64,000 bases of DNA, taken from assembly GCA_010015805.1 (NCBI GenBank), contig ML978130.1, positions 868,001 through 932,000 of the forward strand. Reading direction: 5' to 3'. Origin of the DNA: Rhizodiscina lignyota (lineage: Eukaryota). Below, in pieces: positions 1-64,000 of the stretch (position 1 is its first letter; each line of letters begins with the position of its first letter). Both the position numbers and the translations under genes were made by a program. The notes beneath the pieces were generated by a model. The model had not been told where the DNA came from, ran no database searches, and worked only from the letters and a program-made list of their open reading frames with translations.

Positions 1-1393
1 CGCGGGTGAAGTCGTAGTAGAGTATACTTAACCAGACAGCTTCAAAATCCGTATCCATTTTCACAGATGAATATATGGCGAATATCCTTTCCTTTTCAAT
101 GTGACTCGTCATTCCCTCGTCATTATTTTCTCTCGAAAATATTTCAGCAAGCAGCATATGGAAAATGAAAATGTGGACGTGATTAACGTGAGGTTCTGTT
201 GGACGAAGGGACGCGTGAGTTCTCAGAAGCTCGCTGAGGCTGTGAGATAAAGGGGTTCTCAAGCGATATATATCGTAAGGTTCGTATGCGATATCCCGGG
301 GCCCTCGGCTAATGACCGTTCGTTTGATACGTGCTCCATCTGTATATTGCTGCAAAAGGTGTTTGACAATGGTCCAATGCGATTCCTCGGAAGCTGTTCT
401 CGCACAACACAGAATGAGCCAGATCCTAATTTTGTCCTTGCGTGAGCACAATGAACAACTAACAGAAGTAGCGAAGTGTCGCAAAAGAAGGACATAGAGA
501 GTGAAGGCTTCTCTAGGTTCTTGCATGACTGTAAAGAAGTCGGCAGCATGCTTTATTTCACAGAGGTGATCCAAACTGAAATCGTCAGTATGATCGCGCG
601 CCTCTGCTGAAATTGTCAGGCAAGTCTGCATCGGGTCGTTGTCCTGTGTCAATGGACCGCTTATTTGCCTCTCCTCGAAGTGACAAAGTCCACTACAATT
701 TTGGTCGTCGGAAGGTCGTTCGACCTGATGAACATACTCTTCTTCATTCTGTGTCTCCGCAGCTCCAGTGTCGGAAGCCAATTCATTCCAATTCAGTGAA
801 CATATGTTGTCCGGCGCGTGTCGAACACGTTTTCGTGGTGCAGAATAAGATTCGCCAAGCGAGTGCTGCCGTTTTACGTGCTCGCCTGTTGCCGATTCCG
901 AGATTTCATGAAATCGTGCACTGTCTCCGTGATCCAGCGGCTCTTGTGATTTCATACGGCATTGCTGAATCTCGGTCGCTGTTGAATAAGAATGGGGTCC
1001 ACGGCACGATGTGTCTTCATGAACCTTTGGTTGCTCCAATCTTGTACTGCAGACCTGATCGTTCACTGCAGGACTTCGAGTTGATGCATTGTACTTGCTG
1101 AACCCCCATTTTTTAAATTGTCGAATATACTGATTATTCCTAAGACCCGAAAGGGACGCGTGTCAATGATGGAAACGTAGTGATAGGAGGAACCTCTGCA
1201 AAGGGATTACTTACGTAGCTATAAACTGATGGACTTTTTCCATATGTTCTATAATGGCCGCAAGGGTCTGGTGTTCCACCAGATAGAATTGACGGAGTTC
1301 TTCCTTGAAGTCTTCCCATTTCTGTTCATGATGTCTCTCGGCATACTTCTTAGGCTGCGTTACCCATTCGAAGTCTTTTAAAGAGGATGCCAT
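1..1393 (-). CDS. Clr5-domain protein, 3' end runs off the window
   Basis: Exon 1 MASS...KWEDFKEELRQFYLVEHQTLAAIIEHMEKVHQFIAT; intron 1214-1140 (GTAAGT...TTAG); exon 2 NNQYIRQFKKWGFSKY completes the Clr5 motif, and by my translation the frame stays open to position 1. Confidence 0.85.
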
Positions 1394-2072
1394 GGATACA
1401 CAGGGAATGGTCGTAAAATTGCAAACATGATCAATCCAGAAACGGAGTGAGCAGGAACCGTAGGAGCCTCGATGGTTGCACTATGGCAAGTTCGGTTTGC
1501 GAATTCTTCTGAACGTTAGCATTAGGTACATTATTAACAAGGACGCACTTCCTTATTGGTTAACAGCCTTGTGGAAGACGCTGCCCCTGCCGCTGAGTTT
1601 TGAAAATTTGCATTCCCTATTTCGTGTTAGCCTGTCTCATGTTCCTTCAGCCTTGCGATGTGGCGGCGCCCGACTCCTTTCTCCATCAGCCAATCAACGT
1701 TATTATCTAACAATTTGCATTTCCTATTGTAGTATGGATCATTACCAGACTTCTACTGCTTGGATAGGTTTATGTCTTCACCGCTTGTCTTCCATGAGGC
1801 AGATGAAAGCTGTGGCCCTCGTCGACGGCACCTGTGGGAATTCAAAATCATCTCAGGCTGACGAGAACCGACTGTCAAGTGTTTGGAGTAGTTGCCTGAT
1901 CTTGCATTTCCAATGTAGGAAATGAAATATTCGAATGATGATAGATTTAAGGAGGCCTTTGCATCCACGGAGACTGTGGTAGTGATCTCATTATCTAGCC
2001 TTTCCTTCCTCTCTACCTGACATTAGCAAATTGTGTTTTGGGACGAGCTATTCCAGTCTTTTCATATTCCTC

Positions 2073-2369
2073 ATGGCAAACGAACAGTCTCAAGCAAATC
2101 AGTACGAGCGCCATGTGCAACTCGCACACGTTGGTTCTTGGGTTGATGCCAATGGTGGCGGTCAATCCACTACGTACTCATCAGCGGCGGCCTCCGGGGG
2201 TGCTGAAAAGATACCCAATCCATCTAATACCCGTGCCCGCGATGGCACTGTCTCGTCTGCACCGAGCAGGCAAGGCGTTTCTCATCAAGCCTCGGTGCTG
2301 GCGAATGGGAGGGCCGCGGAGAGCGACAAAGAAATCAATAATCATGATGGTAAGGTAAAATCGATTTGA
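2073..2369 (+). CDS. Small hypothetical protein divergent from the Clr5 gene
   Basis: ATG at 2073 gives a 98-aa hydrophilic ORF (MANEQSQANQYERHVQLAHVGSWV...); no recognisable domain. Confidence 0.4.
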   Translation: MANEQSQANQYERHVQLAHVGSWVDANGGGQSTTYSSAAASGGAEKIPNPSNTRARDGTVSSAPSRQGVSHQASVLANGRAAESDKEINNHDGKVKSI

Positions 2370-3346
2370 GAACAGCGTCGAAGAAAATGCTAAAATCGTG
2401 ACAGGTGGTCATTGTGCCGGCTATGGGATGCAAAGATGGATTCAAGAGCCTCTAAGAGATGCGCCATATCCTTACTCACGACGTACTGATGCGCTTGGTA
2501 GTGGCGCAACTGGATCGCAGGACTCGATCCCTTCTTCGACGATCGCAGGAGGACGGCGGGCTGGGACTTGAAACAGAGCAATTCATTCAGAAAGACATAT
2601 GAGACGGTGTTAAAGAACTCAGGGGATGAATTAGGCCAAATATGGTAGATTAGACCTTTAAGATAAGGAACTAGTAGAGAGATACATTTTGGAAGTTGAA
2701 CAGAGAATCTCACTGCTCTTGCATGAAATTGGGGATACGTCCCGGCGCATTGTATGTGCGAACCACATCCAAGCAGATAAGGTCGCATGGAGGGTCGTAA
2801 ATTGACCGAAAGCTTCGAGATTCTTTTCTTATTGTTAGATGTTTTCCAGTTTCATAGTTCGCGGCTTGGTTCTGGATATCGACTCGGTAATGACGAACCC
2901 AGGAAATATCTTTGAAGTGCTAGAGCTGCTCACCAGCGATTTAGTCACCCTCGAGCTAGCGAAGCAGTGCGTATCGGCCTGAAAGCCCCATGGCAAACGA
3001 AAATGACAATCTCTGGAATATCTGGTCCATGTGCTTTTGTATACTGCTGTTGAATGTGACTATGAACTCCGCAATGTCCAACCGAAAAGTCTCCACGCGT
3101 TCGACGGTGGCAGTGCGCGCTAAAATTGCACGCAGACCCCTGCTCGATTGGCGTGGCGATCGGCGGCGGACGTTTGTCTTGGCAAAGCCTTGCGTATGCT
3201 TGTGGCACGCGTCAGGGCGTTTCGTGGAGGCGGAGCAGCGTTTCAATAAATGTGAGGCCACGCAACGTCAGCGCTCAAAGCAAGAAACCTTCATACCTAT
3301 GTAAACCCATACTCTCGCTCGCAAACTACACCACCAATCGTTCATC

Positions 3347-4277
3347 ATGGCGCCCTTCCCCTCGTTCGAAGCCGCCCGCTCGCTCACCACCGACTTGTTG
3401 ACCAACCGAAATGTCCAACTCGCGAGGCGCACAGCCATCTCGGGGACAGTCGAAGTCGCAAAACGCGCGGCTCCAGTTCTGGTTGCTCGCAGTTTGAGCC
3501 ATGTGAACAAAACTCAGGCTATTACGCTTGCTATCATAGCCGTCTATGTTGTTGTTATCGCCCTTCTCTGGAATCTGCCCTTCGTTCGATGGAGTTTATG
3601 GCCTTTCAAGGTTCGTGGAGCCCTCTACAAGACGGATTACGAAACTAACATATGTGTAGATGCTTGTCATCGCATTCCATGAATTTGGTCACGCAATTAC
3701 AGCCTGCTGCACGGGTGGCAGAATCGAGTCCATCACCCTCGACCCTCGCGAAGGCGGAGCCACAAAAATGCGCGGAGGAATTAGTGCTATCACACTACCG
3801 GCTGGATACTTGGGATCGTCTCTCATAGGCGCGTTGCTCATATTCTGTGGGTTCGACATCGTTGCCTCCAAGGTAGCCAGTATCGTCTTGGGCGTCTGCT
3901 TTCTGCTCACTCTCTGGTGGGGCCGAAAGGACTGGCTTACAATCCTTACGGTGCTGCTCGCAGTCGGACTGCTCATCGGATGTTGGTTCATCGCACATGC
4001 TGAACCTCTGCGGTTCGTGGTGCTCTTCATTGGCGTCATGTCCGCATTGTACAGCGTCTGGGATATCTGCGACGATCTTATCCTCCGCAAAGTCAATTCG
4101 TCCGATGCGAGTGTCTTTGCCAAGCGCTATGGTGGTTCCTCGGCATGCTGGGGTGTCATGTGGGCCTTTGTGGCCGTCATTTTTATGGCAATCGCCATCG
4201 TGGCCGGCCTCGCAGCTTTCCCCGAATCATTCTCAGAACAAGAGGATGATTCGAAGGACTTCATTCCAACACGCTAA
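3347..4277 (+). CDS. Peptidase M50B-like membrane metalloprotease
   Basis: Intron 3611-3659 (GTTCGT...CTAAC...TAG) joins LWPFK to MLVIAFHEFGH (HExxH); several hydrophobic segments; NSSDA motif. Confidence 0.9.
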
Positions 4278-5195
4278 TTGAGCGGTTATCCTTACGACCT
4301 TATACCTCTCCATAGAGTTATGCGTTCTATCTATCGGTGCTATTGAGAGATACAAGGAGTTGTGGAGGAGAAAGGGATGGCAACGTGGCGATCCCTTGCA
4401 GCCGCTTCCGGAATTTCATCGTTCAAGCAACACGAATTCTGGACAGCACGAAGCGCGTGCGAAAGCTAGTTCACGACCAGCCGCTACGGATTCCCTCTGA
4501 AGCAATATCATTATGCTTTATATCATAAAGCTAAACTTCGGAGTACACCGCCATTGCTATCGCATGGAAGTAATATAAGAAGATCAGGCTGTGGGGTGCG
4601 GAATTCCCATCAGCGACCTGCTGATTCATATGGACACGTCTCTTGGGAAGACTCTCGAAGCTTCTCTAGTCTAGTATTAATATTGAGGCAGTGCTTCAAT
4701 AGCTTTTATTAATCGGCCGGGACCAACGAGAGCAGAGAATGGGAGGCAAGCGGAGTTGTTGGCGCTGGGAGTCGAGGGAATTTGTCAACTTACTGACCGA
4801 TTTTGGCGCGTATGCATAGCCTAGTTAGGCTTCGCTGGAGAAGCAAAGTAACTTCTTTGAAATTGAAACCTGCTGTATGACAGCCTGACGAAAGAAACTC
4901 CGAATAATTCAACCTTAAGTCCGTGTATCTTATTAGATTAGTGACTAAGACAGTGGACGCTAAGAGTTACATGTATACCAATGATAACAAAGACAGAAAA
5001 TTGATTTATTCATGAGCTGATGCAGACTACTTCATCAAATTCAACATGGAAATGCTGTATTTGCGGCTCGGGGGTTTACTCCCTTTTTGGGACAGACCCA
5101 CTTTTCCCCATCCTCGCCCGTGTCCTCACCAGATGAGACTCACGGCACGCGCTGTTACACTGACGTACGACCTCATTCGAAGCTAGAGAGACAAA

Positions 5196-5945
5196 ATGCC
5201 ATCTCAGTACGACAAGATTGGCAAGCGCTATGCTAGCATGCAAGATATGCCTGCTGATGCCCCAAATATCCCCAGCGTACTACGTGTTCTACCGAACGTG
5301 AAAGGCCTCAACTGCCTCGACCTGGCCTGTGGACTGGGCCGATACTCTCGCTTGCTGGTTGAACATGGCGCTCAGCGAGTCGTCGGCATAGACTTATCGG
5401 ATGGCATGATCAACGCGGCAAAGGAACTGGCTACGGATCTACCGCCAGAGCAGCGCGAGAGGCTGGAATTCCGCACGGGAGATTGTAGCAAACCTATCAA
5501 CATCGAAGGAGGACCTTTCGATTTGATAATTGCAGCATGGCTTCTGAATTATGCTCCAGACTACGAATCTATGCTGTCTACGTGGCAGAACATCTATCTC
5601 AATCTCAAACCGGGTGGACAGCTAATCGCCATTGTACCGAAGCTCAATATGAGCATGGAGACTCCCCTTGACGATCGCTACGGAGTAATCGTCGAAGCAA
5701 TCGAGAAGGTCAAGGACGGCTGGAAATGTCGTCTCACCGCATACACCGATCCACCAATCTCTTTTGAGCCATACCATCTATCTGGAGAAGTGTATGAAAG
5801 ATCCGCACGCGAGGCTGGCATGGTCGACCTTCAATTGCACTCTCACGTCTTTCCGGAGGATGAGAGAAAGTACAGTGGGTTTTGGGACGTCTACAATGAG
5901 AGGCCACACTTTGAAATCATGATGGCACGACGACCCGAAGTATAA
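5196..5945 (+). CDS. Class I SAM-dependent methyltransferase, ToxA-like, intronless
   Basis: SAM motif LDLACGLG and VVGIDLS; YDKIG, FDLIIAAWLLNYA, TDPPISF and GFWDV match the Burkholderia ToxA family as I recall it. Confidence 0.9.
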   Translation: MPSQYDKIGKRYASMQDMPADAPNIPSVLRVLPNVKGLNCLDLACGLGRYSRLLVEHGAQRVVGIDLSDGMINAAKELATDLPPEQRERLEFRTGDCSKPINIEGGPFDLIIAAWLLNYAPDYESMLSTWQNIYLNLKPGGQLIAIVPKLNMSMETPLDDRYGVIVEAIEKVKDGWKCRLTAYTDPPISFEPYHLSGEVYERSAREAGMVDLQLHSHVFPEDERKYSGFWDVYNERPHFEIMMARRPEV

Positions 5946-5962
5946 ATGTCGTGGTACATTGA

Positions 5963-7372
5963 CTATTTTGCTTCCTGAACTTCCTTCAACACCAGGTTAA
6001 CCATGGCCTCGCTGAGGCCAAGATAGTTTCCTGGATCACAAAGCGCCTTAAGCTCATCGTCCTTCAGACCTGCCTTCTTAATCTCTTCGTTCGCTAGGAG
6101 GAGCTCGAGCAACGATTTATTCTCCAGCTGTGCTTGCCGACACAGATCATAAACGATATCATGAGCGTACTGTCGACCGAGGCTCTTTCCGAGACCCATC
6201 ATTACTGCCTCCGACACGATTGCGCCTCTCGACATGTCCAGGTTCCGCTGCATCCCTTCCTCGTCGACTTCAATACCATCCATCAAATATGCGGTTTGCT
6301 TTAGGCACGCATGGCTCAGTGCGCATATCTGCGGCAGCATGATCCACTCGATCTGCCACGGACCAGTGCTTCTTTCATGGTCTGCATTCACGGCCTCGAT
6401 CATACCGCCCGTCATAGTACGGACGCTGCTCGCCATGGCGTGGATGTACGCGCATCCAACAGGATTGCGTTTCTGCGGCATGGTGCTGGAGCTGCCCCGA
6501 TGAGCAACATACGGCTCGCTCGCTTCGCCAACTTCGGATTGCATCATCAGCTTCAGGTCCGTCCCGAACTTCGCGCACGTTGATGTGAGGATTGCAAGAT
6601 AGCAGGAGAACTCTGCAAAGTTGTCGCGCTCTGTGTGCCATGCTATGCTCGGGACCGCAAGTTCCAGCTCTTCTGCTAGCAAGCGCTGACACCAAAGGCC
6701 CACCGGCTCGTTCGTCTCTGATTTTGGTGGAGGGCCGTACGAAGATGCTTCAGAGAGTGTAGCAAGCGTGCCAGCTGCGCCGGAGAATTCGAGAACGAGC
6801 AAGCGAGGTTTCATCTCTGCAAGTCGTTGCTTGTGCCTCTGGAATGTTGCGAGCAATCTTGCCATTTTGAAGCCGAATGACATCGGAACTGCTTGCTGCA
6901 AGTTTGACCTGGCTGCCATTGGCGTGGTTTTGTACTTCTCACAGAGCTTGACAAGTGCATTGGTAATATCATCCAACGCTTGCTCCACCAGCTGAATCGT
7001 GTCTCGAACTTGCAACACCGCAGCCGTATCTGTGAGGTCTTGCGTGGTCGTGCCCCAATGCGCCCACTCTCCCAACTTGTCTTCTACGATGTTAACTTTC
7101 GCGACCAACTGCTGCACCATCGGCAGAATAGGATAGCCAATCTTCTCCGTCTTGCGCCGTAGCTCTTCAAAGTCGATATGCTCGAGCTTGCAATGCTTGA
7201 CGATCTCATCGGCTGCATTCTGCGGAATGATGTTCAATTTCGCCTGAACCTTTGCCAATGCAGCCTCGAATTTGAGGTAGTAGCCAGTTCGAGATTTATC
7301 GGACCATATTGCTGCAATTTCGGGCGTAGAGAACGTATTGTGAAATACGTACGAATCTATGACTGTCGTCAT
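5963..7372 (-). CDS. Fumarase/adenylosuccinate-lyase superfamily enzyme of the 3-carboxy-cis,cis-muconate cycloisomerase (PcaB)/Ustilago Tad1 type, intronless
   Basis: Signature GSSSTMPQKRNP, plus HWGTTTQD, ARSNLQQAVP, AWHTERD, DHERSTGPW and GRQYAHD. Confidence 0.9.
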   Translation of the reverse strand: MTTVIDSYVFHNTFSTPEIAAIWSDKSRTGYYLKFEAALAKVQAKLNIIPQNAADEIVKHCKLEHIDFEELRRKTEKIGYPILPMVQQLVAKVNIVEDKLGEWAHWGTTTQDLTDTAAVLQVRDTIQLVEQALDDITNALVKLCEKYKTTPMAARSNLQQAVPMSFGFKMARLLATFQRHKQRLAEMKPRLLVLEFSGAAGTLATLSEASSYGPPPKSETNEPVGLWCQRLLAEELELAVPSIAWHTERDNFAEFSCYLAILTSTCAKFGTDLKLMMQSEVGEASEPYVAHRGSSSTMPQKRNPVGCAYIHAMASSVRTMTGGMIEAVNADHERSTGPWQIEWIMLPQICALSHACLKQTAYLMDGIEVDEEGMQRNLDMSRGAIVSEAVMMGLGKSLGRQYAHDIVYDLCRQAQLENKSLLELLLANEEIKKAGLKDDELKALCDPGNYLGLSEAMVNLVLKEVQEAK

Positions 7373-8637
7373 AATGAAGACGAGCTTTGAGACCTCCTTC
7401 CGAGATGATCAAGGGCGGCCGCCTCAGGGTTTGAAGTTTTGCGAATTAATTTGAACAAATACCAGTAACCACGGTGGCTTAAACTTTCAGACACAATTAG
7501 AACTATCAATCTCACACGTCAAGATTCCATTTCAGGGAGAGATAATTGGGCCAATCCCTATTGATGTATAAATCCCCGGATCACCGCCCCGCGGAGCGTC
7601 AAACCCCGCGTTGTGCAGGGGTGGGTAATAAAGTAGAAGGCAACCCTTGAACCTGTCTAGGAGATATTATCCGAGAGGCAGAAGGTGATCCATCTACCGT
7701 TAACTTAAAGCTCTAAACATGATCTACGTTTATGTAGCTACATCGTGAAGTCTATCTTCCTCAATTTCAATTCATGTTCACTTCACTTCACTCGTAGAGG
7801 TCCTCATACACAAATAGCTTTGATGATGGCATCTGTGTTCACTGATACAGCATCGTTAATTGAAAGACTCTTGCGCAACTTTTAGACTTTATACTGTCGA
7901 CAGGAAATCATGTTGCGCCTGCACCTTGCGGAGATGGGTATTCGAACTGCTCCCGAAGAGTTACCACGAAGCCTTCAAGCCTATGACGAAGCTCAAGAAA
8001 CTGAATTCTGCTAACAGTAACCTCTGGCTTTCTAGCATAAGGGCGTATCCCGTACAGCTCAGGCTGTGAACGTATTATGGCAATTAAAATCCGTAGCCAG
8101 ATTCAACCCAGCATAGTTCGCTGCCTCAGCTTTAAAGGCCTTTATGCAGATGATCCGACTTAACCGCAGCAATCCGAAGGCACTAATAATTCAGACATCA
8201 TTTGATGAATCTAGGCCGCTAACATAGGCTCGTGATTGTCACAGATATCAGGCGCGGACCAGTAACGATTCTGAAATCGGATTTCTCACACGGGTCAAAC
8301 ATCTCGAGTACGTTCATCGATCCAGCTTCTTCGCAAATGGGCAGTAGCAGCGTAGTAGTCCGTGTCGTATATTCGCTCAATGTCTTTGTATTCATGTAAG
8401 GGAATATTATTGCCCAATTGCGGGTTTAGCTCTGCTGTTTGTCGATGGAAGAAGTTATTTGCCAGTCTTATTGTTCGAGCAAGCGTTCGAAAATAGCAAA
8501 GTCATAAGAGGAACTACTTTTCTGATCAGCAAGTCCCAAACCTGACAAAAGAACGTCATTTATGTTGCGTGAATGCTATTTCTTCCCCAAAATTATTACT
8601 CCGAGTGTGGCAAATAATAAATTCGAACGTTGTAGTC

Positions 8638-9141
8638 ATGTCTCTAGCTGTTGGAATTGGGGTCAGCGTCGCCGTGGCATTTGCAATAGCAGGTCTGATA
8701 GCTATAGCAATATATTGCGTACATTGGCATACGGAAAGCGTTGTGGGCACTGGAAGTAGTCGAACAGGGGGGGCAGCGCCGCCATGGCCTACACCACCAA
8801 GGACAGCACGGCCGGGACCAGCACGGCCGAGACCAGCACCTACTCCAGCACCACCAAGGACAGCACTACCGGGACCAGTACCTACTCTAGCACCTGCTCC
8901 AGTACCTGCTCCAGTACCTGCTCCGGTACCACCAAGGACAGCACCACCGGGACCAACACCGCCGGGGCCAGCACATACTCCAGCACCCGGAGTGTCTGCT
9001 GCAGCGAACGCAAACAATGATGGGGATGCAGTGCGGGCTCCGGAGGTAAATCGACCAGACGACAGACGCGCTGCACCGGCTGAGACGGAAGAAGGATGGG
9101 GAGCTCAATTATTCCGGTTTCTTTTTGAGAGGGCTCCTTAA
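8638..9141 (+). CDS. Small membrane-anchored Pro/Thr/Ala-rich protein
   Basis: ATG at 8638 (MSLAVGIGVSVAVAFAIAGLIAIAIYC, transmembrane-like) followed by PPRTA..PGP and PAPV repeats. Confidence 0.55.
   Translation: MSLAVGIGVSVAVAFAIAGLIAIAIYCVHWHTESVVGTGSSRTGGAAPPWPTPPRTARPGPARPRPAPTPAPPRTALPGPVPTLAPAPVPAPVPAPVPPRTAPPGPTPPGPAHTPAPGVSAAANANNDGDAVRAPEVNRPDDRRAAPAETEEGWGAQLFRFLFERAP
8791..8990 (+). repeat. Coding minisatellite: CCACCAAGGACAGCAC x3 plus 12-bp CCTGCTCCAGTA-type units
   Basis: Imperfect direct repeats visible in the DNA. Confidence 0.8.
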
Positions 9142-9894
9142 CGTATATGAACGAGCATCGAATAGTGTAGGTGAAAAAAGGAAGAAATACAAACACGTAT
9201 GTGTTACCAAAGGTATCTGTTTGTGCTCTTGTGTACTAACGAATAGGCGTTGATAGCGTATGTTTGGCTTCTGGTACCAATCGTTTGCTGTGTTGGGCTG
9301 AGCCATGATGCAATGCCTATTAGGCATGTTTGCATAGTTCGCTATTTTTAAGTGGGTCCTACTCTTGGCATACACCCGACTAGGTTAGTTGTTTTTTGGG
9401 CCATTACATCAGCAAAATCTTACTCGGCTCAATCTCGGCTCATTCTTGCTTAGTACCCTCCTTGGCAAGTAACCACTTATGGATTGGCTTTGCCGCCTCA
9501 ACAATACATCGGTGAGTCGTCCATAGATAGCCAACAGCCTTACCCCTTTTGGATCGTGTTCGCCTCAGTAGTGGGGGCCCACGCTATACTCTTTTTGGCA
9601 CGTGTTCGTCAATGTCTTCCAGACGCCTAACATACAACTCTCACGAGTAGTCATATAATGACCTGTAAAAGCCGGCTAGATCCTGTTGATGTTGATTTAT
9701 AATTCAATTCTATGTTGGACTGCCTCTGGAATGTCCGAGGTGTTCCAGCTTGATCCGGGTTGTGTCGAGGTATAAGAGGCAGTCGAGGGATGCCCTCTGT
9801 CTCTACACAACTGTCCATCCAGATCATCACCTCACAGGCCTATTGGAAGCCCCACCCTCCCCACACTATATTATCCCCGTCAACCGAAATCAAA

Positions 9895-10927
9895 ATGTCC
9901 GCCCGTATCGTAGCAATTGCTGGAGTGAACGGTAAACTGGCTACACTCATTGTAAAGCACCTTCTTGAAAATTATCCAGAGATCAAGATTCATGGCATTG
10001 CACGCTCTCCCGAGAAAGTGGATGCCGCCCTCCGAGACTCTCCGAACGTTGAGATATTCGAAGCATCAGCTTCCAACACGAGTGCACTCCGCCAAGGGTT
10101 GAAGGGGGCTGAGGCAGCTATTTGCTGCTACCTTGGGAATAATGAGCTCATGACAGAGGGTCAGAAGACCCTTATCGATGCCTGCATTGACGAGAAGGTG
10201 GCTAGGTACATAGCTTCCGACTGGAGCTTTGATTACCGCGGCTTGGAACTCGGCGACCACCCAACGAAGGATCCCATGATACATATCAATGCCTACCTTG
10301 AGGAAAAAGAAAAGAGTCGTAAGATCAAGGCGGTTCATGTGCTGAACGGCTCATTCATGGAAGTGGTAATGGGCCCGTTCAATCCTTTCTTCCAGCCGAA
10401 GGCGCAAGTGTACCAGTATTGGGGAACTGGTGATGAGCCGATGGAGATGACCACGTATTCGGATGCAGCTGTGTTCACTGCTGAGATCGCCGCGGATCCT
10501 AGCGCCGTTGGGTTCTTGAATAGTGAGCTCCATTTTCAATTTTCTTCTGATCACTGCTAACAGCCATTCGAGTCCTTGGGGATAGGAAATCTGCGAAACA
10601 AGTTGCTGAAGCGTATGAGAGAGTCTATGAAGAGAAGCTCGAGCTAGAATGCCTCGGGTCTATGGACGACTTGAAGAGCAAGATGACTGCAACTTTCCAA
10701 CAGGTCCCAGAAGAGCCATACAAATGGATAGCCATGTATTACCTGTGAGATTTTCCCCCGTATCCTTTACAGTGCCTCAAGTTAATGTCCTTTTCAGATT
10801 TCATATGTGCAGTGGAAAATTGTGGTTGAAACCACTGCACACTTCTCGATACCCGGGTGTCAAGCCCAGGGATGTGGAGGCCTATTTCAAATCGCGCTCT
10901 AAGGAGTCATTAAGCAGCCTTCACTGA
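9895..10927 (+). CDS. NmrA-like/isoflavone-reductase-like NAD(P)-binding protein
   Basis: MSARIVAIAGVNGKLA Rossmann start, LIDACIDEKVARYIASDW, YWGTGDE; introns 10523-10572 and 10745-10797. Confidence 0.9.
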
Positions 10928-11034
10928 TGCCGAGAGATAATCCTGTGAACAGAGCCGATAATAGTACTTGGGCTTTTAGGTACTTGATCTGTATAGCTAT
11001 TAGGAACCCAAAATTTTATATATGCCTAAAAATG

Positions 11035-12361
11035 TTAAACGGATTCAAGGCTGGCCAAGGGAAACTTGAGTAGTTCTTGGATCTCGGTACTGGGGTTTTC
11101 CCGTAAGAAATTGAGCAGCTTCATCCCGTCAAGTTGGGCCGAGTCAACCATCCACCATTGACCGATCCGAGCTCCCATCACGTACCAATAGCAGAGCAAA
11201 AGTAATGCCTTTGGATCTTTCCTCTCAAGCAACGATATGAACCGAGAGTCAAATCCCCTGACGGAGAAACAATATGTCGCGATCACGTCGTCTCCAACCT
11301 CGCTCAGCATCAGGTGACGCAAGGAGCTGAGCGCCACGTCGTGCACGCCTTCGAGCGTGGTGGCTCTCTTGTCAACGTTGCAGAATCTTTCCAGCCTCTC
11401 CACAGTGGCACGCTTTTCGGAATACTCGGCCACTGACTTCAGAGAACTGGGCCGATCCTTTTCGCACTGGCCGATCATCACGCTTTGGCCGAGCTTAGGT
11501 TGCAAAGCAGGCACGCTTTTGAGAATTGAAAAGCCAGTCATTACCTGGAGTCCGGTGATATTTGGAACCGGCTCCTTATCTGCACTTAGACCGCGCCGCT
11601 GTGGCGAGGAGGTGAGGCTCTTGTAAGCTATCATCGCGAGCAGTACAGAACATGCCAAGAGAGCGTCGACATCCGCCGCTCCTGGGTTGTGAAGGGCAGT
11701 GGAATACGACTGCAGTGCACAGCTGTAGTATATGGCGCCGGCGAGCTCGTACTTCTTTGTCTTCCGTCTAACGGTCGCGAGGTGGTAAGCTGAGAAGGAA
11801 AGCATAGCAAACCGAAGATAAGGGGCTTCAACTGCGAGCCTTGGGCCATGCTGTTGTAAAATCATCTGGCACGACGGCCCGCCAATCCAGAGGTGGTGTG
11901 TTGTGTGCATGAAGTGGTCGAGAAGCTCCATGGGATTTATCGTCGCGGGGATCTTCTTCCAGATTTCCGAGATTCCTGCGTAATAGCTATTTAGAAAATC
12001 TGCTGGGAGTTGGCTTGGAACTCCAGGGGCCTGAAGCCAGCCTCTGTGTAATGGGGACTTTGGCGCAATTGGCGAGGATGCGAAGCTGCAGGCGCGGTCG
12101 CTGTGGATGCATTGCCCGCATGTAGGCTTACGCTCATCGCACTAAATCGCCATTAGTGGGCTGGGTGTGAAGGGCATATCCTGTCCTCGTTACCTTTAGA
12201 TGGCGAATCTTGCATGTGCCGCAGCCCTTGCGCGACTTGGTGTGCGCCCGGCGTGCCTTGTACTGTCGGCTTTCGTCACTTGGCAAGTGGCCGCCTGCCT
12301 TGTCGTCGATGGCCGGCCCAGGGTTCTCAAATACAATAGTTGCATAGCGAGTGTCGGGCAT
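11035..12361 (-). CDS. Zn(II)2Cys6 transcription factor of the Upc2-like type
   Basis: RRAHTKSRKGCGTCKIRHLK, intron 12193-12142, then CDERKPTCGQCIHSDRAC; C-terminal MELLDHF...ALLLLCYW...WW fungal TF region. Confidence 0.9.
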
Positions 12362-12952
12362 GTCGAAAATCTTGGATAGACAATCGCAAGAGAAATGGAG
12401 AATCGGTGTTCTTGATGTCGTTATGAAGTGCAATGTGCACTGTGCGATGTAGAGCCCATCAAACTCATATGGAATGTGGGCCACAAGCCGCGCATCGTAC
12501 TAGAGTTGAGAAGTGGACGCTGAGCAACATGAAATGGTCGTGAAGTTGGCCTGAAATACTTAGGCCGAGATCGGAGCTGTAGCGAATATCCTTGCGCAAA
12601 GTGCAGGTGGTCACTACACTTCGCCTGTCAGTTACAGATGCATCATCATGTAGGCCAGTCTGCTCGCTTCGATGGTCTCTAACATCAAATCGATTCTGAA
12701 TCTGAACTGGTGATTTGTTTTCCACGCTTGTAGAGATTGGGCATTGTTACGGGATTGATATCGAAGCCGAACATCGGAGCCAACCCCACTTAGTAGGATA
12801 CCTCTATCCATCTCGCCGCTCCGAGCCGCGGAGGGCACGACTCCGGATGATCATAAGAAGAGGTAAGGATTTCGGTTTTGTCCAAGTGAGCATCTCTAGT
12901 AGAATCAGTGGAAAGAGTTTCTTTGAACGAAATAACCCATAGCACTATCATC

Positions 12953-14386
12953 ATGAGCGGCAATCAGACTAGCAGCGCGAACGGGGAGCATACAAACGGA
13001 GCAACCACAATACCCGTCACGAAGATTCTAACTGAGTGGGTTGCAAGTGCAAAGCCATCCCTCTTGACGCCAGAGCTCCGCTCGAGACTTAGAGATGTGA
13101 TCGCAGACTTCATCGCCGTGTCAGCAGGAGCGGCTTCAACGGTAGATTCAAGCGGGCCGATATACAAGGCAATTGTAGCCTTCAGCGCTGGAGCGAAAGG
13201 ACCATGCACAGTAATGACCAAGGGCAACGACAGGCTTCCGCCACAATATGCGGCTCTCCTCAACGCCTGTTTTGGGCACTCGATGGACTTTGACGACACA
13301 TACGCTCCAGGAAGTCTTCATGCAGGAGTCACCGTCATTGCCACCGCCCTTGCCCAGGCAGAGGTTCTCGGTGATAGCTGTTCAATTGAAGATTTCCAAG
13401 TAGGAATCGCTGTCGGTTATGAGATTGTCTGTAGACTTGGGAGAGAATTGGGCAGAGAGGCATACGCTCGGGGATTCCACAATACGTCTACATGCGGCAT
13501 TTTTGGCGCCGTATCGACGATAGCAGTCATGAAGCACCTTGACGCAAAGACAATTGATATGGCATTTGGTATTGCTGGGTCCAAGGCCGCCGGGAGCATG
13601 CAGTATCTGGACAACGGCTCCTGGAACAAGAGATTGCATCCTGCCTTCGCCGCTCATGACGCGTTCATGTCTGTCGCATTAGCGGAAGCTGGAGTTATTG
13701 GTTCGACACGGTCCATCGAGGGTACCATGGGTTTCTTGAACGGATATTCGCCGAGGCCAAACAAAGATCTCGTTCGGTTGACTTCAGGACTGGGAACGGA
13801 ATGGGAGTTCCTCAAGTCTGCTCTGAAACCATTCCCTGCATGCCGTATGACGCACGTCCATATCGAAATGGCGGACAACCTGGCACAGAAGCGGAAAGGC
13901 GAAAACGTGAAGAAGGTTACCATTTACCTGTCTGCGCCAAACATGTCCTTGGTTGGGGAGCCTACTCCGAACAAGATACATCCAGAGAATGTCATTGACG
14001 GCCAGTTTTCAGCGTACTACCAGTACGCAAATTCGTACATTTATGGCTCCCAATGCGGTATGGCCACGTACGAGGCATCGAGACTCAAAGACAAGGATAT
14101 CCATAATCTTTGTGCAAAGACGACGTGCGTGGTTGACCCAAAGATACCCGACTTTGGAAGCCGCGTTCTCGTGGAATACGACAACGGCGACATGGCTGAG
14201 GACTACATGGAGTTTCCTCTTGGAGAGCCCGAACACCCGTACACTGTGGAACAGGCGCACAAGAAGTTTGATTCTTTGCTAAAGCCCGTGTACGGCGATA
14301 AGCAGGCGGCAGCAATCTGGGATGCTGTCGAGAAACTGGATGGGAGCTCTGGAGGCGTGAAGCAGCTCATGTCATTGCTTGCATGA
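12953..14386 (+). CDS. MmgE/PrpD family protein (2-methylcitrate dehydratase/cis-aconitate decarboxylase/IDS-epimerase fold), intronless
   Basis: AALLNACFGHSMDFDDT, SLHAG, RGFHNT, WNKRLH, LKPFPACRMTH, GQFS and PLGEPEHP. Confidence 0.92.
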   Translation: MSGNQTSSANGEHTNGATTIPVTKILTEWVASAKPSLLTPELRSRLRDVIADFIAVSAGAASTVDSSGPIYKAIVAFSAGAKGPCTVMTKGNDRLPPQYAALLNACFGHSMDFDDTYAPGSLHAGVTVIATALAQAEVLGDSCSIEDFQVGIAVGYEIVCRLGRELGREAYARGFHNTSTCGIFGAVSTIAVMKHLDAKTIDMAFGIAGSKAAGSMQYLDNGSWNKRLHPAFAAHDAFMSVALAEAGVIGSTRSIEGTMGFLNGYSPRPNKDLVRLTSGLGTEWEFLKSALKPFPACRMTHVHIEMADNLAQKRKGENVKKVTIYLSAPNMSLVGEPTPNKIHPENVIDGQFSAYYQYANSYIYGSQCGMATYEASRLKDKDIHNLCAKTTCVVDPKIPDFGSRVLVEYDNGDMAEDYMEFPLGEPEHPYTVEQAHKKFDSLLKPVYGDKQAAAIWDAVEKLDGSSGGVKQLMSLLA

Positions 14387-14863
14387 TTAACACAGGATCA
14401 TGTTGCTTCAAGCTGCTGCAATTTTCTTCTGCTGTATAAATTCTGCATAGGTTGCAAAGCAGTACTCGCTGATCGTCTTGCAAATAGCATCGTTTTTTGG
14501 AGCGCAAGCTGTTCAAATCTAAAGGTTGTTGAAACGATACGGAAGCTAATGCTTTGCCTTCGCCGGTCGATTTGCCTCAGGTACTGGTTGTTTGCTGTGG
14601 CCGGTGAGCTCCCAAATGGTCTCGGTGCCGAACGCTGTGTTTGCTCACTCAAGCCCGATTAATTAATTGCTCACAAACAAATGTATCTTGCTGTCAATAC
14701 AGATGACGAACAAATCAAGAAAACATAGTTTCAGGCGGTGTGTTGAGTAGAAAGCCCGTTGACAAAGTGTGTAGAATTCTGGGATAAAAGTAATCGAATC
14801 CCAAATATGCGAATATGAGATTTTTCTTCCAGTCAGGAAATAAGATCCTTTGAGACCATCAAG

Positions 14864-15433
14864 ATGTCTGACGGTCTATCCATCGCCATCTTTGTCATTG
14901 TTCTCACGCAAATATATCTCTCCGGCTACTTCCTCTTCCTTGCTCAATCAGAGCTGAAGCGTCATGAAAAAGATCGGCGTGACAGGGAGCATTGGCCAAG
15001 AGTAAACATGCAACCAGATGTTCAGCTATCCGAGGACTATGGAGCAAGATATTATAATCGAGTCGCACAAGCCTGTGAGCAACCTGTAGCTCGTGCCGCC
15101 AGGAATGAGGCGATAGATGGCAATCCGCTCTGTGTTAAACTCGAACGAATTCGTATACATCTTGCGCAGGAGCAGGAACGAGCTCATCTGCACTTACGAA
15201 CGGTCCTCCGAGATGTCGACGAGGTTCTCAACTGGTACCGAGCGCTTTGTCGCATCGATGACACCCGTCTTCCAGGAACTTCGTTTCCCAACGATTCAAT
15301 TCGACAAAGCTGTTGCCAGAGTACTTATCTATACTCAAATTCGAGTGACCAGGAGACGCAAAAAGAGGAGGAGCGAGACCCACAGCGCAGCCAAGGGAAG
15401 GAGTTTGATATCGATGAGCAAGCAGGACAGTGA
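14864..15433 (+). CDS. Hypothetical protein with N-terminal hydrophobic helix
   Basis: 189-aa ORF with AAGATG start context; no recognised domain. Confidence 0.5.
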   Translation: MSDGLSIAIFVIVLTQIYLSGYFLFLAQSELKRHEKDRRDREHWPRVNMQPDVQLSEDYGARYYNRVAQACEQPVARAARNEAIDGNPLCVKLERIRIHLAQEQERAHLHLRTVLRDVDEVLNWYRALCRIDDTRLPGTSFPNDSIRQSCCQSTYLYSNSSDQETQKEEERDPQRSQGKEFDIDEQAGQ

Positions 15434-16444
15434 CACGATCCGATCCAAGGAAGTCAGCATGAGTCGAGAGATGCAGAAAGGTTGACACATCCCCGTCCAA
15501 GAACTGAACCAACAATCTACGCCGGCTCAGAATGATTATTGCCGAAGGGGAAGTGCTTAGATGGGTCGGAACACAAAGTGGATTCCCAAAAGAGCTAATG
15601 GTGTCGATGAAAGAGTAGATCCGAAACAATGTGTGTGACATGTTGCTGGAAACCTTAGTTTTAGAACTCTCAAATCGCTACGTGTTGAAAGAAACATCAC
15701 GGCATGTTCTCATTATGTACTCTGAATGTCAGTAATGAATTGCGGTTAGCTTGTCACAGCTCAACGAAGCATGTAAGTCCATATCCGCGTGAAGAGCCGT
15801 TCGAGGTTTGCGACATCGCGACGGGAATTTGAAGGACATATCGTACTCGATCATTTCTCAACGCTGTCATCGTGACTGGTAGGTAGAAATGACCCAACTG
15901 GAGCCGTGAATGGAGTTGTCGAGCTGAGTTCTGCAGCACCGATGTAAGTAGACCTGAATTGTGAGGAGCAAAACAGGGTTCAGGATGGAAAGCGGGATCT
16001 CTCCTGACCAAGGTATCTTCGCTTAATTGAAGAGATCGATGCCCATTGCGATGTATAGATGAATCGATGTGTATCTCGTGACGATACCGTACCGTAACAG
16101 AACAAAGACGATCAATAGAAGGCCGGAAATGAGAGTCTTTCACGCCGAGTGGAGACGTTGAGAATCTAGCCCCTTTCATCGTAGCGCGTGGATCACGGGA
16201 TCGCGTGCGCTAGCGCGTGATTTCCTTATCCCGGCGCAAAACACAGCCTGAGGCACCTTCCGCATCCCCTCGAATGCAACGGCAACAAAGTGTACATAGA
16301 ACGCCAACACCTGTGATTATTATTCTCTTCTCTTTCTCCAGCATGTTTCGACTATCTAGGCCCAGATAATCACGATCTTCATCCATCAATTGCTTACGCA
16401 ACGCACCGTTCTTCATCGATCCAACATAGTGACGATATCCTCTA

Positions 16445-19400
16445 ATGCCACTCAAATTTAGCGACGTCTGCGATCTGCTCAGAGATCTCGAAAAACAAAC
16501 GTTGCGAATATCACCACCTTCGCGGAATGATCTTAGGAAGACCAAGCGTTCCCTTGTGGAAAGCTGGTTCAAAAGACACCGGACCACAATCGATGCGCCG
16601 AGTGCGAATGGAGTCGCCCTTCTATCCACATTATTCCCGGAGAAGCGAGTCGATCGGACATATGCACTCCAAGAAGCAAGGCTGTCTAGGGTGATGGGGC
16701 GGTGTCTTTACCTTACCGCCCAGAATCTTAAACAGCTTCAGGAGTACCGAGAGCCGGGACAAGGCGGTCTTGCAGAATGTCTTGAAAGACTACTCCGACC
16801 GTATGATGCTGAGAAAACTCATTGCCATGTTACTGTTAACGAAGTGGACTCGGCGCTTGAGAGTATCGCAGCACGGTGTCGATTCTCGGCCCCAGAGATC
16901 CTGCTAAAATCGACTCCAGATTCCATGGGTGAGTGTCTCCCTGTATGCAGTGCTCAGATGTTCTCTACATCCAATTGGTTTGGAGTCAGAAATGACGAGA
17001 CCGATCGATCCAGAGAACCCGCTGTAGGAGCAAACCGTCCTGCTGCGGTGTTCTAATTTCAACTGGAGATGCCATTTCTTGAAGAAAGACAAGCATTTGC
17101 TAATGTTGATATCACTATAGAGGAGATTCTTGGCCCAGTCGTCCGCTCCATGCGATCATATGAAGCAAAGTGGTTTGTGAGGCTAGTGCTCAAAGACTTC
17201 TCTCCCGTTGTCCTGGAATATTGGCACACGCTTGCTACGTACCACTTCTTACTCCCGGAACTCCTTCGTTTCCAAAATAGCTTTGCTGCAGCAGTAGCGC
17301 TGCTGAAAGAGCCTCTGAAACAATACCACGCAAATCCAAATCCGGCCTCCCAACGGCTCCACAGGAATGAGGCAGCACAGCTAATTCGTCCGAGGATCGG
17401 CATCAAATTAGGACAGCCATTTACCCATAAAGCCCGATCTATGGATCATTGCCTCCAAATGGCCAATAGAAAGCGTTGGAGTGCGGAACTCAAGTATGAC
17501 GGCGAATACTGTGAGATCCACATCGCCCTTCAGCAGGACATCTCCAAGCGCATCAAGATATTCTCAAAGAGCGGCAAGGACTCGACGGAAGATCGAGCTG
17601 CTCTGCACCAGACTATCACGGAATGTTTGCGTCTGGGGGACTCGGATTGCAAATTCAATCGGGAATGCATTCTCGTTGGCGAGCTAGTGAGTTCCCTCCT
17701 AACATGTTTCATATGCGCCACAGATCGTAGCGCGATAAATCTTGCCAAGTCCTGCATTGCTACACTATGCCCCATTGGCCGCAAAGCCACGCTTCTACGA
17801 GAAGGGTAGCATCGGTGTGGCTGTCGACGAATTGCTTGAACTCGGCTAACGCGTTTATTGCTATGGCTTTAGGTCGTTTGGTCTGACGAGTCTAATGCCA
17901 TCCTGCCGTTCCACAAAATCCGGAAGCACGTTTCCCGAGCTGGATCATTCCTTGGCACAGACGAAGACTCGCAGCCGCATCCATATGAGCATCTGATGAT
18001 TATATTCTTCGACGTCCTCATGGTCGACGACGAGGCCACTTTGACGAAACCCCACAAGGAACGACGGCAGACCCTGCGCCACATCGTAAAGAAGATCCCA
18101 GGACGAGCAATAACATCAGCATGGCGAATCATCGACTTCTCCAGTGACAGTGCTCGGGAGACACTAGCACACCATTTTACTGCGTCAATTGCGTGCAGAA
18201 ACGAAGGCTTAGTTCTCAAACCCGCTGATGCACCCTACTTCTCGCTAACGGATGACCGGCACTGTGGATTCATCAAGTTGAAGAAAGATTACATGCAAGG
18301 CTTTGGCGAAGAACGTGACGTTGTTGACCTTGTAGTTGTCGGAGCGAGCTACAACCCTCGTCACGCTCGTCGCTCCATGACAAGAGGGCTTCAGTGGACA
18401 ACGTTCCACCTAGGGTGTCTGGCCAATCCTGATGACGTACGTTTTGAAAGACTGCCCGTTTTCAAGGTCGTTTGCTCTATTGGCGAAGAGCACTGCATAC
18501 CACCACCGGAACTACTGGCTTTGAATAACATTGTGAAATTTGGATCCTTCCCAATCGAAAAGTCGACGGACGGTTCCTCGCTGGAAAACCCTAGGACTTT
18601 TGACCTAAAACTCGATCAATCTCCGGATTGCTCTCTGACTCACGTCTTAACAGAGCCGGTTGTTGTCGAGATGCTTGGAAGTGGATATGAGAAACCTCCA
18701 AACAAGAACTTTATGATGCTCCGACACCCGCGTATTTTGAAGGTTCATCATGATCATTCTTGGAAAGATGCGGCGACAGTAGATGGTCTGGCCGAGATGG
18801 CCGAAGCAGCTTGCTCTGCTCCGCCAGAAGGAGAAAGCCAAGAAATGACACGATTGTTACAGAAGCTGGAGCGTAAGATGACTCGTAAGGCAGAACGAGG
18901 CGAGTTGCGCAGCTCAATGACACCCCGAACCGCAACAACAAGATCAACAGTGTCGCCTCGCAGTCCATTAGCTACAATGCGCTATCAAAATAACGACGCC
19001 ATAGCACCAGGCAGCTCTCCGCTGAGGTCTAATCCCATAACTAGGGTTGGGACTCGTGGAAAGCGCGCTACTCCCCCGGTATTTGTTCGTGTTGACACGT
19101 GCGAGCAATTATCAAACGCCTCCGCCTCACGCGTTATCCACGACAAACTTCCCATGACAAAAGCCGTACCTCTAGCGCAAGTTTTTCTAAACCCGCCCAC
19201 ATCTTCCGCTTACGAGCCGGAAAACCAGAACCATACGCCAAAGGAGCTACAGCAAATCGCACCAACTATAAACGCAAGCAAAAAGAGACGCGTCGCAATC
19301 AAAGAGCAACAAATTGCCTATCGTCCTTCCAAGCGCATAAAGGTCCAGCACAACTCTGAAGCTACTACTGGCCGAGCAGAAGCTCTATGTCCACTGTCAC

Positions 19401-20211
19401 CCTCAAAAGCAAGCCGACTTCCGTGCAGCCAGCTCCCTTCTTCAGGCATCACAAATTCACCTGATAGACGCTCCACGTTGCCTGTCTCAATAGAGCCAGA
19501 AATGGCAGAAGAGCCGAATGAATTCCCAGACGTGCCTCGTAAGTTTGCACCGCCCACGTTAGAAACAGATGCTACGCCTTATTTGAAACAGAACGCGTGG
19601 CCAAACGCCTGAAAACGTTGAAGACACAGATCGAACGTCCAAAGTTGCTGATGAAACGGATCCTCTCAGGAGCCCCAGCGTCCTTGAGCACGAATGAAAG
19701 CCAGCAAGAGACCGATACCGCTGCACCAGCATGCCACCGCCTCCCAAAAAACTGCATGTTCCTCGGCTGCATGTTCTATCTCAGCCCCTGCGTCGCCGGT
19801 ATGAAGTACTTGACCGAGAACCTCATTCCGGAACACGGCGGCTTCATCATCAACAATCTTGCCCACTGGACACGACAGAGCTCACCAGTTGATCCCGACG
19901 CCGACTATGTCCCCGAAAGCCCAGCCTACCCAGACGTTACGAAGATTGTGCTGGTGGAGAGGAAGAGGCAAGAACAGTCCATGGAGATGGTGCAGAACGT
20001 GGTGCAACTAGGCATCAGAGAGAAGGTGGAGTTCGTGGACTGGAGGGTCCTTGAGGCTGCGAAAGCTGCGGAGGAGAGCGCTGCAGCTCGTGGCGTGCTG
20101 ATGCCGGATGTGGAGCGGAACATTCGGAGGGAGAGCTTCTTCGGCGTGACTTGGTGGGACTCCGACGGCCGAAAAGTCAGATGGTCGGATGTTAACCGCT
20201 ACGCCGGTTAA
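16445..20211 (+). CDS. ATP-dependent DNA ligase, fungal Lig4-like paralogue
   Basis: Motif I ELKYDGEY, FSKSGKDST, FFDVL, EGLVLKP, IKLKKDY and LRHPRILKVH; introns 16929-17120, 17687-17872 and 19539-19591 join the four ORFs in frame. Confidence 0.9.
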
Positions 20212-21044
20212 TGGCGGTTAACAGCTCATAATCACGGACATATAATGGGAGTTTATGCATCGGTATCTCTAAAGGGTTACAAGCAAGTAAATATACAAGG
20301 TTTTCAACATCCCCCTTAGTATCAGGACGAGATCCCACAACAACTTAACATGGTACTGGCTCAACATACAGATCTCCATCAATTCTGCTGTTGTCGATCT
20401 ATCTAAATCTACAAAGGCTCTGCTAATTGAGCATAGGAGATTCCGAATTAAATCAAGACGTAGCTGGCTCAACCGGAGGCTCATTGAATGTTACTAACTC
20501 CGTAGCTCTACGGATATGTACCAAGTTACTCTACTCACTCTACAGAAATGTGGGAATATAGAAGCAAAAGTCTGATCCCGTCCTTCTGGGTCTTTAAAGG
20601 AGGTCCTGGGTTTAATGTAACTAATGTGCGCGTAGGAATCCAATTATGGCTCGATAGAACTACTTTTCGCAGGAACATGTACTTCTATCCGCATGGTGAC
20701 AGCACTGTTGAACAACGTTGAGCAGTTGTGACGCTTTGTTCAGCCGCTGCGCGGGATTCCAGTTCGAATACAGCCTGTATCTGGCCAATCGGTGGAAGCT
20801 TGATCGAGTACGATTCGCCTCAACGTCTTGATCGTCGTACAGTGTCACAGCACTCTTTAAGCGCCCTGTGTCTTCCAAATGATGAGAGAATCTGGTTGCT
20901 CCGTCATGTGTCTGTTACGGAGCGTAAGTATTTAAAGGGTTTGTAATGTCTCCCTAACTTAATGTTTTTCATTCTCTAAAATATACTCACAACCTCCCAG
21001 ATCTGCAAAGTGTCCCAAAGCTTTAACTAAAATTTACCTTAAGC

Positions 21045-21656
21045 ATGGTCTTGCCTCTTCCATTTTTTGGCCGCAAAGCCAGTCTTACCAACAACGAATA
21101 CATTCTCCATGACGGTACTCCGTTTCAACCCTCCCATATGGAGTTCAGTGCTGTCGATCCGGTTTCGCCGCCGCCCTCAAGCAAGACCAAAGATCTCCCC
21201 CCTTCTACCATAGAGAAAAGCTACACTGCCAACGAAATCCTGATAGCCATCATCGAGCAGATCGCACAGCTCGAGAGTGGCACTGCTGATGAGGAGTTCA
21301 CGCCAGAACAGAATTTGCAAAGCAAGCTCAAAGACATGTACGAGCACCTCAAGAAGAACGTCAATGAACCGAAGCAAACTTGGCCAAATACGGCCCCGCC
21401 AGGTTTAGCCGATAACGCCTCCGAGGATGATGATCTGTTAGTTGGGAACGGCATTCACGGTACGGGAGACGCGAATATGCTCACTATTCAGCGTCACGCC
21501 GAGGCCAAGGGTCGTCGCAACGACTCCAAGGGCAACCTGAGCGCCTCCAAGACCGGTGCAGTGATTGCGATGCTCCTGCCACGAATGTTGCTACCAGATA
21601 CATCCAGGGACCCGGATGCAGCTGCTCGACTTGTTCGTATGCGTCAGGAAAGCTGA
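21045..21656 (+). CDS. Hypothetical protein
   Basis: 203-aa ORF after an AT-rich leader; no domain recognised and the 3' structure is uncertain. Confidence 0.5.
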   Translation: MVLPLPFFGRKASLTNNEYILHDGTPFQPSHMEFSAVDPVSPPPSSKTKDLPPSTIEKSYTANEILIAIIEQIAQLESGTADEEFTPEQNLQSKLKDMYEHLKKNVNEPKQTWPNTAPPGLADNASEDDDLLVGNGIHGTGDANMLTIQRHAEAKGRRNDSKGNLSASKTGAVIAMLLPRMLLPDTSRDPDAAARLVRMRQES

Positions 21657-22410
21657 GCAATGAAGCGGCATTGTCCCAATTTATGTATACTCAACTGCAT
21701 AGGAGAGTGGAGAAAATGATCAAGCAACAGCATGACGTAAATCTTGGGCGTCATTAGGAATCTCTTGTTCGCCAGATCACGACAGCCATTCAGGAGTCGT
21801 GCGGTGGAGACCGGAAAGAGTGCCTTTCTGTGAGTCGATCCATCCGCATCAAATAACTCTACCACTGACTCGACCAGGTTGAATAACCGCGAAAAGCTTC
21901 GGAGCAAGATGTTTGACACGATTCGGAAGTTGTCACTTCGAGAAAGCAGAAGTGAAGTTTGATATGAAGCAGGTCACTCCGGCTAGAACGAGCCATGGGC
22001 AAATGCAGGCCCTTGACGTGGTTATTTGAAAATTTCTATAAATGTAACACCAGCTTGCCAGTCACACGATATAAATGATGATTGCTACACTTTGATGCGG
22101 TGGACTATCTGTGCTCTTCTCCAATAATAAGATCAGCGTGGGAAGACAAACGCTAACCGCGTTGTACAACGACTATCAAACAGGCTTTCTGCAGCTCACA
22201 TAAAGAATGTCGTATTGCTTTAACCGCCCATGTAACAATGCATGCGCCCCTTTCCTTCACTAACTGCTAGCGCACATGATCTCGCCACGATGGCTGCGCT
22301 GAATGATTTTTGACTATTTAAGCTCGCACTTTCCACTCTTTGACTGCTCCCTTTCTACAACCACTTACTCATGATATATTGATCGCTCTCAATCTGTACA
22401 CACCTTCATC

Positions 22411-23888
22411 ATGGCTTCTTCCAGCAACAACGGGACTGATGACATCGAAAAGTTCCATGTGGAAATCACGGAAACAGAGAGCCCTGGTCCGCCAGCGCCG
22501 CCTCCGCCATCACTATCTAACACACCACCTCATCATGGTTCACAGCTTCAGCCTGCCCAAGGGCCATCGACCATCCCCTCTGTAGCTGGAGCCAGTGGAC
22601 AGGAACGCCCTGCTAGCGAGGAAGGTTTGAACCAAGGCACGGTGGCTAGTGACAAAGATTCCAGAGATACAAACTCGAGAGCTGGAGGCGCCCCTGCTAC
22701 AGCGCGAGGCGATGATGTCGATTTACGCAAGGACGCTGCAGCAGGTGAGAGCATCCCTTCTCCAGAAGAAGAAGACTTTGGTGGAGTGAACCCAGAGCCC
22801 TCTCAAATGGAAAAGAAATCATTCAAAATGGTTGTCGAGACCCTTAAGTCCTTCAGGAGGTCCAACAAGAGTCGAAAGAATGCCAAGGATGCTCGAAAAG
22901 TGCTTAACAAAGCGACCGGAGCCGAAGATGCGGAGCAGCTAAGCGATGCTGACGACAGTCAGTTGTTGAGTATACAGAGAATGGATCACTGCTGAGCCAG
23001 TTTCAGGAAGCTGAAGTGGAGATAGAGAAGCCCGGAAAGCCGAGCTCAAAGGCTCTGGCATATCTGCAAATGGATCTCGACTTCCACCGCTTAATGGAAG
23101 ACCAATTGTCCAGAATGGTCGAAGTGGTGTGCGAGACACGTCTAAAAGCTAACAATAACACTCAGCTTCACCAAGTCGTTGAAGCTTTGCAGATGTTGGT
23201 CATCCTTCTTCAGAGCCATGAAAGTCAAAGTTCTGCCATCATAGAAGTGCTTGCGAATCTTTCGGAAACCCAGCCAGTTGAACAAGCTGAAGAGTCTAGT
23301 GAAAGCAAGAAGGCAGAATCTAAGCGCCAGCAGCAGTACGACGACTTCGACAAGTTTCTTGCTGAGAGCTATCTTTTCAAGTGCTGCATCAATGATGGAT
23401 TCACTCCCGACCACGCTCGCGAAGTTGTTCTGAGAGATCTGAGCACTGGTGCCATTGTTTTCAATGTCTTCGAGGAAAAAGAGGCAAGCTCTTTCGATGA
23501 TGTCGAGTCCGAAGTCGAGAAACGCCTTCGAGAAAAGCCGAGAACGCCGCGAAACACGTCTGCGGGAAAGCATCGTCACGCCGATTGGTTGCACGAGCCG
23601 ATTACGCAGCCCGAGACAGAAGAGGAACCGGCATCAAACGGCCCTGCAAATATTGCGCGTCTGACGGAGATGATGCGGACATTAGAAGACCAGATAGAAG
23701 GTCTTCAGAACAAACGAGGCAAGAAAGGGACAGAAGAGCCAGAGGATCAGCAGAAATCGAAAGAGGCTCAAGGCTCGGAGAGCGATCCGCAAACACTTCA
23801 TGAACAGCTTGTGCCCACACAAGAGAAGCTGGCAGAACTAGTCACTAGTTTTAAAGATGGTACCATCGAGGTGGCAAAGGAAGACTAA
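22411..23888 (+). CDS. Hypothetical acidic/coiled-coil protein in two ORFs; junction near 22950-23010 unresolved
   Basis: ORFs 22411-22995 and 23016-23888 have similar composition but lie in different frames. Confidence 0.55.
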
Positions 23889-24335
23889 GTCCGGGCAGGG
23901 AGAGTGGCGTGGGTTGGCGAGAGAACATTTTCAAAGGCGACGGCGTTGGCCAGGATAATCACTGATATTTTTGTTTATGTTGGAGGGGCTTTAACTTTTG
24001 TGCGATGGTGAAGGTCAGATGTCCGAAGACTCTGACGTTCATCCATCAGCAAGAGTGAAGTAAAGTACAATAGCCAAAAGAATGTGGACCCCATTTGGGT
24101 TTGGGAGTGTGAAAATCAGAAGCCCCTTCCAAAGACCGTGAACCGTTGTTGACCTTCGTAGAACCAGCTGCCGTAATAGCAGACGCAAACCCAATTTCCA
24201 AGATTCAGCTATCATCAAAGTTGTCGTAGTTTTGCATGAAGCTAGCTCAAGATGCCTGAAAGTGACGTAAGATATTCCTTTAACTCTGTCAATAGATCAC
24301 TCGCCTTTTGCATCGCACAGCAAAGCACCCTTCGT

Positions 24336-25103
24336 TCAGTCGGAGTCTGAGTCACTGCTGCTCTCCTCCTTCGACTTCTGGAAGCAGAGGTTGCCAGCCG
24401 GAGCGATGAACCACTTGCCCGGACGATGAACGTTCTCGATCTCGTAGTAGCTGCGCAGATAACGCGAGCCATCCGTGTCGACAACCCAGAACTCATCACC
24501 AGGCTTGGCGCCATCAGGCTTAATATCCTTTGGCTCATTTGCTCCGCCCTTGTTTGCCTTCACAGCATCGTCGTACTGAACCTCGACCGCGGTGCGACCG
24601 TACCAGTTGTGAGGATTGAATGTCACCTTCTTGTCCTTCTTGTCCTTTTTCTTCTTCTCAGCAGCCACAGGAACCGGAGCATACGCCATCATCGGATAGG
24701 CATAGTAGCCCTGCGGAACTCCGTAGGTTTGACCCGGATTCATCGCCGCGATGCTGTACGGGTGCGGATACGCGTACTGCAAGGGTGGATAGGGAGCCGG
24801 AATCTGGTGACGCGCATAAGTACCCTCCAAGAGCGGAGCAGCGCCAACCTGCGGGTGGAAGGGGGCAGGAACAGGAAAGAAGTGAGGCTGCGGCTGGACG
24901 ACGCGAGGAGGATTGTCGTTGGTAATGATGGGCGGATGCGGATCGGCACCGCTACGCTTCACGTAGCGGAATTTGGATTGCTTCTCCTTGTCTTCCTTGA
25001 CTTTCTGGTCGACAAGATCCTTTGGATGGACCATCATGCCATCCTTGACGGGTTTGCCGGCCGCTAGCCAGTGGATGAGATCGATAGTCTCGAAAGGAGG
25101 CAT
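24336..25103 (-). CDS. Pro/Tyr-rich hypothetical protein with possible upstream extension to 25418
   Basis: MPPFETIDLIHWL...; folded-looking C-terminus WYGRTAVEVQYDD...FWVVDTDGSRYLR...PGKW. Confidence 0.75.
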   Translation of the reverse strand: MPPFETIDLIHWLAAGKPVKDGMMVHPKDLVDQKVKEDKEKQSKFRYVKRSGADPHPPIITNDNPPRVVQPQPHFFPVPAPFHPQVGAAPLLEGTYARHQIPAPYPPLQYAYPHPYSIAAMNPGQTYGVPQGYYAYPMMAYAPVPVAAEKKKKDKKDKKVTFNPHNWYGRTAVEVQYDDAVKANKGGANEPKDIKPDGAKPGDEFWVVDTDGSRYLRSYYEIENVHRPGKWFIAPAGNLCFQKSKEESSSDSDSD

Positions 25104-25771
25104 TTTGCAGAGTTGAGAACGAAGCGTTGCAGGTTTGTTGTGGAAGGGAAGAAGGATGGTGTTGGTTTGAGGTTGTGTCGCGAGAATAAATATAAGGCTG
25201 CGACGTGACGTGGTGGGGCAGGTGATGTAAACAAAAGTCAAGTGAGGTGGCAAGAAAGGTAAATAAGGAAGGAGCTGCTGCCCGAAGCGGAAGCGAACAC
25301 TCTCACTCACCTTTGGCCGGCACCAATACCCCACCACTTCCCTCTCCTTCTTTTTCTTCTTCTTCGGAGGGTCTTCAAGAACCAACTCGGCGAAGGGCCA
25401 GCAGCACGGGAAGCACATGGCGGAGCTCTCTGGCGTTCTGGCCGAGTGCGAAATTGAGCTTTGAGGCGATGTTTGAGGTCACTCTGCTCTTATAGAACAG
25501 TCGAAGTAGATAGTTGCTGAATCACAAGTGCATGTCATGCGTATTGCATGAAATGAGAAAGCTAAAAATGGAACTTCATGTGACTCCAGTCTTAGTGTGT
25601 ATCTCGATGAACCTAAGCGATGACTCTCTCTCTATCCACCCTATCGTGACATCTCGCACTCCTTTCTTTACCAAACAGAGCCAAAGAAAAATTAAAGGGA
25701 GAGTGTGTCCGTTCGGGCGCTAATAAATCTAAACCCAAAAAAAAAGAGCGATCAAAGAGGAATTATGTCGG

Positions 25772-25782
25772 GGAATCGAACT
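25772..25782 (-). promoter_or_regulatory. Pol III B box (TFIIIC site) downstream of the terminator
   Basis: AGTTCGATTCC matches RGTTCRANTCC and is not embedded in a tRNA T-stem. Confidence 0.75.
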
Positions 25783-25795
25783 CGGGGCATTGCCT

Positions 25796-25962
25796 AAAAA
25801 AAAAATTCCGGTGCCGCCACATAAGTCCGTACTCAATTCGGGGTGACGACCGTGTGGATAAGATGGCTGGGGCGTCCGACTGCCCATGATTGATTGTAGG
25901 AATTACTCCTTAGGAAATAAGAGTCGAAAGGCCATACCACCTGCACCACACTGCACACCGGC
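25796..25962 (-). ncRNA. Candidate RNA polymerase III-transcribed structured ncRNA (~160 nt), family unknown
   Basis: A box TGGTGCAGGTGG (25948-25937), T10 terminator (25805-25796), 5'/3' closing helix CCGGUGU/GCACCGG and four further helices, several with G-U pairs. Confidence 0.7.
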
Positions 25963-25986
25963 ATTAAGGGCATCAGAAAAAATATG

Positions 25987-25998
25987 AAATATATATTT
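25987..25998 (-). promoter_or_regulatory. TATA element about 25-36 nt upstream of the candidate Pol III RNA
   Basis: AAATATATATTT at the spacing expected for TFIIIB binding. Confidence 0.55.
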
Positions 25999-28900
25999 GT
26001 ACATCTCCTGCGAAATATCGCCTCTGCGTATTAGTACCATACCAACCATCTCGGAGCTATAACACCTACCTCATACCTACCTTATTTAACATAGCCCCAT
26101 CCTCTCATCATGGCAGTCTCTGCCCAAGTGCATTATTTCCAACGCGTGCGATCTCTAATATTTGCGATCTCTAGTCTTTGCGATCTCTGTGTTCTCGTGT
26201 GATATCGTGTGATATCGTGGGTTCCAGGAGGAAGCCTAACAAAGTGGCTGCATACCACAGGCACAACAAGCGATACCGCGCAAGCCAAAATTGCAATGAA
26301 AGTGAAGCACCGCGCATACACTCTCATCTAAACTAGTTAAAAATTGGATTCCTGAAGTTTTATCTCAGTTTTTCAGACGGTCAAGGTGATCGGTCAACGC
26401 TTGTCGTCCGTTCTCACTTCGCACATCACAACGGCGAATACCGAAGCTAGCCGTTTGGAGCCGCCGCCATGCAGCAAGATCCGAGCATTTATGGAAGGAC
26501 GCTAGCCCGATGTATTGACATGCTCAACTTCCTCCATCAAGATTGACATGAAGCAAGAAATTTGTTGCAGTTGATTCAGATTCTTCTGGCAAACCTGGCT
26601 TTCGGAAAGCGCGAATCGCCGCATTACAATGTGGACGAAACACTTTGAAGACTGCATACTTGTTTTTGGGGCTTCACCTGCCTCCAGCGACCTCACGCTA
26701 TGCGCGGACGATATTTGCAGGCGATATTTCAACTGTCTATCAAATATTCACTGGAAATCATCGGGCCATTACAACTGGCATGCGAATGGAAAAATGTGGA
26801 TTTTTAGTTGCATGAATTCGGCCATTGCAGTGAATTAAGTGCTCAGCCAAAGCAGTGGCAATGATCAATCGTGATTTCCATTTGTAATTCTACCAGAGCC
26901 TTTAAGCAGACATGTGCAATTACTGATTCCCATTAGTTCAACCTTGACATGTGAAACACATGTGCACACTCCGTAACCCCTCCCCAACCCCTCTATATCT
27001 AATAACCAATAGAATCGACAATATGGACCAACGTCCGGATCCTCCCGTCTCTGTTGTGACATTGATTCCGTTGAGATCGAGGTAATAACCAATCAAAGTC
27101 GGCTTACACGCCTCAATACAAATTCGACGTCGTCCATATGGTTGAATCGTCATCAAGGACCGTTTAAAGGACAGGTGCTTGGCAAAGGACTCGGATGATC
27201 GTAGGGTTCGTGGTGATGGTGGAAGTCTATAACTAGGTCTCAATCCCTCCTCTTTCTTTCTCTTCATCGGGTCGCGAGCTTGCAGCCAGGAGTCATGCTA
27301 CCATCGTCCGCGGCGAGAGGCACTTCCTGATCGCTGCATCAAGTCGCTGACAGCCAGCCCTTACAGGTGTCTGGATAAAAGTTCCTGCCGGGGCATTGCG
27401 TCCCCTGACATCCAAGGTATTCACCTTGATGAGACCAATGGTCCAAGTGCATCTGGCTACAGGTTGTTTTGTTACCACCAGCTCTGCAGGCGGATGCTTT
27501 CGGGCCCAACAGCGGTCGGCTAGGTCATCAGGTTGCTGGTGTCTTTGTATCACCTACGGTGCCGATGCCAGTCTCCCATGATCCGAATGGGGAGGGGCTG
27601 TCCATCGGAGCGGTTTTCAGGCCTGATCACCGGTGCGGACTTTTGGCGTCTGGGGTGGTTCCCGGCTGATCTGTCTTAGCTTTGGGGTTAACGCAGGGCA
27701 TTCATACAGCTCAGGCATTCTCGACTTCGGTTGGGATTGTCGCCAACCCATTAGCCTGCGGGCTGCTAGCGACGAAACCAAGGCGGGTCTACGGGCCTTG
27801 CTGCATGTATGGTTGAAGCATCCAAAAGTTCCTAGCTCTCAAAAAGATCCGGGTCAGCGGCGCGAGGAAACAAGTTCGTGCACTCCTCTCAACGCGGCTC
27901 CTGAGCGATCTTTCTCCCGCCCGGCGTCTCAGCCAGCGGAGTTTTCTGTCGGTATATCTGACAGCATGGGTGACGAAGCCCGCTTCTGCACGTCCGGTCC
28001 TCAGGGCCACGTGTCACCCGGGGCACTGTCTCGCAAGAGCAGTGTGCTAACGCAGATCGGTTTCCTCCCTTTTTCATCCCTTCCTTGATGACTTCTTGAT
28101 GACTTTGGCTGACACCTAGCAGGCTGTGATGTTTGCCAATAAATCGTATGTCTAGTCTCTGATCATTTCGCAATCGGTAAGTCAACCAAATCTCCACCTT
28201 TTCTGGATCGCATGCTGACTTTGTCGACGCAGAATTCATCATCACTACCATCATCACCGTCAGTACGCAGCGACGGCAGAATCCAAGTCCTTAAGGCTTT
28301 ATGTTGTTCGACTGACTGATCGACAAGGTTATTATTGTTGTCGCACTCGACTTCAGTTGCTCTGGTGAGTCTGCCCAAGCACATTCTTGCGAGCTCATTG
28401 CTGACAGTTGTGATATTCGCTAGGTCGTGATGTCTTGGAGATGGAGTCTCTGTCGCATCTGTGCAAAAGTATGTCGTCGGTGCTCGCTTTGGGACATCGT
28501 ACATGGAGGAGGGTTGCTGGCCCCCTTGTTGTGCATATATTTCCACAAAAAGATTTCTTCCTCGATCCATTTTTTTCAATTGTAACTGACACATCGTCAT
28601 TGTCACCGTCTCTTACTCGCTGCCTTGGTTGCTCCGCTGACCCGTAGTACTCATCAAGTGTGTCGGCTCGTGGTAATGACGAAGCAGGCGGGTTCTTATT
28701 GCATCGAGTGACTGTCACCTTTGCTGCTGGCACCTCGCCTCGAACTTCCAGATTCCAGAGCGGTCCCAGTACGATTATGACCGTTGAAGCGAAACTGGCA
28801 AGTCGCCACTGTCTGCCCATGTTCGCATACTTTCCACGAAAGTCTTGCACCGCCACGCCTGCAAACATTGGTATGTTCTCTCTTTCTCAATGGTCTTGGC

Positions 28901-29679
28901 TTCTCAATCATCTTGTACGCCCCATTCGATGACTCCTTGCGCACTCATTCCGAAGGGACCTTGACAGTTGCGAAACCGGTACGTTCTTGTCGCCGTATTT
29001 GCTTTCGGCTCCGCTGTAAAAGCATCTCCCACAATGTGACACTCATCGGCATCGGCCAATCAGCGTCTGCGGTCAATTTCGCATATCCGGTGCGCATCGA
29101 TCGTCTTGATTGGCTTGTATATCGGGTATTGGCTTGCCATTCTCGAGAGTAACGAAATAGCTGGCCGCCGAGCAAGATGTAATGCGTAGAGTGAGGAGTC
29201 CTCGCAGTCCAAGGTCAGTGAGACTATCTCTGAAAGATTAGTTCCATATTCGTCAGAGTGTTTATGATAACAACTAACCTTTGAAGAACATGTATGTTTT
29301 ACTCGTGAACGAGGCTATCGACGACAGCAGTTCGGTGTCCTGAAAGCCGCAGTCAACTGTTTTGTCACCGTCGCATCAGATTCTTCCATGGCACAAGCCT
29401 GCTCTTCTGTTCCAACTCCACCGTCGCCACTACTTTATGTCTTGTCTTCTGTGTTGCTTGGCGACATCAACTTCTCCCTCGGCTGTGTCTATCACCGTCA
29501 CATTTTACACATGCATGTACATAGATCATGCAATCGTACCACCATTCACGCGATAAAAACGAAGGATACATCAAGCTTTTAACAATATTTGTCACAGCCC
29601 CGTTTAGAGGATGTGAAAGCTAGCCACGCCACTCTTCAAGCCAAATGATGGCTCCTCCACCTCCCCACTCGTGCTCCTT

Positions 29680-31032
29680 CTATGCCGGCTCCTGCACTGG
29701 CTCCATCCACCTTCTCACCCACAAGATCTCGCCTTCCACTGGGTCCATCACGCACGCGAAGTGCGTACACTCATTCGTAACCGGCCACCGCCTCACCCAT
29801 CTCACAACGTCCTCGATGCCGACAAAGACATCCTCGTCAGTTGTGCCAGGATGCTTCTTACCGAACCTCCGCACCGCTTTCTTCCAGCGTGCTTCCATGC
29901 ACTGCTTCCGATCGATCGATTCGTCCAGCAGATCTTGCAGGTCCGTGAGCACGGCGGTCTCTTGGGTGTGTGGAGAAGATATGGGCGGTTGAGATTCTGG
30001 TGACGGCTCGAACATGAGGTCGTGGTTCGTAGCAATAACGAAGGAGGAGGATGAGCGGATGAGTGCAGTTGCGCGGTCTTTCTCGAACACTGTCGTGACA
30101 GCTCCATTCGAGGCGATTATGTATGCTGCTGTTGTCGTAGCTGAAGGCAGGTCTTTCGTTAACTTCGCTAGGTCCGGAAGTGCCTCATCTTTGTGACCCG
30201 ATGACTCTAGGCTGCGACGCATCGCAGGTGGCAGGATAAAGCCACGCAGCCTTGACGAAATGGATGGTCGCAGTCCCAGTAGAACAAGCACATGATTTCC
30301 GTAGTACCTCAGGTTCGCCAATCTTGAGTCCGAGTCATTGTGGCGTGGCCGGAAGTTCAACGACAAGCTCAGCCCTTCCTGTGCGCCCAACGCTGGCCTC
30401 ACACCTGTCAGAACACCGACGAAACCGACATAAGTGATGCTTCTTGCAAGCACTCTGCCATGCGGTCGATCGACAAACTCAAGCTGCACGACAATCTTGC
30501 GCAACGAATCCATTCCCCAATCCAGTGTACGGAAATGCAGCATCCGCACCTCGCCGTCTGAACACTCCGATCGTATGCCGCCACTGGAACAGCCCATGAG
30601 CATGTCAAGGAGCGTATTGAAGCACACGAGGAGGTACATCTCAACGCCAGTGACCCGACTGATTCCACGGATTTCTTCTGTCTGCTCTTTGCTATGCAGC
30701 CGTCGAAGGAAGACTTTGGCTAATCGCCGGATGGTGGTGATTGATATGTCAGGATAGAGGCTTCCAACTACATCATCGAAGAGGCCTGTCAATCCCTGAA
30801 TGTCGGCCTTGAAAGCCTGCGCGAGTTCGACGTAGCGTTCTGCTGGTGGAAGTGATAGGTCGATTGTGTATATTGGAGGCGCATCTCCAGCTTTAGTTGA
30901 CGCAGATGTGGGCGGCGCATGGGTTGACGGCTGAGAAGCAATCGATCTTCGATCATCATGAGTTACCCCTTCTTCATTTACGTCCGGGAATCCAGATATT
31001 CTGGCTGTCTGCGCACGCGTCGTCGGAGGCAT
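29680..31032 (-). CDS. Acid ceramidase/N-acylethanolamine acid amidase-like Ntn hydrolase
   Basis: IDLSLPPAERY, candidate nucleophile site MG-CSSGG, HFRTLDWGM, GFVGVLTG, SLSLNFR and ATNHD. Confidence 0.9.
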   Translation of the reverse strand: MPPTTRAQTARISGFPDVNEEGVTHDDRRSIASQPSTHAPPTSASTKAGDAPPIYTIDLSLPPAERYVELAQAFKADIQGLTGLFDDVVGSLYPDISITTIRRLAKVFLRRLHSKEQTEEIRGISRVTGVEMYLLVCFNTLLDMLMGCSSGGIRSECSDGEVRMLHFRTLDWGMDSLRKIVVQLEFVDRPHGRVLARSITYVGFVGVLTGVRPALGAQEGLSLSLNFRPRHNDSDSRLANLRYYGNHVLVLLGLRPSISSRLRGFILPPAMRRSLESSGHKDEALPDLAKLTKDLPSATTTAAYIIASNGAVTTVFEKDRATALIRSSSSFVIATNHDLMFEPSPESQPPISSPHTQETAVLTDLQDLLDESIDRKQCMEARWKKAVRRFGKKHPGTTDEDVFVGIEDVVRWVRRWPVTNECTHFACVMDPVEGEILWVRRWMEPVQEPA

Positions 31033-31767
31033 GATGAGCTAATTGATTCAAGGTGAGACTTCACAAGTAAAAGAAAACAAGATTGAATGGGAAAATGTCA
31101 GAGTCATATCATAGTTGAGGATTGCTTGCTAGGCAGCAGACGCTGTCCTACAACGCTCCGCCTCATGGCGCTCGCTGCGCCGCCAACTAGTGGAGCGGTC
31201 ACACAGAGCACTTACTGTGATGAATGGTATCGACTGTGAGAGAGCGTCGAATAACAAAGGTGGATGGGTATTGGGAAGGTCAAGTCATGGACGGTCGAGC
31301 GAAGAAGTTGAATTGAGGTCGTTGCCTAATGGAGCAAGGTGTTGAGCCGGTGATACGTTTATCCGGGTTCTGAATCGCCGACACCGGCGACCTGGGCTTT
31401 CTATATCGTCCAACGTAACGGCTACATAGACTTTGCGATCTCCAAAGCAATATCTAATTGAGCTTTTCAGTGCCTCTTCCAATTCATTGCCATCATATCT
31501 GCATCTTGTCTCTTTCTTACTTTACGAAATGCAAGCCCCGTTGTCGCTATCGGCACTCGGTAACTTCCGTACCCCGGACTGCTGATTGCTGTGAGACCTC
31601 GGGTTTGGATGTGCTTTACCCCGGATTTCTATATCCAATTCTCCCCCTCAGCTAGCTTTCTGCAACCGACTAGTGTACATAGAATCTCGTTTCCTATATC
31701 TCCATTTATGTAGTTTAATTGACTCAGTTCATTCAAGCTGTCTGGTCCAATTTTCTCTGTCGCTGCC

Positions 31768-33100
31768 ATGGTAGCTGGATCCCCACCTCTCTATGGCGTT
31801 CGCGTGCTGGAGTTCGCCGGCTTAGCTCCAGGTAGCTTTCAGATCCACAACTAGATGTTCTCTGGAATGCTAACTCTCATCCCGTTTAGGACCCTTCGCA
31901 GGCTTGCTTCTTGCCGATTATGGTGCCACAGTCCTCCGCCTCGACCGCGCTATCCCCAACTCCACCCATACTCCGAACCCACCGCCACCCACACCAGACC
32001 AGTTGACGCGCCGTAAATCGTCCATCGCTGTCGATATCAAGTCTTCGGGGGGTGTTGCGCTGATCAAGACCCTCTTACATCATGTCGACGTCGTCATTGA
32101 CCCTTTCCGCCCTGGGGTGCTGGAGAAGGCTGGTCTCGGACCGAGCGAAGTAATGATGAAGATCAATCCGAAGCTGATTGTAGGACGTATGACGGGTTTC
32201 AGAAGGGATGGAAAGTATAGCTTGATGGCAGGGCATGATATCAATTACATCGCCGTCTCGGGTGTGCTGAGCATGTTGGGGCGGAAAGGGGAGAAGCCAT
32301 ATCCGCCTGGCAACATCCTTGGTGATTTTGCTGGTGGTGGGATGATATGCTTTGTTGGCATTCTACTGGCATTGATTGGAAGACAGCAGTCAGGACGTGG
32401 ACAAGTTGTCGAAGCAAACATGGTGGACGGCAGTGCGATACTGGCGACAATGCCTCGATTGGCGATGAACTCAGAAACATGGGGTGGGGAGCGCGGAACG
32501 AATAGGTTAGATGGTGGATGTCCATACTATGGTACATATGAGACGAAGGACGGGAAATACATGGCCGTGTATGTTTTACAAATGCACCCCTTCTCTTTCG
32601 TATCATGCTGACCATGCAACAGAGGCGCATTAGAACCCCAATTCTTCGCCGCCCTCCTCAAAGGCCTCTCCATACCTGCATCCTCAATTCCCGGCGACCG
32701 AGAAAACCGCAATACCTGGCCATGGATCTATGAGAATTTCACCAGAATATTCAAGTCCAAAACGCGCAAGGAGTGGGAAGACATCTTCGACGGCACCGAT
32801 GCGTGCTGCACACCTGTGCTGACACAGTGGGAATTAAGGGACGGTGGATACCAGCAACGGCCTGCTGTTACACTCCGAGATACGCCAGCATACGCCATTG
32901 CAGATGAGAAGGAGAAGTTGGATATACCGGAAGTCAGAGGTCAAAGCATCGGTGTGGAAGGGGAAGGCTGGTCCGAGGAGGGTCTAAGTCCTAGCGTCGG
33001 CGGTGAAGAGATTCTTGGTCGGTGGATGGGATGGAAGAAAGGAAGAGGCTACGATGTCCAGAATGGTGGACTCGTGAAGTCGGAGGGTGCGAGGCTATAG
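31768..33100 (+). CDS. Alpha-methylacyl-CoA racemase (CaiB/BaiF family III), peroxisomal
   Basis: [45 protein letters not shown]; introns 31832-31889 and 32569-32622; C-terminal PTS1-like ARL. Confidence 0.92.
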
Positions 33101-33141
33101 TCGAATATCCGTCCGATCGAGTTCCGATAGCCAATTCGACT

Positions 33142-34059
33142 TCATTCCGACGGCTTGGTCTGATTCGTATTCTTGTACAATGGTCCGTCATTCTTGACGC
33201 TCGGCGAGTTCGGGTCTGGGGTTGAAGTTGCTGAGGCAGGGCTTTTCGAGCTCCCGCTTGTCCCTCCATTCGCTGCCCTGTATAGCGGCCCTTCGTTTTT
33301 AACCTTCGGGATGGCACCAGCGGCAGTCGCCCCCGTACCAGCTGCTGCTCCAACTCCTGCGGCAGCCTTCCCTTTCCCTCCACCAAACAACTTTCCAATC
33401 CATCCCGTGATTCTTAAGACGAAAACTCGTGCGAACCACGGCGTCGCCCACACACTTACTATTAGCCTGACCGGCAGTAGCAGTTTCGTGACCGCCCACG
33501 CCGTCGCTACCTCCAGCACAATCTTGACCCCTTTCTCACTGAAGTTCCACGTCCCTTCGCGCTTGGATCCTTCTTCCCCAAGCCAGCCCTTTCGGTGGAA
33601 ATAGCGTCCGAAGCGCTCCATGCCTTGTTTCACCCAGGCGCCCTCCGTGATGTAGGGAGGAAGCCAATTGGTGTAGTGGAATGCTGCGGCGAGGGAGACA
33701 AGCGGGACAATAGCTGTGAGTTCATGGAGAATCAAAAAGGAGGTTATGTGCGATACCGGAGCATGGAGGACAGGTTGGAGGGTTGGCCGGAGGAAGTTTG
33801 GTACTGTTGAGCAATTGTTAACGCAATTCAATTTGGAAAGGCTTGAAAGAGATATAAAAGTCTACATACAGCGATGTGAGAGTCGTCCAACGCGCGATTG
33901 GGCCTTTGCAGCTGCTTCGGGGGAGGCATTGGACGCGAAGGCGGCAGCGGGGGAGCTGATATGACGAGACTTGAGCAATTGACGGGTATTTGAGATATGA
34001 AAGTGTGCACTACTACGAGCAGTAGAAGTAAAAGAGCGATTCATCCTGGAACTTATCAT
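33142..34059 (-). CDS. Mitochondrial Mrx11/YPL041C-like protein
   Basis: Arg/Ser-rich presequence MISSRMNRSF; intron 33869-33804; SFLILHELTAIVPL and AWAVTKLLLPVRLIVSVWATPWFAR motifs. Confidence 0.75.
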
Positions 34060-34817
34060 CTTAATACAAAATCGTGAAGGTTGGTGAACGTAGAAACAAG
34101 AGATGGTACTTATCGCCCAAGCTAGCTCCCTCGCATTCGGACTCCGTATTCGGACGTATCGGGCCATAAATTGTCAAGCACGCCTTCATCCCACCTTCAC
34201 AACCCACATCATCATTTGCGAAATTCTGGGAAAGGATTTTGATCACCCGAAGACGATATACAAGTGGTCTCTTCAGAATGTCAATCAATCGATAACGAGA
34301 TGGCCCGCTGATCGATAGAGGATGTCTCCGGGGGACACAGAATATCGTCAAGTATTGTCACTAGTAACCAATTAGCTCCACGCAACGAGTGCATTCCACC
34401 CTACATCTGGATGTCTAGGCTTCTACTGTCTCTTCTCTCTTCCAAACTAGAGATGATTAATATCGTTCTGCTCAGGACACCTTCCTCTATTCCATTTTGC
34501 GGATACCATTTCTAAATCACGATCTGGGTCGCTATCTCTTCCGCTCGACCATTTCTCTATGCAATCAGTTGGCTCACATCGCTCCATTTCGATCCAAAGC
34601 CTGTACATCGAGGAAGGTTCTTCTCGATGGATAACATGAAGAGAATTTTTAGTAGAAGGTTCAACGTCAACATATCTCCATTACGGTATTGTCTCAACCT
34701 CTCGTGGAGCGTCCAAAGCTAGCCGCTGCATGTTTTTTCAAGTGGTTGCTCGATGATCTGATTAAACTGTGCCATTCAAGATGGTACATATCGTACATTT
34801 CGCATTTTAACTCTAGC

Positions 34818-35621
34818 TCACATACCCATGAATCCTCCATCCACAACAATACTCGTTCCACTCAGATAGTCACTCGCCGAACTCGCCAAAAATATGATTG
34901 CACCGCTCATATCCACCGGCAGGCCCCATCGCTTTGCCGGAACTCGACTCATAACGTAGTCGTTGAAGTCCTTGTACTTGGGATCCGTCGAGTACTGCTC
35001 GGTCATCGGCGTACGGAAATATCCAGGATGGATGCAATTGCATTGGATTCCTTTCTCGGCCCACTCATTCGACATGCCCTTTGTAAGCTGCAACACACCT
35101 CCTTTGCTTGCGGCGTATGGGGTGATGTTCTTGCCGCCGATGAAAGAGATGATGCTCGCTATGTTGATAACCTTGCCCGGTCGGCCTTCGGAGAGAAGCT
35201 TCTTCGCGAATTCTTGACAAGACACCAGAGTGGCTTTTACATTAACATCCAGAATGAGGTCAATGTCCTCGTCAGTGAAATCGATGGTTTCGGCACGTCT
35301 CTGTACGCCGGCACAGTTGAGTACGATGTCGGCGACCACACCATCTTTCCACATTTGCGCATAAGTAGCGCGGAGCTGCTTCATGTCCCGCAGGTCGCAT
35401 TCGTACTTCTTGTACTGGCGCCCACAGTCTTTCACGACTTTGGCGGTGTTCTCGCTGCCAGGGTCGTTGGGAAGCTCGATCGAGACAATGTCTGCGCCTG
35501 CTGAAGCTAATGCAGTTGTAAACGCTGTACCCAGGCCGCCTGTGCCGCCTGTGACGATGGCGGTCTTGCCATGTAGTCCAAATAGTTTGTTGATATCTAC
35601 TGTTGGAGTTGCTGCTGCCAT
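34818..35621 (-). CDS. Short-chain dehydrogenase, 2-deoxy-D-gluconate 3-dehydrogenase (KduD)-like
   Basis: TGGTGGLG, NCAG, YAASKGG, NCIHPGY and VDGGF. Confidence 0.9.
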   Translation of the reverse strand: MAAATPTVDINKLFGLHGKTAIVTGGTGGLGTAFTTALASAGADIVSIELPNDPGSENTAKVVKDCGRQYKKYECDLRDMKQLRATYAQMWKDGVVADIVLNCAGVQRRAETIDFTDEDIDLILDVNVKATLVSCQEFAKKLLSEGRPGKVINIASIISFIGGKNITPYAASKGGVLQLTKGMSNEWAEKGIQCNCIHPGYFRTPMTEQYSTDPKYKDFNDYVMSRVPAKRWGLPVDMSGAIIFLASSASDYLSGTSIVVDGGFMGM

Positions 35622-37560
35622 GGTTTGTCGAACGCTCTGTCGTTTGGAATGGTCTTCAATCGTATTAATTTCAAACCCGTTTCCGAGAAGTTGCACTCAA
35701 CCTGACAATTGGGATCCAAATGTTCCCCAAAATTATATAGAGTTTCCGGAATATCTACACGGAAATAATGTCTTACCATGAGCAAGCTACCGGCAAGGAT
35801 GCGGGGTCTGTCGGGACTCGGGTGAGCCAAAAGGGTTGCCGAAACTCCTCATCCTCAGATCGCACGACTTTTTCCTTTACTGAAGTTCCTTAATAGCTCC
35901 GTGTCATACAGAGTGGCTGTTTAGTTGAGATTTTAAGCCCTTACGATGCTACGTAAGTCGTTAGAAGTACTTACCGAACAAGTCGCAGATCCACCCACCT
36001 GCCACCCAGCCACCATGGTTAGAGTCCAGGGGAACATCCATTCCCCCAAGCGCGTCGCTATGCTTCTTAAAGGACAAGGGAGAAAATACTCTCATTGAAA
36101 TATGGAAAGGCCAAATCTATCAGATCCTAGAGCTATTTGGGTCTAAGGAGAAGAGCACTAATACGATTCACTCCAAACAATTTTCCACCCAGAGCATCAG
36201 AGAGCGACACAGACCGAACGACATCAACGCCTCATTAGCCACTCCACCGCCGATTCTAGCAAATGGCATTGTAAGCTCCCCTCTTCTCTTCGCGCCTGGG
36301 AGCGCTCGACTATGCATTGAATGATAGCTCGAAGGCACGATGCTCTATGACACTAGCTGTCCGCTGCAGGACCATCAGGTTAACGACGGCAATTTCTGCT
36401 CTCCACTTAGCGACGAATTCATATTTAGTGGAAGAACTGGATAACGCTGGTGGTGCACCTTGTTCGTGTGGTCTCATCACTGATCGGCTCAAACCCAGCT
36501 CGACATCGCTTGCAGTGGTATTGTAGAAGCCCTCTGACCGACCTGCGGCGGCAGAGGGGTTGGCCTCGCTGTCTCGATCTAGACATAATTCAGCTCATAA
36601 GGACCTATGGCACTTTCTATGTCAGATTTCTGTGCTTACCCCCTCGACGTGTGCGCCGCCGTGTACATTTCCATACCAGAAGCAAAGACGGCGGAGACGT
36701 GACAAGCAGAGTGATCAGGCCAATCAAAGCTTCCGGACTCATGCTTCCATTCGATTATTGATCAAAGATCCGTGCACAGAATCATATGGGACACTGGATA
36801 ATGCTATTGCCAGTCTGTGAGTCTGTTTGAAACTTGAGAACACTGCTTCGTTTTATCTTAGAAGCAGCTTCCGCATGGCGGAGACCTGCCTCACAGCCGA
36901 CACAAGACCGCAATACATTTCGTGCTGTACTCTATGCCTTCTCGAGGTCAGGAACAGATTCTGGAATGCCCCAATCAGCATTCATGCCGCGTCCAGGAGC
37001 GTACTTATTCTAACCTTGCACGGCAAGGAATAATCGTCTCGGGCGAGCAGAAATGTGGCATAATGATCTGGTCCATACAGTCGCTAGTCCTGCAAGCAGA
37101 TTGTGGATTCAGCCAGTGTGGAACGAACAAGTACTTTTCTGAAATAGATTCGAGTCAACCTTGCGCACCTGGCGGCGTGAGGGGTGCCCAAGAACGCATC
37201 GCCATCGCTTTCGTGAATATGGAGCAGATCCAAAAAATGCGGCATGATGGAGTCTTTCAGGGCGGTATGCAAGATTTTGGGAACAACCATTGAGCGCTGC
37301 TCGTCATGCAGGGATATCGTACGGCGTGACGGCTCAGCTCGACCTGCAGCTGCCCGCAGAATTTGGCAAGAACCAATCATTTCCATTGACTGATCACAGG
37401 CTACAGCAGCCAGCCTCGCGGATGCCCGACGGTGTCATCTTCTTATTGGACACGAATCCCCCAAAGTTTATCTTAGCAGAGACCTTTTGGCCCAAGTGCT
37501 TCTCAAGGCCATCGAGTGTCTTGTTTTGTCTATCAAAGTCATTCCCACTAGTCTGCTATC

Positions 37561-40500
37561 ATGGAGCAGACCGCGCCTGACTGGCGGAGGTTCGACAGCC
37601 TCATTCGACGCGAGTACAAATCACGAACGCTTGAAGAGCTGATGCAATTCATGAATCGGACGCATGGCTTCAAGGCAACGTAAGCAAGTTTTCTCCCCCG
37701 TCTACTCTGAGTGCGTATGCAAGTGCTATATGCTTAAATTGACAACCTAACCAGGAAGTCGCAATACGAGAAACGTTTCAAAGATAATGGCGTTCGAAAG
37801 AAGCGTCCGAAGAGTGACTGGAAGAGTCTCGGGCAGTTAATTCGACGTCGCCAAAGCAAGGGCAAAAGGAGTGATGTCTACATTGACAATGAATTGGTTA
37901 CGGAGCAGAAGTTGAAGAAAGAGCTCTCTCATCACGGGCATATGACGGTCATTGAGCAGTTGGCTGCCGCTGAAGGTACCGGAGCTTACAGAATCCTTCT
38001 TACCTGGACTTACTCGGCCACGCAGCTCCTTCACCTCAGCCTCCTGCGGGTATTGATATTCTCACACCTGTGGGAGAGTCGGTTTCGAATTTTCTGCTTC
38101 GTAATCTACCTATTCATGAGTTTTAGCTCACAGCCGAGGCTCTATTTGGCAAGTACTCACATACTTTCTCTCTCGAGCGGATGACAAAATAGTTGGTCGC
38201 CGGCCAGGCTATACTCTGGTGCTGTTCAGAGTCTTGAAAATTGCGGCCAACTTTTTTGTCACTCTGCTGCCTCTTAGCTTCATGTTCTCATGTTTCATAT
38301 TAGAACCGATTGCCTCTGTTGGCCTCTCCTTGGGAACGAGTGTCGGAGGGCACGAACCACCTTTCATTCAGCACTCCCTCGAAACGATACTGCCCGACCA
38401 CTTCCCAGCATCATGGTTCGCACTGGACAAACCAAATAGGCCGGAGACGATTCCCATACTCAATATGACAATGTTTCTCCTCTCCAACAACCTTTTCGCG
38501 CCCTCTGAAGGACCCTCCATATTTGGACAGCTAAAGACCCATGGCCTCCTTCAATACCTTGATGTACTCTGCCTAATGGAATCAAGAACGGCCGAGTCAG
38601 TTCGAGAGACCCTTTTTCGCCTCGCAGTAGAGACTGAGGATGTCGTATTGACTAGGCGTCTGATAAAAGCTGGGGTCGATCCGAATGGTCCTCGTTGCTG
38701 GAATCTATCTCTAGAAAATTACTTGTCGCCACTAGAGTTTGTTTGTTTCTCTGGTCACATAGAAATGGCCTTAGAGCTGATGAAAGGGGGCACGAAGCTC
38801 AATGGTACCGGAAATATTTACACACCTGGAATCTTGGCCCTTACGATCCTGTATTTTCGCGACTACATAATCGGATTGCCAGAAGTCGGCCATTTAGAGA
38901 AGCTCATCGACCTTCTTAAAGTGATGATTACAGCTGGTGCGGACATCAACGCCTCGTTTCAAATTCCTCTCGTATCAAGTTTTGGCCCCCCTCTTGGAAA
39001 AGCTGCATATCATTTCGATAGACGGAGGTTTACGCCCCTTGAAGCGGCCGCGTCCTGTGGAAGCTTGCCTGTTCTGCTATTTCTTGTGCAAAACGGTGCC
39101 GATGTCAATATTATGACGGATAGCCGTCGTTCGGTTTTACAGTTGTGGCTCGATGGCTGGGCACATACTGGTAACGAAGACTTTTCCCGTGGACAGGGAT
39201 TTCGAATTCATGCTCAAATTAGCGAAGCCGAAATTATGGAGGGCATTGTAGCTCTTCTTGATGCAGGCGCACTTGTCAACGCTGCTGCTGGATTCGGGTT
39301 GGAACGCCCTCCTGTCGTTTCAGCCGCACGCTTAGGAGGCGATATTCTCAACTTAATCCTGCACCGAGGCGCTAAGATAACATCGAAGGAGGTGTGGCAA
39401 TCGGTCCAGAATCCCGCAGTATTCGCTGTGGGTTTGCATCTCGTAGAGTACGCCTTTCGAGATGACACCACTGCCATCGAGTCCATTTCACAGGCAGGGA
39501 TAGGGATTATTGCTGCGACGTGGACGGCGCTCAGTCCACTCTCAAAGGACAACATCCTTAGGGCCCTTCGGAGCAGCAACCAAACAACATCTATTCATTT
39601 CCTTATTGCGGCTCTACGTAATGAGACATTGTCTTTAATCGACAGTCTCGTGAGCTCAATCCAGCTTCATTTTGGATCTTCCACCGAGCTCCAGGAAGCT
39701 GTGGAAGAACTCAGTCACGCAGGAATGTGCTGTGGTATCTTGCACCTTGTCCATCATGGCGGCATTTACCGTCACAGCATGTTATTGTTCCTCTATCGAA
39801 TGATTGGCGATGTTATACAAGCTCGCTGTTACGAGTTGGTGGATATCTTGCTCTCTGAAGGGGCTGATATAAACGCCTCTATCAGTACAGGGCGGTACAG
39901 AGGACGGTCACCTCTTGTTGCTGCCATTGACATTCGAAACCTAGATCTCGCTCTGGAACTAATAAGGCGAGGGGCATGGGTTGTCAGGCCCGGAACTTGC
40001 GATGTCTGCAGTCAGGAGTCTCCCACAGCGGATGCTTTAGTTTCTGTGATCTATTGGGGAAATGAGAGGGTTATTCGAGCAGTACTGGAAAAAAGTGTGG
40101 ACTTGGACCTACCAGGCTACAACTGCAGCTACGAAAATCTCACTCAGCCATCATCATCATATCGGGCTGCTATTTACCACCAATCTCGCTATAGCACTGC
40201 ACTTGTTGCCGCTATAGAGTGCAGCAATTGGTCGCTCGTTCAACATTTGATCCAACGTAGCGCGAGCGTTAACGGACATCATCTTCTCGAACCACAAATG
40301 TCGGCACTTGCATTAGCTGCGCTAAGGGAGAACGACGAATGCGTCCAAATGCTTCTCAGTGCGGGTGCAAATCCTTTGGATTGTGAAGCGTTTTCCTATG
40401 GCAATGAAACCGTGACTACTATCCTGCTGCAATTGATGATATCTAGAGGCCACACTCAGGGTACCGAAGCCAGAAAAATTGGGGGTATTGTCTTTAAAAA

Positions 40501-41136
40501 GTCAATACAGCGAGGATGGTCGAATATCGTCTCAATGCTCACCACATACGGGATGAGCGGTATGGGTTCTCTGGCAGTGGCAAGAAATGATTGCACACCT
40601 TCACTTTCCTTCCTCCCATATCAATCACCACTACAGGAAGCTGTGAGGTGGAGACAGATACCACGCGTAAAGGAATTACTGGAGGGTGGAGCAGAGGTCG
40701 ATGGAATTACAAAACACAGCGGCGGAGACATGCAGACGCCTCTGCAAATAGCGGCAAAACAAGGGTACAAGGAGATTGTTGACGTTCTTCTCCAATACGG
40801 CGCAGATGTCAACGCCCCTCCAGCAGGGGACCGAGGTGCAACAGCTCTTCAGCACGCAGCGATTCACGGGTACCTGGGTTTAGCCCACATCCTTCTTGAA
40901 CATGGCGCAGATGTGAATGCACCTGGTGCAGAGGTCGATGGTCGAACAGCCCTTGAAGGAGCTGCGGAATGGGGTCGTATCGACATGGTCCAGATATTGT
41001 TGAATGCAGGAGCGGATTTAGGAGAAGGTGGTCGTGGCCAGTATCAGCGTGCATTGCCAGGGCCGAGAAGAATGGGCATCATGCTGTGAAGCGCTTGATG
41101 GAGGAGTATCATGGGAAATACTTCGATGGGATATGA
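37561..41136 (+). CDS. Clr5-domain plus multi-ankyrin-repeat protein, possibly frameshifted
   Basis: MEQTAPDWRRFDSLIRREY...HGFKAT, intron 37680-37754, then KSQYEKRFKDNGVRK (Clr5); ORF 38219-41089 has many ankyrin units (TPLQIAAKQG, TALQHAAIHG, TALEGAAEWGRIDMVQILL); exon structure at 37976-38340 unresolved. Confidence 0.8.
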
Positions 41137-41295
41137 AGTGAGCTTGCAACGAGCGTTGACGACGAATATGAATACGCATAATGAGTCCTTGGTACACTAT
41201 CGGAGTTACGGATTGATACGGACACATGCGGACATAGAAATGAATTTGGCTTGAAATTTCCATTGACTTTCAAAACCAGAACATCACATTCGCTC

Positions 41296-43653
41296 CTAGC
41301 AATACCAGTAAAAGTCCATCTGCCGATTCTGCAATCAACGCGTCAGCAAGCTCAGTTTTCGGAAAGGGAGAGAATGTAAACTCACAGGAGCCACCTGGTC
41401 AATACCACTCCACTCATTGTTGTCCCAATGCCCTTGGTTCGTATACGGCACACCGCCAGCCCAATTATCACTCGTCCACTGCGTCGATCCCGCGCTTATC
41501 GACACAATCCACGACTCCCACGGGACTTGAGGCAAGGGAGCCGGAACAACGAGGGGACTTCGCTTGTCCAGTATTCCATTCTTACTTTTAGTTTTGGTGA
41601 AAGTGCCGGTGATGTCGTACGGCAGTTTGGAGTCGCTGCCCTTGATGACGATGTTCTGGCCCCAGTCCACGGTGTACGAGAACACGGGAGTCTGCGCGTT
41701 GGGGAGCGGATTGCCCGCTCCGTCGAAGACAGTCCACTCAGAGTAAACGTTGTTTTGATAGCCCCAGCTCCATTCGTGCAGATGGAGACGGCAGGTTCCG
41801 CCTGTGTATGCCGGGGGTGGAGCGGAGGTGGTCGTGGGTGGCGGTGGAGCAGCAGTGCTCACTGGGAGGAACGTTGTCGTGCCGAGCTCGCAGGTGTAAG
41901 TGGTAGATGAATCGGTACCAACGGTGCTGCCAATGCCAGCCATCCATCCGTCGTTGCAGCTACAGACTGAGGTTGCAGACAACACGTCTCCACCTGATAG
42001 CGTCGTGGCGGCAAGGGAAGCCAGGGAACATGAGGTGATGGGCGGAGCTGAAGAAGTGGTTCCGCCCGTCGACAGTGGTACAGTTGGACCTGTGGAGAGT
42101 GGTACGGTGGGGCCAGTGGAGAGCGGCACAGTTGGACCGGTAGACAATGGTACAGTGGGGCCAGTGGAAAGCGGAATGCTTGGGCCGGTGGAAAGTGGAA
42201 CGGTTGGACCCGTAGAGAGTGGTATGCTTGGGCCAGTTGATAGTGGTACAGTTGGGCCCGTCGAAAGAGGTATGGACTTTGATGATGTGGCTCCAGTAGC
42301 GGGACCAGAGATCCCTGAGACTGTTGCGCCGGCGCATGCCGTAGGGAAAGGGAAAGTGAGGGATGTCATACATGGCATAAATGCGCCCAGAAATGCTTGA
42401 ATAGATGGGGATAACGCGACAACGTCACCGTCAGTATCATCGCCCTGGAAATCTTGATAGACCGTGATAGAAACGCCGCTCGCGGACGAGGTGATGCTAG
42501 TTGTTGTCGAGAAAGCAGTGATGCTGCAACCAGATACAGTAGAGGTACTAGTCGAACAGACTTCAGTCGTCGTAGTGATAGTTCCGCTTGTGACAGGCGA
42601 AGGCGAACATGTCACATAGAAGTCCTCTGTGACTGATGAGCTCGAGCATGAGCTAGAACTGGATTGAGAGTTGGACTGAGAGTTATTATCGTCGTCGTTG
42701 TTCTCCAACTCTGTCGTAAGCTCCTCGAGGTCGGACAGATCGCTCTCGACCGTGTTGACGAGGTCATCCGTGATAGTGCCGGTAATCTCTCCCGATATCT
42801 TGGTTACCGATGAAACGATACATGATAATAAGGAGAAAAGAGAATGGGTGCAGCCCTTGCTTGTGTCCTGGTCCGAGTCTCCTGAGATGTCGGACAATGT
42901 GTTTTCTACATTGTTCTTAATGTCGTTGAGCCCATTAATGACGGGACCAGTATCCTCCTTTGGATTGTTGATCCAGCCCACGATAAGTGGAAATATACTG
43001 CTGGAAAGCTCAGACTGGATAGCAGACTGAGACGAGCTCGCTGCGGGGCCTGTAGGAGGGATTGTGATCGTCGGGTAGAGTGGAATGGGACTTGTCGTCC
43101 CACCACCGCCGATAACTGGAATTACCGTTGCTACACCGCTAATCGTAGTCGTGACAGACTGTACAGGTGGCGGGACATCTGTGGGTGAGCCGGTACCCAG
43201 TGGAGGCGAGAATGGGACAGTACCTCCAGTTGACAGAGGAGGCGAGACTGACGATGTTACTCCGGTTGATAGAGGAGGCGGAATTGAAGAAGTCCCTCCC
43301 GTTGATAGCGGTGGTGAAACTGGAGCGGTTCCTCCTGTTGATAGAGGCGGCGAGACTGGAGCAGTTCCGCCTGTTGATAAAGGAGGCGAGACTGGAACAG
43401 TAGGTCCCGTCGACAACGGAGGAGAGACTGAGGATGATGCTCCTGTTGACAATGGCGGCGGGACTGAAGATGATACTCCGGTCGACAGAGGTGGAACAAA
43501 AGGTAACGAGACACTTGAAGAGGAGCTCGAAGAGGAAGAACTTGAAGTTAAGGTAGAATTGAGATAAACGCCTGTGCTACCTCCCGTGGGATTAATGGCA
43601 AGCGCATTTGCGAAAGAGAAGAGGCATGGTAGAAGCAAAAAGAGTGTGGACAT
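41296..43653 (-). CDS. Secreted Ser/Thr/Pro-rich repeat protein with Cys motifs and a Trp-rich C-terminal domain
   Basis: Signal peptide MSTLFLLLPCLFSFANALA; two PLSTG arrays; last intron (GTGAGT near 41385...GCTGAC...GCAG) adds terminal exon NRQMDFYWYC*. Confidence 0.8.
42065..42276 (-). repeat. Coding tandem repeat, 24-bp/8-aa unit P(T/S)(V/I)PLSTG x9
   Basis: Read from the translation; the DNA units differ mostly at third codon positions. Confidence 0.9.
43190..43497 (-). repeat. Coding tandem repeat, 36-bp/12-aa unit PPLSTGxxxxVS x9
   Basis: Read from the translation. Confidence 0.9.
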
Positions 43654-44580
43654 GATGGAGGACGTCTTGCCGATCTAGAAAGAAGATGGAGAAGAGAAAA
43701 TGAAGAGATCGACTCCTTTTGGCTTCAGGCCGAGACGAGTGATTCCTAAATGGAAAGCCAGCTGGATATATCGCGCTCATCAGCTGTCTAGTTACGGCAA
43801 GTCAATACAGACAGCTGGAGAGTGCTGGTGCAGGGCCCAGCGGCTGTGCCCTTTCATTTTCGCAACTGACGCCAACACGGGAGACAATTTCATGAGCTTC
43901 CAGGCCGATCGGAGAGTTGGATATCCAACTTTCCAAAAATACTAACTGTGGAGATTGCAGCTGGAAGACTTGTGGGACTGAGCGTGAATTCGCGCAGCCC
44001 TACGAGTGGCGATTGTTTCAAACACTCGGCGCTGGGGTGTGGAGGAGTTGAGGTGGTGTTTGTGTTATGGGGCGCAGGATTTAAGCTTTGGCGACGCAGG
44101 AACGTCCGGCTGATCGCAATTCGCGTTCCTGGCCACTCGTTCCTCCCGCCAGTCGCACCAACCCTCGTATTTCACCACTTCCAACGTCAACGCCGGGTAC
44201 CTCTTCCTCCCTCCGAGCCATGAGGATCTAAGCCCCCGTACTCCAATATATTCACTTGTTGCACATGGCTGAACTCCGCTGCCATCCGCCTCTCCAGTTT
44301 TTTTTAAATTAACCCCTCGTAGGCGTTGGACGGCTGAAACTGATCGCTATTGCGCAAGGGACCAGCTGTATTATTAGCGTTGGTACACAGGCTGGTAATT
44401 ATGCTCGTTGGACTCGGTACAAAATATCTACCTCCGCCCCATCTCTTATCGGCTGATCGCAGCGTCGCTTTATTAAAGAGTGCTGTTGGGTTCTTCAAGC
44501 GTGGAATATTATGTTTAGTGCCTTATTCCTCCTTCTGTCTCATTCTTTATTTCTGAAGACTCTTCTTTCGCTCCTTAACC

Positions 44581-45580
44581 ATGTTTCATAAGCTTCACAT
44601 ATATCTTGCGTTTGCGCTCAGCAGCGTCCTCCGGGTACATGCCGGGATACAATGGGACAACATTTACAACAGCTGCGGCGCACCCTCAGATACGCAACAA
44701 GGTGGTGCCGCCATTCTCTCTGATATGGTTAACATGGCCAAGGCCGCAGGAGGCTACATGGACAATGCCCAGGCGAATAGAGATGCGCCAGACCAATCCA
44801 AGCACTGGGACTATTATCGCGTCTTAACCCTCTATGACGCCCTCTTCGATGGCACACAACCGGACTCACAAAATAGGTGGAATACTGTGCGAGCGAACTT
44901 GAACACCATGGAGGGGCTTGCGAACAATCAACCCGATGTTTGGGTGTCTTGCGATGACACCACTCTATTCGGTATGGACACGGTTGGCAGCGTCAGTCGG
45001 ACATACTTCAAGGATCCATCCTCAAAGGCCAAAACGTACCTGGATAATCCTCCCCTCATGTGCGGGCAAGGTCAGATGGTCAACGGCCAGATGACAAACC
45101 AGATCGGCTATCGAACGACAATCAATGGCATCAATCTCGTCATTATCTGTGCAAAGCAGGCCGGCGGGGATATCACCTTGAGTCAACTGCAATACCAGGA
45201 GGGCAGCGATTTGTATATGCAGACTACGCTCTCTACTGTTGTCTTCCATGAGTTCTTACACGTCATGATCCCAAGCAGTAAGTTGAAGCTCCATCCTTCA
45301 GTAGAGTTAGAAATTCGTTGCTAACGACGCGACAGTGGTTGGCGACCAGGCCGGAGGTAATGCTCCTGGCGGTGAACGCTATGGATGGGACGGCTCAATA
45401 GCAATTCGCTCTTCGTATTCTCCCCAAAACCCTGATAGCTTGGTATATTTTGCGATGGCTCTTTCAATGGAGGAATATCTCTGGCACACTGGCAAGGCGG
45501 TCAGCCTTCCAACAATGTATCAATGGTTGCAGCAAAACCAGCAGACCACTCTCCAGAGCGCAGGCCTGCCGAAGCCTTGA
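44581..45580 (+). CDS. Secreted zincin metallopeptidase-like protein (HExxH, M35-like)
   Basis: Signal peptide; VFHEFLH; intron 45278-45335; then GD...YGW and NPDSLVYFA, resembling the aspzincin C-terminal motifs. Confidence 0.8.
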
Positions 45581-46007
45581 TTGCTTTGAAAAGCATTTAT
45601 TGGGATCTTGGGAGTTATGAAATAGCGTTTGATGTTTGCCTTTATGCTTCCAATGTCTGTACAGACGACTGTAGAATTTTCCATAAGACGCCCCGCGTCG
45701 GCCCAAGCCATTCTAGGTTGGCGCCACGTGGCCGACATGGATTAGCGGACAGGAATAAAGGGAACCTTCAGCCTTCAGGTTGACGTATGCCGTGCGTGTT
45801 CACATGTCGACAATAAGACGTAAGACGCCAACCAAAATGATGCTATTGAATAAATTCCTGTTAATAAGTAACGACGGGCGAGAAAGCTCACAAAAACCAT
45901 AAAAGCAGACAACTTGCAAAGTCGTTGAGTATACCCACTTCCAATACTCTCTGAGACACCGCTCGTGCATCTGCAGTTCCAGCTGCCACAGACCTTAAAT
46001 CTTCACA

Positions 46008-46938
46008 ATGTCTAGCATCTCCAATACAGTTGGAACGCCAGCAGGGAAGCCCATGCAGTCGACTGACTATGCTTTCACTGAAATCACGTCTTTCGAATTC
46101 ACACGACAGGTCAGCATCGAAGACGATACAACACCTGCCTGTCAGCTCTGGGCGAAGACGGTCGAAGCATACATTTCGCATGCTGGCACGACAATCCTGG
46201 CATGGGGCCGCGTGGTGGAGTCGCCTCAAGTGATCAAACTGGTCGTCGGTGAGTTGCTTGCCTTGAGCCATTTTGTAATACGCACTAATTGCTCGCTGAT
46301 AAGATTGGAAGTCACTCGAAAGCCGCAAAGACTTCACCTCCTCTCGCGAACTTGTCAAGCTCCGTTCGCAGTGGCACTGTGGCTCCACGCCGTTCCAGTC
46401 CCGCACCACCTCTCTCTTCGCGCTCCCGTCATATGCGCCAACCCGCCGGAACGTCTTCGCCCTCCCTAGCCGCTTCAGCGAGAGATGTGTCTCTGTGCTC
46501 CTTACCTTTCGTTTCTCGCCGTCCTATGACCCATCCGCCATTGACGAGAATGACGAGGCTTCGACAGCACCACGCACGAAGCAGATTGTGTTCGAGAACC
46601 TATGGGCTGCTCTGAGCAGGGCGGCGCTGCAGAGTGACGGAGGTGTGATCTCCAGCAGCGGAGCGCAGGGCTGGTATGTGGAGGAGAATGAGAACGATAA
46701 GGGCCAGACGAAATCATTTATCGGAATATTCAGGTTCAAGGATTTGGAGTCTGCGCACACCTTCTTCGATCCTCAGCGAAATAGAGATACCCATGACGAG
46801 GGTGTGATTGGCAAAATGCGAGGGATTGCAGATGCTGGCTTCGAGATTGAGTATGTGAGGATGATAGGTGAGAAGGGTTCGGAGCCGCCTTTCGAAGCCC
46901 GAAGCAACCCCTTTGTTGGAGGAGGTAAACTCTTTTAA
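46008..46938 (+). CDS. Hypothetical protein, possibly a dimeric alpha-beta barrel
   Basis: WGRVVESPQVIKLVV, intron (GTGAGT near 46249...GCTGATAAG), then DWKSLE, which reads through into ORF 46495-46938 (GWYVE...FIGIFRFKDLESAH). Confidence 0.7.
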
Positions 46939-47755
46939 GCTTTGACTCTGACCGTTCTTCGCTATTTCCGCCCAGGCGTTTGGCATGCGGACGGAGTTAT
47001 TTGTGACTTTGACTTAGGTCAAAGCGTCGGAAAAGTAGGCTTTCACGGGGATTATCTACATTTTACGTTGACGGCCAATTAAGAGTTTATTCTTGCTGAT
47101 GATATCTTCATTTCTAAGCAATCATTTTCCACCCTGAAAGTTTTTGAGACGGATCCTCGAAAATAGTCCATACGTATGGAGCCGACCCAGCCTGACTCCA
47201 GGATCCAACATAATCCGATATGCATTTGCTATCGCACATTGTGAACGCAGTCGAACAGATGCCAGCGCTGAAGTACGAATAAGCGAAGCCACCTGAACTT
47301 GGTGCATAGTTGGAGTCTGACGGGTAACAGGAAGCACATGTTTCTGTCGCCACTAAAAGATTGTATTCATGGTGATCCTGATCGTTCAGAGTCCGCGATG
47401 TGCAAGTCGGCATCAGAGTGAACGCTGTCGTCAGAGGCATGGATGAGAGGTTGCGCAATTGGTATACATACTGCAGGTACATGCTGCGAGATGCTCTATT
47501 TTTGTTCATATGCGACGCTCGGGTTGATGGAGGATCAGATTCTACTAGAGGTCGATGACATTCAATACTGCAGAGTGGGTTGAGGTGGCTTCTGCCGGAA
47601 TTGGCTGCTTCAATGTAACACAGTTCAGTTTAATGCAAAACCTCCTCAAACTTAGCGATACCATGCAATAAGTTTCTCAGATACTTGCGTGGAACAGTAC
47701 ACACCCAAGCCGCCGCTATGCAGACAAACACATTCCTCCACTCCCTACACTCTCA

Positions 47756-48427
47756 TCAAACCTCAAGCTGCCCCGTCCTAAGTCTCCTCTTGCACCTCAT
47801 ATCCACCATCTTCCACTCCAGTCGCGCAATCTCGACCCTCAGATACGACACGGCCTGCTTCCGCTTAGCCGCTGCAACCAGGTCAGCCAGGCCACCCTCC
47901 TCGCACACAAGCTCGTGCTCCATCTTCGCGACATGGAGCTCGAGGTCGGCCTTCCTCAGCTCCAGCGCGTTGTACTCCATCACCTCCTCGAGCGCCGAGC
48001 TGCCGTCCTCTTGTCTGCGCCTCTTCTTCATCTGCGGCGGCACGAACGCAGGAAGACCATTGCACTCCCGGACTCCCTCTTCGCCGAGCCCTTCCCTGCC
48101 CTCAAACCATGAGGGCACGAGCGGCGGTCCCTGGTCGAACCTTGTAGTTGAAGAGGCTGGTGAGGTGTACTCGACATTCGGCGTGTTGTTCAGGGCACGT
48201 GCGCCCCAGGGTTGAGAGAGGAGCCAGCCTGGATGGGTGTATGGATAGTGTTGGAAGTAGCGGGCGAACTCGTCCTGGCCGTCTGCTGGGAGGCGCGATT
48301 CCCAGAGATTGGGCTTTTCGTCGACGAGTTCGGTAGAGGGAATGGCGTCGTCGGTATGGGGGAGCAGTTCGTCGATTTGAGGCTCGGTGGTTGTGCTCAG
48401 AGGAAGTCCGTGATACTGGATAGTCAT
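47756..48427 (-). CDS. Hypothetical protein with C-terminal coiled coil
   Basis: 223-aa ORF, GC-rich third positions, NLS-like KKRRR. Confidence 0.55.
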   Translation of the reverse strand: MTIQYHGLPLSTTTEPQIDELLPHTDDAIPSTELVDEKPNLWESRLPADGQDEFARYFQHYPYTHPGWLLSQPWGARALNNTPNVEYTSPASSTTRFDQGPPLVPSWFEGREGLGEEGVRECNGLPAFVPPQMKKRRRQEDGSSALEEVMEYNALELRKADLELHVAKMEHELVCEEGGLADLVAAAKRKQAVSYLRVEIARLEWKMVDMRCKRRLRTGQLEV

Positions 48428-48934
48428 GTTGAGAGCTTGGGGTTGTGAAATGGTACGTGAGGAATGGTTATTTGTGTTGTATGCGAAAAGCTCGATTATT
48501 CTTAAATAGGATGTCTGAGAGATGAAAAGAACAGAAGGTGACGAGGAGAGCGAGACTTTAAGGGACGGTGTGGGCCAAGGACGTTAGAATCCATCACTCG
48601 ACCAGCGAATTTCTCGAAGAACGTTGCACTACTACCTAATTGCAATGTTGTGATAGGTTTGTACAAACCAGTCGAAGAGTGGGGTAGTAGTAGATGCACA
48701 AGTTAATTTTCATTTAAATCTGAGGGAGGTGTGGCTGTCCGCAACTCACGATATCTTAACGCCACCATCCTCCATGCAGATGAATGCATTGCCTCTATGA
48801 CCAAACAGCCTCCCAATTCGGTGGATGAACACCATTTCCGCGGTGAAATTTCAACCACATCCAAGCAAAACGCCTACTCAATGCATGTTGAAATCCAAGA
48901 TTCATCAGCCACGCATCATGTTCGTGCCATTCCA

Positions 48935-49988
48935 TCATCTCTTGCTGATGAGATTCAAGAATTCTTCTCGAGTCTTCGCGGTAGATCGCATGCGACCAAG
49001 CATACAGCTTGTCATGGTCGTCGCGCCAGTCTTCTGGACACCGCGCATCTCCATGCACAGATGACTGGACTCCATAACTACAGCAACGCCCTGTGGCTGC
49101 AAGACCTCTGAGAGTGCGAGTGCAACCTGCTTTGTGAGGCGTTCTTGGAGCTGTAGTCTGCGCGCAAACATCTCTGCTATGCGGGCTAGTTTAGATAGGC
49201 CGAGGACTCGACGATTCGGAATATAGCCAATATGCATCTGGCCTTGTCAGTCGTGTGCAAAATATGTCGAGACGACATGGGTCTACCTTGCCAATAAATG
49301 GGACCAGATGATGCTCGCAAAGCGAATGGATCTCAATGTCCCTCACAATGACGAGCTCATCGTGGTCCTCATGAAATACTGCTCCATTCACAATGTCGCG
49401 CAAATTTTCCTCGTAGCCCTTCGTGAAGAACATCACAGCTTTCGCATATCGATCGGGCGTCTCCAGTAGGCCTTGCCTATCCGGATCTTCGCCAATACAT
49501 TCCAGTATCGTCCTTATAGCCCCTGAAAGTTTCTGCAATCTCTCCTGCGCTTGTTCTGGTGTCGCATCCAGCCTGTCCCGTGTGCCAATGCTCGGCCAAC
49601 TCAGTCCATCGAAGTCTACGGTAGGATGCTGTGTGAAGGGGCTATGTGGTCGACTGGTAGCAGGTGTTTGATAAGTGTTATCCTCCCGAGGACTCTTTGG
49701 GGGGCTCTTCGGATTCTCATCGTCTACGCCATTTGCTGTTTGCTTCGTGCTTTGCTGCGATAGCATTACTGGTTCGGAGACATATGCGGGCTTCGGAGGT
49801 GATGAAGGGAGGTCGACGAGTTGCTTGCGGGTATTCGAGGATTTGATGGAGGAGTAGAGGTTCTCGCGCTCTTTCTTGTCGCGTGCTTCAGTGGCATGTT
49901 GGCTAGAGTCCCGCAAAGGGGATGTGCCGTTTGTGAGATAGTTTGGTACGGCAGACTTGGGCTTCGGTTGGAGTGGCGGGGAGTCCAT
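48935..49988 (-). CDS. FOL2: GTP cyclohydrolase I
   Basis: [25 protein letters not shown], intron 49286-49238, [15 protein letters not shown] and HLCMEMRGV. Confidence 0.97.
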
Positions 49989-52154
49989 GTCTTGGATAAG
50001 TTGTTTGCTCAAGGAGTAGAGGAGAAATAAACCAGGGTACAAAGCATCCCCTGAGCAATTGAGCCTCGATCATGGTCTGACGAAGCGTCAATTGCAGTAG
50101 TTGAAAAGGGACGAGGCGGTATAATGTCATGGCGGGCAGCGGCGAGAATGACTGGTGGACGAGTCCAAATTCGTCCAGGCCCTGCAGTGGTCGGGCTTGG
50201 CGCACGTGAAGGTTACGCGACCGCTTTCGACTTCACCTCACCTCTCCACTCACCAACCTCCTCCTCATCCACCGCACTCTTCGTGTCATCGGCCTTATTA
50301 TCGCTCATTTCAACAGGTGCGTCAAGTATAACGAGTCTCATCGGTCTTGGGCAGGATGGCACGTCGGGCTTCCTCACGACAGGAGGGGGCAGGTCGCTCG
50401 GGGTCTGGATTGACCTGTCGGTTCCCCGCCGAGCAAACTTCGACTTGATCACGGCAAACACGCCTTTACCTACGAGTACACAGGCTGTCGGATATTGGTT
50501 CTCCATACTGAAACATCATGGTCTGTTTTGGGAGGAAAGCGTGGAGCACATGAACACCAACGTGTCTTGTCAATCTCGGTGTGCTCTGTCCGTTGGCAGC
50601 ATACTGTGGACTCTCTCTATTTTGGGGAGAGACACTTTGCTTGTGAATTCCCTAATTGCTCGTGAATGTACTGTCGAGCTTTACCTATTGGGCGGCCGAT
50701 AGAACGAGACCTGGTCGATTTGTTGTAGGTTGAAATTTTCGGCTAACCCGACAGTCATCGACACGCATTAAAGGCGGTGGAGAGAAGTGTCGGAGGATGT
50801 CTTTATATTCAATGTTCACATCTGGAATCAGGGCAGTGGTGTATAAAGCGACATTGCGTTTCTCATCCTGAGCAGAGAGAAATAATCCAAAGGGACGTGG
50901 ATGGACGGCCGGTCATGACACCAACAAGGAGCGAACATATATTGACTCTGCATTCGTTTCGAGGCCACTTCTGTGGTGAAGACAGTTGCAGATGCTCGTC
51001 CAGCCCAGGAACGAAAGCTATTTCTCTTGTCGATGCGAAGCTTGGTGGATATCCAATATCGACTCACACACATGTCCGCCGAGTGCTTCCTTCACAAGAA
51101 GCCCAAATCTTGGGGTTGTTCTAGCGCCATCCTGACTTCGAGCGTAAACTACGCACAGCTTCCATTGTCCGCCGTTGGTCGACTACGGATATCCACGGTG
51201 GTGGCAGTGTCAAGAATGGTGGTCAGGTGGTGCCCATCCGCCACGGATACCGATTCCACTGCAACTCTGCCTGCCATCCTCTCATCCTAGGTATTTCAAG
51301 TCACGCTGAGTCTGATCCCCCGCCCAACAACATGGCCATTTACGGGGCATGGCAGATCAGCGGTAGATTCGACGTTCCGACGACCGATGCAATAATGCGC
51401 CGTGGACCCCACTGCTGTCTGTCTCCCAAGAAACTCGCTGTGCCACGCAGGCGTACTTACCAGGCTAGGTAAAGCAACACCAGCATAGCAAGCGATCGCT
51501 ATGGCGGAAGCGTCCACGGCCGAGTCTGGGAGTGCATGAGGCTTCTGCCGTCCGCGATGAAGCAGCTGTGAGGGGGGGGGGCAGGATGGGGATTAGATAG
51601 ATAGTGCATCAGTGCTGCGTCGTGAATTTGCCACTGCTCAGCTCGGGATACCCTGTCAAAGATCTGGGGTCTTGGCGGGATGGGCCAGTGGCCTCGAGCG
51701 CTTCCCGCAAGACGCACAAAGAATTGCGCGACACCTGCCGTGAATTATGCACGGCTGCTGAAGAGAAGGTCCACGGAAGATCCCTACTAACGCGACTCTT
51801 GGATTTAGATACAGGGCGCTGGTGGTGGGCGAGCGCAGTGCAGTCCCGCGAAATCGGCGCGGCAGCTGGACCGGTCGGATTGGATTGGGACGAGCGGAGC
51901 CGCGCACCTTCAGAGGAGGCTCACCAACCCACCCTCGAAGTGCCTCTCCACAAGCAGTGCGTGCCGACTGGGCATTGGGGAGGAGAGCGATTGAGCATCT
52001 TGGCCGTTCCTATTTCGCAGTCTGCTTCATTCGCCGTTTTCCTTGCGCTGGGTAGGTGTGTCTTGAGCAACGCCTTTCCTCTCGTTGTTTCGCTCCGCCG
52101 CGGGTCGCGTATGCACACCCCAACTCTCAATGGCAATGACTTGAATCCGTCTTT

Positions 52155-55100
52155 ATGGCTGCATCACACCGGGCCCCGCCGCCATCAGACACTTGGAGGC
52201 CTGAAACATCTAGAGAGAGGCGCGCAGACAGAGCTGCTGCCGAGCGCAAGCTTGACGTAGACCGGGGACGCTCGCCTGTGTCGTCGGCTCGCACAGCGCC
52301 AGCCCACGACACGCCGTCCAAGGCAGTGAGCCAGCCGGCTGCGGAAGACCACCACTCCTCTTCTAAACTTTCTCGTGCACCCTCTCACCACCGAGGCAAA
52401 AGTAGGCATCGCCGCAGCAGTAGAGGACGCTCTGCAACTCTGTCGCCGCCACAAGGGGCTTCGGACGTGTATCGGCCGGGCAGAGGAGGGAGAGGCCCAA
52501 GTGCTGAGCGCACTTCACACTCTCACCGTCATCACCACCAGTCTCCCCCATCAACAAAACGCCGCCGGAGCATCAGCCCATCCACCACTCGCGATCACAA
52601 GCTCAAGCGGAGAAGGAGTAGAAGTTTTGAGCGTTCACCTTCGCGCCCCCGCCGCTACGAAGAGACTTCGCGCAGACACCTCGATCGACCTGTGTCGCCT
52701 CGACCACCCATCTCAGAGCGTCAAACATCTCGACGCATCTCCCCACATCATCACAACAGCTCCACTCGCCGTCGCCGCTCTCCTTCCGTCGATTCATATT
52801 ATCGCCCTCTATCCAAACACCGCAAGCGATCTCCATCTCCCGACCGCCGATATCCCTCCAAGCGAGCGACTACCCCTCGACGAGAATCCCCACAAAGGAA
52901 ACAACATCGGCATAATACATCTGAAAGGGAAGAGAGGCCAAAATCTCATAAAGACCGGTATCCTCGAGACAGGTCTCAGCCTAGGCGGGATAAAGATAAC
53001 GCGGGCCTGGAATTGTTTCCATCTCGGAGTCGCCGTTCGATTTCTCCAAGAACCTCTCATCGAAGAAGATCAGCATCGCCTCTGCGCAAAAGGCGTTCGC
53101 CTGAGAGGACGCGCGTGGAGAGGCAGCGGAGAGACCCTAGTCCGAGGTTGTCGACACAACGAAAACCATCACGTTCACCATCCACTTTAAAATTCAAAGG
53201 CTCCGTAACCGCGAAGAAGGATTCGTCCATTTCGGATAAACCACAGTCGCGTCGACCCTCTCCCGGAGCCGAATCGGAATACCATTCTGACGCAGAGAAA
53301 TCGACCAACGACAACATGAATCCATATCCCATGCGAGGACGTCCAAATCGTCCGCCACTCGACACAAGACAATACTCAAATTCTCCGCCATACATGCAGC
53401 AAAATCAAGGTTCACCACATGGCCAGTCACCATACGCCAACAACCGTGGTGGTTGGGGAGGACAAGGGCAGTACGGCAGTCATCAAGGGTAAGTCTTGGA
53501 ATGAAGTTAGTCATTGCCATGTTTATGCGTGCTAATCTTACGAACAGATCGCCAGCTCATGCGTACTCGCCGCAGCAGACATCTCCATACCAACAATATC
53601 CATCTGCAGGACCATCGCCTCAGAGCGGATATTTCCCTAACCAACAGTATGGTGGCTCACCACCGAACCAGCAACAAGGCGGCTACCCGCAACAAAATTT
53701 CCGCGGTGCTCATGGTGCCTATCGTGGCAACCATACACCTCAGACTGATAGGAGATTCTCAGCACCAACCCAAGCCTATACACCACCAGCCAATAATGCA
53801 CGAGGCCGAGGAGCAGGTCATTTCAGCAACTTGTCATGGACACCTGCCACTGGAAGCAGAGGTGGCAGAGCGCCAATTGACAAGCATCGAAGCATACCGG
53901 CGCCAAACACAGCAGCAGCGTTGGAAGAGCAACAAACTGCAGAGAGCGATGCTGCTGAAGAAGACGATAATCCTTTCAGACCCTCCAAGGATCTTCGTGT
54001 GGAAGACAAGTCGGCAAAGAAGGAAAAGGAGGAAATGGCTCCACCAGAGAAGCCAGCTACGGCAGCTGCCGAATCCACCGGTCCAAAGATAAGCTTTGCG
54101 ATCAAGTCGAAGACTGGGCCTCCACCAGCAGCGGCACCTAAGCCAGATCTACTACAAAAAGCCAAGGACCCGCCTCCACCTCCGAAACCGCAACCGCAGC
54201 TGCAACCACAACATCCACCCCGATCAACCACGATACCTCCGGCGCGTTCAGTATCAGATACAAGAGAACGCTGGGATGCAAGAAATGGGCGGCGAGAGGA
54301 CCACAGGGAAGATTACAGATCCGAGTTCAGACCAACAGGACTCAGACCTGACTACAGAAATGACTATAGGTCGGATTACAAGCCCGAAAGCAGGTATACG
54401 GATCCGAGACCGGCGAAGCGCCCGGAACCTCGTCCCGAACCACGTCCCGAACCGCCGCCAAAGCGCATGGAGAAAGTTATTAGGAAGCGGATAAAAGCAA
54501 GGCCTACATTGACTGATGAGTTTAAGGCATCGGACTCTGTGTATTACAGGAAGCCTGGCAATGAATCCGTCGTTGGCTCGGGAACATATGGCAAGGTCTT
54601 CAAGGCGATACATGTGTATACAAAGGACATGGTTGCCTTGAAGAAGATTCGCATGGAAGGTGAACGAGATGGGGTGAGTACACTTTGACGGGTAGCAAGA
54701 CCTCCTTACTAATACATGCGTAGTTCCCAGTCACTGCAGTCCGCGAGATCAAGCTTCTGCAATCGCTCAACCACGATAACGTCGTCAAGCTGCTGGAAGT
54801 CATGGTCGAGAAGAACGACTGCTTTATGGTGTTCGAATATCTCTCTCACGACTTGACCGGCCTGCTTAATCATCCTACCTTCAAGCTCGATGATGCGCAG
54901 AAAAAGGACCTGGCGAAACAACTTTTCGAAGGACTAGACTACTTGCACAGGAGAGGTGTACTGCACCGCGATATCAAGGCTGCAAATATCCTCATCAGCA
55001 ATGAGGGTCAGCTTAAGCTTGCAGACTTTGGCCTAGCGCGCTTCTACGCCAAACGAGGCCACAAGCTAGACTACACGAATCGAGTCATCACAATATGGTA

Positions 55101-55719
55101 CCGCAGCCCAGAACTATTGCTCGGCGAGACCCAGTACGGTCCCGCAGTAGACATCTGGTCAGCAGCATGCGTACTGGTTGAAATATTCACAAACCATGCA
55201 ATCTTCCCTGGAGATGGCGGCGAGATCAACCAGCTCGACAAGATCTACAACGTCCTCGGCACCCCGACGAAGGACGCTTGGCCTAGCATCGTCGACATGC
55301 AGTGGTTCGAGCTACTACGGCCAGCGAAACGAATCGAGTCAACGTTCGCAGAGAAGTATCGCGAGCGCGTCACACCCGCGGCGTTTGGACTGCTGGAAGC
55401 GATGCTCGCGTTCGATCCAGCGGCGAGGCCGTCGGCTTCGGACGTCCTGGAACATCCGTACTTCGCGAGTGAAGAGCCCGCGCCAGAGAGGGCGGTGGAA
55501 CTGAAGGAGTTGCAAGGCGATTGGCATGAGTTTGAGAGCAAGGCGTTGAGGAAGGAGAAGGAGAGGCAAGAACGGGAGACGAGGAAAGAGAGGGAGAGGG
55601 AGAAGAGAAGGGCGGAGGAGGCGCCGGAGCCGATGCCTGAGGCGAAGAGGGTAAAGTCGAAGGAAGGGGATGGAGAGGTGGCAGTGGAGGTGGAGCATGA
55701 GATCATGATGGTGGAGTGA
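52155..55719 (+). CDS. CTK1: RNA Pol II CTD Ser2 kinase (Ctk1/Lsk1, CDK12-like) with RS-rich N-terminus
   Basis: GSGTYGKV, DG-FPVTAVREIKLL, HRDIK, DFGLAR and YTNRVITIWYR; introns 53489-53547 and 54674-54723. Confidence 0.93.
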
Positions 55720-58700
55720 TTGTTTGGCGGTGAGGATCATGATTTGGTTGATTTGATTTGCGGAGCATAGCATTTTCCCGCCCTCCTTGAGGGCTGCAAA
55801 GGAAAGGATTCAAAAGCGATTCATGCTTCTATGTGTTGTTCTCGATGCGACGACGAGGGTTGAAGATACGGCTTGGTGCATTCGAACAGCAACGTCACCC
55901 ACCATCGCGGGGATCGGTGACTGGCGGCTGTTTTCCTTCCTGTACTGTATCTACGTTGACTTAGACTCAATACCCCGAGAGCGGGTGGGGGCTTTTTGGA
56001 ATCCTTAGAACTTTTTGCTGCACGACAGAAGAGCCCTCCCACTCGCCAGACCTTGTAAGACAGCGTGGACCGCGTGTGCGGCCGCGGCCTGGGATACCTT
56101 ACAGATTGCTGTGCATGCGCGTCGGTGAACGGTCACGTTGTTCTGCCGATCTACAAATTTTCTTCCGATGGGCTGATGCGAAGGTAGAGATGCGCTGGCA
56201 TGTGGCTTGCTTGGGTTATTGTCATGAGGCGTGACGTGCATCTGCATCCTGAGAAGTCGCTAGGCGAAAAGTCTCTTAGCTACAGACGTACAGCTGGAGC
56301 TGCAGCTGGCGGGTTTAAAAATCTGGAGAAGAGGAATCGGAGAGTTCATGGAGGGTGAGGCCGTGGAGCAATTGGCTCCTTTCGTATGTGAATAGAGTTT
56401 GCGGCCTTTCACCGCTCTGTTGGCGTTGGCACTGCGGGGCAGAGAAATGGGTGTGGCGGGGAGGCTTTTGATATTGAATGCAGATGTTTTCTAGCGATGC
56501 AGACAATGACGATGGTGGCGGTGGCTTCATGTACAGTGGGTAGAAAGGTGGCTGGGAAACGGATGGAAAGAGACGTCATTATCAGGCTGTCGGGTTTACG
56601 AGGTGTCTGTCGGGAGCTGGAAATATCAAGGATACCTACCTTTTTCATGACTCGTAGTTCTTTCTTTGTGGAGATGGAGTTGATGAGTGGCTTTTCTCTT
56701 GTGTGAAGTATAGAGACAGGGAGCACGATAGCCTTTGAAAGTAGTCGTCATCTGTAGGATGTCGTCAGCGTTTAAATGAATAGGAGAAGCTTGTGCAATT
56801 TCGTTCTGAAGTGCGCCATAAGCAAACAGATGGACGCTGCTACTTTTAGAATAGAGGAAATTGAGCATTTGGGGGACGAATGAGCGTCGAGCTCCTCGAG
56901 CAATTTTCGCAGTGGCTGCTCACGACATCCGAAGGCCCAATATGCTTGACGCCTACGGAGTACAGGAAAGCGCTCATGTGCATCGAGTCCATCACATTCC
57001 ACAGCATTCACGCAAGATGGCTGGGGAAAGTGGAGCGACACATCTGCAGAGCGCAACTGGCCGAGTCATGCCTCTATCCTAACCGCTGCCATGAGCCGCG
57101 AAAACGGTACGATCGAGTCCTGACTTTCTTTGTTGTCACATGCATCAATGTGACTGGCGATATTGCGGCGGTATATTCTCAGCGCCTGCGATGTCTCCCT
57201 GCCACCGAAATATGTGGCATTGTTTATGAGGCTGCACGAGGCTTCACGAGGGGGTTGTTGATCTTGGATTGAAATTACGAAAGTGAACGCATTGAATGTC
57301 AATGAGATAATTAGAAAGGTCTCTATGAGCTTTGAATTTGGTTGTTAAAGCTCAAGATTAACTCATTCGAGAAAGATAACGAGCCCGTGGAAGAGGGTTG
57401 CAAGCATAAGGGACAAGGGCATGGAAAGCCCTCGGAGCGCCGTTTGAGATGTATTATCGCCACCCATGTCAATATCCGCCCGAGCTTCGTTCCAGATGTC
57501 GCAATACCTTTCCGCCTGATGGGTCGGGCCCTATCCCCCGCAAACGTGGTTTCGAGCAGCAGTTTCGCACGGCGGTGAAACGCTGCAGCTGGCGGCTAAT
57601 GACGACATGTTTGAGCAACAATTGCCAAATCCTGATGGAAGAACTTACAACACACATGAGACGGGAGTTGGCACGTTGACGGGTCAGTACCAGGCGGAAA
57701 GCAGGAAATCGACTCGCCACATGCGAATTGGCCATCATACAGCTGTATGCGCCGAATTGGAGGTGATGACCTGTCGATCGTCTCGCAGAGACGCCAGCAC
57801 ACCAGGAATCCGCCAGGAGGTCGATGTTCACAGGCTTTCAGCGCTCTGCATCTGTGATTTCCTGGAACGTACCATACTTCATTTACTTGAGCATAAGGAT
57901 GCTGTCCTTACACCGTCAATCTCCGAATTCTCGTATGTGTGGAGGCGAAAATATCTAGAAGGGGCGTCTACAGTAAGTAGATTCAATTGTGTTGCTCATC
58001 AGCACCGTCTCCTTCCTCAGTCATCAAAAAGTCACCGCGATCGTGTTTACAAAGGGATATCTGCCGAGGGTGGTGTTCGTGGTGCTTCGCGACTCGGTTA
58101 CCTTCTCGAAGCTCCCTAGCTCCCGGCTTCAAGACACGACAGAGTGCGCTAGTGCCTGAACCACCACGTAGCCCACCAGAGTTTGCCCTCGGCGACTTCG
58201 CGGCGGTGATAACAATTGCTTCTTCTCGCTGCCTGAGCAGAGCGCGAGTTTTCAGGAATGTTTGAAGACGCGTTTGGAGAGGACGTTTGAAGCTGTTATG
58301 GAAACAAGACGAAAAGCTGGTCACCCTTGCACAGCGCCAAACGACTTTGTTACACACTTTTCCATCCTTGCTCCATGTCTTTCCTCGGTGATCCAACGGC
58401 TTGTGCGACGAGTGCTGGTGCGGTGGGACCTCTCACGATCGCTCACCGGGATTCTGGGAGCGCGGGAGCCAGATGGCTCGATGCAGTGGCGCTGTCTGAC
58501 CTGCATGGCTTTTCCTGGACAGCAAGCAGTCAAAGCACATTCTTCTCGCTTGCTTTGCCCCGCCCAACAGACCACTTCTTCTCCATGGGCTCAAACCGCC
58601 TTGCCAGGGCTCCTTGCTGCCACTCATGCTGCTTGCCACCCCTCCAGTGCCTGAGGGCTCGCGGCCGTTCGACTCGGCGCGTTTGCGTTGTTTTTGGCTG

Positions 58701-59525
58701 AGATCTCCCACTCCCTCAACGCCCTCAACGGACGACGCGGGAACAGATGCAGAGAAAACGCACCGATTTTGCTCGGCGCTAAGCCGCATGGGAAGAAGGT
58801 ACCTTGCGCCGTTGCATGCGACACTGCGTTGTGATCGCAGGCACGACAGCGCACTCGACAACATTTGCTGCAGCTTGCAGCAGCATGCAGCATCTAAAGG
58901 CCGGAGGAGCAGTCGCCTGTCCACTGGCCAGCTGGTCAGACGGCGACAGGGGTGCTAGCTGTCGTTTAATGCTGGCCCATTTGAAACCCTTCCTCACCGT
59001 TGCGTGCTCCAATCCCACCGCGAAGCCCTCCCTCACCCTCCCCTGCCACAATTCTTCCCGCCGGTTTATCCTCATTAGCTTCCTCATGCCACACACAAAT
59101 CCTCGACACGAGAAGTCATATGCCCCGAGGCCCCTTTCTTATCAGAACAACCCAGGCCATCCCGATCTCGCTGCCCATCAGCGTGCTATTTGAAACCCAT
59201 TAGTACATGCCCCGGCTCTCGTGGACGCAAGGCGCAATATAATTTCGACTGCACCCGGTACATCGTCTTTTTTAGGACTCGCCCAACACCCACGCGCGCC
59301 ACTCCCGCTCCCTAAAGTGAAGACTGGAAATTCTGATCGCTGCTGAACCGCAGGCGGGTGTCGGCGCGTGATTGAGTCGTGATCATTTCACAACGCCATA
59401 TTCTGGGGAAGGCGCCGAATTTTTATTTCTCCAAGGCGCGCTTTGCTACGGGTGCAACACAAGCACTGACCGGTTGAAAACGCGGCCTTAACCTGAGCGA
59501 ATCTCTAACCGGCCTCGATTCAACA

Positions 59526-60788
59526 ATGGCGGTCTCCTTGCCGCCTCACATCCAACAATGGACCATGCAAGTGCTTGGGAAAGAAGTTTTTGGGAGCACG
59601 CGCGTGACGCGTGCTGAACGATCCAATTCTGGCTCTACTTCACCAGACTTCGACAACGACTACAAATTCGACCTCGCCAACGAAGAGATCTACCAAACAG
59701 CTGACGAGAAGGAAATCGAAATTGACTATCAAGAAAGATATCTTTCCTCAGAAGAAGACCTTTCACCAATGGAGGAGTTCGACGACAACGAAAGCTTCCA
59801 TAGCTTCGACAATGAGGAGGAGATTATCGAGAGTGAAGAGTCGGACGACGATGACTTTGACGAAGAGAAGGCCATTGAGGCCTATGCCGCCCAGGAGTGG
59901 AAGGCAGACGTGACAGCCACCGTGGTGTCCTTCTATACAGGTAGAGCAAAGGTCGTAGAAGTTCTTCCTTCGCCAGCTTCTTCCCCTACGACATCACAAA
60001 TACCATCAAGAGACGCATCACTTGTCAAGACCGGAAACAATCGCGCCAGGCCACGTCCTCTAATCTCGAACAATCGCGTCACTAGACTCTCCAGTGATTC
60101 CACGCCGCAGATGTCACTCCCTCCGCGTGAGAGCTCTCTGGAGAATGCCAATTCGTTCAGCAACAGGATGTCCAACGTCCGCAATGAACCACAGCGCTCT
60201 TCAATCTACACTATCAATACCGCCACTACATCACCTCCACGTTTCTTCCACAATAACCGCCGTGCTTCCGTCGCAGATCCTGCTGCTTTGGCTCATGAAC
60301 CTTTTTGGCCTCTTATGCCCGACAGGCCTGTCACCCCTGCCACGCCGACCACCCCGACAGCAGAGACTCCGCGTAAGCCTCGCCACGGTCGATTGAAGTC
60401 ACTCTCACGTCTCGGTCTCTTCAAGAGCGCGACAAAGTCGCGTGCCGACGGTCTTAGAAGCACCAGCTCCACTCATCTTCCTTACACCGCGCCTCCGATG
60501 CCGAGCTACCCAGCTCCTCCTCCACCAATTCCCGCACCGCTGACTCGGGGTACCTTCGCCCCCGCACCGTTCGTGAGGCCGCAGACTGCGAAGCTGGTGG
60601 CTCGCGGGGCGGATGAGCGGGATTCGGGCATCTCCGAAGTAGCGGCTATGCTCGGAGGTCGGAGGAAGGGCAGAGGGGCGGGAAGTGATGGTGACGACGA
60701 AGTGACTGATGGGGAAGGCATTGTGCGAGAGAGGCGCGCGAGCAGACAGAAACTCAGGAAGAGGAAGAGTGTGTATGGACTGGATTGA
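59526..60788 (+). CDS. Hypothetical, largely disordered protein
   Basis: 420-aa ORF with CAACAATGG start context, acidic tract, YLSSEEDLSP and KLVARGADER motifs. Confidence 0.8.
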   Translation: MAVSLPPHIQQWTMQVLGKEVFGSTRVTRAERSNSGSTSPDFDNDYKFDLANEEIYQTADEKEIEIDYQERYLSSEEDLSPMEEFDDNESFHSFDNEEEIIESEESDDDDFDEEKAIEAYAAQEWKADVTATVVSFYTGRAKVVEVLPSPASSPTTSQIPSRDASLVKTGNNRARPRPLISNNRVTRLSSDSTPQMSLPPRESSLENANSFSNRMSNVRNEPQRSSIYTINTATTSPPRFFHNNRRASVADPAALAHEPFWPLMPDRPVTPATPTTPTAETPRKPRHGRLKSLSRLGLFKSATKSRADGLRSTSSTHLPYTAPPMPSYPAPPPPIPAPLTRGTFAPAPFVRPQTAKLVARGADERDSGISEVAAMLGGRRKGRGAGSDGDDEVTDGEGIVRERRASRQKLRKRKSVYGLD

Positions 60789-61548
60789 CGGGATACGGAG
60801 AGTCACTCGGATGGGTGATATGACGAAGAAAAACCTTGCGACGCGAGATACAGAGAGCCTGAATTGGACGAAAAACGCGACAGTGTCGCGAGACGACGAA
60901 CATTTTTCCTGATCTTCTTGTCGATATTGAGATACCCCGAACACTCTACTACACATTCGCTACGCCGGCTATGGTTTCCTCGGCGACCCTCACTCCAGGA
61001 TACGACGAGAAAAAGTCTCACTGCTTTTGAACTATCTTGTGCTTGTCTACTACAGGACATTTGGTGTTGTGATGATGGAATATTATGGATGGAATGCGTC
61101 ATGACACAGTTTCTACTACTCGATGCTCCTAATTGGTGGAGCAGTTCGCGGCGTTGGATCACGATTCCCCATTTGCAGTTGGCATCCATGTTTGATTTGA
61201 GTTTTCTCATTTTCACTTGATCTCGGCTCCTACGAGAGGATGCTTGGCAGTTGGCAGTCAAGTCGGTCGCTTACGGCTCATACCCAAGACAGGGTATTGC
61301 ATATGGGTATTCCTCACTCATTTCTCCGATCTTCGATCGCAGGGGGCATGGTATTCACTTTTACCGTTTACGCCAGCCACGAGACACAGATCAGGATAGA
61401 CGAGCGTTTTGACGACCGCATTGGAATAGCGATGAGCGCAATGGCGGACAGCCATCAAGCCCATAAGGCTTGGCCATTCGCTCCCACTCAGGTCAACCAG
61501 AAAGTTAATGAAAAAAGCGAAATTGCCATACCTCCTTCATCTTGTGTC

Positions 61549-62278
61549 TGAAGTGTTTGGGAATACGAGGGCCTAAGCTGCTCCTAGCGCACTAAACGAG
61601 ATCGAATAGGTTAATTCTCCCACACCTGTTCAGGCAGGACGACCACCAGAGCGGCCGTTCAGCCGAAAAGGGCCTCTCGCGTATTCGCGTCTGTCCGATT
61701 TGTCTGAACGCAGTCTCGAATGGTGCGGTGACACTTCCATCCTGGAAGCCTTACTGGGCCGCAACGCCATCGCAATCTGCAATCTTTTTTCTTTTCGTTG
61801 CTGGGGGTCCTTGCAACAACCAAGCGCTGTTTGTGTGATGTATCTTCCCCTGAATTGAATGTTGCGCTCATGGATCTCATTGGGTGCTTATACAGAGGCC
61901 TAAGGGCCTCTAGTTTCTAGCAGAAGAGCCTAGAGCGACTAGCCGTGAAAGCGAAATTCCTGTCAGAACTCTGTATAGCGGCTTGTTGGTTGGAGAAGGG
62001 CTGTTTAGCCGAAACTGGCCCCTGGCCCTGGGTTGGCCTCTGCTTCCCCATCTTGAATGGAGATGGCTGGGTCTTCCCAACACTCTGGGTGCCCTTGTCC
62101 CCACGCCCGGGTGCTGGTAGCCAGCCACGAGCACCTAGCCATGGGGTACCCGGAACAGTCATGCCGATTCCTCCGGCGCGGACGGCGGGAACTCGGGTAT
62201 CACCTCAGAACTCTAAGGGCGATGTGTTCTGCAGAACTTCGGATGCGAAATGAGCTTGCTGACTTCCAAAACTCTTCA
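61549..62278 (+). ncRNA. Candidate large structured RNA (ncRNA or structured leader) upstream of YIH1
   Basis: Dense series of helices with G-U pairs and a possible long-range closing helix; no credible ORF. Confidence 0.45.
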
Positions 62279-62440
62279 AATTTCAACTGCTGACGCCCAG
62301 TATTTTGAGCGCCGAAAAGCTTGAGACACAACATCTCGGGCGGCTGTTTGTGCGACCCCGCCAAAAATAGCTGAAGGAAGAAAGAAGAAAGGAGAGGACG
62401 CGACGAGAAGAGCTGCGCAGAGCGAAATAATGGAAGGACG

Positions 62441-63334
62441 ATGACTAGCTCCACCTTAGAGGACGAGCTCCTCTCTCTCAATTCAATATATGGCGATGAG
62501 ACACTCGTCGTAACCTCAAGCTCCGCAGAAGCGGAAGGCGTGGACGCGGTCCTCAAGCTGCCGTCCCATCCGTCCATCTCGCTCCGCCTGTTCTTCCCTT
62601 CAACGTACTCCGATGATCCGCCCGCTGTGCTCGGGACGCAATCCGTAGGCGAAGATGTTGCGAAGGGTGGAGGACAAGTCGCTGTGCGCGTCGCAAAGCA
62701 CATACTGGAGAAAGTATGGAGGCCAGGCGACGCCTGCATGTATGACCTATGCGAGGAGGTCCAAGATGTGCTGGAGCAGGAGCTGGAAGACGCTCATATC
62801 TCTACGCACAAGGACGACATTGAGAATCTACAGGACTCGGCTGTCTCCCGTGAGGAAGTCGCTGCGCCTCAGCAAGGCTCGCTCGATGCAGCGGCACTCG
62901 GCGAGGCTCCCGCATGGGTCTTGTCAGACGTCATAACGGAGAAGAAATCCGTGTTCGTAGCTCGCTGTGTTGCGGTGTCATCTGTGGACGAAGCGCAGCG
63001 CTGCATAGCGCATCTCCTAGCGACGGACAAACGTGCTGCGAAGGCGACGCACAACATTTCAGCCTGGCGGATCCGCGCTTTACCTGACTCGGCTGCATAT
63101 CAAGATTTTGATGATGATGGCGAGACAGCGGCGGGCGGGAGATTACTAAAGCTGCTACAGATGATGGATGTTTGGAACCTCGTGGTTGTGGTGAGTAGAT
63201 GGTATGGTGGGATACTACTCGGGCCGGCACGGTTTGCGATCATTAATGAGGCTGCGAGGGGCGCGGTGGTCAATTGGCAGACGATGACTGGGATTGGCAA
63301 GGCTGAGGCGAAGGGCAAGAAGGGGAAGAAGTGA
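62441..63334 (+). CDS. YIH1: IMPACT/Yih1 family protein (RWD plus UPF0029 domains)
   Basis: DELLSLNSIYG and FPSTY (RWD); EKKSVF, ATHNISAWR, DDDGETAAGGRLL and SRWYGGILLGPARF. Confidence 0.95.
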   Translation: MTSSTLEDELLSLNSIYGDETLVVTSSSAEAEGVDAVLKLPSHPSISLRLFFPSTYSDDPPAVLGTQSVGEDVAKGGGQVAVRVAKHILEKVWRPGDACMYDLCEEVQDVLEQELEDAHISTHKDDIENLQDSAVSREEVAAPQQGSLDAAALGEAPAWVLSDVITEKKSVFVARCVAVSSVDEAQRCIAHLLATDKRAAKATHNISAWRIRALPDSAAYQDFDDDGETAAGGRLLKLLQMMDVWNLVVVVSRWYGGILLGPARFAIINEAARGAVVNWQTMTGIGKAEAKGKKGKK

Positions 63335-63734
63335 AGAAAGGACATGCGATACCCATCTTTCGAATATGCTTCAAGAGGACATGAGATCTGTTAATTTCGC
63401 CCTTCCGGACGTTCATTTATCGGAGATGGATGCCCAGACCGCGCAACTCAAGGCAGCACGCATCTGAGACCAAAGTGCGAGCGTAACGCGGAATAGCAGG
63501 GGTGTTGTCGCCCTTTCAGTTTCCCTTTCAGTTTGCCCTTCCAGACCCCTGTAGCCTCTCTCAAGTCTACAAGTATACCATTGACCCCTCTCACAATTCT
63601 CCGCTCTCTCACCGTTCAAAACGTCTTCTCTTTGGCTCATTCACAGTCACGTGTTCCTTCACCGGTTTTTTAGTCCTACTCATTTTGCCCTTTCAGCTCG
63701 CACTGCAGCTCTACGCCCGACCGCCCTACCAATC

Positions 63735-63856
63735 ATGAGCGACAACGGATACAGCATGCCTGACCTGCAGCACCAGGACTTCTTCGATTGGGAACAGTAC
63801 TACGGATACGATGGCTCGGCTGAAGCGGGAGGCGCTCTTGATGACGTGGAACCTGG
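63735..63856 (+). CDS. Probable first exon of a gene continuing beyond the window
   Basis: ATCATGAGC start (MSDNGYSMPDLQHQDFFDWEQYY...) ending at a GTGAGT donor. Confidence 0.45.
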
Positions 63857-64000
63857 GTGAGTTTAAAAAAAAAAGACAGGGGCTGACCGAAGGGCAAAAG
63901 AATCAGCTTCGGACCTCACTGTCCTCCAAATCAGATCACACAAAACCCACCCCCCACAGCCCTTCAGCCGAAGGAGCCCGATCCACCTGTCGGGTCCGAT

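Follow-up and report, generated by a model that had tools for sequence, protein, structure and literature searches.

An intergenic, single-copy stretch of fungal DNA (from the ascomycete Rhizodiscina lignyota) carries, on its minus strand, a series of motifs resembling those of a Pol III gene. The window referred to throughout is the whole stretch of DNA that was analysed, 64,000 nt in length. In the direction of the proposed transcription, the locus holds the following features:

25998-25987, minus strand: TATA-like box AAATATATATTT, read directly
25995-25989, minus strand: TATATAT, the core of the TATA-like box AAATATATATTT, -33 to -27 relative to the proposed start
25982-25977, minus strand: T6 run, downstream of the TATA-like box and upstream of the proposed start, read directly; absent from the preliminary description of this DNA
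25962, minus strand: proposed start GCCGGTGT, first base G, read directly
25962-25806, minus strand: body of the proposed RNA, 157 nt or, including a U4 tail, ~161 nt; its predicted fold is a three-way junction
25948-25937, minus strand: A-box-like 12-mer TGGTGCAGGTGG, at +15 to +26, with 2 mismatches to the consensus TRGCNNAGTNGG
25805-25796, minus strand: T10 run as the proposed Pol III terminator, 2 nt past the end helix
25782-25772, minus strand: B-box-like AGTTCGATTCC, 10/11 to the consensus GGTTCGANNCC, 13 nt after T10
25745-25737, minus strand: second T run, T9, 50 nt past T10 and 26 nt after the B box; likewise absent from the preliminary description

The preliminary description had listed a TATA box, a start, an A box, a T10 terminator and a B box, and direct reading across the 64-kb window found each of them at its minus-strand place, with all coordinates correct. 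The arrangement matches the scheme of SNR6, the U6 snRNA gene of Saccharomyces cerevisiae: TATATAT lies about 30 bp upstream of the start, T10 supplies the T-run terminator, and AGTTCGATTCC is a same-strand extragenic B box past the terminator, as judged against its consensus. The candidate for an intragenic A box near the 5' end is TGGTGCAGGTGG at +15, which carries 2 mismatches to its consensus and has 320 matches of equal quality in the window. Calling the promoter 'complete', as had been done, was therefore an overstatement, although the layout itself stands. The distance from A box to B box is 166 bp. GTTCGANTCC occurs once in the window, at the B box (0.63 expected), and TATAWAW occurs 15 times on both strands together. 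No T run longer than 3 interrupts the RNA body. T runs of at least 9 occur at 3 loci of the window, two of them at the candidate (5 pattern matches vs 0.68 expected), and the T9 at 25745-25737, which like the T6 run fits the SNR6 layout, is a possible back-up terminator, or else possibly a piece of a T-tract-rich promoter. The flanks of the B box do not form a T-arm stem, either on direct reading or with ARAGORN. The A-box-like motif lies within a 10-nt x2.2 tandem duplication (25936-25956, TRF), so that the minus strand (GTGCAG-TGTGGT / GCAG-GTGGT) holds two A-box-like half-copies. The remaining T run of at least 9 in the window is a T10 at 63865-63874 on the minus strand, preceded by a G-rich stretch and followed by an ORF-like region; at 126 nt from the window end, it is too near the edge to judge.

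Downstream of the candidate and on the same strand lies a gene for a 255-aa protein (24339-25103, minus strand), with the candidate 690-860 nt upstream of its ATG at 25103. The protein is lineage-restricted and lacks a Pfam domain; a collection of 5.8 billion proteins contains it as such, together with only 4 homologues that share 47-51% identity with it. Its middle is rich in proline and tyrosine, and its C-terminus carries a conserved block (NWYGRT...FWV.DT.G.R..RS..EIEN.H.PG.W). An upstream ATG at 25417 on the minus strand opens a 36-codon frame (MCFPCCW...) that runs to a GTGAGT donor-like site near 25310; this frame (25310-25417) is probably a uORF or due to chance, because the N-termini of the homologues fit the ATG at 25103. 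On the other side of the candidate, a ceramidase-like ORF (29683-31038) is 68% identical to its best non-self match, and the named relatives, among them Coniosporium, Glonium and Lepidopterella, are Dothideomycetes with 52-56% identity. For two pairs of homologues of the 255-aa and ceramidase-like proteins (P0124/P0003 and P0126/P0005), the longest-contig values are shared, 16,154 and 5,514 bp, respectively. These equal values suggest that the two genes remain neighbours in at least two relatives. P0123, another homologue of a neighbour gene, lies on a contig of 3,749 bp.

The stretch between the candidate and the ceramidase-like ORF (26000-29680, ~3.7 kb) is free of long ORFs and, for the window, unusually poor in genes. 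Six ORFs of 119-163 aa in it gave no Pfam match above cut-off and one sub-threshold RING-like match, and none of 9 neighbouring ORFs has a Pfam match above cut-off; this stretch could hold unannotated genes or non-coding transcripts. ORFs that overlap or flank the locus are short only (25-79 aa), and the fine-scale GC profile at the locus shows no sharp island. An intron-like signal at 26080-26024 (minus strand) was considered as evidence of a Pol II transcript and rejected, since the window has 18 such patterns and its reversed decoy 15. Two tandem repeats found by TRF lie 185-260 nt upstream of the proposed start: a 16-nt unit x2.6 at 26147-26188, in which the minus strand carries AGAGATCGCA three times at 16-nt spacing, and a 10-nt unit x2.5 with 100% match at 26195-26219. 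They may be arrays of transcription-factor sites. An ACAGAGA inside the first copy of the 16-nt repeat is a coincidence; Rfam has no U6 match there. Elsewhere in the window, in-phase repeat arrays at 42057-42275, 43198-43449 and 8778-8987, with periods of 24 nt, 36 nt and 15/27 nt, respectively, are presumably repeat-containing coding sequence.

A comparison with Rfam, which the preliminary description had named as a check, found no known family at the locus. At the gathering score, Rfam 15 gave 0 matches in the whole 64 kb; at E<=10, the region 25400-26400 gave no match other than an unrelated mir-3689 at 26182-26225, and the 246 nt of 25730-25975 gave 0 matches with the tRNA model included. 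U6 snRNA was rejected, since there is no Rfam match and ACAGAGA, the U6 box already reported as missing, is absent from 25806-25962 as read directly; in this respect the candidate RNA differs from the product of SNR6. The reported lack of a cloverleaf likewise agrees with ARAGORN, which at default settings found 0 tRNA or tmRNA genes in the window, and with the lack of a match to the Rfam tRNA model.

The searches for relatives at the DNA and protein level have little power and say nothing on conservation, and the label 'orphan' given to the locus previously rests on searches of almost no power. Among metagenome contigs, anchoring on the 255-aa protein gave 594 pattern stretches and no relative, and among genome contigs a 5-member alignment of the 255-aa protein matched 70 stretches, none of them from a relative. 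A pattern of the layout (A-box core, gap, T6, gap, B box) was found at 18 loci of metagenome contigs, all unrelated; BLAST aligned them over at most 32 nt (78%), in the region of the B box. In genome contigs, an 18-mer taken from around the A box was found at 32 bacterial or archaeal loci, with a longest alignment of 27 nt. Exact strings from both RNA ends were found in no paper, and literature searches on fungal Pol III promoters and ncRNAs brought up no description of such a gene.

The minimum free energy (MFE) structure from RNAfold has the same helices that had been drawn by eye and arranges them in the same way, as a three-way junction. The 157-nt body folds at -54.6 kcal/mol with 52 pairs (9 G-U) and z -1.52, and a 161-nt version gives z -1.53, with 15/200 shuffles as good. 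With 167 nt, the fold has -54.6 kcal/mol, z -1.89, 7/200 shuffles as good and a centroid near the MFE structure. On the plus strand it is weaker (-44.5 kcal/mol, z -0.29) and its centroid poorly defined. The strand asymmetry of the fold is therefore real, and it goes in the direction that had been proposed, favouring the promoter strand. For windows of equal size displaced by 20-80 nt, the energies are -31.6 to -47.0 kcal/mol, and the predicted structure is sharply bounded by the proposed ends, though the helix itself was used to choose these ends. The helices and the end helix are thus present as described, but they are within chance: for the 157-nt body 72/1000 shuffles fold as well, and of the 20 T>=6 runs that the window holds, 12 have an end helix of at least 7 bp when the bases just upstream of the T run are compared with a segment 60-400 nt further up. 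Among 5108 GC-adjusted 167-nt windows, 3.7% also fold equally well. The fold lacks significance, and alone it is no evidence. The predicted long arm is a chain of 3-12-bp helices with loops between them, not one long duplex.

Singly, the promoter parts, the fold and the end helix are each weak; it is their combination that is uncommon. The window holds ~320-332 A-box matches at <=2 mismatches (~2.5 per kb per strand) and 13 B-box matches at <=1 mismatch, and 8377 of the 12,770 157-nt windows (66%) are free of TTTT. From shuffles, 1.15-1.29 instances per window are expected of a T run of at least 6 that has a B box in range. We then defined a loose composite as TATAWAW lying 90-440 nt upstream of a T>=6 run, with an A box (<=2 mismatches) 30-75 nt after the TATA and a B box (<=1 mismatch) within the unit or <=150 nt past the T run. 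In the real window, only the candidate locus has it. Global dinucleotide shuffles produced the loose composite in 0/300 windows, shuffles in 500-nt blocks in 2/300 and shuffles in 200-nt blocks in 3/300. An order-5 Markov model gave 0.005 events per window after training on the whole window and 0.048 after training on the ORF-poor 25400-29600, and the reversed decoy gave 0. A strict composite (T>=9 and an extragenic B box) was seen in 0/1200 simulated windows, but its thresholds were picked after the locus was seen, and the honest chance range is for this reason well under one to a few composites per 35-Mb genome.

The closest known design is that of SNR6. In the portion of PMC9136082 that treats this gene, it has a TATA box at -30, a T7 element lying between TATA and start, an intragenic box A that is weakly recognised, and an extragenic box B past the terminator, with 202 bp and a nucleosome separating boxes A and B; the scheme of TATA box, internal A box and extragenic downstream B box given in the preliminary description agrees with this account. 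The candidate resembles it in its TATA at -33 to -27, its T6, its weak A-box-like motif at +15, its T-run terminator and its post-terminator B box, and its A-B distance of 166 bp, compared with the 202 bp given there for SNR6, is also of nucleosome scale. The candidate differs in that its B box comes only 13 nt past the terminator, whereas, in the same portion of PMC9136082, the spacer at this place in SNR6 is of sufficient length to take deletions of up to 65 bp. A further difference lies in the TATA 8-mer, TATATATT here and TATAAATA in SNR6, the latter being preferred by TFIIIB according to the relevant part of PMC1636458. The comparison with SNR6 sets a known gene against putative elements, seen here as sequence signals.

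Two further groups of fungal RNAs are relevant. The major milRNAs of Neurospora crassa are Pol III products, as had been correctly noted; in the sections of PMC3547838 that concern them, milR-1 requires TATA-like elements, no A or B box being predicted for it, and milR-4 is transcribed together with tRNAs. Like milR-1 and milR-4 as described in those sections, the candidate is an intergenic fungal locus, with Pol III transcription established there and putative here; in contrast to them, it has A- and B-box-like motifs, and its arm consists of short looped helices instead of a long duplex. The earlier suggestion of a milRNA precursor thus finds no support, either in this chain of short helices or in the promoter of milR-1, for which those sections give neither A box nor B box, and the locus offers no sign of Dicer-type processing. 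The likelier product seems to be a stable small ribonucleoprotein RNA. In Aspergillus fumigatus, 15 unclassified small intergenic ncRNAs were confirmed by Northern blot, according to the part of PMC2377427 that reports them. These RNAs (Afu-182, Afu-202 and others) are there described as intergenic, 70-600 nt long and without a class in a filamentous ascomycete, like the candidate; they differ in resting on cDNAs and Northern blots, with some conserved among Aspergilli, whereas the candidate is so far defined by its motifs and predicted fold only. The term 'pol III' is absent from the text of PMC2377427.

Several other explanations need to be weighed against a Pol III unit. A tRNA-derived SINE, or another dispersed repeat with its own internal Pol III promoter, would also combine A-box-like and B-box-like motifs with a homopolymer run, all of which are present here. 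But at >=80%, the region 25300-26500 matches only 1 of 15,746 contigs (34.2 Mb from one DNA run), a contig of 27,418 nt with an identical match. On these contigs the locus is therefore single-copy and not a SINE, which answers the dispersed-copies check of the preliminary description. Moreover, none of the repeat families of the window overlaps the locus, and the homopolymer on the motif strand is T, not a 3' A tail; we regard a SINE as extremely improbable. The locus might instead be a B box bound by TFIIIC, perhaps acting as a chromatin boundary, or a decayed tDNA, that is, the relic of a tRNA gene with a surviving B box and a trailing T9, in either case giving no stable product. In budding yeast, the extra-TFIIIC (ETC) sites and ZOD1 have an intergenic B box outside classical Pol III genes, and ETC sites are not known to have a TATA box, an A box or a transcript. 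The B box of the candidate is likewise intergenic and outside a classical Pol III gene, it is the best single motif of the locus (10/11) and unique in the window, and the T9 26 nt past it fits the terminator distance of a tRNA gene. ARAGORN, run with introns allowed and at 90% of its threshold, draws a sub-threshold tRNA-Thr-like figure over 25954-25759, which we rejected as forced: it needs a 105-nt 'intron', places T10 in the variable arm, pairs 3/5 positions of the T stem, and has 2 mismatches and 2 G-T in the acceptor stem. At default settings ARAGORN finds nothing, and the Rfam tRNA model has no match to the 246 nt even at E<=10. Unlike ETC sites, the candidate has TATA-like and A-box-like motifs, which a bound B box or a tDNA relic would leave unexplained, and TFIIIC binding is putative here. 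Overall, we consider a TFIIIC site or a tDNA relic improbable, though less so than a SINE.

The most serious alternative is that the motifs fell together by chance in ordinary intergenic or promoter DNA and that no dedicated small RNA is made. T6, T10, T9 and the TATA would then belong to the nucleosome-poor Pol II promoter of the 255-aa gene or of an unannotated transcript, and the A and B boxes would be coincidental. The position of the locus, on the coding strand 690-860 nt upstream of the ATG at 25103, fits this explanation and counts against a Pol III unit, since T tracts and TATA can be Pol II promoter DNA; the tandem repeats further upstream (26147-26188 and 26195-26219) also resemble regulatory DNA. 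Each by itself, the fold, the end helix, the missing internal T4, the A box and the lone B box lie within chance; about one T run accompanied by a B box is expected per window, and at 0.005-0.017 per window a few loose composites would arise in a 35-Mb genome. However, the full composite is rare in every null, and T>=9 tracts are no general promoter feature in this window, with 3 loci among its many genes. Furthermore, the order, strand and spacing of the motifs are those given for SNR6 in the cited portion of its literature, including two features that were not used in picking the locus. We judge coincidence to be a real contender, somewhat short of an even chance; a small remainder goes to readings other than those named here.

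In our assessment, the likeliest reading, though only slightly ahead of coincidence, is a single-copy Pol III transcription unit that is built like SNR6 but encodes an RNA other than U6, with a probability of about 0.42. In such a unit, TFIIIC would bind two sites, a weak A box inside the gene (25948-25937) and a strong B box past the terminator (25782-25772), and TFIIIB would be placed on the TATA-like box at about -30. Pol III would start at the G of 25962 and stop in T10 (25805-25796), with T9 as a back-up. The product would be a 157-161-nt RNA with an oligo-U tail and with its 5' and 3' ends paired, shaped as an interrupted long arm and a short arm off a three-way junction.

A Pol III unit is favoured by the presence of all parts on one strand in the correct order and spacing, and by two SNR6-like features, T6 and the nucleosome-scale A-B distance, that the preliminary description had not used. 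It is also favoured by the T9 that follows T10, which together make up two of the window's 3 T>=9 loci, by the rarity of the composite in the nulls, by a body without internal T4, and by the better fold on the minus strand, bounded by the proposed ends. The unclassified small intergenic ncRNAs known in filamentous ascomycetes, as reported in part of PMC2377427, point the same way. On the other side, the fold is not significant, an end helix is to be expected from chance, there are 2 mismatches in the A box, and a T run with a B box should occur about once per window. In addition, 66% of 157-nt windows lack TTTT anyway, the strict null thresholds are post hoc, and the TATA differs from TATAAATA, the form that TFIIIB prefers in the cited part of PMC1636458.

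Four extra features, namely T10 in place of T6, T9, T6 after the TATA and a fold at p ~0.04-0.07, lend a real unit only modest weight, and under a model of a T-tract-rich promoter they are in part correlated. Pol III maps of yeast lead to a guess of ~1 real non-Rfam Pol III gene of such layout per genome, within a factor of a few. The frequency of chance composites per genome is similar to this guessed rate. The locus should thus be seen as a candidate at roughly even odds, as far as its sequence can tell, and not as a proven gene.

If the arrangement is a coincidence, it would serve as a calibration, indicating that a full Pol III motif set together with a by-eye fold can arise a few times per fungal genome. 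A more specific proposal, which we hold to be unlikely, is that the locus encodes a new structured ~160-nt fungal Pol III RNA with an SNR6 promoter design, syntenic between the 255-aa and ceramidase-like genes in related Dothideomycete-like fungi. If this were true, the RNA would be the founding member of an undescribed small-RNA family. Beyond tRNA, 5S, U6, 7SL and RNase P RNA, the known Pol III transcriptome is tiny, and it is well mapped only in yeasts and mammals. Such an RNA would add a small RNA for a poorly sampled fungal lineage, in which even a conserved enzyme has its nearest named relatives at 52-56% identity. To our knowledge, it would also be the first gene other than U6 to combine a TATA box and an A box with a B box past the terminator. 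A non-U6 gene on the SNR6 plan would mean that this unusual promoter design is a reusable module.

Follow-up and report, generated by a model that had tools for sequence, protein, structure and literature searches.

Telomerase RNAs (TERs) of the Pezizomycotina carry a characteristic 3' signature consisting of an A-start 5' splice site plus a branch site (PMC3603654; PMC4299874). [quoted passage not shown] An alignment of Aspergillus TERs places a U-rich Sm site immediately ahead of the 5' splice site (AUAAGU or AUACGU), and the TERs described span about 1.6-2.4 kb (PMC3592445; PMC3603654). Whether telomerase RNA is unusual in this respect, or the first example from a set of RNAs that one spliceosomal cut finishes, is left open in the Discussion of PMC4299874, where computational searches are described as hampered. 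The literature consulted on spliceosomal cleavage yielded no example of a non-telomerase fungal RNA matured in this way, which falls short of establishing its absence from print.

RNase MRP and RNase P RNAs offer a second point of comparison. The P4 pseudoknot of MRP RNA is described by a 5' element, gaaAGuCCCC, together with a 3' element, acnnnanGGGGCUnannnu, tolerating no more than 2 deviations or 1 broken pair, and its CR-IV motif, AnAGUnA, sits 0-3 nt ahead of the P2 3' strand (PMC1796607). CR-IV of nuclear RNase P has eight nucleotides (PMC13184271). Fungal MRP RNAs are reported to reach 907-2226 nt (PMC5033589), and telomerase RNAs reuse P3-like loops (PMC4993307; PMC13303942), which makes a non-catalytic P/MRP-type scaffold a sensible model. 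Published surveys of fungal structured RNAs describe 15 motifs (PMC5640933) and 17 motifs (PMC8216456) that, like the locus presented here, are intergenic or lie in leaders in Pezizomycotina, some of them linked to splicing or uORFs. In contrast to this locus, none of these motifs is tied to YIH1/IMPACT, a gene name that occurs 0 times in the main texts, and the 17 structures listed average 48-343 nt.

The window analysed is a 64,000-nt stretch of the Rhizodiscina lignyota genome, which recurs in near-identical form in one sequencing run, possibly its source data, as a single contig with a depth of 148 and zero variants. A 1.65-kb intergenic gap (60789-62440) precedes the YIH1/IMPACT gene (62441-63334, + strand), which encodes an RWD domain (Pfam PF05773) and a UPF0029 domain (PF01205). 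The best named relatives of Yih1 are from Dothideomycetes, at about 50% identity, and three further relatives reach 79-83%. On its other side the gap is flanked by a 420-aa ORF (59526-60788, +) that lacks a Pfam match and contains acidic as well as proline-rich stretches. Farther upstream, a CDK-type kinase domain (54724-55719, +; Pfam PF00069, E 9e-49) belongs to what is presumably, by resemblance, a CTK1-like kinase.

The reading tentatively preferred for this gap, at a little short of probable, is an unnamed, spliceosome-cleaved non-coding RNA of ~710 nt from the + strand (about 61540-62249), with transcription, cleavage, ends, protein partners and function all deduced from the sequence of a single genome. 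A novel lncRNA was among the proposals of an earlier note on this DNA; it stays the leading one, on grounds other than those first given, namely a terminal helix or clamp, an A-start intron-like unit and an internal duplication.

The predicted 3' end is set by the intron-like unit at 62250-62300 (+). It opens with the 5' splice-site-like motif ATGAGC (62250-62255), cleavage before which would leave a 3' end at 62249, and it ends with a branch site, TGCTGAC, and a CAG 3' splice site, both recovered by pattern scan (62288-62300). The unit is 51 nt long, its branch A (62293) lies 43 nt from the 5' site, the CAG occupies 62298-62300, and AG is absent between the 5' site and the branch and 3' sites. 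The branch A is unpaired with p 0.88-0.98. The sequence AATGAGCTTGC, formerly labelled CR-V-like, is better read as this 5' splice site plus the start of the intron. GTGAGC opens 3 of the 10 GT units in the window, and the distance from 5' site to branch is 37-46 nt in 9 of the 10; with G at the first position, the 62250 unit would by its sequence be an ordinary intron for its genome. Its U1 match is 4/9, at the low end of the 4-7 scored by seven GT units. Three very short GT units of 41-50 nt were also seen in the window, at 10523 and 28365 (+) and 21484 (-), each with the branch fused to the 3' site and ending CTRACAG.

Units of the 62250 type that lack an initial G are rare: 3 x 1192 kb of strand contains 65 beginning with A, C or T, or ~0.018 per kb per first base. 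Under a strict definition (strong branch site, length <=62, low G), set after the 62250 unit had been seen, 2 of 55 distinct non-G units qualify, against 6 of 46 GT units. The main rival, somewhat unlikely in itself, is that the gap is ordinary intergenic DNA made up of a YIH1 promoter and 5' leader, in which helices are expected at 54-64% GC and the A-start unit arose by chance or is a decayed intron. Consistent with this, three further A-start units occur in the 64-kb window, at least one of them antisense to a long ORF.

The clamp joins 61537-61567 to 62223-62253 (+) through 29 pairs, 8 of them G-U, at -29.2 kcal/mol on the + strand and -11.3 kcal/mol on the - strand. Its 13-bp core, with 61542-61554 as 5' strand and an end at 62248, keeps p 0.98-0.99 whether the RNA is folded as 61540-62249 or as 61500-62345, and its final four pairs extend into the 5' splice site. 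Among the compact long-range helices of the gap, the clamp ranks first on the + strand. The terminal helix originally proposed shares the same 5' strand; it can pair, but at only -12.0 kcal/mol and with p 0.00 once flanks are included. Set against shuffled sequences, the clamp is matched in 6 of 300 by pair count and in 147 of 182 by energy, the latter being unexceptional and in line with ordinary DNA. The clamp vanishes, with a change of partners, if the fold begins at 61400, that is, with 140 extra upstream bases. Rich in U and G, its 5' strand can also pair with two weaker partners farther on, at -13.7 and -22.2 kcal/mol, which inflates the pair counts. The third of its partners, 62312-62334, lies past the 3' splice site; pairing with 61539-61561 over 23 nt (78% complementary, -22 kcal/mol), it may act as a switch in the precursor. 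A loose duplex statistic is uninformative, being reached by 19 of 55 shuffles. Taken alone, the clamp is modest evidence.

The position of the two features counts against ordinary DNA. With the clamp core stopping at 62248 and the unit starting at 62250, one base separates the best non-G intron mimic from where the gap's best compact helix ends. Among 12,650 random anchors, 58 have a helix that stops within 8 nt of the site and scores as high by pair count; 850 do so by energy, again an unexceptional figure, and 36 by both measures. The 62250 unit ranks first among 17 A-start units in this respect; a T-start control unit (the identical pair L029/L030, + 4227) has a longer, higher-scoring anchored helix. 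The chance of finding the unit at the helix end is roughly estimated at ~1.4e-4, or ~0.004 allowing for some 30 features examined, and an estimated 0.1-3 such coincidences would arise by chance per 35-Mb genome. The p values for clamp and unit are post hoc, as many motif types were examined before the unit was found.

The same features would also fit a long 5' leader of YIH1 that carries a regulatory AT-AG intron, an improbable alternative; a structured YIH1 leader had been among the earlier proposals too, and keeps some probability. Its cleavage, or its retention with a 24-codon uORF left in place, would lower Yih1, while the clamp 5' strand would switch between three partners and thereby hide or expose the 5' splice site. 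The YIH1 start codon follows the candidate 3' splice site at a distance of 140 nt, and the uORF (62250-62324, +), whose ATG coincides with the A-start splice site, ends 116 nt before that codon. In the precursor fold, pairs 61537-40/62250-53 cover the 5' site with p 0.91-0.97. The Discussion of PMC4299874 allows that cleavage may compete with mRNA splicing. In L021, a distant relative, a GT-AG intron-like unit of 50 nt is located 98 nt upstream of the YIH1 match and may be a 5' leader intron. However, a 900-nt leader with 12 upstream ATGs would translate poorly, and among 69 YIH1 loci with 400 nt of upstream sequence there is 1 distinct A-start unit (L046/L047), which is dissimilar to that at 62250.

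Like the 3' end of a Pezizomycotina TER, the 62250-62300 unit combines an A at intron position 1, a branch site ~40 nt on and a 3' splice site, here with the variant hexamer AUGAGC, and it stands directly behind a long structured non-coding stretch. By eye, its spacing from 5' site to branch is similar to that of Aspergillus TERs. In contrast to Aspergillus TER, AUGAGC has a weaker U1 match than AUA(A/C)GU, the terminal helix reaches the cut, and an Sm site is absent: a pattern scan of the gap detects no Sm pattern, and no U run precedes 62250. The lack of a TAACCC template, which would serve a TTAGGG-type repeat, was remarked on earlier and is borne out on both strands of 60789-62440, where no 6-mer rotation occurs. 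Inspection by eye gave no match to the three-way junction/P6.1 block of the Aspergillus TER alignment and no telomerase-type pseudoknot partner for the T tract at 61783-61796 (+; T6 at 61785), which is seen directly in the sequence, and Rfam gave no telomerase match. At ~0.7 kb, the stretch is also too short by the standard of the 1.6-2.4 kb TERs described in PMC3592445 and PMC3603654. Despite the shared 3' signature published for Pezizomycotina TERs, it is thus very improbable that the locus encodes a telomerase RNA or the 3' part of one.

In its layout the putative RNA resembles RNase MRP RNA (RF00030; PMC1796607; PMC13184271). The terminal clamp takes the place of P1, an exact CR-IV (62155-62161, +; motif as defined in PMC1796607) lies 3 nt before a strand (62165-62172) that forms a P2-like helix of 7-8 bp with 61559-61567, and a possible GARAR pentaloop sits at 61665-61669. 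The CR-IV/P2 arrangement, which agrees with the published placement and was spotted by eye before testing, is reached by 5 of 1000 shuffles with Watson-Crick pairs and by 20 of 1000 with G-U allowed, and argues against ordinary DNA. The inner pairs of the clamp are in competition with this P2-like helix. The pentaloop is about 100 nt in and closed by just 2 pairs; 117 of 2000 shuffles place one as well.

Other features differ from MRP RNA. There is no CR-I/CR-V P4 with a bulged U, P3 appears unfavoured, P8 would have 2 pairs, an internal duplication is present, and there is no Rfam score. The earlier note had found no proper CR-I/P4 partner, in agreement with the pattern scan of 60789-62440, where the closest approach to the MRP P4 descriptor on either strand has 4 deviations plus 1 broken pair. 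A P3 helix-loop-helix can be drawn at 61578-61637, at -0.3 kcal/mol versus -10.9 kcal/mol for the local minimum (z -0.12), and hand-drawn P3 folds lie 10-29 kcal/mol above that minimum. The comparison with nuclear RNase P RNA (RF00009) yields a terminal helix at the 3' end as a likeness, set against a P4/CR-V descriptor that performs at chance: the RNase P consensus with bulged U has a score reached by 91 of 150 shuffles of the unspliced sequence and by 150 of 150 with the intron removed. By eye, the motif before the P2-like strand is of the 6-nt MRP type, not the eight-nucleotide RNase P form. A CR-I-like 7-mer at 61953 is what we take to be a likeness to RNase P. Searches of Rfam, the check suggested for a P/MRP-type RNA, returned no P/MRP match to the window, its sub-regions or the end fragments, whether at gathering thresholds or with E allowed up to 10, a negative that lacks a Pezizomycotina P or MRP sequence as positive control.

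Membership of a divergent RNase MRP/P class, as once proposed, is thus not upheld, given the P4, RNase P and Rfam results. A true catalytic RNA of the RNase MRP (or RNase P) kind that has diverged very far, its variable domain enlarged by internal duplication, is rated as quite improbable. P1, P2, a P3-position hairpin, the GARAR loop, CR-IV and P2' do occur in fitting order, and P4-like positions can form helices, for example 61647-53/62225-31 with 7/7 pairs. Against them stand the deviant P4, the RNase P descriptor at chance, the absence of Rfam P/MRP matches and the cost of P3. The reading keeps what standing it has because fungal MRP RNAs can be as long as PMC5033589 reports and because of the missing Rfam positive control. 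By the tests run, the putative RNA resembles telomerase RNA at its 3' end and MRP RNA in its layout, and is a member of neither group.

The body of the preferred spliceosome-cleaved RNA probably contains a decayed internal duplication. Unit A (61563-61769, +) aligns locally to unit B (61890-62108, +), which also folds as a rod at 61893-62042 (outer helix p 0.84), and the alignment score is reached by 5 of 1000 shuffles. An unbiased split test is equalled by 4 of 1000 shuffles within 61540-62249, by 39 of 543 over the whole intergenic gap and by 4 of 90 real window tiles; the value for the whole gap, p 0.07, is one that ordinary DNA could give. The units share a module of ~60 nt, present as copy A at 61653-61710 (+), which has its 22-nt core at 61653 and includes the GARAR pentaloop, and as copy B at 61999-62059 (+), which has consensus pairs in common with it. 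The core pattern, built from these two copies, occurs 2 times in the 64-kb window and 0 times in shuffles. In the consensus, 13 pairs are kept in both copies, with 6 one-sided C/U changes and 1 double change. This shared structure is not significant, as fair simulations of neutral change give p 0.29-0.85, and the covariation is not counted as evidence in spite of its good look on the consensus structure. The consensus fold scores similarly on both strands (19/1000 and 16/1000). Elsewhere in the window, 710-nt tiles at 8521, 40471 and 41891 contain strong internal repeats, with self-alignment scores of 166-248.

The overall folding of the region is less distinctive. All 29 short motifs checked, mostly those of the earlier note, were found within 61500-62345, where it had placed them or nearby, and every helix written out for checking can pair. 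Its description of 61549-62278 as dense, strand-specific structure does not hold, as folding is near chance and the minus strand does no worse than the plus. For this interval z is -1.13 on the + strand (5 of 20 shuffles equal it) and -2.37 on the - strand (0 of 20); with ends tuned to 61537-62253 it is -1.97 (1 of 52 shuffles) and -1.93 (3 of 60), respectively. Values of about -1 to -2 on both strands fit ordinary DNA. Among 43 sliding 120-nt windows, the best within the region has z -2.5, compared with -2.9 for an upstream window and -2.5 for one in YIH1 coding sequence. A preference for the + strand survives for the 61537-67/62223-53 clamp only and is lost for the region as a whole. With flanks, several of the quoted helices are nearly absent from the ensemble, including TATACAGAG (p 0.00), TTTAGCC (0.00), GTTGG (0.00), CGT-GAAA (0.04) and CAGAAC (0.02), as is the old terminal helix; CTTCCA (0.91), GGGTGCT (0.90) and the 11-bp helix (0.62) persist. 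A stable hairpin domain at 62084-62154 (+), with a 12-bp outer and a 7-bp inner helix, contains the strongest ungapped helix (-25.9 kcal/mol) and has a local z of -1.75. An ungapped helix of 13/15 pairs, seen by eye between 61589-61603 and 61873-61887 (+), encloses a 270-nt subdomain with the T tract.

Transcription would probably depend on Pol II. A patch at 61501-61541 (+), A-rich and then pyrimidine-rich (in 20-nt bins, GC 0.30 followed by pyrimidine 0.65), is a possible Pol II start region by its composition; a pattern scan found no TATA match in 60789-62440. The same kind of scan located no Pol III A box in the gap, and a Pol III terminator at the T tract would conflict with a single 710-nt Pol III RNA.

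Other RNA classes were considered and set aside. No box C and box D lie 60-150 nt apart with a terminal stem, as a box C/D snoRNA or cluster would have: a box C-like element at 61835 is only 15 nt from a CTGA at 61850, and the snoR60 match scores 16 bits against a cut-off of 40. An exact box C at 61069-61075 (+) has no CTGA before 61548, none within 470 nt. For snR30/U17, the motif scan gave no m2 on the + strand within the region and m1-like elements only at 2 mismatches. The helix 8 SRP54 motif of fungal SRP RNA had no pattern match and Rfam no SRP match, and no tRNA was found. A transposon or solo LTR with TG...CA ends was rejected, there being no target-site duplication by eye and a single contig. 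Inspection by eye for a group II domain V, a tetraloop receptor, an ENE and a telomerase pseudoknot gave nothing convincing. Rfam at gathering thresholds returned 0 matches in the 64-kb window, and E-value scans of sub-regions gave sub-threshold matches only, of 9-19 bits.

Relatives were sought in the best 80 of 411 YIH1 loci from metagenomes, with Yih1 protein identities of 42-53%. Upstream DNA of these 80 loci gave a best blastn E of 0.73 and no nhmmer match, a covariance model of the module had a best outside match of E 0.69 among them, and the core pattern occurs in 0 of 83 loci. Rfam at gathering returned 0 matches in 12 of the 80. The want of a conserved match agrees with ordinary DNA, and weighs little since these loci are too distant. 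No YIH1 was found in viral and prokaryote collections; the core pattern was found 0 times in prokaryote genomes and in 1 viral match of 11.4 bits. A CR-IV/CR-V-like pattern occurs in three viral stretches, of which the one examined (L081) resembles phage coding DNA and is taken as chance. Three open frames used as protein queries found no relative, a weak argument against a hidden coding gene. A 103-codon ORF (61240-61551, +) ends at the 5' end of the clamp and overlaps an Rfam Sphinx_2 match (18 bits, E 2.3) that is probably chance.

The preferred reading can be assembled into a sequence of events. A + strand RNA of ~710 nt would be transcribed, its ends at 61537-61567 and 62223-62253 pairing as a long, G-U-rich helix, and the precursor would continue into the 51-nt intron-like unit with A first. 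In splicing step one, branch A 62293 would attack the 62249/62250 junction, and the spliceosome would then stall before the second step owing to the A at intron position 1, the block being that reported in PMC4299874. The upstream RNA would be released with a 3' end flush with the terminal helix, which would protect it in place of an Sm site. The RNA body, with its duplicated module and its echoes of P2, CR-IV and GARAR, would most likely act as an RNase MRP/P-type scaffold for proteins, not as a catalyst.

This reading is supported by the rarity of the unit, its coincidence with the helix, the strand specificity of the clamp, the branch spacing, the duplication and the P2/CR-IV fit. It is weakened by the regional z values on both strands, the unremarkable clamp energy and the loss of the clamp with added upstream bases, and further by the weak ATGAGC, the missing Sm site, the T-start control and the non-significant module structure. 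A more specific proposal, and a long shot, is a third RNase P/MRP-family RNA of Dothideomycetes: an MRP-derived scaffold in which P1, P2, CR-IV and GARAR would have survived, the catalytic P4 motifs been lost and the inner domain been duplicated, with a 3' end made by one cut of the spliceosome at an A-start site.

Under the chance reading there is nothing out of the ordinary about the locus. If the MRP-derived scaffold is real, it could titrate or redirect Pop1, Pop6 and Pop7 beside a Gcn2 regulator, and it would be the first non-telomerase RNA with a single-cut spliceosomal 3' end described in the literature consulted. Three predictions make the 62250 locus a precise test of the one-cut RNA question: the 3' end should fall at 62249, a lariat should form at A62293, and the RNA should depend on the first base of the unit. 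The search rule, an A-start 5' splice site at which a long terminal helix stops, may be applied genome-wide in fungi.
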